DNA from: Leucoraja erinacea
Taxonomy: Eukaryota
Length of the DNA: 64,000 bases
Direction: 5' to 3'
Assembly: GCF_028641065.1 (NCBI RefSeq)
Contig: NC_073384.1
Coordinates: 32,674,001 to 32,738,000 of the forward strand
Of the stretch, positions 1 through 64,000 are shown in pieces; the stretch's first letter is position 1; every line of letters starts with the position of its first letter. The notes beneath the pieces were generated by a model. The model saw only the letters and a program-made list of their open reading frames with translations, did not search any database and was not told the origin of the DNA. Made by a program: the position numbers and the translations under genes.

Positions 1-1633
1 GATACTACCATTGATTGATTGATTGAAAGATACATCATGGAAACAGGCCCTACAGCCCAAATCCATGACAACAATCGGTCACCCTGCACACAAGTTCTAT
101 GTTATCCCACTTTCGCATTCACTCGCTACACACTAGGGGTAATTTATAGAGGGCCAATCAACCTACAAACTTTGGGATGTCGCAGGAAATGGGAGCCCCT
201 GGAGGAAACCCATGTGATCAAAAGGAGATCATGCAAACTCCACAGACATCACCCAAGGTCAGGATGGAACCTGGGCCTCTGCCACTGTGACGCAGCAGCT
301 CTACCAACTGTGCCACCCATCGGGAAGAAGGTACAGGAGGCTGAGAGCTGTGACCATCAGGTTAATTCCCTCCTTCCAGTCACTGGAACTGATATTGCCA
401 TCACCCCATCTCTGTAGACATAAGGAACTGCAGATGCTGGTTTGGAAAAAAAGACACAAAGTGTTGAATCACTTAGAAGGTCAGGCAGCATCGCTGGAAA
501 ACAGTACCTCGGTACACGTGACAATCAACTAAGGTGACGTTTTGCGTCATCAAACTGATTGTGTTAGGAAGGAGAAAGCTGTAAGAAGCCAAAGTCTGGC
601 AAATGTTAGGTGGATACAGGGTGCAAATTCAGGACAGAACACGATAGGAGAGCAGCAGGATTTCAGAACATCCTCCTCTGCTGACAGGACTTCTGAGACC
701 CCCCTTTCACTGCTCTCCCCGTGATTCCTGCTGCTCTTCAACTATATTCTGACCTGGACTCACAACAATATACATCTATCTTGCTAGACTTTGATATTCA
801 CAAAGTGTTGGAGGAACTTAGCGGGTCAGGCTGGAGAAAATGAATAGATGAGGTTTCGGTTTAGAACCCTTGCAGTCTGAAGCAGGGTTCTGACCCAAAG
901 TATCACCTATTCTTTTTCTCCAGAGATGCTGCTTGACCCATTGAGTTACTCTAGCATTTTATGTGTCTTTGGTATAAACCAACATCTGCAGTTGCTATAC
1001 TTTGCTAGACTTGCTAGATTTTGTCTTTCACCTTTCTCCACCTCCCAATAGAATCAGACTGAAGAAGGGTATCGACCCAAAACATAATCTATCCATGTTC
1101 ACAAGTTCTAGGAGTGGAAATAGGCCATTTGGCCCATCGAGTCTACTCCACCACTCAATCATGGCTGATCTCTGCCTCCTAATCCCATTTCTTGCCTTCT
1201 TCCCCCACAACCCTTGACGCCCGTTCTCCAGAGATGCTGCCTGACCCACTGAGTTACTCCAGCACTTTGTGTCTTTCTTTGTAAACCAGCATTGCAGTTC
1301 CTTGTACCCACAAAATAGTAGTTGTTGCTGCCTGACCCGCTGAGTTACTCCAGCACTTTGTGCCCCCATCTCTGTCCATTGGAGCTTGCTGTGCACAAAC
1401 TGTCTGCCGCTGCACGCCCTTTCACGCAGGAAGTCCTGCTCTTCAGCTTCAAGTCTTAAACACCAACGAGGCCCCGTGGAGCTCCTGTGGCGACAGAGCC
1501 GATCACCAACAACACAGACACATACACACAACCGCCATCGATCTGCCTTCCCGGAGCCGGCACAGACAGGCACGCCGCGTCCCGGAACTGGTTCCTCCTC
1601 CCGCAGTTCCGGGTCGGGTCAGGCAAGGCGCTG

Positions 1634-1647
1634 GTCGCCATGGAGAC
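1634..1647. promoter_or_regulatory. RFX X-box-like motif GTCGCCATGGAGAC
   Basis: Imperfect palindrome matching the RFX X-box pattern GTYNCCATGGNRAC, about 90 nt upstream of the MORN2 ATG. Confidence 0.55.
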
Positions 1648-1737
1648 GGCCGGCGTCGGCCTCCTCTGCCCCGCGGGCCCGTTGCTTCAGTCGGCGACTG
1701 CGTCACCTCATCAGCGACCGTCCGTCCGTCCGTGGAC

Positions 1738-13033
<11,296 letters not shown>

Positions 13034-13219
13034 TCCACGTCTGCACGGGACCCATTTCTGAATCCATACCATCGAATTATATTTCTGAGTTTTTTATAAA
13101 CATCACTGAGTGTTTTGGTACATTTAAAATAGTGTTGTGCAAAGATGTCCATTCAAATACATACAACATGCACATTTGATTTATTCTAAAACATCTAATG
13201 GGATAGTTCTGTTTATTTT

Positions 13220-13225
13220 AATAAA
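13220..13225 (+). terminator. Candidate polyadenylation signal AATAAA of MORN2
   Basis: AATAAA about 190 nt downstream of the stop codon. Confidence 0.6.
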
Positions 13226-13339
13226 GCATAATAATTAGAACTTTCTAATCATTTGACCAGGATTCAACGGGGAGAGGGGGGGGGGGCTAAGTGGAACGTA
13301 TGCCATAACATGGTGTTGCCCACTTTCCCTCAGACAGGG

Positions 13340-13985
13340 TTTAGGTGTATTATTGCCAAGTGTACCGAGGTACAGTGAAAAGCTTTGTTTTGCATGCTTT
13401 CCAAAGAGATCAGATAATACATCAATACAATCGAGTCAGACGCAAGTTCAACAGATAGAGCTAAGAGGAAGATACAGAGTGCAGAATATAGACCTCAGCA
13501 TTGTAGTGCATCAGTTCCAGAGACAGTCCAATGTCCGTTCTGAAGCCTGATAACAGAGGGAAGAAGCTGTTCTTGGGTCTGGTGATGCGCACTTTCAATT
13601 TCTGTACCTTCTCAAGTTCAAGTTCACATTTATTGTCACATGCACCAATTGGTACAGCGAAATTGTTGGACCATTGCCATCTGCCTGACGGAAGCAGGAA
13701 AAAGAAGGAATGACCGGGATGGGACACGTCTTTGATTACGTTGGCTGCTTTCCTGAGACAGCGTGAAGTGTAGATGGTCAATAAAGGGATGGAGTCAATA
13801 AGAGTCAATACGGGGAATTCTAACCTGTGCGATGGACTGGGCTACATCTACAACTCTCTGCAATATCTTGCGGACTTGGGCAAAGCTGTTCCCAAACCAA
13901 GTTGTGATGCAATCCGACAGGATGCTTTCTATGGTGCATCTGTAGAGGTATGTAAGAGACATTGGAAGCATGCCAAATTTCCTCT
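13340..13985 (-). mobile_element. Rex1/Babar 3' fragment
   Basis: Peptide IYTSRCLRKAANVIKDVSHPGHSFFFLLPSGR..KNSFFP. Confidence 0.75.
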
Positions 13986-14794
13986 AGTACTGCAAGGTTG
14001 CACCATGCTGTGGCAGTCAAAAGTCAAGCGTAGTCACAAAGTGCTGCAGTAATTCAGCAGGTCAGGCAGCATCTCTGCAGAACATGGATAGGTGACGTTT
14101 AGGGTGGAGACCCATCTTCAGATCCAAAACGTCACCTATCCATGTTCTCCAGAGATGCTGCTTAACCCACTGAGTTACTCCAGCACTTTGTATGTTTTTT
14201 GTGAACCAGCATCTACAGTTCCTTATGTCTCCAAATGTCAAGATTAGTTGCCACGTGCAGTGACAACAAAACAATTAAATTCATTCTTGCAGCTGCTTAG
14301 CAACCCTGTAATTAAACACAGTACACATAGATAATATATAATAAACAAAAAATCCATAAACAAAAACACACAATACTAGTGCAAAAAAAAACCTGTGTCC
14401 TTAGTGCAACCACATGGTAAGATGTATAATTCACCAAGATCTTGATCAATGAAGTAACTTAGGCCTCTTAATGGAGAAGAGCAAAAAGAGAGAGAGGGAG
14501 GGAGTTTTGGCTCAAAGAAGTCAAAGGACACAGGGGCCTAAGGTGAAATGATGAAATGCAGAAAAAGTGTAGACTATCCGGGATCTCTGCAATCTTTCCT
14601 TACAATACATTTCCTCCATTCCCCGCATATCCATGTGGCTACCCAAAAGCCTCTTAAACTACCGTATTTGCCTCCACAACCACTGTGGGCAGTGCGTTCC
14701 AGGCACGGACCACTAACATCCATTGTACACAACATTTGCACAACCTTGCATGTTTTCCAGCAAACTGCTTAGGAAGCTGGGATGGAAAATTAAA

Positions 14795-15470
14795 AAAAAA
14801 TATATTTTTATTAGAAGCAAACACATATTATGGTAAAAACATTTCATGTATATCAGTCGTACATTATTAATATCAGTTGTGGATTGATTCTGCCTCTAGT
14901 TGTTTCTTTATAGATAGGGAGTAAGAGAGAAAGAAAAAAAACAAAAAACAAATGGCATGATAAAAAAAGAATGGAATAATTTACTAATAATACATCATTG
15001 GAGATAAGTTCGTAAATGATAAAGTATAACTTTTCATCTAATCCTGAGTTCAAGCTTCAGTTAGGTTCCTGTGCTGAACCAATCTACCCCTTCAAATAGT
15101 CAATGAATGGAGCCCATATTCTGACAAAAAGTTCTTGTTTGTCCATTAAGACAAGTCTAATTCTTTCCAAGTGTAGGGTCGCCGACATTTCCATGATCCA
15201 CATTTTAATTGTGGGGGTAATAGGGGCTTTCCAAAATTTTAATATGAATGTTTTCCAAGTTATTATACTATAGTCGAGAAAGTTTATTTGGCTTGTTGTG
15301 AGTGTTAGACTTTGTTCTGATATTCCTAGTATTATTAGTTTTGAGTCGGGATCCAATTTGGTATTGACAACTTCAGAAATTATTCTAAAAATATCAATCC
15401 AGAAATGTTTGATTTTTATACAATTTACAAAAGTATGCCATTCTTTACAAAAGGATGGTAAAATTTTAAT
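14795..15470 (-). mobile_element. L1 LINE 3' fragment (ORF2 C-terminus + 3' UTR)
   Basis: Peptide ILKFWKAPITPTIKMWIMEMSATLHLERIR...FVRIWAPFIDYL* is typical of fish L1 ORF2 ends. Confidence 0.75.
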
Positions 15471-16222
15471 CCTGAATGTTGTTGTTCCTGCATCAACAAC
15501 TTCCTCTGGCAGCTCATTCCATATGTGTGCAAAAGTTGCCCTTAGATCTCATGCAGAAGCAGAGATGATTAATTTAACTTGGTACCGTGTTCACATGGAC
15601 ATTGTGGGCCTGTTCCTGTGTTGTATTGTTCAATGTTCTATGTTCAATAAAAATAAGGATTAAATTGGCTTTAGTGTGAATGGGATATTGATGGTCGGTG
15701 CAGACTCAGTGTATTGAAGAGTGTGTTTTGTGTTCTGTTTTGCTGTGACACTATGACTACCACATTTCTGATAATTTAACATGAACAATTCCACAGCAGA
15801 CTTGTTAAGTTGCTTTAATGGCTGAAAAAGCCTTTCGGACCATGAAAATGTATGATACAAAAGGCACTCTGTTGATAATAGTTACTCTGGCATCTGAACT
15901 CTGCTTACAGTCTCACGAATTGTCAGACACAAGATACTAACTTCCTTTTTCAAGTCCATGACCAATTTCTGACATGAAAAATATCCAGTAAACAACTAGC
16001 ATTCGCATAACACAGAGCCACTTGTTTCGAGAAACTTCAAGTAGAGTCGTCATTTAAAAGTCCTGCAAGATTCAACACAGACTGAAAGAAGATCGAGTTG
16101 CCTGTAAGTTTAATTTACAAACTTTTCAATGTTTGAAGCATAGGTATACTTGTCAAAAGAATTTAAATCTTCTGCTAAAAGTTCTCGATTAAATGTTTTA
16201 TTCCGTTATTTTCCTTGATACC

Positions 16223-16535
16223 GGGCAGCACAGTGGCGCTTCTGGTAGAGCCACTGCCTCACAGCGCTAGAGACCCAGGTTTGCAAGATAGAGACCCTGT
16301 CTGTAAGGAGTTTGCACATTCTCCCTGTGACCACTTGGGATTTCTATGGGTACTCCGGTTTCCTCCCACATCCTGAAGACGTGTAGGTTTGTAGGTTAAC
16401 TGCCCCTGTAAACTTGTCCCCAGTGTGTAGGGAGTGGATGAGAAAGTGGGATAACATGGAAACAGTGTGAACGGGTGATCGATGGTCAGTGTGGACAGTG
16501 GGTTGGAGGGCCTGTTTTCCATGCTGTATCTCTCA
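16223..16535 (+). mobile_element. HE1-like V-SINE copy
   Basis: tRNA-like head, V-domain and CR1-like tail as for 2333-2622. Confidence 0.8.
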
Positions 16536-17119
16536 ATGAATCAATGGAATATGTTGATTGTCCTTTCACAGTTCAAATTCCTGGCTAGTAAGGGTCTCTT
16601 TTATTTTCTGACTTTGATTTGAGACTTCTGTTGAACTAATAGCCACTCACAGTTAATTGAGCACGTCACATGTATACTATTAAGAGTTATTGTTAAACAC
16701 CTTGGAATTGTAGACGCAAAGATCTGCAGATGCTGGTTTACAAAAAAGTCAAAGCGCTGGAGTAACTCAGGAGACAGGCAGTATCTTTACATTGCAGACT
16801 TTGGAGATACAGTGTGGAAACAGGCCCTTTAGCCCATCAAGTCCACACCAACCAGCAATCACCCCACACTATCCTACGCACTCAGAACAATTTACAATTT
16901 TACCAAAACCAATTAACCTACGACCCTGTACTTCTTTGGAGTGTGGGAGGAAATCAGAGCACCCAGAAAAAACCCCATGCAATCACTGGTAGAGTGTACA
17001 AACTCTGTGCAGACAGTACCTATAGTCAGGTTTGAACCTGGGTCACTGGCACTGTAAGGCAGCAAGACTACCGCTGCGCTACTGTGCCGCCCGCCTTTAT
17101 GGATTCATATCCTCCCAAG

Positions 17120-19085
17120 ATGAATGAATGAATAGGTTTATTGGCCAAGTATATTTACATACCAGGAATTTGCCTTGGTGCTCCGCCCGCAGTTGACAAC
17201 ATGACATAGAGTGACAGTTAGGAATGGCACATAAAACATTAAACATTGATAAAAAAACATTATCGATTAAACATGTGAATTAAATAAAATACCAGAGCAA
17301 AAGGTGGCTACAGATTTTTGGTTATTGAGAAGAGCTACTACTCGTGGAAAAAAGCTGTTTCTAGGTCTGGCAGTGGCAGCTTTGACAGCCCGGAGTCGCC
17401 TTCCAGATGGAAGTGATTCAAAGAGTTTGTGACCAGGGTGAGGGGGTCAGAGATGATCTTACCCACTCGCTTCCTGGCCCTTGCAGTGTACAGTTCGTCA
17501 ATGGAGGGAATGTTGCAGCCAACAACCTTCTCAGCTGATCGGACGATTTGCTGCAGCCTCCGGATGTCGTGCTTGGTGGCTGAGCCAAACCAGACCATGA
17601 TGGAGAAGGTGAGGACAGACTCTACGATGGCTGTATAGAATTGGACCATCATTGCCTGTGGCAGATTGTGTATCCTCAGCTGCCGCAGGAAGTACATCCT
17701 CTGTTGTGCCTTTTTGACTGTGGAGTCGATGATGGCTCCCCATTTAAGGTCCTTGTAGATGGTGGTTCCCAGGAACTTAAAAGACTCCACAGATGTGACT
17801 GTGGTGTTGTTAATGGTGAGTGGGGTGAGGGGAGGGGGAGCTCTCTTAAAGTCTACAATCAATTCCACTATCTTACAAGCATTGAGCTCCAGGTTGTTGT
17901 GATGGCACCAGGACACCAGCTGTGTCACTTCCTGTTTGTAGGCAGATTCCTCCCCATCCTAGATCAGTCCAATCAGGGTTGTGTCGTCCGCAAACTTGAG
18001 AAGCTTGACAGAGGAGTCAGTGGAGGTGCAGTCATTGGTGTAGAGAGAGTAGAGGAGTGGGGAGAGTAGGCAGCCTTGCGGTGCTCCTATGCTGAGGGTC
18101 TGTGGATCTGAGATGTGCTTTCCCAGCCTCACATGCTGCTTCCTGTCTGTCAGGAAGCTGGTGACCCACCGACAGAGGGGTTCAGGCACAGTCAACTTGG
18201 AAAGTTTGGAGTGTAGTAGCTCTGGCATAATGGTGTTGGATGCAGAGCTAAAATCAACAAACAAAATCCTCGGATAGGTCCCCTGGTGGTCTGAGTGCTG
18301 GAGGATGAAGTGCAGGCCCAGGTTGACTGCATCATCCACAGATCTACTGCAGAGGGTCCAGCAGGGGATTCATGATATTTTTAAGCTTGGCCAGCACAAG
18401 CCTTTCAAGGGTCTTCATGACTACAGAGGTCAGTGTGTGACAGGCCTGTAGTCATTAAGACCAGTAATCCATGCCTTTTAGGGTACAGGGACAATAGTGG
18501 AGACTTTGAAGCAGGCAGGGACAGTACAGGTTTGCAGGAACTGGTTGAAAATGTCTGTGTAGACATGTCTGTGCCAGTTGTTCGGCATAGAGCTTGAGAG
18601 GAGAGCGGGCTATGAAACATTGTTCAGTCCTGGAGCTTCTCTGTCTTCTGAACAGCCTCTCCACCTGCTCTATTTTTATTGTTGATGATGAAAAAGTGGC
18701 CAGATTGATGTTGGGCAGCACGGAGGGAGTGGGTAGTGGACGAGGCCGCAGTCTTTTGCAGTCAGGCTGTAATTGGGTGTTAAGTGGTGATTGGAGAGGG
18801 GGGGGTGGGTGGGAAAGGGTCCAGTCTGTTCAGACTGGAATCTTGCTTTAAGTAGGGGTGAAGTAGTGATTGGGGAGGACTGGGTGTAGAAGGTGGGGGG
18901 GTGGTGGTGGGGGCTAAGTTTCTGTGTGTCAAACCTGCAGTAGAACTCATTCAAGTCATTGGTCAGGTGACGATTGTCCAAAGAGCGGGGGACTTTCCTC
19001 TTGTAGCTGGTGATTTCTCGCAAGCCCTTCCAAACTGAAGAAGAGTCACTAGCTGAGAACTTGCTCCTCAACTTCTCAGAGTATG
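17120..19085 (-). mobile_element. Rex1/Babar LINE, about 2 kb 5'-truncated copy
   Basis: ORF pieces ILFVDFSSASNT, GAPQGCLLSPLLYSLYTNDC, KFADDTTLIGLI, KKAQQRMYFLRQLR, FYTAIVESVLTFSIMVW; (TTCA)n tail near 17120-17132. Confidence 0.9.
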
Positions 19086-20871
19086 CTGCTTGACCTACTG
19101 AGTTACCCCAGCACATTGTGCCAGTTTTGGAAATGAAGAATTAGATACTAGAGAATTAGAAAATTTTCACTGACACTGGAAGTCGAGTATGGTTGTTGCA
19201 TTTCGTTGTCTCTGTACTGTACACTGACAATGACAATTAAAATTGAATCTGAATCTGAATCTGATGGTTGTCCTCATGGTGGGTCATATCTGTGAGTCTT
19301 GAGATGGTTGATGAGGCCAATCTTAGACTAATGGACTGTAGTGTGGGCATAGATGAGTGATACAGGTGGTGGGATGTGGTTGGACCTTCCTGGTGTACAA
19401 TCTCTCCTTCTGTTGCTTGCGTTGTGTTTTACAGCCTGTCGGAGGTCCTCTTCATGGGTCCCATGGAAGGGAAATGTCCTCTGTCCATTTTCCTCCACAG
19501 ATGGTGCCTGACCCACTGAATTACTCCAGCACTTTGTGTAATATGAACAGACATTTACATTTACAACAACAACTGCTGCTTCACAGTGCCAGAGACCCAG
19601 GTTCGATCCTGACCTCAGGTGCCATCTGTGTGGAGTTTGCACATTCTCATTGTGACCGCGAGGGTTTCTTTTGGGTGCTCTGGTTTCCTCCCATATTCCA
19701 AGAGGACCAAATTCTTCACTCTGTATCTTCCCCTTTGCCGACCAATTCACCTCTACACCATTGAGGACGTTGGACTTTGTCTCTGGAACTGATGCGCTAC
19801 AATGCTGAGAACTATATTCTGCACTCTGTATCTTCTTCTTTGTTCTTTCTCCTTTGTTCTACCTATTTTACTTGAATTTGACTTGATTGTATTTATGTAT
19901 GGTATTATCTGATATGATTGGATAGCATACAAAACAGAGCTGTTCACTTTGATTTTAGGTGTTGAGATTTATTGTGGAGGAGGTGCTGTCATTATCCTTA
20001 TTGATTGAGGTTCTGTGGGTCAGAAAATTGAGAATCCAGTGGCAGAGAGGAGAGCTGATTTCTAGGTCCAGCAGTTTGAACCTATTTGATATTTCCAAAT
20101 TCGTTCTTACCTTTATGTGCTAGGTACCAGTTATCATTTCCATTCTGGTACTTTCACTACTCGAGACATTCTGTGTGTGTCGACATCTTATCATCTGATC
20201 TAAAATTGTTAGGGAATGAGTGAAATGTAAGATGGTATAAATCTGGTGTAAATAGAAAACATGTCAGTATTTGAAAGATCAAAAGGGGACATAGTGCTGG
20301 AGTAGCTCAGCTGGTCTGGCAGCATCTCAGTACCTCGGTTGTCTGACAAAAATAATCCTGAGCATAAGACATGTGGGTTTGCAGGTTAATTGGCCTCTAT
20401 AGAAACATAGAAACAGAAAATAGGTGCAGGAGTAGGCCATTCGGCCCTTTGAGCCAGCACCGCCATTCAATATGATCATGGCTGATCATCCAAAATCTGT
20501 ACCCCATTCCTGCTTTCTCCCTATATCCCTTGATTCTGTCAGCACTAAATTCCCCTAGTGTGTAGGGAGTGGATGAGAAAGTGGGTTAACATAGACGTAC
20601 TGTAAACGGGTGATCGATGGTCGGCGTGGACGGCTTCCATACCGTTGTATGTATTTAAAAAAAAGACTAATTGGGCAGCTTTCCATTCTGTCTCCAGGGG
20701 AAAGCAGAGCTTTGTACATGCAAGCCTTGTTCTAGCCTCACATGCGTGGTGGGAAACAACCTGATCTTTACAACAGGCACACAACGACCTTTTATTTACT
20801 GGGCCACAGGACAGCTGAGGACTTTGGAACCATCTTGAAGGAGACTGGCTTAACAACTAAAGAAATAACCG

Positions 20872-20890
20872 ATGGAGAAAAATACTGAAG
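20872..20890 (+). CDS. ARHGEF33: ARHGEF33 first coding exon (MEKNTE), GC donor
   Basis: CCGATGG start; AG|GCAAGT donor needed for phase 1; upstream acceptor at 20696-20697 suggests a 5' UTR part from 20698. Confidence 0.7.
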
Positions 20891-23800
20891 GCAAGTGAGA
20901 GACAAGCATCCATTGCTGATAAACTCAGACTAATGTTTTATAAGTAAGTGTGCTACAAATTACTGGAGCAAACCACAAAGTGCTGGAGTAACTCAGCGGG
21001 TCAGGCAGCATCTGTGGAAAGACGCCTAGATTTCGAGGCCCTAGGCTTCAGCCTATGAAGCCTAGTGGTAAATCCGGCTCTGCGAGGCCCCCCTAAATCT
21101 CGAGGCCCTAAGCTTAAACTTGTCAAGCTTATACGGAAATCTGGCCCTGGACCTCCCCTTTACCCCATTGGAGACCTTCAAACTATCTTTAATTGGACTT
21201 TACTGGACTTTTTCTTGCACTAAACGTAATTCCCTTTATCCTGTGTTTGTACACTGGACAGCTTGATTGTAATCATGCATACTCTTTCTGCTGACTGGAT
21301 AGCATGCAACTAAAAGCTTTTCACTGTACCTCGGTACACATGACAATAATAAACAAAACTAAAAAATGTTTCATTGGATCTGCTTCCACCACCTCAATAA
21401 GCAGTGTATTCTGAATCTGATCTGAATCTGAATCTGAATCTCAATCTGAATCTGAATCTGATTCCAGTTCAGAGCAAGTCCAGCTCCCTCCACAATGTTT
21501 GAAGATACCTTATGTCTGATGTTTTGTTACTGAATCTGTAACATCAGATTGAAGCTTCTTGGACAATTCCACTATATTTTCTTTACAGAAATCAAAGCCA
21601 CTGATGAGTCCGATTTAGCCTTACAGATTTCACAGGTAAGTGTTCTTATGTTTTTTTTTTTAAGTATAGTTTTTTTATTATGTATCTAGAGATCTGGCGC
21701 TCATGCCTTCCGTTCACTGAAAGCTCACAGGGCCAGTCTTGATGCCTCTCAGTGCCAGATACCCAGTTTGAACCTGACCTCGGGTGCTGTCTGTGTGCAG
21801 TTCGCACGTTCTCACTGTGACAGTGTGAGTTTGCTCCAAGTGCTCTGATTTCCTTCCACATCCCAAAGAAGTGCAGGTTTGTAGGTTAATTGGTCTCTGT
21901 AAACTGCGTAGGGAGTGGATGTAAAAGTGTGATAACAGTGAGAATGGGTTATCGATGGTGTGCATGGGCCCAGTAGACCGAAGGGTAGTGGCGGACTGGC
22001 CAGGGTGTCAGCTTGCCCGATGGCAAGTGGGCCCCTGATGAAATGATAGCAAGTGATGGCAAGTGGGCCCCTGTTAAATGATAGCATTGTAGTTGTGGGT
22101 GGGCCCCCTTTGTCTCCTGGCAACCAATATTTTTAGACCCAGTCCGCCACTGCTGAAGGGTCATTTTAATGCTGTATCTCTAAACTAAACTCTCTCTAAA
22201 CTGAACTATATCCTGTACTCTATATCTTCCCCTTTGCTCTAACTATTGAACGAGTTTGACTCAATTGATCTATTAGTATTACCTGATCTGATTGGATAGC
22301 ATACAAGACAAAGCTTTTCACTGTAACTCAGTACAGGTGACAATAATAAATCTAAAGTTTGATCTGTAAGATATTCCCCGTCTCACCTTCCCAGTTGCAG
22401 GCCTTGGCAGCTGAACTGAAGGTGACATTCGCAGGCACCTTGCAGGTGCTGACCAGAGTTGAGGACATTAACATCTCCCTGGAGGAAAGAGTTCGGACTT
22501 GTGGACGGGAGTGGCAAGAACAGCTGAAGCACCTGAAAGAGAAAGTCATCATTTTTAAGGTGCAAACTCAATTCTGTCCCGCCTACACCTCTCTTCCAGC
22601 TTTCTCTCCCCCCCCCCCCCCCCCCCAATAATCAGTCTGAAGAAGGGTCCCGACCCAAATCGTCGCCTATCAACGTTCTCCAGAGATGCATCCTGACCCA
22701 CTGAGTTACACCAGCACTTTGTGTCTTTTTTGTAAACCAACATCTGTAGTTCCTTGTTTCTCTCTTCACTCTTGGATTCGTTCCTGCATGTTTTATTAGA
22801 CAATACATTTTATTGTACCTGTATCTCACCTGATGATAATAAACTTGAACTTGGATCTGTTTGACTATTGGGGTAGGAGCAGAGAAAGGCTGTTTAAATG
22901 CCATGCCCACTTCACTAACGAGTATTTTGTCTTTGTAGATCCCTTTCCTACTGTTTTACCCTTCGATGACCTTGCATATTACAATGGAATTCACTATTTC
23001 AATTTTATTTTGAGGCACTCTCAGGAAACTCACTTTCTAACTCACAGTCAGCAAGATAGGCAGCAAAGTCTGATCTGTCCACATGGTTTTGAACACAGGG
23101 TCGTTCATAATGTAATCAGGATACAGGAACAATCACACATTTATTTTTCTACTGTTCATTTGTGAAAAGTTCTTGAAATAATCATTATTCAGGCTGAATT
23201 GCCAGAGTTGTTGTTATCGGGACATAGGAAGGAACCGGGAGTGAACCATTCAGCCTCCAGCGCTCTCCGCCTTAGAATTAGATCATGATTTAATCCTGTT
23301 CCTCGGCTGTGAAGCAACAGCTGAAATCGAGCCACACTCACCCGTGGTGAATAAATTGAGGATTGAGTGACAGGAGAAAGTGTAGAGAGAAAGTCATTAA
23401 ACTGGAAAGTGTGCAGAAGAGATTCACCAGGAAGGACACAAAGTGCTAGAGTAACTCAGTAGGTCAGACTGCATCTCTGGAGAACATGGAGAGGTGACGT
23501 TTTGGGTTAGGACCCTTCTTCAAACCATCTATATCCACCTATCCATGTTCTCCAGAAATGCTGCCTGACCTACTGTGTTACTCCAGCACTTTGTGTCCTT
23601 TTTTTAGCAAACCAGCGCTGCGGTTTCTTGTTTTTACAAATTCACTAGGATGTTACAGAGATTTTAGTCACAGCGGTAGAGTTGCTGCCTTCCAGCGTCA
23701 GAGACCCGGGTTCAATCCTGACCTTGGGTGCTGTCTGTATGGAGTTTGTGTGTTCTCCCTGTGACTGGGATTTTCTCCGGATGCTCTTGTTTCCTCCGAC

Positions 23801-26800
23801 ACATCAAAGACGTGCATGTTTTTAGGTTAATTGGCTTCTGTAAATTGTTCCTAGTTTGTACAATAGAACTATTGTACATGTAATTGCTGGTTGGCGCAGA
23901 CTAAGTGGGCCGATGGGCCTGTTTCCACTTTGCATCTCTAAGCTAAACTAAACTAATCTTAACAACAGGAACAGGCCCTTCGGTCCGCAATGGCCGTGCC
24001 GAACATGATGCCAAGTTAAACTAATCTCCTCTGCCTGCACGTTACCCTTATTCACTCCATTTCCTGCATATCCCTGTCCTATCCAAAAGTCTCTTCAAAG
24101 CTTGGGCTTGTAGGCTTGACTTTTGGGAGAGGTTGGGACTTTTTTCTTTGGAGTGTAGGAGGCTGAGGAATGACTTTATTAAGATGTACAAGATCATGAG
24201 GGTCATGGATAAAGTGAACGCACATGGTCTTTTCCCCCAGGGTAGAGGATTCTAAACCAAGAGGGCACGGGCTTAAGGTGAGAGGAGAGATTTAAGAGGG
24301 ATCGCAGTGGAATCCGTACTAGTAGTAGTCCGTATCTGGAACCAGCTGCCAGAGGAAGCGGTAGAAGTGGCTACAGTTGTGAGATTTTTCTCTCTGCAGT
24401 TTTAGTTTGCAATATTAATTCAAAATGAATCTCGACAGATGTCAGTGCAGGCTTTTGACATAGGTTGTTTGTGTAACTGTCAAATGTTGCTTTGATTCCT
24501 TTTGTAGGAAGAGCTTCAAGGAACGACCACTCAAACCAGGGAACTGAGTAAAAGACAGAAGGAAATTGGAGCATATATTGAAACTCTACAGCAGAACAAA
24601 ATCCACGGCCAAAGAAACATTGGATCTACTTCAGCATCAAACGGGTAATGGGAGTGAATGAGTATACTCTCCTGTAACTTGCCTCCCAGGCTCACTGGTC
24701 TAGAGTCTCCAGGCTTTTCCCTGAAGCCCTTCTTAAACTGGAGGTGCAACATTAGTCACCCTCCAGTCTTCCAGCACCTCACCTGTCGATCTCAAAGTGA
24801 ATAATGTTGAGAAGTTGACACGATTTTTCTTTCTCCTCGTAGAACGTGGTATTGGGAATACCAGACAACAGGAGAGAATTGTCCAGGAGACCAAGCGCAG
24901 TACTGTAAAATGAATCCTAACCACGAGTGTACACTACACAAACGCTACTCTGTGAGTCTTCCCCACAGCACCTTCCACAAAGGTAAAACTTTCAGGGCAA
25001 CGTCTTCTACACCATGGGTGCATAGGATGCTTTGAAATAGACTTGTATTTAATCCACTCCGCACTGCCCCCCACCCCCACAAAGACACAGTGTTGGAGTA
25101 ACATAGTGGGTCCGCCACATTTTTGGGTTGGGACCTTTCTGCAGATGACGTAGGGGGGAGAAAGCTGGAAAAGAGAGGTAGGGGACGAGATAAAGCCTGG
25201 TAAGTGATAGATGGATACAATAGACAATAGGTGCAGGAGTAGGCCATTCGGCCCTTCGAGCCAGCACCGCCATTCAATAGACAATAGGTGCAGGAGTAGG
25301 CCATTCGGCCCTTCGAGCGAGCACCGCCATTCAATGTGATCATGGCTGATCATCCCAATCAGTACCCCGTTCCTGCCTTCTCCCCATATCCCCTGACTCC
25401 GCTATTTTTAAGAGCCCTATCTAGCTCTCTTTTGAAAGTATCCAGAGAACCGGCCTCCACCGCCCTCTGACGCAGACAATTCCACAGACTCACAACTCTC
25501 TGTGAGAAAAAGTGTTTCCTCCGTTCTAAATTGCTTACCCTTTATTCTTAAACCGTGGCCCCTGGTTCTGGACTCCCCTAACAGGGAACATGTTTCCTGC
25601 CTCTAGCATGTCCAAACCCTTAATAATCTTGTATGTTTCATTAAGATCCCCTCTCATCCTTCTAAATTCCAGAGTATACAAGCACAGCCGCTCCATTCTC
25701 TCAGCATATGACTGTCCAGCCATCCCGGGAATTAACCTTGTGAACCTATGCTCCCTCAACAGCAAGAATGTCTTTCCTCAAATTTGGAGACCAAAATTGC
25801 ACACAATACTCCAGGTGTGGTCTCACTGGGGCCCTGTACGACTACAGAACGACTACATACTCAACTTCTCTTGTTATGAAGGCCAACATGCCATTTGCTT
25901 TCTTCACTGCCTGTTGTACCTGCATTCTTACTTTCATTGACTGATGAAAAAGGACCCCCAGATCACGTTGTAGTTCCCCTTTTCCCAACTTGACACCATT
26001 TAGATAATAATCTTCCTGTTTTTGCTACCAAAGTGGATAACCTCACATTTATCCACATTAAACTGCATCTGCCATGCATCTGCCCACTCACCCAACCTGT
26101 CCAAGTCACCCTGCATTCTCATAGCATCCTCCTCGCAGTTCACACTGCCACCCAGCTTTGTGTCATCTGCAAATTGGCTAATGTTACTTGTAATCCCTTC
26201 ATCTAAATCATTAATATATATTGCAAATAGCTGCGGCCCCAGCACCGATGCTTGCAGTACCCCACTAGTCACTACCTGCCATTCTGAAAGGGACCCGTTA
26301 ATCCCTACTCTTTGTTTCCTGTCAGCCAACTAATTTTCTATCCATGTCAGCTCTCTACCCCCAATACCATGTGTCCTAATTTTGCCCACTAAAATCCTAT
26401 TTGGGACCTTATCAAATGCTTTCTGAATGACCAGGAACACTATATCCATTGGCTCTCCCTTGTCCATTTTCCTAGATACATCCACAAAAAATTTCAGAAG
26501 ATTAGTCAAGCATGATTTTCCCTTCGTAAATCCATGTTCACTTGGACCCATCCTGTCAGTGCTATCCAAATGTGCCGCTATTTCATCTTTCCCACCACCT
26601 ATGTCAGGCTAACTGGTCTATAATTCCCTGTTTTCTCCCACCGTCTTTTCTTAAAAAGTGGGATAACATTAGCTACCCTCCAATCCGCAGGAACTTGTAA
26701 ACCAGCATCTGCATTTCCTTGTACCTCCAAGGAATATCGATGAAAGGGGGATGGTGGGGAGGAGGGTGGAGGGGAGTGGGCAAGGGGAAAGGGAGAAATG

Positions 26801-29800
26801 ATCTTTCCTATCCGATGCACACTCATTCTCATTACCATTCGTGGACTGTGAATGGCACAGTGGCGCAGCGGTAGAGTTGCTGCCTTACAGTGCCAGAGAC
26901 CTGGGTTCGATCCTGACTATGGGTGTTGTTTGTATGGAGTTTGCACATTCTTCCTGTAACCATGTGGGTTTTCTCCAGGTGCTCCAGTTTCCTCCCACAC
27001 TCCAAAGTCATACACATTTGTAGGTTATTTGGCCTCTGTAAATTGTAAACTGTTTCGAGTGAGTGTGTACGTCAGTGCCAGTGTGTGGGGTGCTAGCTGG
27101 TCGGCACAGACTCAATGGGCCGGAGGGTCTGCTTCCACGCTGTGTCTCTAAAGTATAAAGACAACTGGAGACCCAGCATGAGGCGGAACCAAAAGATAAT
27201 GACATCCCAACTCCAGGACCAAGCATTTGCTAAGGTTGACGATGTTTACCGAGGATAGGAGGCTGACTTCTTTGCCTACCCATACTATGGTGTAACAGAT
27301 GTGCTTGTCTTCCAGTTGTGCACAGTGCAGACGTGGATGCAAGGCCAAACTCACCTGTCACTGTTTATCCAAGACATGAGACTGTATCCCCAGCACTGAG
27401 TGAAGGGTTTGAGGACCACGCTGACACTGATAGAATGGACACTTTCGAAGCACTGAACCAAAACAGATGTGCTCCTCGAGAAAGCGAATTAGAAACCAAC
27501 CATCTTACTACAGAGTTGGACAAGAACATCCAACACTTGAAGGAAAAATACCACGGTAACTATTTATTATCTGAACTATTTACTATTTAAGTAAACAAAC
27601 CATGTTCATATGCTGATTAATTGATTGTGAGATACGTCCACCCATCAAGTCCACGCCTACCATCGATCACCCGTTCTGTTATCCCACTTTCTCCTCCCTT
27701 CCCTGCACACTAGGGGCAATTTACAGAAGCCAATTAACCTACAAACCCGCATGTCTTTGGGATGTGGGAGGAAATGGGAGCACCCAGAAGAAACCCAGGC
27801 GGTCACAGGGAGAACATGCAAAATAAAATGGCCTCAATTCATCAATGCAAAGTCAACAGGCTGCCAGATTACAGGGAGGGAGGGGTGGCGTGCAGTGGGG
27901 AGGCTTCAGAATGGAAATCACCTAAGTTGGGAAGGGTGCAGAAGAGATGCACCAGGATGTTCTCTTCACCAGGATTGCGAGCTTGAGTTATTCACCAGGA
28001 TTGCAGGCTTGAGCTATAGGGAGAGGTTGGAGAGGCTGGGACTTTTCATTGGAGCGTAGGAGGCTGAGGGGTGGCCTTATGGAGAAGTACTTCTGAATCT
28101 TTTTGAGTTAGTTACTTGAATGAAATGCAGAAGCCGATAAATAATTATAATCAAAATGACCATATATATATTTTCTAAACAGACTCTGCTCTGCTCTTTC
28201 TGGTCAAGAGGCAGCACACTGTCGTGGAACTGCTGAAGTCAGAGAGACTGTATGCCTTTTACCTCTCACTCATTCTGAAGTCCAATGTTTCCAACAGCGG
28301 AAAGGGCATCACACTCAACGGCAAAAATCTGAGGTATGGTTTGCATAAACCCAATCATAGTTTGCAACGAATAGTTAACTTGTATAGTTACCTTCCTCTC
28401 CTATCCTTTTGCCTCATACTTTCTGGGTTTTTTTAAATCTCTGGCCTATATCCAACCATCTGCTTATCAAACCCCCCTCACCTGTATTCACCTATCACTC
28501 ACCAGGACACAAAGTATTGGAGTAACTCAGTGGGTCAGGCAGCATCTCTGGAGGTGGCGTTTCGGGATCCTACTGCCTGTCCTGTTGATTACTCCAGCAC
28601 TTTGTGTATTAATTAGCATCTGCAGTTCTTTGTTTCTCTCACTCACCAGGCTTTCTCTCTTCCAGCTTTCTTCTCCTCCCCACCACAATCTTTTTTATTT
28701 TATTTTTATTTCAATCTAGACTTTATTCAGGTAATAAATATATACAATACATGAATCATGCGAAAAATTAATCCACCATTTTCGGAGGCTATACAAATTG
28801 TTCAATACAGTCTATATACATTGCTCAAATTTCACAAATCTGTGCCCCACCCGTGCCACTCATGTGGCCCCCTGGCGTGGGATACCTTCTCTTATTTTGA
28901 GGGGCGCCTCCACCATACTGTGCCCCCCATGTCCAGCAGCGGAAGGACTCTAAACTGTGGTCCTCCCCCACCGAGCCTGGGCATTGGCTGCACCGAGCTT
29001 CAGTGCATCCCTCAGCACGTACTCCTGCAGTCTGCAGTGGGCCAGTCGGCAACATTCCCTGACGGACATCTCGCTCCACTGGGTGGTGAACAGCGCTCGG
29101 GCAGACCAAAGAGAGCCTTTCACCGAGTTGATGACCTTCCAGCAGCACTCGATGTCCGTCTCTGAATGTGTCCCTGGGAACAGTCCGTAAATCACAGAGT
29201 CCTCTGTGATGGAGCTGTTCGGAATAAAGCGTTGCAAGGATCCTTGCATACCTCTCCAGATTATACTTCTCCATGTTATGTAATGAACCGGATTTGATAA
29301 AGGACCATGAGGTTAATGAGCCATTAAGAGGCAGTGACCATAACATGGTCAGGTTTAATCTACAATTGGAGAAGGAGTAGATCAGGAACTTGGAGGTGCT
29401 GTCCAGTGTGTTGTCGGCACTGCCGGATCGTCCAGCCCCATCAATGATGCAGTTGAAGTCACCGGCCAGAACGAGCTGCCTGGACGTGGCCAGCATCGGT
29501 GGGAGCTGCAGGAGAACGGCCAGCCGCTCGCTCTGCACGGGTGAGGCGTTCACATTAATCAGCCGGAGCGGAGAACCACGGTACATAACATCCACCACGA
29601 GGAGACGCCCCCAACCACCTCCCTGACCTCAGTGATGGCGAAGTTCCCTCCCCGCAGCAAGATCCCCAGGCAAGAAGCACGACAGTCACTGGCTCCCAAC
29701 CACACCGACAGTCCATGGGGCCACCATCGCGACCACCTCCGATAGCAGCGGAGGTGTGGCAGCCCGCACTCCTGGAGTAGGTCACATCTGCCTTGACCTT

Positions 29801-32800
29801 GGCCAGGTACTGTAAGGCATTTACACATCGTACAGTACTCTTCACACTGCGCACGTTTAAAGATGCCAGTTTGAGCTCCATTGTCTTTAGAGTCACTGAC
29901 CACTCTCTTGTCCCCTCATGCCCACTGCTTTGGTGAATTGCCTCAGCTTTCCTGGGCTCAGGTACTGGGTGCCAGCATCCTCAAGGAGGTGGGTTACCTG
30001 TGGCGCAACCAGAGGTGTCGTTGGGGGGGACCTACTTGTTCCACCCCCTTCTGTGCGCACCGCCCCCTGCATCTCCTGTAGCTGGGGCACGGTGGCTGAT
30101 TCACTGCTCCCGGTATCCCAGTGCTGGGGCCCATTGGCCGCTGCGATGATCCCGGTCTCCAGGGACAGGAGCCCCTCTGCCGCTGCTCTGCTCTCGGTCT
30201 CCTGGGGCTGGGGGACAATCGGCGTAGCCTTTCTCTTTTCTTCCTCTGCCTCCGTCGTTGGGACTTCAAGGTCGCCTCATCCTCTGACGAGGAGAGGTTG
30301 CTGCCATCTGTCTTATTTTTGGACTTACCGGCCCCTTGCAGCCTCGGCTCTTTGGGCTGAACCCTCTGGTGTTTCTTATTCGTCACCATTTTCCATTTCT
30401 CCTACTGTTCCCCCTCCTCCATCAACTCTCCCTCCTGGACAGGGCACTGGGGGTCTCCGTCTGACACTTGGGGGCATGAGGCGGTCGGGCTGTCCTCACC
30501 CCTGTTCCCCCTTTCTGCTGGGGTCTTGGTAGTGGTGGCAGGTTTCTCGCCCACCCTGGGGGTGCTGGCAGCAGCTCCTCTTGTCGCCTGTGCGTAGGTG
30601 CAGGCTCTTTTAGGGCAAGCCCTGTAGAGGTGGCCTGCCTCCCCGCACAGGTTGCAGTTCTTGCTGGCCTGCCAGTCCTTTGTCTCATGGCCCTCCAGCT
30701 TGCAGTTCTTGCCGACAACTGCAGTGCATTGGGCCATCACTTGCCCAGGCTTTTTGCATTTCCTGCACAGCTTGGGTTGCCCCGCGTAGCTCATGTATCC
30801 TCGGTTCCCTCCAATAGCGAAAACCGAGGGAGGGTGGATGATGGCTCCGTTCTTGTCCACCCTCAGCTTTACCTTCACTTGCCACTTGCTTGTCCAAATC
30901 CCAAACAGGTCCTTCACGTCCTCACAGTTCCCTGTTCCCTTGACATAATGAGCAAGGAAGGTGAGGACATCCACTGCGGGCACATGTGGGTTCGACACGT
31001 GCACTGTGATCATCAATTCCTTCTGGGTGGGGGAGCATGAAGAGCGGCTGCACTTTCAGTAGCCACAGCGGAGCTTGGTTCCCCTTCTCGCGGAAGTCTT
31101 CCATCAACTTCTGCCATCCCGTCGGATACATGAAGGTAACACCAAAATATCCGTTACCCGGGAAGTCCTGAAGGCAGTAGATGTCCTTGGCCTCAAATTT
31201 GCAGGCCTCTAGCAAGATTTTCCTCATGAACAGGTCCCATGAGAAGGGAGTCCCCTTGCTCAGGTCCTTTATGCTAACTCTCAGGGTATTTGGGATACCC
31301 TGTACTCCCGCTCCAGTTGCTGCTGCCATTGTGGCTGGATGAGGTGTTAGGTTGGTTACCCAGCCAGCATGGATCCACCTCTAAGCCCGCAGCCGACCGA
31401 CTCCTCGTCACCGATTTCGATCCGAGATCCACAACCCTTGTCCCCAAAGGGTCAAGGCCAGAACTGTTCTAATAAGAGCAGATAGTGTCTTTTACTCAAG
31501 TAGCTCGTCCTGGGAGAACTGCCTTTTTGATCACGGTCTCTCCCCTGCCAGGTAAGTATCCTCCCCACCACAATCAGTCCCAAAAAGGGCCCCGACCGGA
31601 ATCAAGCATTTACAATTCCTTGTGGTCTCCAGTTATCTTTCTCATTTGATTTTTCTCACCTTTGGTCCACAGTGGCGCCCTGCACAGCTCCCTGCGATTA
31701 CTCACACATCTCCACACCACTCTACTGTACACGCTGGAGGAGAGGGTGTGCTGTTGGCAGTGGCAAAGCATTGTTGGGGATATATTCATGAAGCTGCTGA
31801 ACAACCCAGAGGTAAGGGTGAAGCTGGCCTGTTAAATGTGGTCTCGATCGCTTGTTAAATATGTTCCTTGCTGGACAGCATCGCCTGTGATTTATTAGCA
31901 TACAATTACTTTAGACTTCAGAGATACAATGTGGAAACAGGCCCCTCCGCCCTCCACGTCCCCACTGATCAATAATCACCCCATACACTAACACTATCCT
32001 GCACACACTAGGGACAATCTATACTTTTACAGAAGCCAATTTCTTCTTCCTCCAAAACCTATGTCTTTGGGATGTGGGAGGAAACTGGAAAACCCGGAGA
32101 AAACCCACGCGGAGGGTATTCCTCACATGGAGAAGGTACAAACTCCGAACAGACAGCACCCATAGTCGGGATCGAACCCCTACCACTGGCACTGTGAGCT
32201 ACTGTTGCACCACCCTAATTTCTCCCTCTGTTTAGCAAAGTGTTTGTGCATTGCGTTCATATAGAACAGTACTGCACAGGCATTGGCCCTTTGGCCCACG
32301 TTGTCCCTGCTGAACGCAATGCCAAGTTCATAGTCACACAGCATGGAAACAGCTCTTTGGCTCAACTCATCCATGCTGACCAAGACGCACCTTCTACGCT
32401 AGTCCCACCTGCCCGCATTTGGCCCATATCCCTCTAAACCTTTTCTATCCATGTACCTGTCTAAATGTCTGTTAAAATGTTGTGATCGTACCTGCATCAA
32501 CCACCTCCTCTGGCAGCTCAATCTATACACCCACCACCCTCTGTATGAAAAAGTTGCCCCTCAGGTTCCTAATAAATCTTTCTCCTCTCCCCTTAAGCCA
32601 GTGTCCTCATTTTTGATTTCCCTACCCTGGGTAAAGGATGGTGCATTCAACCTGTAGGTTCCCCTCATGATTTTATACATCTCTGTAAGATCTTTTTTGG
32701 GACTCCAAAAGCAGGAAATATACGCAAAAACATGTTACAAGTTGCTTTCACTATTTATTGCTATCGACCAGAATGTTTTATGATGTTGATAGGTTAAACT

Positions 32801-35800
32801 CTCAACGTTGTAATTGCTCAGAGTGTGTCGGGAGTGGATGTGAAAGTACCAGTTTGAACGGGTGATTGATGGTTGGCATGGACTCTGTGGGCTGAAGGGC
32901 CTGATTCCATGGCGTGTCTCTAAAATTAAGCAAGACATTATGATGATTAGTGAAAACATACATTTTAATAAAACTAACAACCGTCCATTGTGAGACATTG
33001 ATGTATGTTTAACAACAAGCCCTTTTTATTGTTTTAGTGGTAATTTGTACGTGATTTCGCTTGGTTACAGGACAAGTTTTTTTGGACAATTACATCATCT
33101 ATCTGAAGGAGCTCCCTGAATGCATTTCTGTGCTAAACATCTGCCGTGGAGAATCACTCACCCTGACCAGGCAACACGAGGTGACAAACTCCTCATATGG
33201 GCCAAGAGAGTCAATAGTGTTTTATAGTCAAATGTCCCAAGACAGAACCATGACATTCTTACTTGCAGCAGCAAAGTCAAAGTACATTTTTATTCATCAC
33301 ATGCACCCGAAGGTGCAGTGAAATGAATTTGCCAGCAGCGATACACTTAAAAAGAACACGCAATACACAATAGAATTTAACACAAACATCCACCACAGTA
33401 TTCTTCACTGTGGTGGAAGGCAACAAAGTTCAGTCAGCCCTCCTCCTTTGTTCATCCGTGGCCGGGGCAATAAACTCTCTCGTCGAGATGATCAAACCTC
33501 GGATGTCGGGACGGTCAAACACACTCCACGGCTTGGAGCGTCCGAATCGTCACTTTCCTTCCGGAAACCGCGGCTTCAGGATGTTATAGGCTGCAGGCTG
33601 GCGGTCGGAGCTCTTCTCCGGCGATCCCCTGCAGTGGATCCCAGACTCCGGATGGTAAGTCCACGCCACGCCCGCGGCTAGAAGCTCCGCAGACCACAGC
33701 CCACAGCCCCATGATGCCAAAGTCACCAGTCCAGCGATCGGAGCACTCCGCTCTGGCGATCCCCGGCAAGGGTTTGCCTGCTTCGCGATGGAAATGTCCA
33801 TGCTGCGCCCGGGCCTGACTCCGGGAAAGGCCGCTCCAATCCATGCTGTTAGGCCGCGAGGGAGGCGACATGGAAAAGGTCGCCTCTCCGCCGAATAGGT
33901 GACCAAAAGCGATTCCCCCTTCCCCCTACCACCCCCGACACAAGACACACCAAGAGACACCTAAACTGACATTTAGACACACCAAAAAAACTAAAAAAGT
34001 GGAAATAACGAACACGCTGCCGGCAGGGCAACCAACTCGCAGCGCCCCCACCGACACAACAAACATATAAACATTGTACTCTGTAAAACCCATAATAAAA
34101 CAAAAGTTCAAAATATATTATAAAAAGGAGACAAATAAATAGACAATAATAGTGCAAAGTCAGAAATAAAGTCTTTATTTCAGAGCCTATTTGGAGGTGT
34201 AGTGCTTAATAGCCTGATGGTTATAGAGTCATACAGCATGGAAACAGGCCCTTTGGCCCAACACACCGACCAACATGTCCCATCTACAAAGGTCCCACCC
34301 GCCTGCCAGCTTTTGCCCCATATCCCTCTAAACCAGTCCAATCCATGTACATGTCCAATGTTTCTTAAATGATGCGATACTACCTGCTTCAACTATCTCC
34401 TCCGGCAGCTCGTTTCATACACCCACCAAGCCTGCGTGAAAAGGTTATCCCGCAGGTTCCTATTAAATCTCCCCCCTCATCCTAAATCTATGTTTTCTGG
34501 TTCTTAATTTCCCCACACTGGGCAAGAGAATATGCATTTACCTGATCTATTCCTCACATGATTTTATATGCATCTATAGGATCACCCCTCATCCTTCTGC
34601 GCTCTAGGGAATAGAATCCCAGCCTCCCCAACCTCTCTCTGTAGCTCAGACCCTCGAGTTCTGGCAACATCCTTGTAAATCTTCTCTGCACCCTTTCCAA
34701 CATAATAACATCTTTCCATGATGTTAGCTGCCTTTTTGAGGCAGCGTTCCTGTAGATCCCTTCGATGGTGGGGAGGTCAGTACCTGTGATGGTCCAGGCA
34801 GTGTCTACCATTCTCTCTAATCTTCTTTGTTTGCATGTTCTTCCCTTGACATCCTGGGTTTCCTGTGAATGGTACGGGTTCCTTCCACATCGCAAAGGTA
34901 TGTAGGTCAATTGGCCTCTAAATTATCACTAGTGTGCAGGGAGTGGACGAGAAAGTAGGATAACATAGAACTAGTATGAATGGGCGATCGATGGGTGGCT
35001 TGGACTCGCTGAAGAGCCTGTTTCCCTGATGTATCACTAACCAAGTAATTTGTCCAAATGTCTTTCAAAAGTAAGTAATCGTATATCTCCACTGCTTCCT
35101 GCCAATGCCTATGTGTGAAACAATCAGAGCACACTTCTAACTCACCTAATGTATAAACACTAGCAATCAGCATTGATAGCGATGAGCTGCATTGAAACAG
35201 ATCCCTTGGCTCATCTTGTCCATGCTGACCAAGTTGGCATTCCAGGCTAGTGCCATTTGAAACCTTTAAAAGGCATGTATGACTCTATGATGATGTATTT
35301 GTTCCATATCTGTTGTACTGCTGCAAGTAAGAATTTCAGTGTTCCGTTCTGGGACATATAACAATAGAACACTTTTGACTCTTGTATATTTGTTGACCTT
35401 ATGAGGTTACATTTTCAAAATTTATCATTTAAATACGATTATGTTTTACTCTGTTGACTCATAATTTTTTTAAAATTAACTCCTGGAGATGTAAATGTTA
35501 ATTACTTCAGAGACACAATGAATTGCAGACGCTGGAACCTGCAGCAAAACACAAAGTGCTGGAGAAACTCAGAGGGTCAGGCAGCATCTGTGGAGGGAAT
35601 GGACAGATGACATTTTGGGTCGGGTCCCTTCCTCACACTCCCTCCACTAGTTATGCCTGATCCACTGAGTTCCTCCAGCATCCAGCAGATGCTTTCTCAG
35701 TCAAACCACTTATGTTATGTCTTGATGACATTAAATCCTGGATGGCCCTAAACTTTTTAAATTTTAATGAAAAGAAAACAGAAGTGATAGTGTTTGGTCC

Positions 35801-38800
35801 CAATGGCTCCCGTGAACCTCCCCCTGTTGACTTGGGTCCCTTGGCACTGTATGTGAAGCTAATAGTTTTAAACTTGGGTTTTAAGATGGACATTGATTTT
35901 AAATTAGATCGTCAAATAGGCGCGGTAGTTAAGTCCAGCTTCTTCATTTAAGGCAGCTGGCAAAGGTGAAGCCCATTCTTGAACGACAGCATTTTGAAAC
36001 AGTAATCCATGCCTTCATCACGTCTTGGCTGGATTACTGTAACGCACTTTATTTTGGAGTTAGCCAATCTTCCCTTGCACGTCTCCAGTTGGTTCAGAAT
36101 GCTGCTGCTCGCCTTTTAACTGGAACACGTAAGAGGGAGCACATAACGCCTATTCTGGCCTCCCTCCACTGGCTGCCTGTGTACTTTAGAGTTCATTTTA
36201 AGATTCTTTTATTTGTTTTTAAATCTTTAAATGGTCTCGCCCCGCCATACCTCTCTGAGCTGCTTCATCCCTACGCTCCTGCTTGGTGCCTCGGGTCAGC
36301 TGATCAGATGCTCCTGGAGGTACCGAGGTCTAAGCGGAAGCTCAGAGGTGATAGAGCCTTCTCTGTTGCTGCTCCAACATTATGGAACACTCTACCTTTG
36401 CACATTAGACAGGCCCCTTCACTGTCCATTTTCAAAACTAATCTTAAAACCCTTTTCTATTCCTTGGCTTTCGACCCTGCATGAGACTTTGCTCCTGTTT
36501 TAGTGTTTCTATTGTTTTTTATTGTTTTTACTGTCTTTTAATGTTTTTATTGTTTTGTTTTATATTTATGATTAGTCATGTACAGCACTTTGTTGCAACA
36601 GTGGTTGTTTTTAAAGTGCTCTATAAATAAAGTTCAGTTCAGTTCAGTTATGTTTGGCTCCAGATTCCAGTGTCTGCAGTTCCTTGTGTCCCTCTGTACA
36701 TTAATTATTTCTCTGCGGCAATTGCTGTCTCTTTCCATAGGACAACTCTTCCAAGTCCAGGCCTGACCTGCTGCTGTTGCTCTTTCAGCCAGTTCATCGC
36801 ATCCAGGAATATATTCTGCTTCTCCAGGTAAATTCTTTGGTATCACAAGGAGTCAGAGCTGTACAGCATGTAAACCTTCAGTCCACCCTGTCCACGCCGA
36901 CCACCTTAGCATACTGGACCAGTCCCATTTGCCTACATTTGGCCCATATCCCGCTAAACCCTTCCTATCCATATATCTGTCCAAATGTTTTTTAAAAGTC
37001 ATAATTAAATCCGTTTCTATAGCTTTGAGAGGGAATCTTATTAATATAATAACCATATAACAATTACAGCACGGAAACAGGCCATCTCGGCCCTACAAGT
37101 CCATGCTGAACAAATTTTTTTCCCCTTAGTCCCACCTGCCTGCAGTCGTACCATAACCCTCCATTCCCTTCTCATCCATATGCCTATCCAATTTATTTTT
37201 AAATGATACCAATGAACCTGCCTCCACCACTTCCACTGGGAGCTCATTCCACACCGCCACCACTCTCTGCGTAAAGAAGTTCCCCCTCATATTACCCCTA
37301 AACTTCTGTCCCTTAATTCTGAAGTCATGTCCCCTTGTTTGAATCTTCCCTATTCTCAAAGGGAAAAGCTTGTCCACATCAACTCTGTCTATCCCTCTCA
37401 TCATTTTAAAGACCTCTATCAGGTCCCCCCTTAACCTTCTGCGCTCCAGAGAATAAAGACCTAACTTATTCAACCTATCTCTGTAACTTAGTTGTTGAAA
37501 CCCAGGCAACATTCTAGTAAATCTCCTCTGTACTCTCTCTATTTTGTTGACATCCTTCCTATAATTTGGCGACCAAAATTGTACCCCATACTCCAGATTT
37601 GGTCTCACCAATGCCTTGTACAATTTTAACATTACATCCCAGCTTCTATACTCAATGCTCCGATTTATAAAGGCTAGCATACCAAAAGCTTTCTTTACCA
37701 CCCTATCTATATGAGATTCCACCTTCAAGGAACTATGCACGGTTATACCCAGATCCCTCTGTTCAACTGTATTCTTCAATTCCCTACCATTTACCATGTA
37801 CGTCCTATTTTGATTTGTCCTGCCAAGGTGTAGCACCTCACATTTATCAGCATTAAACTCCATCTGCCATCTTTCAGCCCATTTTTCCAAATGGCCTAAA
37901 TCACTCTGTAGACTTTGGAAATCCTCTTCATTATCCACAACACCCCTATCTTAGTATCATCTGCATACTTACTAATCCAATTTACCACACCTTCATCCAG
38001 ATCATTGATGTACATGACAAACAACAAAGGACCCAACACAGATCCCTGAGGCACCCCACTAGTCACCTGCCTCCAACCCGATAAACAGCCATCCACCATT
38101 ACCCTCTGGCTTCTCCCATTCAGCCACTGTTGAATCCATCTTGCTATTCCTGCATTTATACCCAACAGTTGAACCTTCTTAACCAACCTTCCATGAGGAA
38201 CGTTGTCAAAGGCCTTACTAAAGTCCATATAGACAACATCCACTGCTTTACCCTCGTCAATTTCCCTAGTAACCGCTTCAAAAAATTCAAGAAGATTAGT
38301 CAAACATGACCTTCCAGGCACAAATCCATGTTGACTGTTCCTAATCAGACCCTGTTTATGTAGATGCTTATATATATTGTCTCTAAGTATCTTTTCCATT
38401 AATTTGCCCACCACTGAAGTCAAACTAACAGGTCTATAATTGCTAGGTTTACTCTTAGAACCCTTTTTAAACAATGGAACAACATGCGCAGTACGCCAAT
38501 CCTCGGGGACTATTCCCGTTTCTAATGACATTTGAAATATTTCTGTCATAGCCCCGGCTATTTCTACACTAACTTCCCTCAATGTCCTAGGGAATATCCT
38601 GTCAGGACCTGGAGACTTATCCACTTTTATATTTTTCAAAAGTGTCAGTACTTCTTTTACTTTGAACCTCATAGTATCCATAGCTACTCTACTAGTTTCC
38701 CTTACCTCACATAATTCAATATCCTTCTCCTTGGTGAATACCGAAGAAAAAAAAATTGTTCAATACCTCCCTCATCTCTTTTGGCTCTGCAGATAGCTGT

Positions 38801-41800
38801 CCACTCTGTCTCTCCAATGGACCAATTTTATCCCTCGTTATCCTTTTGCTATTAATATAGCTGTAGAAACCCTTTGGATTGACTTTCACCTTACTTGCCA
38901 AAGCAACCTCATATCTTCTTTTAGCTTTTCTAATTTCTTTCTTTTTTAAGATTCTTTTTACATTCCTTATACTCCTCAAGCTCCCTCTTTTTCCGAACAA
39001 GATGTCCAATTTCCCTTGAAAACCAGGGCTCTTTCCAATTTTTACTGTTTCCTTTCAACCGAACAGGAACATAAAGATTCTGTACTCTTAAACTTTCCCC
39101 TTTAAATGTCCTCCATTTCTCTTCTACATCTTTCCCATAAAACAAAATGTCCCAGTTCACTCCTTTTAAATCATCTCGCATCGCATCAAAGTTAGCCTTT
39201 CTCCAATCAAAAATCTCAACCCTAGGTCCAGTTCTGACCCTCTCCATAATTATCTTGAAACTAATGGTATTGTGATCACTGGACCCGAAGTGCTCCCCAA
39301 CGCATACCTCCGCCACCTGTCCCATCTCATTTCCTAACAGGAGGTCCAGCACTGCCCCTCCTCTAGTAGGTACCTCTATGTATTGCTGCAAAAAAAAAAC
39401 TATCCTGCACACATTTTACAAACTCCAACCCATCCAGCCCATTTACAGAATGTGTTTCCCAGTCTATGTGTGGAAAGTTGAAATCTCCCACAATCACTAC
39501 CTTGTGCTTACTACTAATATCTGCTATCTCCTTACATATTTGCTCTTCCAATTCTCGTTCTCCGTTTGGCGGTCTATAATACACCCCTATAAGAGTTGCT
39601 ACACCTTTCCCACTTCTCAATTCCACCCAAATAGCCTCCCTAGATGAGCCCTCCAATCTATCCTGCCAAAGCACTGCTGTAATATCTTCCCTGACTAGCA
39701 ATGCAACACCTCCACCTCTTGCCCCTCCAATTCTATCACACCTGAAGCAGCGAAATCCTGGAATATTTAGTTTCCAATCACAGCCCTCCTGCAACCACGT
39801 TTCACTGATCGCCACAACATCATACTTCCAGGTGTCTATCCAGACTCTAAGCTCATCAACCTTTCTTACAATGCTCCTAGCATTAAAATATGCACATTTA
39901 AGAAAACCCCCGTCTCTTATTCTCTGTTTATTGAAACATAGAAGGATGAGAGGCCATCTTATTTTAGGATGAGAGGGCATCTTATTGAAACATATAAGAT
40001 TATTAAGGGTTTGGACACGCTAGAGGCACGAAATGTTCCCGATGTTGGGGGGAGTCCAGAACCAGGGGCCACAGTTTAAGAATAAGGGGTAAGCCATTTA
40101 GAACGGAGATTAGGAAACACTTTTTCACATAGAGAGTTGTGAGTCTGTGGAATTCTCTGCCTCAGAGGGCGGTGGAGGCCGGTTCTCTGAATACTTTCAA
40201 GAGAGAGCTAGATAGGGCTCTTAAAGATAGTGGAGTCAGGGGATATGGGGAGAAGGCAGGAACGGGGTACTGATTGTGGATGATCAGCCATGATCACATT
40301 GAATGGCGGTGCTGGCTCGAAGGGCCGGATCACCTACTCCTGCACCTATTGTCTATTGTCTTTCTCTGGCAGCTCAATCCAGACACGGACTACACTCTGA
40401 GTGAAAAAGATGCCCCTGAGGTCCCTCTTAAATCTCTCCCCTCTCACTTAAGCCTTTTCCCTCTAGTTTTAGAATCTTCTATCCTGAGAATAAGACTGAT
40501 CATTCACTTTATCCATGCCTCTCCTGATCTTATACACCTCAATAAGGTCACTCAACCCCCTACTCTCCAAAGAAAAACATCCCAGCCTATCCAACTTCTC
40601 GCTATAACTCAAGCCCACAAGCCCAGATAACATCCTGGAGGTGACACAAAGTCTGAAGAAGGGTCCCATCTGTGGTCCCATCAGGCAGCATCTGTGGAGA
40701 ACATGGATAGGTGACATTTCGGATCGGGACCCTTCTTCAGAAAGATGTTGTCAAGCTGGAAAGAGTGCAGAAACAATTTACAAGAATGTTGCCAGGACTG
40801 GAGGGCCTGAGCTATAGGTGGAGAGGTTGGGCAGGCTAGGACTTTATCCTTGGCACACAGGAGGCAGAGGGTTGATCTTATAAGGTGTACACGATCATGA
40901 GAGGAATAGATCGGGTAAACGCAGAGTCTTTTGCCCAGGGTTGGGGAATCAAGAACCAGAGGACTTAAGTTTAAGGTGAGGTGAGAAACATTTAATAGGA
41001 ACGTGAGGGGCAATTTTTTTCTATACAAATGGTGGTGGGTGTATGGAATGAGCTGCCAGAGGAGGTAGTTGAGGCAGATACTATCACAACATTTAAGGGA
41101 CATTTGGACAGGTACATGGAGGGATATGGGCCAAACACAGACAGGTGGGACTAGTGTAAATGGGACATGTTTGTTGGCATGGCCAAGTTGAGTGGAAGGG
41201 CCTGTTTCTATGCTGTATGACTCTACATTACAAGAACCAGTTAGGCAAGTGTGGCTTCCAGGTGCTGACCGAGCAGGAGGTACAACCTTGTCCATCCAAC
41301 CGTTAGCATTATGAGTACCTGTTCAGGGCAGAGGCATAGATGCACACGGCACAGAAACTGGCCCTTCAGCCCAACTCTTCATGCCCCATCTAAGCTCATC
41401 CCACCTGCCTGTGTTTGGTTCATATCCCTCTAAGCTTTTTCTATCCACATACCTGTCCAAATGTCCTTTAACCCTAACTTCAGTCTGCTTCTCTCCTGTT
41501 GGCCAGCTGCCTGTTTTATACCTACTCCCACCCGCATGAATCACCCGCTTAACGTCCCCTCTTCAAACCTCAGGCCAAGACCGTCTACGTACCATGCAAA
41601 GTAGTTGGGACGATGATAATTACCCATATCAATCGCAGAGCTACTTCAATGTTATCTACCGCCAAGTGACACTAAAGGATGTCAGATTTCTTCAAGTTGA
41701 TATAAATGTTTGGAAAGAATCTTTGCTGTTTAATTAAAAAGCTACCTTGATATTGTAGTCAGAGTCATACAGCACGGAAACAGGCCCTTCGATCCAAGTC

Positions 41801-44800
41801 GTCTTTGTCGACCAAGATGCCCCATCTACACGGCTCCAACCTGCTGGCATTTGGCCCGTATCGCTCTAAACCTTTCTTATCCATGTACCTGTCCAAATGT
41901 CTTTTAAATGTCGTTATAGTACCAGCCTCAACTACCCCCTCTGGCAGCTCATTCCATATACCCATATGTGAAAATGTTGCCCCCCAGGTTCCCACTAAAT
42001 CTTTCTCCTATCGCCATAAACCTACGTCCTCCAGTTTTTGATCGTGTTTAATAGATGGAGAGTCTTTCTCTAAGCTGTGTGGAGAGAGTAAGTCATTATC
42101 TCTTTATATTTCTGGTGGAACAGAACGTGCTCAGACACACGGAACCAAAACATCCTGACTGTTACCTGCTGCCTATATGTATCCAGCACTTCAGAATCTT
42201 CCTTTCCCAATGCAGCCATTTACTCCGTTATAACGAAGAGCTGCTCAAACAACGCAGGAAACACACAAACAGGTGAGCAACTCAACCACTAGGATTACTG
42301 TCTGGAGAAGGGTCTGGACCTGAAACATCATCTGTCCATTCCCTCCACAGATGCTGCCTGACCCGCCGGGTTCCTACAGCAGCTTTGCTCCAGAATCTAG
42401 CGTCTGCAGTTCCTTGTGCCACCATTATTACAATGACTGTCTCCTCCTTAGGAGGTCCCCGAGCGTTGGGGGTAATCTGCCTCCTCTCTGGGTTGTGTGG
42501 TGAATGCTGAGGGCACCCCGAGAACAGCAGCCTATTCCACAGACGGTACGGGAGTGGTTGATGGGTGGAGGAGGGTCAGTGTGTGAGGGAACACACTCCT
42601 TCACCATTAAGGTGGTTCCACTGTCAGTTAGACACTCGTCCATGCCGACCAATGACCCCCATCTACCCGCGTTTGGCGCATATCCCTCTAAACCTTTCCT
42701 TATCCATGTATTTGTCCAAGGAAGGACACACAAACCACTGGTGTAACTTAGTGGGTCAAGTACCATCCATGGAGAACATGGATAGATGACATTTCGGGTC
42801 AGGAAATGTCACCTATCCATGTTCTCCAGGGATGCTGCCTGACCCACTGAGCTACTCAGCATTTTGTTTGTCTTGCTGTGGTAAACCAGCATCTGCAGTT
42901 CCTTGTTTGTATATGTACCTGTTCAAGCTGTTATTGTAAATGCCTCAACTAACTCCTCTAGCAGCTTATTACATATACTCACCACTCTCTCTGCGAAAAG
43001 GTTTCTATTAAATCTTTGCACTCTCATCTTAAACCTATGTCCTCTGGTTCTTGTATCCCCCTACCCTGGGTAAATGTTTCTGTGCATTCATCATATCTAT
43101 TTCCCTCATGATCTCCCCTCAAGATAACCCTGCACTCCCCTTTAGCTCAGATCCTTGAGTGCCTGCAACATCCTTCTCTGTACTCTTTCCAACGTCATGG
43201 CATCTATCCTACACAGGGTGACCAAACATGATAGAACACAATAGTGGCATCTGTCCATGTACCTGATCAAATATTCTTTTAAAAGCCGGATTCTGCCTCA
43301 ATTACCTCCTCTGACAGTTGTTCCATTTTCCCACCACCCACTCTGTTTGATTTGGTTCTTAGAATAAGTAATAGGATCAACGCAGTAAAGTAATTAAAGC
43401 CAAGGCTTTTATTTTGATTTGAGGCACAGGATGACGGCGGTCCAACAGACCAAGACGAGAGGCACTGAGCAGATCCAATGTCCGAGGTTGGACGAAACAC
43501 CCAGCAGACACAAAAGACTCGATAAACTTGACCACGGCCTACTGTGCACCAGCGACCTTGGGCTGGAGTACAGATCTCCACCAGCAAAGGTGGCCTCAAA
43601 GACAGAACCTCTGCCCAGGAAAACCAAGGACGAGTTCAATGTGAGCAAGACAAGATCCACCTTCAGTCAACCAGACAAGAGCTCAATCATCACTAATCCA
43701 AAATGCTCCTCAGTGAACTGTGGAAAGAACCTTTCTCCTGACACCCACGATTTAATGTATGGAGCCTCGAGAGGAAAGACAGGATATGAAAGTCCAGTTG
43801 ACCTTGAAGATGCAGAATACATTCACGAAGCCTCGTGTTTAGTCGAGAGCTCGGTCCCATCTTCTAACTCCAGTTTGGACGTACATTTCACAAAAACGTT
43901 GGACTACATTTCTGCCAGCGAGTCGCAAGCCATAGATTACCCATCACAGCTCACGGCCACACACCCTGCCGGCCAAGAAGATCACAACAAGGAGTTCCGG
44001 CTCCACTGCCATGAAGCAAACATTGACCTGCGTGATGTTCCCAAATCCAAGGGCTTTTCCAGTAAAGTTTTCACACCAGCCCCTCGTGACTATCTGAACT
44101 TTCCCGTCTCCTTAATGCTAACCAACTCTGATAGCCCATCTTTGAAAACCAAAGTATTTGACTCATCTCAGATCAGTACATCGAGGATGAAAAACTCCCA
44201 AAAGGAAATCTCTGCCTCATACAAATCCAAAGCTTCAGATGTATGGATGGAATCAGAAAAAGTAATGTACCCATCTTAATTCTCTTATCTAGATAATCCT
44301 GTGGTCTCGAACTCAAAATTCCTAACTAAAGAGGTATGGAGTAAGTCAGCTGTTTCAGACAAGAGTGATGAAGTTGGTGCAAGGTTAAGGTAAAACTCCG
44401 ATTATCTGTTGTCTAATTGTTTGGAAATCCTGATGGCTCGGTCCATAATGTGTCGGTGAGTCATAGAATCTGCTGGGAGTTATAGAGAATGTGGGCGAAT
44501 ATTTACAGGAAACATCAATGGGATGGGATTCATTCATGAACCAGCATAGACTCCAGGGAAGGTACACAAAAATGCTGGAGAAACTGAGCGGGTGCAGCAG
44601 CATCAATGGAGCGAAGGAAATAGGCAACGTTTCGGGCTGAAACCCTACTTCAGTCTGAAGTAGGGTTTCGGCCCGAAACGTTGCCTATTTCCTTCGCTCC
44701 ATTGATGCTGCTGCACCCGCTCAGTTTCTCCAGCATTTTTGTGTACCTTCGATTTTCTAGCATCTGCAGTTCCGTCTTAAACACATAGACTCAAGGGAGT

Positions 44801-47800
44801 TCAATTGTCATGTGTATGGTCAATGGAACAATGAAACTCTTTCTTGCTGCAGTTTTACAGGGCCATAAATGCAATAAGAGACAAGATAAATACAAGATAC
44901 AAAGAATTTATTAGCCAAGTATGTAAGAACATACAAGGAAATGATTTGCCATACAGTCGTACTAAAAAAGCAGCAAGACACACAACTACATAAAAATGAC
45001 ATAAACATCCACCACAGCGCATTGTGATGGAAGGCAATAAAGTATTATCTTCTTCCCTCCTTTTCTCCCACAGATGGGGCAGTTGAACCATCTGCAGTCG
45101 GGGCGGTCGAAGCTCCTGCGGCTTGGAGCTCCCGAAGTCGGTCCCTAACCCCGAGCGCCACGATGTTTAGTCCGCAGGCTCCCGCGGTTTGAGCTCCGGA
45201 AGTCAATTCCCAGCAAGAGCCCGCCAGCTCCTCGATGTTAGGCCGTAGTGCGGATGGAGATACGATACGGAAAAAGTCGCATCTCTATCGAGGAAAGAGA
45301 TTTTAAAAAAGTTTCCCCCACCCCCACTTAATACAAAACTAAAGATACACTAAAACATACATTTAACAACAAACTAAAAAACAAAAGAAGAAAAGGATGA
45401 GACAGACTGTTGGTGAGGCTGCCATCGTACGGCACCACCCACCACTCACAAATACATGTACAATAATCAATTGTACAATAATCAGTAATACTAGGTAAAT
45501 AGACTATTATTGAAACTGAAGTCTGTAGTGCAACCTGAGACACAGTCCATGGACGATCATAGTTGCTGAGGATGGTGTTGTGCAGTGTGCAAGAGCTTGA
45601 TGATTGCCGGGAAGAAGTTGCTCTTGAACCTGGAGGTCACAGTTTTCAGGCTTCTGTACCTTCTTACCGGTGGAAGCAGTGAGATGAGAGTATGACCAGG
45701 GTGGTGTGGGTCTTTGATGATACTGGCTGCCTTTCTGAGACAGCGTCCCCTGTAGATCCCTTCGATGTGGAGGAGGTCAGTACGTGAGATGGACCGGGTA
45801 GTGTCCATCACTCTCAGTAGTCTCCTTCATCACTGGGCATTGGAATTACTGAACCAGCCGGTGATGCAACTAGTCAGCGTGCTCATTACTGTACAACTAT
45901 GGAAGTTTGATAGAGTATTCATTGACATACCAAATCTCCTAAATCTTCTGAGGAAGTAGAGGTATTAATGAGCAAGGGATGAAATGGCCACCTCAAATGT
46001 GCATTTTGTCTAGATATGACTGGCCAAATAGCCTCCTGCAGTGTAAATGTCCACCCATTTAACTTCTCCTGGTGCTGATGAAACTGTTAACTTTGAAGAA
46101 GAGGAGCCAGTATTAAGAATGAAGCTTCTTACCCCTGTGTATATCTGCAAAAGGCAGATATACGCATCTGATGTCCGACACACAAAGATCTCCAAGCTTA
46201 GTTTAGTTTGGAGATATAGCGTGGAAACAGGCCATTTGGCCCACTGAGTCCATGCTGACCATCCATCACCCATTCACTCTAGTTCCATGTTATCCCATTT
46301 TCCCATCCACTCCTTACTTGGGGCAATTTACAGAGGGCAACTAACCTACAAACTTGCACATCTTTGGGATGTGGGAGGAAACCGGTGCACCTGGAGGAAA
46401 CTTAGTCACAGGGAGAGAGCGCAAACTCCACACAGACAGCACCCATAATGAGGATTGAACCTGTGCCTCTGGCGCTGTGAGGAAGCAGCTCTATCAGCTA
46501 TGCCACTGTGACACATATACATTCTCTGGGAAAGATGTGTATTTTTAAAAGAAAACAAAGAGTTCTTTCACTGCGTTTATGAACACCATTAGTAACCTTC
46601 TCCCGCACTTCAAATCAACTGTCAATGCTCAACGCCAATTGGCTCCGTGTCCTGAATTCTCTGAACAATCTCCTGTTTTTACTGGCTGCCAGGTTTCTTG
46701 TTCCCATACGACTATCTTGTGGCAAGCATTACCCATTTATTGTTCCTTCCCAGCCCAAACTCTTTAAAATGGTGAATGCCACTCTTCTCCAATACTGTCA
46801 TACTGTTCTCACCTGCTCCATCTTATGATGCTGGTGACTCCAGTACCCGCATCCTCGGCCTCACGTGCAGGTTGGCTCCAAAAACACTCCAGATTTCAAT
46901 AGAACTGCTGTTCTGGTCATCCCATTACAGGAAGGATGCGGAGGCTTTGGAGAGGATGGTTTTGGGTGGTACAGTGGCGCAGCAGTAGAGTTACTTCTTA
47001 CAGCACCAGAGACCTGGGTTTGATCCTGACTATAGGTACTGTCTGTATGGAGTTTGTACGTGCTTCCTGTGACCTGCGTGCGTTTTTTTCCGGGAAGCTC
47101 TGGTTTCCTCGCACACTCCAAAGACGTACAGGATTATAGGCTAATTGGCTTGGTATATATGTAAATCGTCCTTAGTGTGTGTAGGATAGTGCTAGTGTGC
47201 GGGGATCGCTGGTGGGCAAGGACTCAGTGGGCCGAAGGGCCTGTTTCCGCGCTGTATCTCTCAACTAAACAGATGCAGAAAAGAGGCCTGTATTAGTGGG
47301 TTTTAGCCACGAGGAGCAGTTGGACAGACATTAATTGTTTTCTCCGGAACGTCAGAGGCTAAGGCGAGACCTGATAGAAGTATATTAAATTATGAGAGGC
47401 ATAGATAGGGTAGACAGTCAGAATCTTTTTCCCCGGGGTTGAAATATCAAATACTAGAGGGCATAACTTTAAGATGAGAGGGGCAAAGTTTAAAGGAGAT
47501 GTGCAGGGCAAGTACCTTTACACAGGGTGGTGGGTGCCTGGAACGCACTGTTAGGGGTGGCAGTGGAGACAGATACAATGGTGACATTCAAGAGACTTTT
47601 AGGAATGAAGGAATGTTTCACGTGCAGGCAGATCTGATTAGTTTGCCTTAGCATCATGTTCAACTAACACTGTGAGCCGAAGTTCCCTATTCCTGGGCTG
47701 CACTCTTTATGTTCTAAAACTTACCCTGAGTCCCAGAATGCCCTGGCATCTCCTAGCAATGACCACTGTCGAGTTTTGTATGGTTAATGCCTGTGAAATC

Positions 47801-49497
47801 CTTTGTGCGATTTTGCTATTGAAGTACCAGTTGTAGTTGAAGTTGCATCACAGGCAGGTTCCAGGGTACATACTTACAGAAGCTAGTCACAGTCTCGCAG
47901 GACAGAAACAAGCCCTTCAGCCCAACTCGTCCGTTCTAACCAAAATACCCAATTTACACTAGTTCCACCTGCCCATGTTTGGCCAATATACCTCTAAACC
48001 TTCCCTTTCTATGTACCTGTCCACGTGTCTTAAATGTTGTTATAGCGCATAGCTCTTCCGGCAGCTCGTTCCATGTACCCATGTGTAAACAAAGTCATGC
48101 CTCAGGTTCTTATTAATTCGTCGCTTCTCACCTTAAGCCCTATGCCCTCTAGTTCCTGATTCCCCATCTCTGGGTAAAATACTTACTGTGTTCACCCTCT
48201 CTATTATTCCCCTAATTCTTGCACAATATGGGATTAGACAGCGAGGTGGCACAATACTGAGCTGCATGCAATGATGGAGGTGAAAGCTTCACAGCCTGTG
48301 ATCAGTGACAGTTTTATCTTTTATTTCAGGATAATTCTGCCATGGTCCTTGCCTTTGAAAAGTCTGGCAAATTCTACAAGGAGGAGGAAAGTAAGCAGAC
48401 CGCTTTTAGCGAACAAAGCGGTAAACAGGAACAGAAAGGATTCAGAAACTCCTTCCGGAAGTTGTTCAGGAAGAAGTAAGGCAAACTATAAACCAAGATT
48501 CATAATGTTATGCGCAGTGAAGAGTCTTTTGATGAAGGGTCTCGACACATCACCTATTCCTTTTCTCCAGAGATGCTGACTGACCCGCTGAGTTATTCCA
48601 GAATGTGTATCTATCTTTAGTGTAAACCCGCAGCTGCAGTTCCTTATTACACGCTTGTGCTTGGTTTTGGTCAGTTAAGCTTAATTTGTTCCACCTCAGG
48701 TACCCACCATGTCCTGAAATATTGACGCCCTCTGTGACTGGGCGGAGGAAATTGTAAGGTATAAAGAGGTCGCCTGTGTGACTATTGTATAACTGGTGGG
48801 TGGTGCATTGAATAAACTCCAAAAAAAACAACTTGGGGGGGGGGGGGTAGCTTTAATGAAAACTAACTACTATTTTGTGAATGCAAGGATTGTAGATGTT
48901 GGTTTACAATGAAAGACACAAAGTGCTGGAGTACCAATGCGTCAGGCAGGAATTCTGGAGAACATGTTTCGGTGATGTTTCTGGTCAGGACCCTTCTTCA
49001 GACGTCTTCAAAACTACTATTTTGTGTTCATGTAACTATAGCAAAACCGAATTACAACCAATTATGGAAGTAACACAACAATTAAGAGTCTGAAGAAAGG
49101 TCCAGACCTGAAACATCTATCCATTCCCTTTGCAGATGTTGCCTGACCCACTAAGGTCCTCCAGCTGTTTGTGTTCTATGCAAGAGTCCAGAATCTGCAG
49201 TTGTTTGTGCCCCCTGTATTCTTATATGTTTTAATGATTTTAACCTAATCGTTAAATTCAACAAATGAGTCAGATTACCTGATGTTTGACCGTTGCTACA
49301 TCTTGTTCTTAGTACTTGTGGATTTGTAAGGAGACGATATGTCTGCATGTTTCAGGTCAAATCAAAATGCCTGCAGTTTGGAGAGCAAGCAGAAATCTGA
49401 CCACACTCACGCACAGGACACCGCGATTGCGGGAAGCCAAGAAGCTGAAGACCCGGCTGTCCCTGTGAGCACCTTTGATCGTGGCACTGCCGTCTAA
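20872..49497 (+). CDS. ARHGEF33: Rho guanine nucleotide exchange factor 33, spliced join(20872-20890,21589-21635,22395-22559,24508-24644,24843-24982,27316-27555,28183-28333,31673-31811,33071-33180,36741-36827,42124-42272,43430-44261,48330-48475,49356-49497); about 834 aa only if a 1-nt frameshift at 33077-33083 is corrected
   Basis: Exon peptides align with recalled human ARHGEF33: MEK.., QISQ|[25 protein letters not shown] (DH start), [21 protein letters not shown]|[39 protein letters not shown]; located between MORN2 and SOS1. Intactness uncertain. Confidence 0.88.
21411..21461 (+). repeat. (AATCTG)n imperfect microsatellite
   Basis: Visible tandem hexamers; a shorter array lies at 19244-19263. 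Confidence 0.85.
21589..21635 (+). CDS. ARHGEF33: ARHGEF33 exon ([16 protein letters not shown])
   Basis: ctttacAG / CAG|GTAAGT. Confidence 0.8.
21986..22152. mobile_element. hAT-like MITE inserted in a SINE tail
   Basis: Terminal inverted repeats (T)AGTGGCGGACTGG / CCAGTCCGCCACTG; 8-bp TSD CCGAAGGG / CTGAAGGG; internal repeats GATGGCAAGTGGGCCC. Confidence 0.8.
22395..22559 (+). CDS. ARHGEF33: ARHGEF33 exon, coiled coil (LQALAAELK...KVIIFK)
   Basis: 55 codons, same length as the recalled human segment LQALASELK...LNYFK. Confidence 0.9.
24508..24644 (+). CDS. ARHGEF33: ARHGEF33 exon (EELQGTTTQ...IETLQQNK...)
   Basis: tttgtAG / GG|GTAATG; aligns to EELSNAMS..IEQLQQEK. Confidence 0.85.
24843..24982 (+). 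CDS. ARHGEF33: ARHGEF33 exon, divergent linker (TWYWEYQ...HSTFHK)
   Basis: Good splice sites, open frame, phases 2-1 bridge the neighbours; little sequence similarity. Confidence 0.6.
25220..26690 (-). mobile_element. CR1 LINE, 5'-truncated RT region with tandemly duplicated 3' end
   Basis: Peptides [55 protein letters not shown]; 57-bp terminal unit repeated at 25219-25335. Confidence 0.9.
26853..27152 (+). mobile_element. HE1-like V-SINE copy
   Basis: GGCACAGTGGCGCAGCGGTAGAG...GGGTTCGATCC head, V-domain, CR1-like tail. Confidence 0.85.
27316..27555 (+). CDS. ARHGEF33: ARHGEF33 exon, divergent linker (VVHSADVD...HLKEKYH)
   Basis: tcttccAG / G|GTAACT, 240 nt open, phase 1-1. Confidence 0.7.
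28183..28333 (+). CDS. ARHGEF33: ARHGEF33 exon, DH domain start ([25 protein letters not shown])
   Basis: DH CR1 motif ELLxSExxY; AG|GTATGG donor. Confidence 0.88.
28950..29881 (-). pseudogene. Tx1 ORF2 remnants (APE endonuclease N-terminus; C-terminal end), RT missing
   Basis: [38 protein letters not shown] joined across a deletion to [39 protein letters not shown]. Confidence 0.85.
29276..29377 (+). mobile_element. CR1 endonuclease-region filler at the Tx1 deletion junction
   Basis: Translates [34 protein letters not shown] (CR1 SDHN motif), opposite in orientation to the Tx1. Confidence 0.7.
29893..31329 (-). pseudogene. Tx1 ORF1 (gag-like, CCHC zinc knuckles), frameshifted
   Basis: [24 protein letters not shown]; [31 protein letters not shown], split over four ORF-track entries. 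Confidence 0.85.
31504..31559 (-). ncRNA. U1 snRNA 5' fragment (nt 1-56) forming the head of the Tx1 element; not a U1 gene
   Basis: Minus strand ATACTTACCTGGCAGGGGAGAGACCGTGATCAAAAAGGCAGTTCTCCCAGGACGAG; 48/56 identical to recalled human U1, first 21 nt identical; no Sm site or 3' half. Confidence 0.92.
31673..31811 (+). CDS. ARHGEF33: ARHGEF33 exon, DH domain ([10 protein letters not shown]...[21 protein letters not shown])
   Basis: ccacAG / GAG|GTAAGG; aligns to SLRYLVQQH..LQERVLKW..LGDLFLKL. Confidence 0.9.
33071..33180 (+). CDS. ARHGEF33: ARHGEF33 exon, DH domain ([19 protein letters not shown]), frameshifted as assembled
   Basis: Clear homology to FLDYYVAYLRDLPECISL, but the T7 run at 33077-33083 puts it out of frame with the phase-0 acceptor. 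Confidence 0.8.
33275..34052 (-). mobile_element. GC-rich non-autonomous retroelement (copy 2)
   Basis: Same layout as 7344-8092; shared ACAAACATCCA..CACAG..CACTGTGRTGGAAGGCAA block. Confidence 0.6.
35685..36648 (+). mobile_element. L2-clade LINE 3' fragment
   Basis: [24 protein letters not shown]; [58 protein letters not shown]; (AGTTC)n tail. Confidence 0.92.
36741..36827 (+). CDS. ARHGEF33: ARHGEF33 exon, DH CR3 ([22 protein letters not shown])
   Basis: tttccatAG / CAG|GTAAAT; PVxRIxxYxLLL DH motif. Confidence 0.9.
37045..39930 (-). mobile_element. CR1 LINE ORF2 (APE + RT), relatively young, several frameshifts and an internal deletion
   Basis: ORFs 39363-39980 (FNARSI, ISETWL, GDFNFP), 37896-38681 ([32 protein letters not shown]) and 37126-37938. 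Confidence 0.95.
39935..40362 (+). mobile_element. CR1 3' end fragment
   Basis: Same subfamily tail as 25220-25640 in the opposite orientation. Confidence 0.8.
42124..42272 (+). CDS. ARHGEF33: ARHGEF33 exon, DH end ([16 protein letters not shown]...[10 protein letters not shown])
   Basis: Aligns to NVLKFTEQEHPDYYLL..NEDLLIQKRKK; AG|GTGAGC donor. Confidence 0.92.
43430..44261 (+). CDS. ARHGEF33: ARHGEF33 large low-complexity exon (boundaries uncertain)
   Basis: 286-aa non-repeat ORF with [20 protein letters not shown], similar to CSPASSESSLDICFLRPVSF; acceptor 43423 or 43429, donor 44241, 44262 or 44334. Confidence 0.75.
44560..44783. mobile_element. Fold-back Penelope-derived short element with near-perfect 193-bp palindrome
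   Basis: 96-bp arms 44558-44653 / 44655-44750 with one mismatch seen; flanking repeat CATAGACTC(C/A)AGGGA at 44545-44559 and 44784-44798. Confidence 0.85.
44890..45445 (-). mobile_element. GC-rich non-autonomous retroelement (copy 3, shorter)
   Basis: Same layout and shared tail block as 7344-8092 and 33275-34052. Confidence 0.55.
45460..45965 (-). mobile_element. Rex1/Babar 3' fragment
   Basis: [43 protein letters not shown]. Confidence 0.8.
46964..47270 (+). mobile_element. HE1-like V-SINE inserted in an older CR1 fragment (about 46890-47720)
   Basis: Complete head, V-domain and tail; CR1 sequence resumes on both sides. Confidence 0.8.
48330..48475 (+). CDS. ARHGEF33: ARHGEF33 exon ([26 protein letters not shown])
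   Basis: ttatttcAG acceptor; AA|GTAAGG donor, or read-through to TAA at 48477-48479. Confidence 0.9.
49356..49497 (+). CDS. ARHGEF33: ARHGEF33 putative last coding exon (...STFDRGTAV*)
   Basis: gtttcAG acceptor, phase 2 compatible, 46 open codons then TAA. Confidence 0.7.
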
Positions 49498-50094
49498 TCT
49501 CACGTTTGGAAAGATCTCTGAAAATTTACAGAAAAACAAAGGCAATTCGTTGGTAGTGGACATTGATTTTTGTACAAAGCTTTTTCCCTTCTCCACATGC
49601 ACTAGTTTCATTGAATGGACCTGGTCAAGTTGTTTGTCCCATCTCAGACTGATCAGTGAGGGTTTCAGACAACTAACAATGAGTTTTGATTGTAGAATGT
49701 TTATAAATTTGAACAAACTTGGGATATTATACGTGCACAAAAGAAAATGGATTCATTGGCAACGTACAAATGACACATTAAATCAGTACTTTTTTGGAGA
49801 CAAAAAACACGCCAGTACACATACAACAATTCACACAATGCTGTTGGCTGCTGTGCATCAAACAGTTTTTTAAAAACATTTTATAGGTGCCGGTACATTG
49901 AACTGTCACAAAAGAGCCCTCATTAAAGCAATTAATTCAGATTAGATAATATGTGGTCATTTTTGGTAGAAATGTGTCCCAGCTCAATTAAGTTTAAATA
50001 TATTTTAACATTTGCCCCAGTTTTATGTAAAACATTTAAACATTAAAGAATGAATGTATTTTAGAATTCTTGAGCTAAGTCTATTATTTTGTTA

Positions 50095-50945
50095 TAGAAA
50101 CATAGAAAATAGGTGCAGGAGTAGGCCATTCGGCACTTCGAGCCTGCACCACCATTCAATATGATCATGGCTGATCATCCAACTCGGTATCATCCAACTG
50201 ATTCCTGGGATGTCAGAACTGTCTTATGAAGAAAGACTGGATAGACTTGGTTTATACTCTATAGAATTTAGGAGATTGAGAGGGGATCTTATAGAAACTT
50301 ACAAAATTCTTAAGGGGTTGGACAGTAGATGCAGGAAGATTGTTCCCGATGTTAGGGAAGTCCAGGACAAGGGGTCACAGCTTAAGGATAAAGGGGAAAT
50401 CCTTTAAAACCGAGATGAGAAGAACTTTTTTACACAGAGAGTGGTGAATCTCTGGAACTCTCTGCCACAGAGGGTAGTTGAGGCCACAGTTCATTGGCTA
50501 TATTTAAGAGGGAGTTAGATGTGGCCCTTGTGGCTAAGGGGATCAGGGGGTATGGAGAGAAGGCAGGTACGAGATACTGAGTTGGATGATCAGCCATGAT
50601 CATATTGAATGGCGGTGCAGGCTCGAAGGGCCGAATGGCCTACTCCTGCATCTAATTTCTATGTTTCTATGTATCCTGTACCTGCCTTCTCTCCATACCC
50701 CCTGATCCCCTTAGCCACATCTAACTCCCTCTTAAATATAGCCAATGAACTGGTCTCAACTACCTTCTGTGGCAAAGAATTCCAGAGACTCACCACTCTG
50801 GGTGAAAAGGTTTTCTCATCTCGGTCCTAAAAGATTTCCCCTTTATCCTTAAACTGTGACCCCTTGTCCTGGACTTCCCCAACATCGGGAACAATCTTCC
50901 TGCATCTAGCCTGTCCAACCCCTTAAGAAGTTTGTAAGTTTCTAT
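50095..50945. mobile_element. Nested CR1 3' fragments in opposite orientations
   Basis: Plus-strand copy about 50195-50672 ([33 protein letters not shown]) inside a minus-strand copy. Confidence 0.8.
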
Positions 50946-52399
50946 GGGTCTTCTGTGTCCATCTCGTGTGGGAGTGATCCCACCTGAACAGTTATCACTG
51001 ATAAACTCTGCCGCTATTGCCCGTGACTGGTTGTGTTTGGGTTTGACAAGAGCTGACTTGGTCCTCACAGAGGGAGAGAGAAGGAAAAGACTGAGACTTG
51101 AGGTGGTGTAAGAGATTGCACGATTTGGTAATGACAGGGGGATGCAGTGTACTGTGAACAGCATGTTACTAATTGTGAAGTTTGTGAACTAACTCTTGGC
51201 ATTTTCACCTGCATATAATGACACTATATCATTTATAAAATAAATTATAATAATAAAATAAATACATCCAATTTTCTCTTACCTTTCCCTTGTTAACGGC
51301 CCTGGGAATGGGTCTATTGTTTCTGGTCACAATCAGAGATAAATGTGAAGGAAAACATCTTAAGGAACTCAGCAGATCAGACAGCAGCTGAGGAGGGAAT
51401 GGACATTTGGGGTCAGGACTCTTCTTCATACCGATGGGAGTAGAGAAATGTGGAGCGATGGGTTGCAGCTTTAAATTTGGGTTGCGTCGTGTCAAAGTTT
51501 ATGTTTAGAGATACAGCATGGAAACACACCCTTCGGCCCACCAAGAGCATGCCGACCATCAATCACCCTCTCACACCAGCTCCATGTTATCCCACTTTCT
51601 CATCCACTCCCTACACATTAGGGAACATTTACAGAGGCCAATTAACCTACAAAACGGCATGTCTTTTGGATGTGGCAGGAAACCCCGAAGACTCACATGG
51701 TCAGAGGGAGAACATGCAGACTCCACACAGACAGCACCCTGATCCTTAAGTCAGTATCGCACCTGGGTCTCGGATGCTCTGAGGCAGCACCTCTACTAGT
51801 TGCGCCTCCCCAAACTTTACAACAATAGGGAACTTTGCCCAACATATCTCTGCCTACCCAGTGAAAGCATTCCATTTTGTCACTTCCCCTATCTCCAGAC
51901 TTCATATATTTCCTCAGTTTCCTTGGTGAAGTAGTTTTGGAGTCAGCTTGTATCAAGGTTTCTGGTAGGACATTCCTATTCCTGTTACTCTGCTCAAAAA
52001 TATCTTCTAATCCTTCGCTTACATAAAATTTCCAAACTCACCCATTCTAGAGAAAGATTTTCCTGCTTTTGTTGACATTCTCATATTGGGCAACACAGTG
52101 GTGCAGCTGGTAGAGCTCTGCCTCACAGCACCAGAGACCCAGGTTTGATCCTGACCCCGGGTGCTATCTGTGGAGTTTGCACTCTGACCTTGTGGGTTTC
52201 CTCCGGGTTTCTCCCAAAGTCATGTGGATTTGCAGATTAATTTGCCTCTGTAAATTGCCCTGAGTGTGTAGGGATTGGGAGCAGGCGATTGAGGGTCAGC
52301 ATGGACTCAGAGGGCCAAAGGGCCTGTTTCCATGGCGTAGCTCTAAAAACATTGAACAATCAGAACTGCTTCAATCCCTGGAGGAATGAGGTGCCACTT

Positions 52400-55300
52400 T
52401 CAACCATTGCTGTCATCATTCAAGTTAGGTAAGTATCACTCCAAGGCCACGATACTCTCTACAATAGAATATTTGTTCTTTAATTCCATCAAACATGACA
52501 AAAATAAATCCTGATTTTACTGAAGGTTCCTGAATAAATATCTTCATAGATTTATTTTTTAATTTCTGAGATGTCAAACTAAATAATTTGTTTTGCTTTA
52601 TACATCTGAAAGGGCCTCTTGCACCTCGAAACACAAAGCTTTCCATGGATGCAAACTATTTTGCATATTTAATACTTCACTTTAAAACTTTCTGATATCC
52701 TAAAACTTAGCATCCAAACACAAAATATCAATAGAATGAAATGAAAACACCAATAACAAGTTTCAAAGACTTTTAATATACAGTTTTTTAAAATATAAAT
52801 AAAAAGGAAAAACAGAACATTTGATACCTGGAAATTTAACATAACCATTTCAAAAGAACAAAACCCAATTACACGCAAAAATCAGACAACTGCAGAAAGT
52901 CCCATTGCAAAGCATTCTAGGATTTACATACCAGTTGAAAAATAATAAGACTTAAGATTTAAAAAAAGAACTGCCCCAAGAAACGAAACAGAACATCCTG
53001 GTTCAACACATTAAAAATACGTCAGTCAAATATACTTTGGATGAGAGTTCATAAGGCAAAAACAATTTTATGTTCTCGTGTATATTTTCCCTGGCTCCTA
53101 TGTTGTATGTCAAACATTGCTAAGCCATCATATACTTGCTCCCATTCTTTATGACTACCTCTTGGTGTAATCAATCCAAGGGAAAAGATAGCAATTATTA
53201 TACTTAAATACAAAATCAACACTGTTATTTCTAACGCAGAATACTAAATTCTACAGACATGGTTAAAGTACACAGGTCACATTAGATGTGTCAGAAAAGA
53301 TTATCGCTTTGTTCTTAAATCTAGTCAACTTCATCTAATCTTTACATATAATCAAAGCTGCAAATAACCATGCCATTAAAACAAGTTACATATATACATA
53401 ATTATTTTTTACCACCAATATGTACATTTTATGTTTGGAGCCGAAAGGCTTGTCTTCTGATGCACCTAATTAGAAATACAAACTTCAACTTGGTTCAAAA
53501 TTAAGAAAGTAATAGATTAAGAAAAAAATTAGCTCAAAAAAGGTCAGGAAAGAAAATGGAGATGTAATATAAAGGCACATTTGGCAGCTACTAAAACTGA
53601 CATGCGCCTGGCACCAACAGTACAGTGCGCATTAATACACATCCAGTCACAGGTTACTTCATTTAAACCAAAGCAAATTACACAGGGTGAAAGAGATTTT
53701 GTCAGCATCAAGGGTCACCAGCCTTGCTGCAGTGATTTGCTGCAATTTCTTCTTCTATGAAGGAAGGTTCATTCAGTTTACAATCCCTCGAGGGAACACG
53801 GAGCAGCAGGTAATTGAAGCAGAGGTACAGATCAACTGTGATCTGGTGAATGGTGGAATAAGCTCAATGGCTAAATGATCTATCTCCTACCAATTACCCT
53901 GTACCTTTGCAGATCTATGTAGTTGGCCGATCTTTTTTGTACAAAATAAAATCCTGTTTTTCCCTGCCTTATGCGGTCATCAAATACAAAACCTAAAATA
54001 AAAATTATCAGTATAGAAAAAAATTATAACCAAATAGGTTTTGTTAAAAGAACAAATATGTATTTATCTTAACAGTCTTTTACTGCATTGAATGACATGT
54101 AATTAATGCAACTTTCATAAGGTCAATATCAACTATCTACACAAGATGTACAGAAAGGGAAAGTGTTTCATCAATCTAGATAACAGCTATGGATTCCAGC
54201 CCATAGACTCCTTCACCATATTTCCCAAGTGCTTTCGCTCATTCGCCCAACCACAGCCACTTGCTATTAACCATAAAAACTGAACCGCACATTGGCACAA
54301 TGGTGATTTCCAACTGGTATGTAACCCTGAAAATGAAAGCAACTGATAAGCAATATTTCACTGCTTGTATACTTGTTTTTCTATTGAAGTCTCCCTTTGA
54401 ATGCATTTAAAATTATTCCCCAAGTTCAGCTTTCTGCGCACTCACTGCCTTTCACAGTGCGACCATTGTGAAACTGAAAATCGCATGCATATAATCCTCA
54501 AGTGGTTTAAGTGTGCTGCCAGAGTTATAAGATCCAATAAGCATCCCGCATGGTTAAGAGAAACATATCAACTGGCAAACAGATATGTCAAATCTTGACC
54601 CAGAGATAATATGCAGAGGGAGTCGCAATGACATTGGCATTTATGAAGCAAAAAATATTTTACATCCAAAACTGTTGGATTAAATGGACTTCAGGATATT
54701 TCCATTACACAGTATTAATGCTTTAATATCATGCTAACAAGGATTCAGTAGTTTATGACTTGTTTAGCTCACGGTTCATAAAATTGTGTATGTATCAAAT
54801 TTGTGATGAATTTCATTTTACATTTTACACCCAGGCCTCTTCCAGCCCTCCAGCATTTTCTCAAATTTACTGACTCAATGAAAACACCACAAACTGCACT
54901 CTTGTTCCAAAAACAATTTTATTTAATGCCAATTAAGCCTTTTTTTAGGGCTGGATACTGCAAAATGCCCATAACAGTTTAGATCTGGCAGCCCTATCAG
55001 TAGGTTAACTGAACAAAAATTAGCCATTGGTATGTCTAAGTGCTTAATAAAATTAGAGCATTTTAATGATGTTTGCCTGCCCCATATATGCTGCAGAAAT
55101 ATTTTGCTTAAAGCATAATAACCTACATTATGAAGTCTATTTAGGTACAGCATATTTAAGTTTAGGTGAATTTATTTAATGTAAAGGCAATAAAGTGATT
55201 TATTTGAAAGTCAGCATGCATAAGGTGTATTTTATTCAAAACACCAATGTAAGACATTGGGATGAAGCCTTGAGTGACCCAGATCATAACATCACCAATT

Positions 55301-57150
55301 TTAGACGAAGATAACATTTGTTTTTCCTTTTGCTTAGATCTGGACATAAACATCGGAGTTCACTGTTTGGGTTTACATTAAGTCCCATGCTGTATCGACC
55401 ATTGTGTGAATAAACTGAAATAGTTCCCATTGTGAAAAATCAAGCATTCCCTTTTTGATCTGTATGCAATTAATGGGATACCAAAGGGAAAACAAATGCA
55501 GGGATTAAATGAACATTTGAGGCCATGTGATGTGTAGAAGAGATTAGTTACCACCTTCATGGGAGAGTAAGATCGTTTTGAAGAATAATGAAAATGAAGC
55601 CGATTTCAAAACAAATAAGAATGGATGATTTTGACTAATTTATAAAGGTTTGTGCTTTGAAAATGTTAATGATAAGCCAACAGAGGCAATTAATTTTTTT
55701 AGGTGAGGAGACGATCTGTGCATTCAGCACAGTTAAAAGGAAACATTTCTACTAATCCAAGAGGATACTGAATGAGGCCAAGAACAGCCACTACACCATT
55801 AAATCACTTGGTTTTCAGAGTGGACAAAGCAATAAAAAGCCATCTATGCTGCAGAGTGTTTGTATATTTTTCTGAACTTCTCTCATTCTCACATGGATTT
55901 TGGTTTCACGATATCCTCTTAAAACTGTACTTATGTACTATAGTATGTAGGTGCTCAGTTGTCCTTGTTAGGAATTAATGGTCACCCCACCCAGGCCCGA
56001 ATCATGAATGTAATGTTACTTTTTTTATCAGTGGTTAACACAAAATCTACTCCACAATCTGACTCGCATTAAATAGAGTAAGCTACTTCAAAAGCACCTT
56101 GCCTCTACAAACCTCATTGTATTTTATTCTCTTGTTTAGGAATCAACAAATATATGTTCTGCCCAAGCTTCAACCTTCTTTACCTAAATATCCAATCACA
56201 ACTTAAGGTACGGGAACATTTGGCCACCTGAATAAATAGTTTAACATTATCACAGCCAATGCTACAAGACAGAATTGCGACTGGTTATTTTGAAATAAAT
56301 CCAGATCCTTACACTTTCCAATGAAACTGTTACATTGCAAAACAGTGCTAGAAGCACTTTCCTGATCCATTCTTCCGTATAATTTCAGAACCTGTTGTGA
56401 TGTTATGAAATGGGCAGTCATTGGATTCAAGTCAATAATTGTGGATTTAAGAGAATAATATGTCAGAGTTCATTGAAGATGTGAATGCAGAAGTTACTAG
56501 TTTCCACATTTTACTGCATTGGGTTAAATTCAGTTAGCTTACAGTGATATAATTGAACGACTGGGTTTTCCGTTGTCTAGTGGAGATGGATGTTACGTTT
56601 GTTTTGAAGAATCTTTCTGGTCGGACTTGTTCTTGAACGACTTTCACAAAGAATGTGCTTCTTTGGTGTAGCAGGTGCCCACATTTCAGAGTTTTTAGAG
56701 TTATTATTATGCAGCGCTAGTATCTCCTCAATCGTCTAGGTACCAAAAAAATGCAATTCTAGAAATGAAACAAGGCATGATTACGTGAAACATCAATCCT
56801 GTATTTTAAGTTGAAGGTGCAAACCACTGTTTCGCTCCAAGTCTCTTGCCGGCCAGTTGATATTGAGGCCACCCTTCGTCGCTGATAAAACATCACGGCG
56901 ACTCCATCTCAGTTAGTGGGGAAAGTCAACATGCTTCAGTTTTTACATGTAACTGTCCAATCCGTTCTCCACTGCCTGAATGCAAACTTAAAAGGTAAAT
57001 GGATGGAAACTCCTGTCCAAGCACTAACAGTATTCTTGCAGCCCAGAACGTTTAGCTTGCACCCCTGGCTCGCCACCTACTCCCTCTTCCTCAAGGTGCA
57101 ACCTCAGCGGTAGCCACGAGTTTGTAGTGTTTAAGGAGAATCGGTTATAG
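52400..57150 (-). other. SOS1: Long AT-rich, repeat-free SOS1 3' UTR (3' end uncertain)
   Basis: About 4.7 kb without recognisable SINE/LINE directly after the SOS1 stop; candidate poly(A) signals ATTAAA (52668-52673) and AATAAA (52551-52556) on the minus strand. Confidence 0.65.
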
Positions 57151-57642
57151 CTAGGAAGAGTGGGCATTCTCCAGCAAGGCCGGTCCCTCTCGATGGAATG
57201 ACGGGTGTGTGTGCTCCCTTTTGTACGTTTTTGGTGGAAGTTTTGGAATCGCTTGCGATGTGGAGCTCTGTCTCGGTGGAACGGGTGGCCCGGCTGTGAC
57301 GCCAATGTCCTCCTGTGGCAGAGGCGGGGACGGCAAATGCCTGCGAGTTCCCAGTGGCGAGGGCGTCTGAGGGGGCGGCGGGGTGAAGGGGGAAGGGGAG
57401 TTGGGGAAGAAAGTGTTGGGCAGCTCAGCTTTCCGTCCCATGGGCGGGGGCTGCAGAGGCAGAGGCGAGCCTGTGAATACATCTGGTGTTCGTACAGGCT
57501 CGCGAGGAGGCAAGCAAGGAGGACTGTCCGGAGGCTCGGAAACCGATGATCGCTCGGACAGCGGGTACCGGGGGGAGTAAACCTTCGCCGTGGGCTGCCG
57601 CGGTGGGATAGCGGGTGGACTATCCAAATGTTTTGACTTCAT
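57151..57642 (-). CDS. SOS1: SOS1 last coding exon
   Basis: tttcAG|ATGAAG; ends [11 protein letters not shown]; several PxxPxR Grb2-SH3 motifs. Confidence 0.97.
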
Positions 57643-60600
57643 CTGAAAGAGAGGGAACACCGTTCGTTAGTGGCTCAAAGAATGAACAGTCCTGCAAATG
57701 GTGACATTTCTACATAAAAAAGGTCACAAAGTATTGGAATAACTCAGGTCAGGCAGCATCTGTGGAGAACATGGATAGATGATGTTAGGAGCTTTCTTTA
57801 GACTGAAGGTGGGGGAGAGAAAGAAAGCTTTCCGAGAGCAGGGCAGGACAAAGCCTGGCAAGAGATAGGTAGATACAGGTGAAGGGGAGTGGGGGACTTT
57901 GACAGGCAGATGGTTGGACAAAGGCCAGAGATGAAAAGGCAAAAACGTGTGAGATTGGATGGAAGAGGTGAGGATTGTGAAGCCAGAAGAAGGAATGGGG
58001 AGGAGATCATTTGTTTGGAAGACAGCTTTTGAATTTTCATATAACACAGTTACTAAAATATAGACTGACCAGAGATTTGAAATGTTTAACTAATTAAGCT
58101 TTCTCTAGCCTCTAATTCATGGTTCTCCACAGATGCTGTCAAACCCGCTGACTTCCTCCAGCACTTTGTGTTTTAGGCAAGATTGTAGCATCTGCCGCAT
58201 CACATGTGTTGAAATTCATGTCTCCCCGGCAAAAATATTTACACACAGCAAAACATTCATACGTGAATTTCTTAATAAAGGTATTATGAAATGGCAGAAA
58301 AGTCACTGTCTGGTATATTTTTAGCTAGGAGGAAGTGTAGGAAGTGAATGCGAAAGTGGGATAACATAGAGCTTGTGTAAACGGGTGATCGATGGTCAGC
58401 GTGGACTTGGTGGGCCGTAGAACCTGTTTCCATGCTGTATCTCTAAACTAAACTAACTGCTGCAGTTGCATACTAAAGACTGCTTTTTAAAAAAAATGAT
58501 CTAACGGCAGAAAAATACTTCGGAACAACCAGAGTACATTAAGATATTACACAAGATATGATAAAGAGTAAATGGCCTTTTATAATGGATAACACACACT
58601 TGGGGGAATAGATATTGCAGGAATATTGTGGTTCGCTCACCTTAGAGGGGGACGATTCTGTTGGGGCTGACTCGGGCCGCCTGCGGGGTGGGATAGGAGG
58701 GGGCATGTGAGCTTCATCCACACTTTTATTGCAACTCATTATTGAGGAGATTGATGCCGATCCTGTGACATAAAAACACAATTCAGTTTTGCTAACATTA
58801 GCGTGCCGAGTACTATTAACATCACAGGGTTCAAGAGGCAAAGGAACAATTTGCAAAATTCAAAGCGGCTTGGAACACTCTTGTCAAGTAAATAAGCACT
58901 GCCTTCACTTCTTAATGCATGCATTGAAGTGTGCAATCTGGACCATGACCTGCAATATTGAACTGCAGAGGGTAAAAGCAGTTACAAACATGCAAATTGG
59001 TGATTAACACAGCAATATCTGAAATAAAATAAAGTATTAAAAGCATTAGTAAAAGCTTGGATCTGGGATCTCAGACAAGGCTTATCTCAATGTACCAATG
59101 AGAAGGTTATGTGTGTTACAATCTAAGACCCAAATGCTCTCCGTACATGTTGTAATGTATATATCAATACATTTTTCTATAATAGTAAATGAAAAAAATC
59201 AACTCTGACAAAGTTCTAATTCTAAATAGATGATTACCTTTCAATTATAATGCTTTTACATTTTTAAAGATGTGTTGGGAAAATCCTGATGCATATGGAA
59301 TTATAGGAATGAAGGGAAGCGAACATGTCTAATGTTCCAGCATGCATGCTGTCATCTATGTTAAAACAAAGCTGCTTTTTAGCATAAAAGTGTACATGAT
59401 CAGCTTGATAAAGCCGTGCTATGTATTAAATATGCAACATTAAAGCCCAATACTAACTTGTGCCATGGGCCAGTGAGACGGGGGAAAATATGGTATCAGT
59501 GCCTGTGGAAGAAAATAGAGACAAACTAAGGAAGGAACCAGGCTAAGCAGATCGGTTGAATTTTACCATTTGCAGGTTAGTGTTGTGTTCTTGATGTCCA
59601 CAGATGTTTGAATTTGGCACTGAAATCATTTGCTACAAACAGTATAATGGCACACATGAGATATTTAATGTTTAGTCTTGGTATATCTCAGCACTAAAAA
59701 AGAGAGATAACAGTAATATACTCCCCAAAACATGAGTGTTGAAAGGAAGAAAGTAACTCAAAGCCATACACCAGACCAACGCAGTCTAGAAGCACTGATA
59801 CTTTTTAAGTGGATTCCAAAATGGTTTGAGATTATTTGTCTTTTCCTTCATTGATTCCATCATATACCTAATTCCTAATGACAAAATATTGATTAAAAAA
59901 TTGCTCACTACTACAAATGCAGCGATTTGTTTTTAATTTATTGAATTTCATTTGTTTTTGGTGTAATTTAGTTTTTAGTTTTAATTAATTGAACGTTCTT
60001 TTATTTATTGTGTTATCAATGAGTACTGTGTTTACAGGCCAGGATCACCTGACTGAACAACCACAATATGTCAGGTTACAGAACTGTCTCGGACATGGTA
60101 GTGAGCAACACGGGGGCCCCCACAGGGGACGGTCCTCTCTCCCTTCCTGTTCACCTTCTACACTTGGACTTCAGATATAACTCGGGCTATTGCCACCTGC
60201 AGACGTTTTCAGATGACTCTGCAATTGTGGGCTGCATCAGTGAGGGGAAGAAAGCTGAATACACAGGTGTGGTCAACGACTTTGTTGAGTGGTGTGGGCT
60301 GAATCACCTGCAGCTCAACACTGACAAGACTAAGGAGTTAGTGGTGGACTTTAGGAGGAGAGGAACACCTCTGTCCCCCGTCTCCATCAATGGTGTGGAT
60401 GTGCAGTTTACTAAGGAGTACACATACCTTGGAGTTTACCTGGGCAGTAAACTGGACTGGTCCAGGAACCCTGAGGCCCTGAACAAGAAGTGTCAGAGCC
60501 GGCTGTACTTTTTGAGAAGGCTCCACTCCTTCAACGTCTGTAGCAAGATGCTGCAGATGTTCTACCAATCGGTGATAGCCAGTGCTGGGGCAGCAGGGTG

Positions 60601-62070
60601 AAGGCCGCGGACACCAACAGGATTAACAAACTCATCAGGAAGGCTGGCCCCGTCCTGGGGGCGGAGTTGGATTCATGGCTGATGATCTTGGAGGGGAGGA
60701 TGCTCCTCAACTGTGGAGCATCTTGGACAACACAACTCACCCCCTCCATGACACACTAGTCAACCTGAGGAGCACCTTCAGCAACAGACTGGTTCTACAA
60801 AGATGCAGTACAGAACACCACAAGAGATCCTTTCTCCCTGTGGCTATCAAACTCTACAACTCCTCCCCCTTTTGTCATGGACTAGACTGACTCCCCTCCC
60901 CAAATCTTTGCACATCCCCAATCCTTTCCACTCGTCACTTTAATTTCATATATCTTGTGTTTTATGACTGGTGGCAGATCAATTTCATTCCTGGGATAAA
61001 TAAAGCTCAATCGTATCGTATAATTGTGCTGCTACAAATAAAACTTTCATCGTTCTGTTTTCCATACATAAGAAAATTAAATATTCTTGATTCTTGGATT
61101 CACATTCTCAGTTTATGTGTACGGTAAATGTGTAAAATGTGTATACATTTGTTTTCAGAAACAAGGAACTGTAGATTGTAGTTTACTAAAGAAGACAAAG
61201 TACTGGAGTAACTCAGTGGGTCAGGCAGCATCTCTGGAGAACATGGATAGGTGACGTTTAGGGTCAGGATCAGACTGAAGAAGGGCGAGTTACTAATAGC
61301 AGGGTGACCAAAACGGAATACAGTACTTCAAGTGTGGCCACACCAATTTCTTTATCTGGCCTGTGCTCCCACTAATGGCCCTTATACATGGGTCTATGTG
61401 CATTCATTATCATTGTTATGAGATGTCTAAAATGGAATTGTGGAGTTATTAACTTGGAGTACCATGAGGGAAGGCATACATCCAAACACTTGCTACCCAG
61501 TTCAGTCCAGTTCTGGAAGAAGGAACACTATATTTCACAAGTCCGCCTGAACTAAATATGCACCCAGAGCAAAAAACATCATATCTGCTATTGGCTTCTA
61601 GCTTGTATATTGGGCAACTTCATTTCCCCGGTCAAAGCATGTAAAGAGGCCACATATTAATTAAGGAAACAGTCTCCAAAACATTTATGGCGTAATGGTC
61701 ATGGTAATCAGTCACTATTGCTATTCAGTTCCTAGCTACTTTCAGCAGCTTTGTTTTGAGGTTAAAAAGTAATTAAAGTTCACAGCGTACTTGAATTGAA
61801 CGGACTCGCTGGGTCAGAGTCGCCAAAGACACTGCAGACGTCTGTTGAGCTGGATGCTGCTGAAGCCGGTGGTGGGGTCAGGGGCGTGCGTGGGGAGTTT
61901 GGTGCCGACGCCGTGCTCTCAGCCTCATTCTCCGTGATGCGGCTGTAACTGATTTTACGCGGCTCCTGCAGGAGTGGCGTGGGATGCCCGCGCAGGGTGC
62001 CTGACCCCGGATGCCGAGGATTCGATGGACGGACTCCCGGAGACTTCAGCGTGTAATTAAACTTCTTTGC
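57151..62070 (-). CDS. SOS1: Son of sevenless homolog 1, C-terminal proline-rich region, partial: complement join(62070-61791,59502-59458,58762-58641,57642-57151); gene continues beyond the window
   Basis: Peptides match recalled human SOS1 C-terminus ([63 protein letters not shown]); GT-AG sites and phases consistent. Confidence 0.96.
58641..58762 (-). CDS. SOS1: SOS1 penultimate exon ([28 protein letters not shown])
   Basis: tcacAG / AAG|GTGAGC; 122 nt, phase 1-0. Confidence 0.95.
59458..59502 (-). CDS. SOS1: SOS1 45-nt exon ([15 protein letters not shown])
   Basis: ttttcttccacAG / A|GTTAGT; matches the recalled human 15-aa segment SNDTVFIQVTLPHGP in length and sequence. Confidence 0.85.
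60040..61021 (+). mobile_element. Rex1/Babar LINE 3' fragment in a SOS1 intron
   Basis: [50 protein letters not shown]; (ATCGT)n tail. Confidence 0.88.
61791..62070 (-). CDS. SOS1: SOS1 exon ([19 protein letters not shown]...[17 protein letters not shown])
   Basis: gttttAG / A|GTACGC; 280 nt; [10 protein letters not shown] and [16 protein letters not shown] conserved. Confidence 0.95.
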
Positions 62071-64000
62071 CTAAAACACAGTTCAATGGAAAGATGGTAA
62101 AATTAAGTCTCATCCCGAATGGAGAATTGCAATAAGCTAAAGGGTCTAACAATCAGCAATTCTGGATGGACTAGGAACCTTAAACGGAAAAAGTAAAATA
62201 TAAATATAGAACATAGAGTACAGTACAGCACACGAGCAGGCCCTTCAGCCCACAATATCTTTGCCGAACACCATACCAAGTTAAACTAATCTGCTCTGCC
62301 TGCACACAATCCATATCCCTGAATATCCATGTGCTGATCTAAAAGCCTCTCAAACACCACCACCACCACACCTGGCAGCAGCTGCAAACACCCACCACCT
62401 TCTGTGAGCTCTATAAACAGACCTTGCAGCTGACAGCTCTATAAATCCATTAAAAAAATCCCAATGAATGATCTCCCACTTTCTGAGAAGTTTGTAGCTC
62501 AAGTCAGAATGGACACTTGAATCCGATGCCTCACTGTCTACCGTCATGAATTACAGAAAATTTAGTGAGTCCCGACCGGAAACATCACCTATCCACATTC
62601 ACCAGAAATGCTGCCTGACCTGCGAAGCTACTCCAGCACTTTGTATATTTGTGGTATTATCTGAAATTCACGCATCAGCGAGTTCTTCATGATCCCAGGA
62701 AAACCAAAGATAAAATTAAAATACAAACTATTTTGTAAATTTAAGAGGCCAGAACTCTACATGTTTGTTGATTAATGATTACCCACGTGATGGATAACGG
62801 ATATAAGATTTGTTACAAATACTTTACGAGATGGGCAAAAGGAATTGTCGAGTTATTAACTCGCAGTACCATGAGGCGGTGTGTGCATCCAAACGCTTGT
62901 TATCCAGTTAACTTCGATAAAAAAGTTGTTGCAAATACCCTTTTTACAGAACATAGAACAGTACAGTAGAAGAACAACCTCTTCGGCCCACAATGTCTGT
63001 GCCAAACATGATGTTAAGACAATCACTTTGTTACCTGCACATAATCCATATCCCAACATTCACTGTATATTTATTCCAACCAAAAGTCTTTTAAAATGTC
63101 ACTATCGCATCTGCCTCCACCACCACCCCCGATAGCATGTTCCCGACACTCACAAACTTCTGTGTGAAAAACTTGTCCCGCACAACTCCTTTAAATGTTT
63201 CCCCTCTCACTTTAAAGCTCTGCCCTCGAGTATTTGAATTTTCCATCCTGGGAAAAAGGTTCTGTCCGTCCACCCTTTCTATGCCTCTCATAATTTTTTA
63301 TATTTCGATCATTCTCCCCACAACCTCCGGCACTGCAGAATAAAACAATCTAAATCTGTCTAACCTCTCCTTGTAGCCAATACCTCTAATACTTATCTTT
63401 CTGACAATTCTAGACTATTATGTCTGCTTTCTAATGTTTCACCAGTACTTTAAAATATATTAAGTAAGATACCCCTTTTCCATAAAGGCCTTAAAGTGAA
63501 GTCGCGTAATGCCACATGTGACAATAATAAACCAATACCAATCAACTTGAAACTTGAACACCACCTGTGAAGCTGACAATTGTTGCTCTTGCACTTAAAT
63601 TGAGTGTCACAATTCTCGTATTGTTTTAATGCCAAAACATTCAGCATGGGAGAATCTCTAGGCTTCATCCTCCGAATTATTGCCCCTTATCAAATCCAAT
63701 TTCTCCACTGTTCTCCTTAACTTTAATGTTGGTAATATTCAGTAAAGACAAAAGATTCATAAGGTGCCTGAGCCACACTTTTTCTCCATAAGAAAATCTT
63801 TCTCCATTCTTAATCAGTTTCATCCACTAGAATCATACGACGCGGAAATATCCTTTCGGCCCAACTGGACCTTCAGTCAACCAAGATGTCCCATCTACAC
63901 TAATTCCACCTGCTCACATTTGACCCATATTCCTCTAAACCTTTCCTACCCATGTCCCTGTCCAAATGCCTTTTAAATATAGATATATAGTACCTGCCTC

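What the first reader, a model, noticed from the sequence alone, without database searches (positions are those of the whole stretch)
28675..31575. Tx1-clade retrotransposon carrying a U1 snRNA head inside its target-site duplication
Seen: a 2869-bp minus-strand element bounded by a perfect 16-bp TSD begins exactly at U1 snRNA nucleotide 1 (ATACTTACCTGGCAGGGGAG), follows U1 for 56 nt, then runs into a 5' UTR, CCHC ORF1 and ORF2 remnants. The U1 piece is inside the TSDs and the flank is a Penelope remnant, so it was retrotransposed with the element rather than being the local target. Established: some Tx1-clade families are sequence-specific for multicopy small-RNA genes (Keno targets U2 snRNA); snRNA-headed SINEs (SINEU) and U6-L1 chimeras are known. 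Inference: this may be a U1-targeting Tx1 family whose master copies sit in U1 genes near nt 56 and use the U1 promoter, or a family with a stably captured U1 head. I do not know whether this has been described in chondrichthyans.
Basis: partly seen in the sequence, partly recalled or inferred. Interest (0 to 1): 0.85.

Follow-up and report, generated by a model that had tools for sequence, protein, structure and literature searches.

The report
Dead skate LINE with U1 head
A broken jumping gene of the Tx1/L1 type in a skate genome starts with the first 56 bases of the U1 splicing RNA, a kind of chimera already described for crocodilian Tx1 elements, so it is a new example of a known oddity and not a new mechanism.

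Summary
A 2869-bp minus-strand element (28691-31559) lies between exact direct repeats of 16 nt, or 17 with one ambiguous A. It begins at U1 snRNA nucleotide 1 and follows the Rfam U1 model to about position 56. Then come a 174-nt leader, a ZCCHC3-type ORF1 (two RNA-binding domains plus a CCHC knuckle), endonuclease fragments, a deletion of the whole reverse transcriptase, the ORF2 C-terminus, AATAAA and an A-rich tail. The flanks hold no remainder of a U1 gene, so the head was inserted with the element.

Kojima 2015 (PMC4494074) already reports Tx1 families with U1 heads in crocodilians. The U1 part of the related SINEU-2 ends at nt 53-58, about the same break as here. Those families do not target U1 genes.

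One-off chimera, inherited head and U1-gene master copy therefore all remain open. An unchecked first-reader note of this scan (s1-910262) reports a second Tx1 copy with a U1+U2 head on another piece of this genome.

Verdict: new member of a known kind, moderate-to-low interest.

The parts
31560..31575 (-). Upstream target-site duplication (16 nt; 17 if the ambiguous A at 31559 is counted)
   Evidence: Exact direct repeat with 28674-28690; sequence read.
31504..31559 (-). U1 snRNA-derived head, U1 nt 1 to about 56: the 5' splice-site recognition end plus stem-loop I. It has no Sm site and no stem-loops II-IV.
   Evidence: cmscan RF00003, E 1.8e-8, high posterior for model positions 1-56 only. 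The 20-nt start is unique in the window, 0 of 100 shuffles.
31330..31503 (-). 174-nt leader between the U1 head and the ORF1 ATG. I presume it is the LINE's 5' UTR; this was not checked against other copies.
   Evidence: No Rfam match at E <= 0.1 when scanned without the head.
30261..31329 (-). ORF1: ATG at 31329, ZCCHC3-type RNA-binding domain 1, a frameshift between 31039 and 31034, RNA-binding domain 2 plus CCHC knuckles, a premature stop at 30402. Homology to skate ORF1 continues to 30261.
   Evidence: Pfam PF23057 E 4e-14, PF23058 E 7e-24, zf-CCHC_2 E 3e-4. tblastn with P0004 and P0002. Alignment A1.
29383..29881 (-). ORF2 N-terminus: apurinic-type endonuclease, residues 2-166 of full-length relative P0098, spread over three reading frames
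   Evidence: tblastn pieces 29881-29777, 29789-29607, 29607-29383; 43-52% identity. Three-frame translation.
29262..29382 (-). About 120 nt with no match, at the internal deletion that removed the rest of the endonuclease and the whole reverse transcriptase (about residues 167-1029 of P0098)
   Evidence: Gap between the tblastn pieces. No other copy in the window.
28950..29261 (-). ORF2 C-terminal end, with its stop codon
   Evidence: tblastn with P0009 70% and P0011 61% identity. phmmer: 89 proteins at E <= 1e-3.
28691..28949 (-). 3' UTR with AATAAA at 28727-28722 and an A-rich tail at 28711-28691
   Evidence: Sequence read. 84% identical to a second 3' end at 10695-10864.
28675..28690 (-). 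Downstream target-site duplication

Best explanation
This is a dead, internally deleted copy of a Tx1-like (L1-superfamily) LINE of skates. Its U1(1-56) head was joined to the LINE at the RNA/cDNA level and inserted together with it by target-primed reverse transcription. Shown: head, leader, ORFs and A-rich tail form one inserted unit between 16-nt duplications at a site that is not a U1 gene. Inferred: the head arose when the LINE's reverse transcriptase, on reaching the 5' end of the LINE RNA, switched template onto U1 snRNA and copied it to its first nucleotide. This happened either during this insertion or in an ancestor copy that passed the head on. Kojima proposed the same process for the U1/U2 heads of crocodilian SINEU, and Tx1-Mar families carry the same heads. 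The head carries no snRNA promoter (that lies upstream of U1 genes) and no Sm site. I therefore take it for a passenger with no demonstrated function, not a promoter module.
For: The unit is bounded by exact repeats and starts at U1 nt 1. There is no U1 remainder in either flank and no other snRNA fragment in the window at E <= 0.1. AATAAA plus an A-rich tail at the 3' end indicates a polyadenylated RNA intermediate. [quoted passage not shown] An unchecked first-reader note reports another Tx1 copy with a U1+U2 head elsewhere in this genome (s1-910262), which would fit recurrent addition.
Against: Only one copy was examined, so the template switch is inferred, not shown. A transcript started at the U1 promoter of a master copy sitting in a U1 gene would also begin exactly at U1 nt 1 and give the same structure. 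A switch onto an internal position of U1 (nt ~56), and not its 3' end, differs from the classical U6-L1 chimeras. A shared break point in skates and crocodilians could equally point to an old target site in U1. I did not see Kojima's figure 1B or the supplements, so the crocodilian head's exact extent is taken from the text only.
Confidence: 0.5

Rival explanations
1. 5' transduction from a master copy in a U1 gene, with or without true target specificity. A progenitor LINE sits in a U1 gene after nt ~56 and is transcribed from the external U1 promoter, so its RNA starts at U1 nt 1. Copies that land outside U1 genes, like this one, keep the U1(1-56) head.
For: The head starts exactly at the U1 transcription start. 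Tx1-clade families are often sequence-specific and Keno targets U2 snRNA genes (PMC4494074 introduction). Crocodilian snRNA-headed Tx1-Mar families cluster with Keno. Kojima discusses transcription of such elements from flanking promoters and co-transcription with targets (section 20). A similar break near nt 53-58 in crocodilian heads could mark an old insertion site.
Against: This copy and the one related 3' end in the window are in unrelated, non-U1 sites. No U1-targeting non-LTR family turned up in 4 literature searches. Only Dada DNA transposons are reported in U1 genes, and at another site (PMC3706591). The U1-headed crocodilian families prefer a mariner transposon or LTR elements.
Confidence: 0.25
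2. The head is a stable, selected module of an active (sub)family. The 5' splice-site-recognition sequence plus stem-loop I would give the LINE RNA some advantage, for example binding of U1-70K or altered processing, so the same ~56-nt module is kept or regained in distant vertebrates.
For: Stem-loop I is nearly intact in the cmscan alignment, and the first 11 nt match the consensus. Similar head length is reported for crocodilian SINEU-2, whose head the crocodilian Tx1 heads resemble.
Against: There are no data on other copies, on expression or on conservation. This copy is dead. Kojima found no evidence of a promoter or other function for such heads. The fragment lacks the Sm site needed for snRNP assembly (nothing reliable beyond position ~56).
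Confidence: 0.1
3. Chance or artefact: the repeat and the U1 match are coincidental, or the junction is an assembly error.
For: None found. The region has no N.
Against: The 17-nt exact repeat sits precisely at the A-rich tail and at U1 nt 1. U1 E-value 1.8e-8. 0 of 100 shuffles match the 20-mer.
Confidence: 0.02

Closest known systems
U1-headed Tx1 families of crocodilians (Tx1-2_Crp, Tx1-2B_Crp, Tx1-4_AMi; Kojima 2015, PMC4494074)
   Same: A Tx1-type LINE whose 5' end is a U1 snRNA-derived sequence. The related SINEU-2 head ends at nt 53-58, about where this one ends (~56).
   Different: The host is a skate, not a crocodilian. Here the head is known from one dead copy, not from a family consensus. 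No mariner target preference is seen. Relationship to the Tx1-Mar/Keno group could not be tested because the RT is deleted.
SINEU (SINEU-1/2/3), snRNA-headed SINEs mobilised by Tx1-Mar
   Same: A U1 or U2 5' fragment serves as head of a retroposon. The heads were added recurrently, ascribed to template switching.
   Different: SINEU elements are short and non-coding. This element keeps ORF1 and ORF2 remnants and has a LINE 3' UTR.
Keno (U2 snRNA gene-specific Tx1-clade LINE)
   Same: A Tx1-type LINE associated with a spliceosomal snRNA sequence.
   Different: Keno copies lie inside U2 genes. This copy lies outside any snRNA gene, and its snRNA piece is inside the duplication.
U6-L1 and other snRNA-L1 template-switch chimeras of mammals (Buzdin 2002 and Garcia-Perez 2007, as cited in PMC4494074)
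   Same: snRNA 5' part plus LINE 3' part, one poly(A)-type end, one pair of target-site duplications.
   Different: Classical U6 chimeras carry full-length U6 joined to a 5'-truncated L1. Here U1 is cut at nt ~56 and the LINE part reaches upstream of the ORF1 ATG.

Membership tests
Tx1 clade / L1 superfamily non-LTR retrotransposon | ORF2 with an N-terminal apurinic-type endonuclease | tested here: met
   Residues 2-166 of full-length relative P0098 (precomputed Pfam PF03372/PF14529) match 29881-29383 at 43-52% identity, in three frames. Pfam itself gave no hit on the broken pieces.
Tx1 clade / L1 superfamily non-LTR retrotransposon | Reverse transcriptase domain that groups with Tx1 in an RT phylogeny | tested here: not met
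   The RT is deleted in this copy, so no RT tree is possible. Proxy only: relative P0098 scores 720 bits, 40% identity, with a Danio protein that NCBI names 'transposon TX1 uncharacterized 149 kDa protein', against 272 bits with human L1 ORF2p in the PDB. That NCBI name is also given to a plant L1 (P0190), so it is weak evidence for the clade.
Tx1 clade / L1 superfamily non-LTR retrotransposon | ORF1 with RNA-binding domains and CCHC zinc knuckle | tested here: met
   PF23057, PF23058 and zf-CCHC_2. That this is the ORF1 type of Tx1 is recalled, not taken from a call.
Tx1 clade / L1 superfamily non-LTR retrotransposon | A-rich 3' end and target-site duplication from target-primed reverse transcription | tested here: met
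snRNA-headed Tx1 family in the sense of Kojima 2015 | The U1-derived sequence is part of the family consensus, i.e. shared by independent 5'-complete copies | not testable with these tools
No skate DNA in the other collections.
snRNA-headed Tx1 family in the sense of Kojima 2015 | A U1-derived sequence at the very 5' end of a Tx1-type element | tested here: met
   for this one copy.
snRNA-gene-specific Tx1 (Keno-like, here for U1) | Copies inserted at one site inside the snRNA gene, with the gene's remainder in the 3' flank | tested here: not met
   No U1 match at E <= 0.1 in 1-31527 or 31564-64000. The flank carries an abundant ~50-nt repeat core instead. This holds for this copy only; the family as a whole was not tested.
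U6-L1-type template-switch chimera | Full-length snRNA joined to a LINE 5'-truncated at an arbitrary point, within one duplication | tested here: not met
   U1 stops at about nt 56 of 164-166. The LINE part includes the conserved ORF1 start (compare P0004) plus 174 nt upstream.
SINEU | Short non-coding retroposon with an snRNA head | tested here: not met
   2869 bp with ORF1 and ORF2 remnants.

The most novel reading that the evidence does not exclude
A U1(1 to ~56) head is a recurrent or ancient attribute of Keno-related Tx1 LINEs across jawed vertebrates, from skates to crocodilians, and always breaks just after stem-loop I. It would then be either the footprint of ancestors that lived in U1 genes and were transcribed from U1 promoters, or a module that benefits the LINE RNA, for example through the 5' splice-site-recognition sequence and the U1-70K binding loop. 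In a skate it would also seed perfect antisense 5' splice sites into host introns.
Probability: 0.15. Interest if true: 0.7.

Novelty: new member of a known kind. Interest (0 to 1): 0.33.

Why it matters
If the head is shared by a skate family, snRNA-headed Tx1 LINEs would extend from crocodilians to cartilaginous fish. The common break near U1 nt 56 would then call for a mechanistic explanation: a preferred template-switch site, or an old target site. That bears on how LINEs and SINEs acquire heads and on how promoter-less heads can persist. As a single dead copy, the element has no evident consequence beyond placing the complement of the U1 5' end, which is a consensus splice donor, on the other strand of the locus.

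Tried and rejected
**Other snRNA pieces in the window.** The gathering scan found 0. Permissive scans of 1-31527 and 31564-64000 at E <= 0.1 found 0 snRNA matches. The 6 matches listed are microRNA-family hits, 5 of them on one stretch at 44566-44742.

**Other copies in the window.** Local blastn of the element found only a 171-bp 3'-end match at 10695-10864, 84% identical. Its flanks do not align with those of the main element, so there is no shared target, with n = 2.

**Other copies in public data.**
- The look-up of sequencing runs listed 24 runs. 20 hold part of the 3.5-kb stretch, none holds half of its words, the organisms are coded A-G, there are 11 studies, and none is on record as RNA. 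Nothing could be laid, so I cannot say which part they hold.
- The ORF1 search found 8 proteins among 62 candidates: 6 from cartilaginous fish (skates, a ray, sharks), one from Amia calva and one unnamed ENA protein. Their DNA could not be fetched.
- The metagenome scan gave 2 loci of a distant relative (37-51% identity) with no snRNA match at E <= 1.
- Viral-contig scans gave nothing.
- The search of earlier findings by sequence was blank.

**Naming ORF2 relatives.** Of 10 clusters looked up, 5 are named 'uncharacterized', 3 carry only gene-model ids and 2 have no name.

**Literature.** 7 searches listed no U1-headed or U1-targeting LINE in cartilaginous fish. These are search listings only, in an open-access library. 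Repbase/Dfam and the supplements of PMC4494074 were not available and may hold such families.

**Rejected idea.** By eye, the insertion site does not resemble the U1 sequence around nt 56, so it gives no hint of off-target cleavage at a U1-like site. This is weak, with n = 1.
Full report
**What is there**

On the minus strand, the window holds an inserted unit from 31559 down to 28691 (2869 bp). It lies between exact direct repeats at 31559-31575 and 28674-28690 (17 of 17 nt). The innermost base of the repeat is also the first base of the U1 match, so the target-site duplication is 16 nt, or 17 with one ambiguous A.

That string occurs once in 64 kb and in 0 of 100 shuffles. A permissive Rfam scan of 31300-31700 gives U1 (RF00003) on the minus strand at E 1.8e-8 and 38.8 bits, under the gathering score of 69.5. 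High posterior probability is confined to model positions 1 to about 56. These cover the 5' splice-site recognition end and an almost fully paired stem-loop I. Beyond that the alignment is forced through large insertions and deletions. The gathering-threshold scan of the whole window finds nothing, as expected for a fragment.

**Anatomy downstream of the head**

- **Leader:** 174 nt, 31503-31330.
- **ORF1:** it starts at the ATG at 31329, whose N-terminus resembles that of a full-length ray ORF1 (P0004). It has ZCCHC3-type RNA-binding domain 1 (PF23057, E 4e-14), a frameshift between 31039 and 31034, RNA-binding domain 2 (PF23058, E 7e-24) and CCHC knuckles. A premature stop lies at 30402, where the thorny-skate relative P0002 reads on; homology continues to 30261.
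- **ORF2 start:** at 29881. Residues 2-166 of the full-length relative P0098 match at 43-52% identity over three frames, down to 29383.
- **Deletion:** about 120 unmatched nt sit at an internal deletion that removed the rest of the endonuclease and the entire reverse transcriptase.
- **ORF2 end:** the last ~100 residues are at 29261-28953, 70% identical to a stingray protein (P0009).
- **3' UTR:** AATAAA at 28727-28722 and an A-rich tail at 28711-28691.

The copy is dead and could not move by itself.

**The head came in with the element**

Neither flank contains the rest of a U1 gene or any other snRNA fragment. Permissive Rfam scans of 1-31527 and 31564-64000 gave no snRNA match at E <= 0.1. 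The downstream flank carries a ~50-nt core that recurs in 38 further local matches in the window. One of these lies at 3715-3750, where another first-reader note places an abundant Penelope-derived repeat. I did not verify the Penelope label.

**What kind of LINE it is**

ORF1 relatives at E <= 1e-3 number 8 of 62 candidates. The closer ones (48-82% identity in alignment A1) come from skates, a ray and sharks. The two most distant are from Amia calva and an unnamed ENA contig.

The C-terminal ORF2 piece finds 89 proteins at E <= 1e-3. Ten clusters were looked up: five are named 'uncharacterized', three carry only gene-model ids and two have no name.

The full-length relative P0098 has endonuclease, RT and zf-RVT domains (precomputed Pfam). 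Its nearest solved structure is human L1 ORF2p (272 bits). It is closer to a zebrafish protein that NCBI names 'transposon TX1 uncharacterized 149 kDa protein' (720 bits; 40% identity). That name is also applied to a plant L1, so it is weak evidence. Because the RT is missing from this copy, I accept 'Tx1-like, L1 superfamily' but did not prove clade membership.

**What is known**

I read sections 12, 16, 17 and 20 of Kojima 2015 (PMC4494074) and passages of sections 3, 10, 15 and 19. I did not see the figures or supplements. The paper states the following:

- Some crocodilian Tx1-Mar families have U1- or U2-derived sequences at their 5' ends. [quoted passage not shown]
- These heads match those of the SINEU SINEs.
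- 26 SINEU-2 copies gained U1 5' extensions in multiple independent events, with break points within 22 nt of each other.
- Template switching is the favoured origin.
- The U1/U2 junction of SINEU-2 lies at nt 53-58.
- No promoter function of the heads is evident.
- Tx1-Mar clusters with the U2-targeting Keno but prefers a mariner transposon or LTR elements.

The kind 'Tx1 LINE with a U1 head' is therefore in print, and the break near nt 56 here is about the same.

Seven searches (listings only) showed no such element, and no U1-gene-targeting LINE, in cartilaginous fish. In U1 genes only Dada DNA transposons are reported, at another site (PMC3706591 passages). Repbase/Dfam could not be consulted.

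**What could not be done**

The decisive test is whether other 5'-complete copies share the junction. It failed for want of access:

From then on I worked only beside that stretch.
- The metagenome scan returned two loci of a distant relative without any snRNA match.
- Viral-contig scans were blank.
- The look-up of sequencing runs shows that 20 of 24 listed runs, from coded organisms A-G in 11 studies, hold parts of the 3.5-kb stretch, none half of it. This fits a repeat family shared among related species, but I cannot say which parts they hold.

The window's only other related sequence is a 3' end at 10695-10864 (84% identity). It may be the tail of a ~320-bp unit with its own 14-nt duplication. 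Its flanks are unrelated to those of the main element, so with n = 2 there is no sign of a common target.

Unchecked first-reader notes of this scan mention, on other pieces of the same genome, a Tx1 LINE with a U1+U2 head (s1-910262) and U1/U2 fragments inside DIRS elements. A follow-up note on one DIRS case also chose template switching (s1-877335). These are leads, not support.

**Reading**

| Explanation | Probability |
|---|---|
| Head added at the cDNA stage by template switching onto U1 snRNA, in this event or in an ancestor copy | about 0.5 |
| Transcription of a master copy from the promoter of a U1 gene it sits in, with or without true U1 targeting | about 0.25 |
| A selected head module | about 0.1 |
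| Chance or artefact | about 0.02 |

The first two predict the same structure in a single copy. They differ in what the genome-wide set of copies and the U1 loci look like.

**Verdict**

This is a new member, in a new host lineage, of a known kind, and interest is moderate to low unless the genome-wide census shows a shared junction or U1-resident masters.

Noticed in passing
window 10694-11014 (minus strand): A unit of about 320 bp whose last ~170 bp are 84% identical to the LINE's 3' UTR and tail. It appears flanked by a 14-nt direct repeat (about 11015-11028 and 10680-10693, read by eye). It could be a short non-autonomous partner (SINE-like) or a 5'-truncated copy of a sister subfamily. 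It has no Rfam match.
   Followed up: partly
window 28504-28554 and 38 further local matches (e.g. 1226-1273, 61195-61239, 3715-3750): A ~50-nt core is repeated throughout the window on both strands. It coincides with what another first-reader note calls an abundant Penelope-derived repeat with a hammerhead core. I did not check the Penelope label.
   Followed up: partly
window 31504-31559, plus strand: Because the U1 5' end is complementary to splice donors, the opposite strand of the head reads as a consensus 5' splice site. Another first-reader note (s1-909347) raises a cryptic exon in the host gene. I did not examine this.
   Followed up: no
protein P0007 (Rhinoraja longicauda): This annotated 'histone H3-like' protein begins with about 65 residues of the same ORF1 RNA-binding domain fused to histone H3. 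Either the gene model runs from a Tx1-like ORF1 fragment into a histone gene, or an element is inserted at a histone locus.
   Followed up: no
window 26000-26840 and 38007-38753 (minus strand): Reverse-transcriptase fragments of other LINEs, 25-28% identical to P0098 and with an FADDTKL-type motif. They are unrelated to the element studied.
   Followed up: no
window 44566-44742: A stretch that matches microRNA family models equally on both strands (MIR6457, about 105 bits, below gathering). It is probably a palindromic or simple repeat, not a microRNA gene.
   Followed up: no
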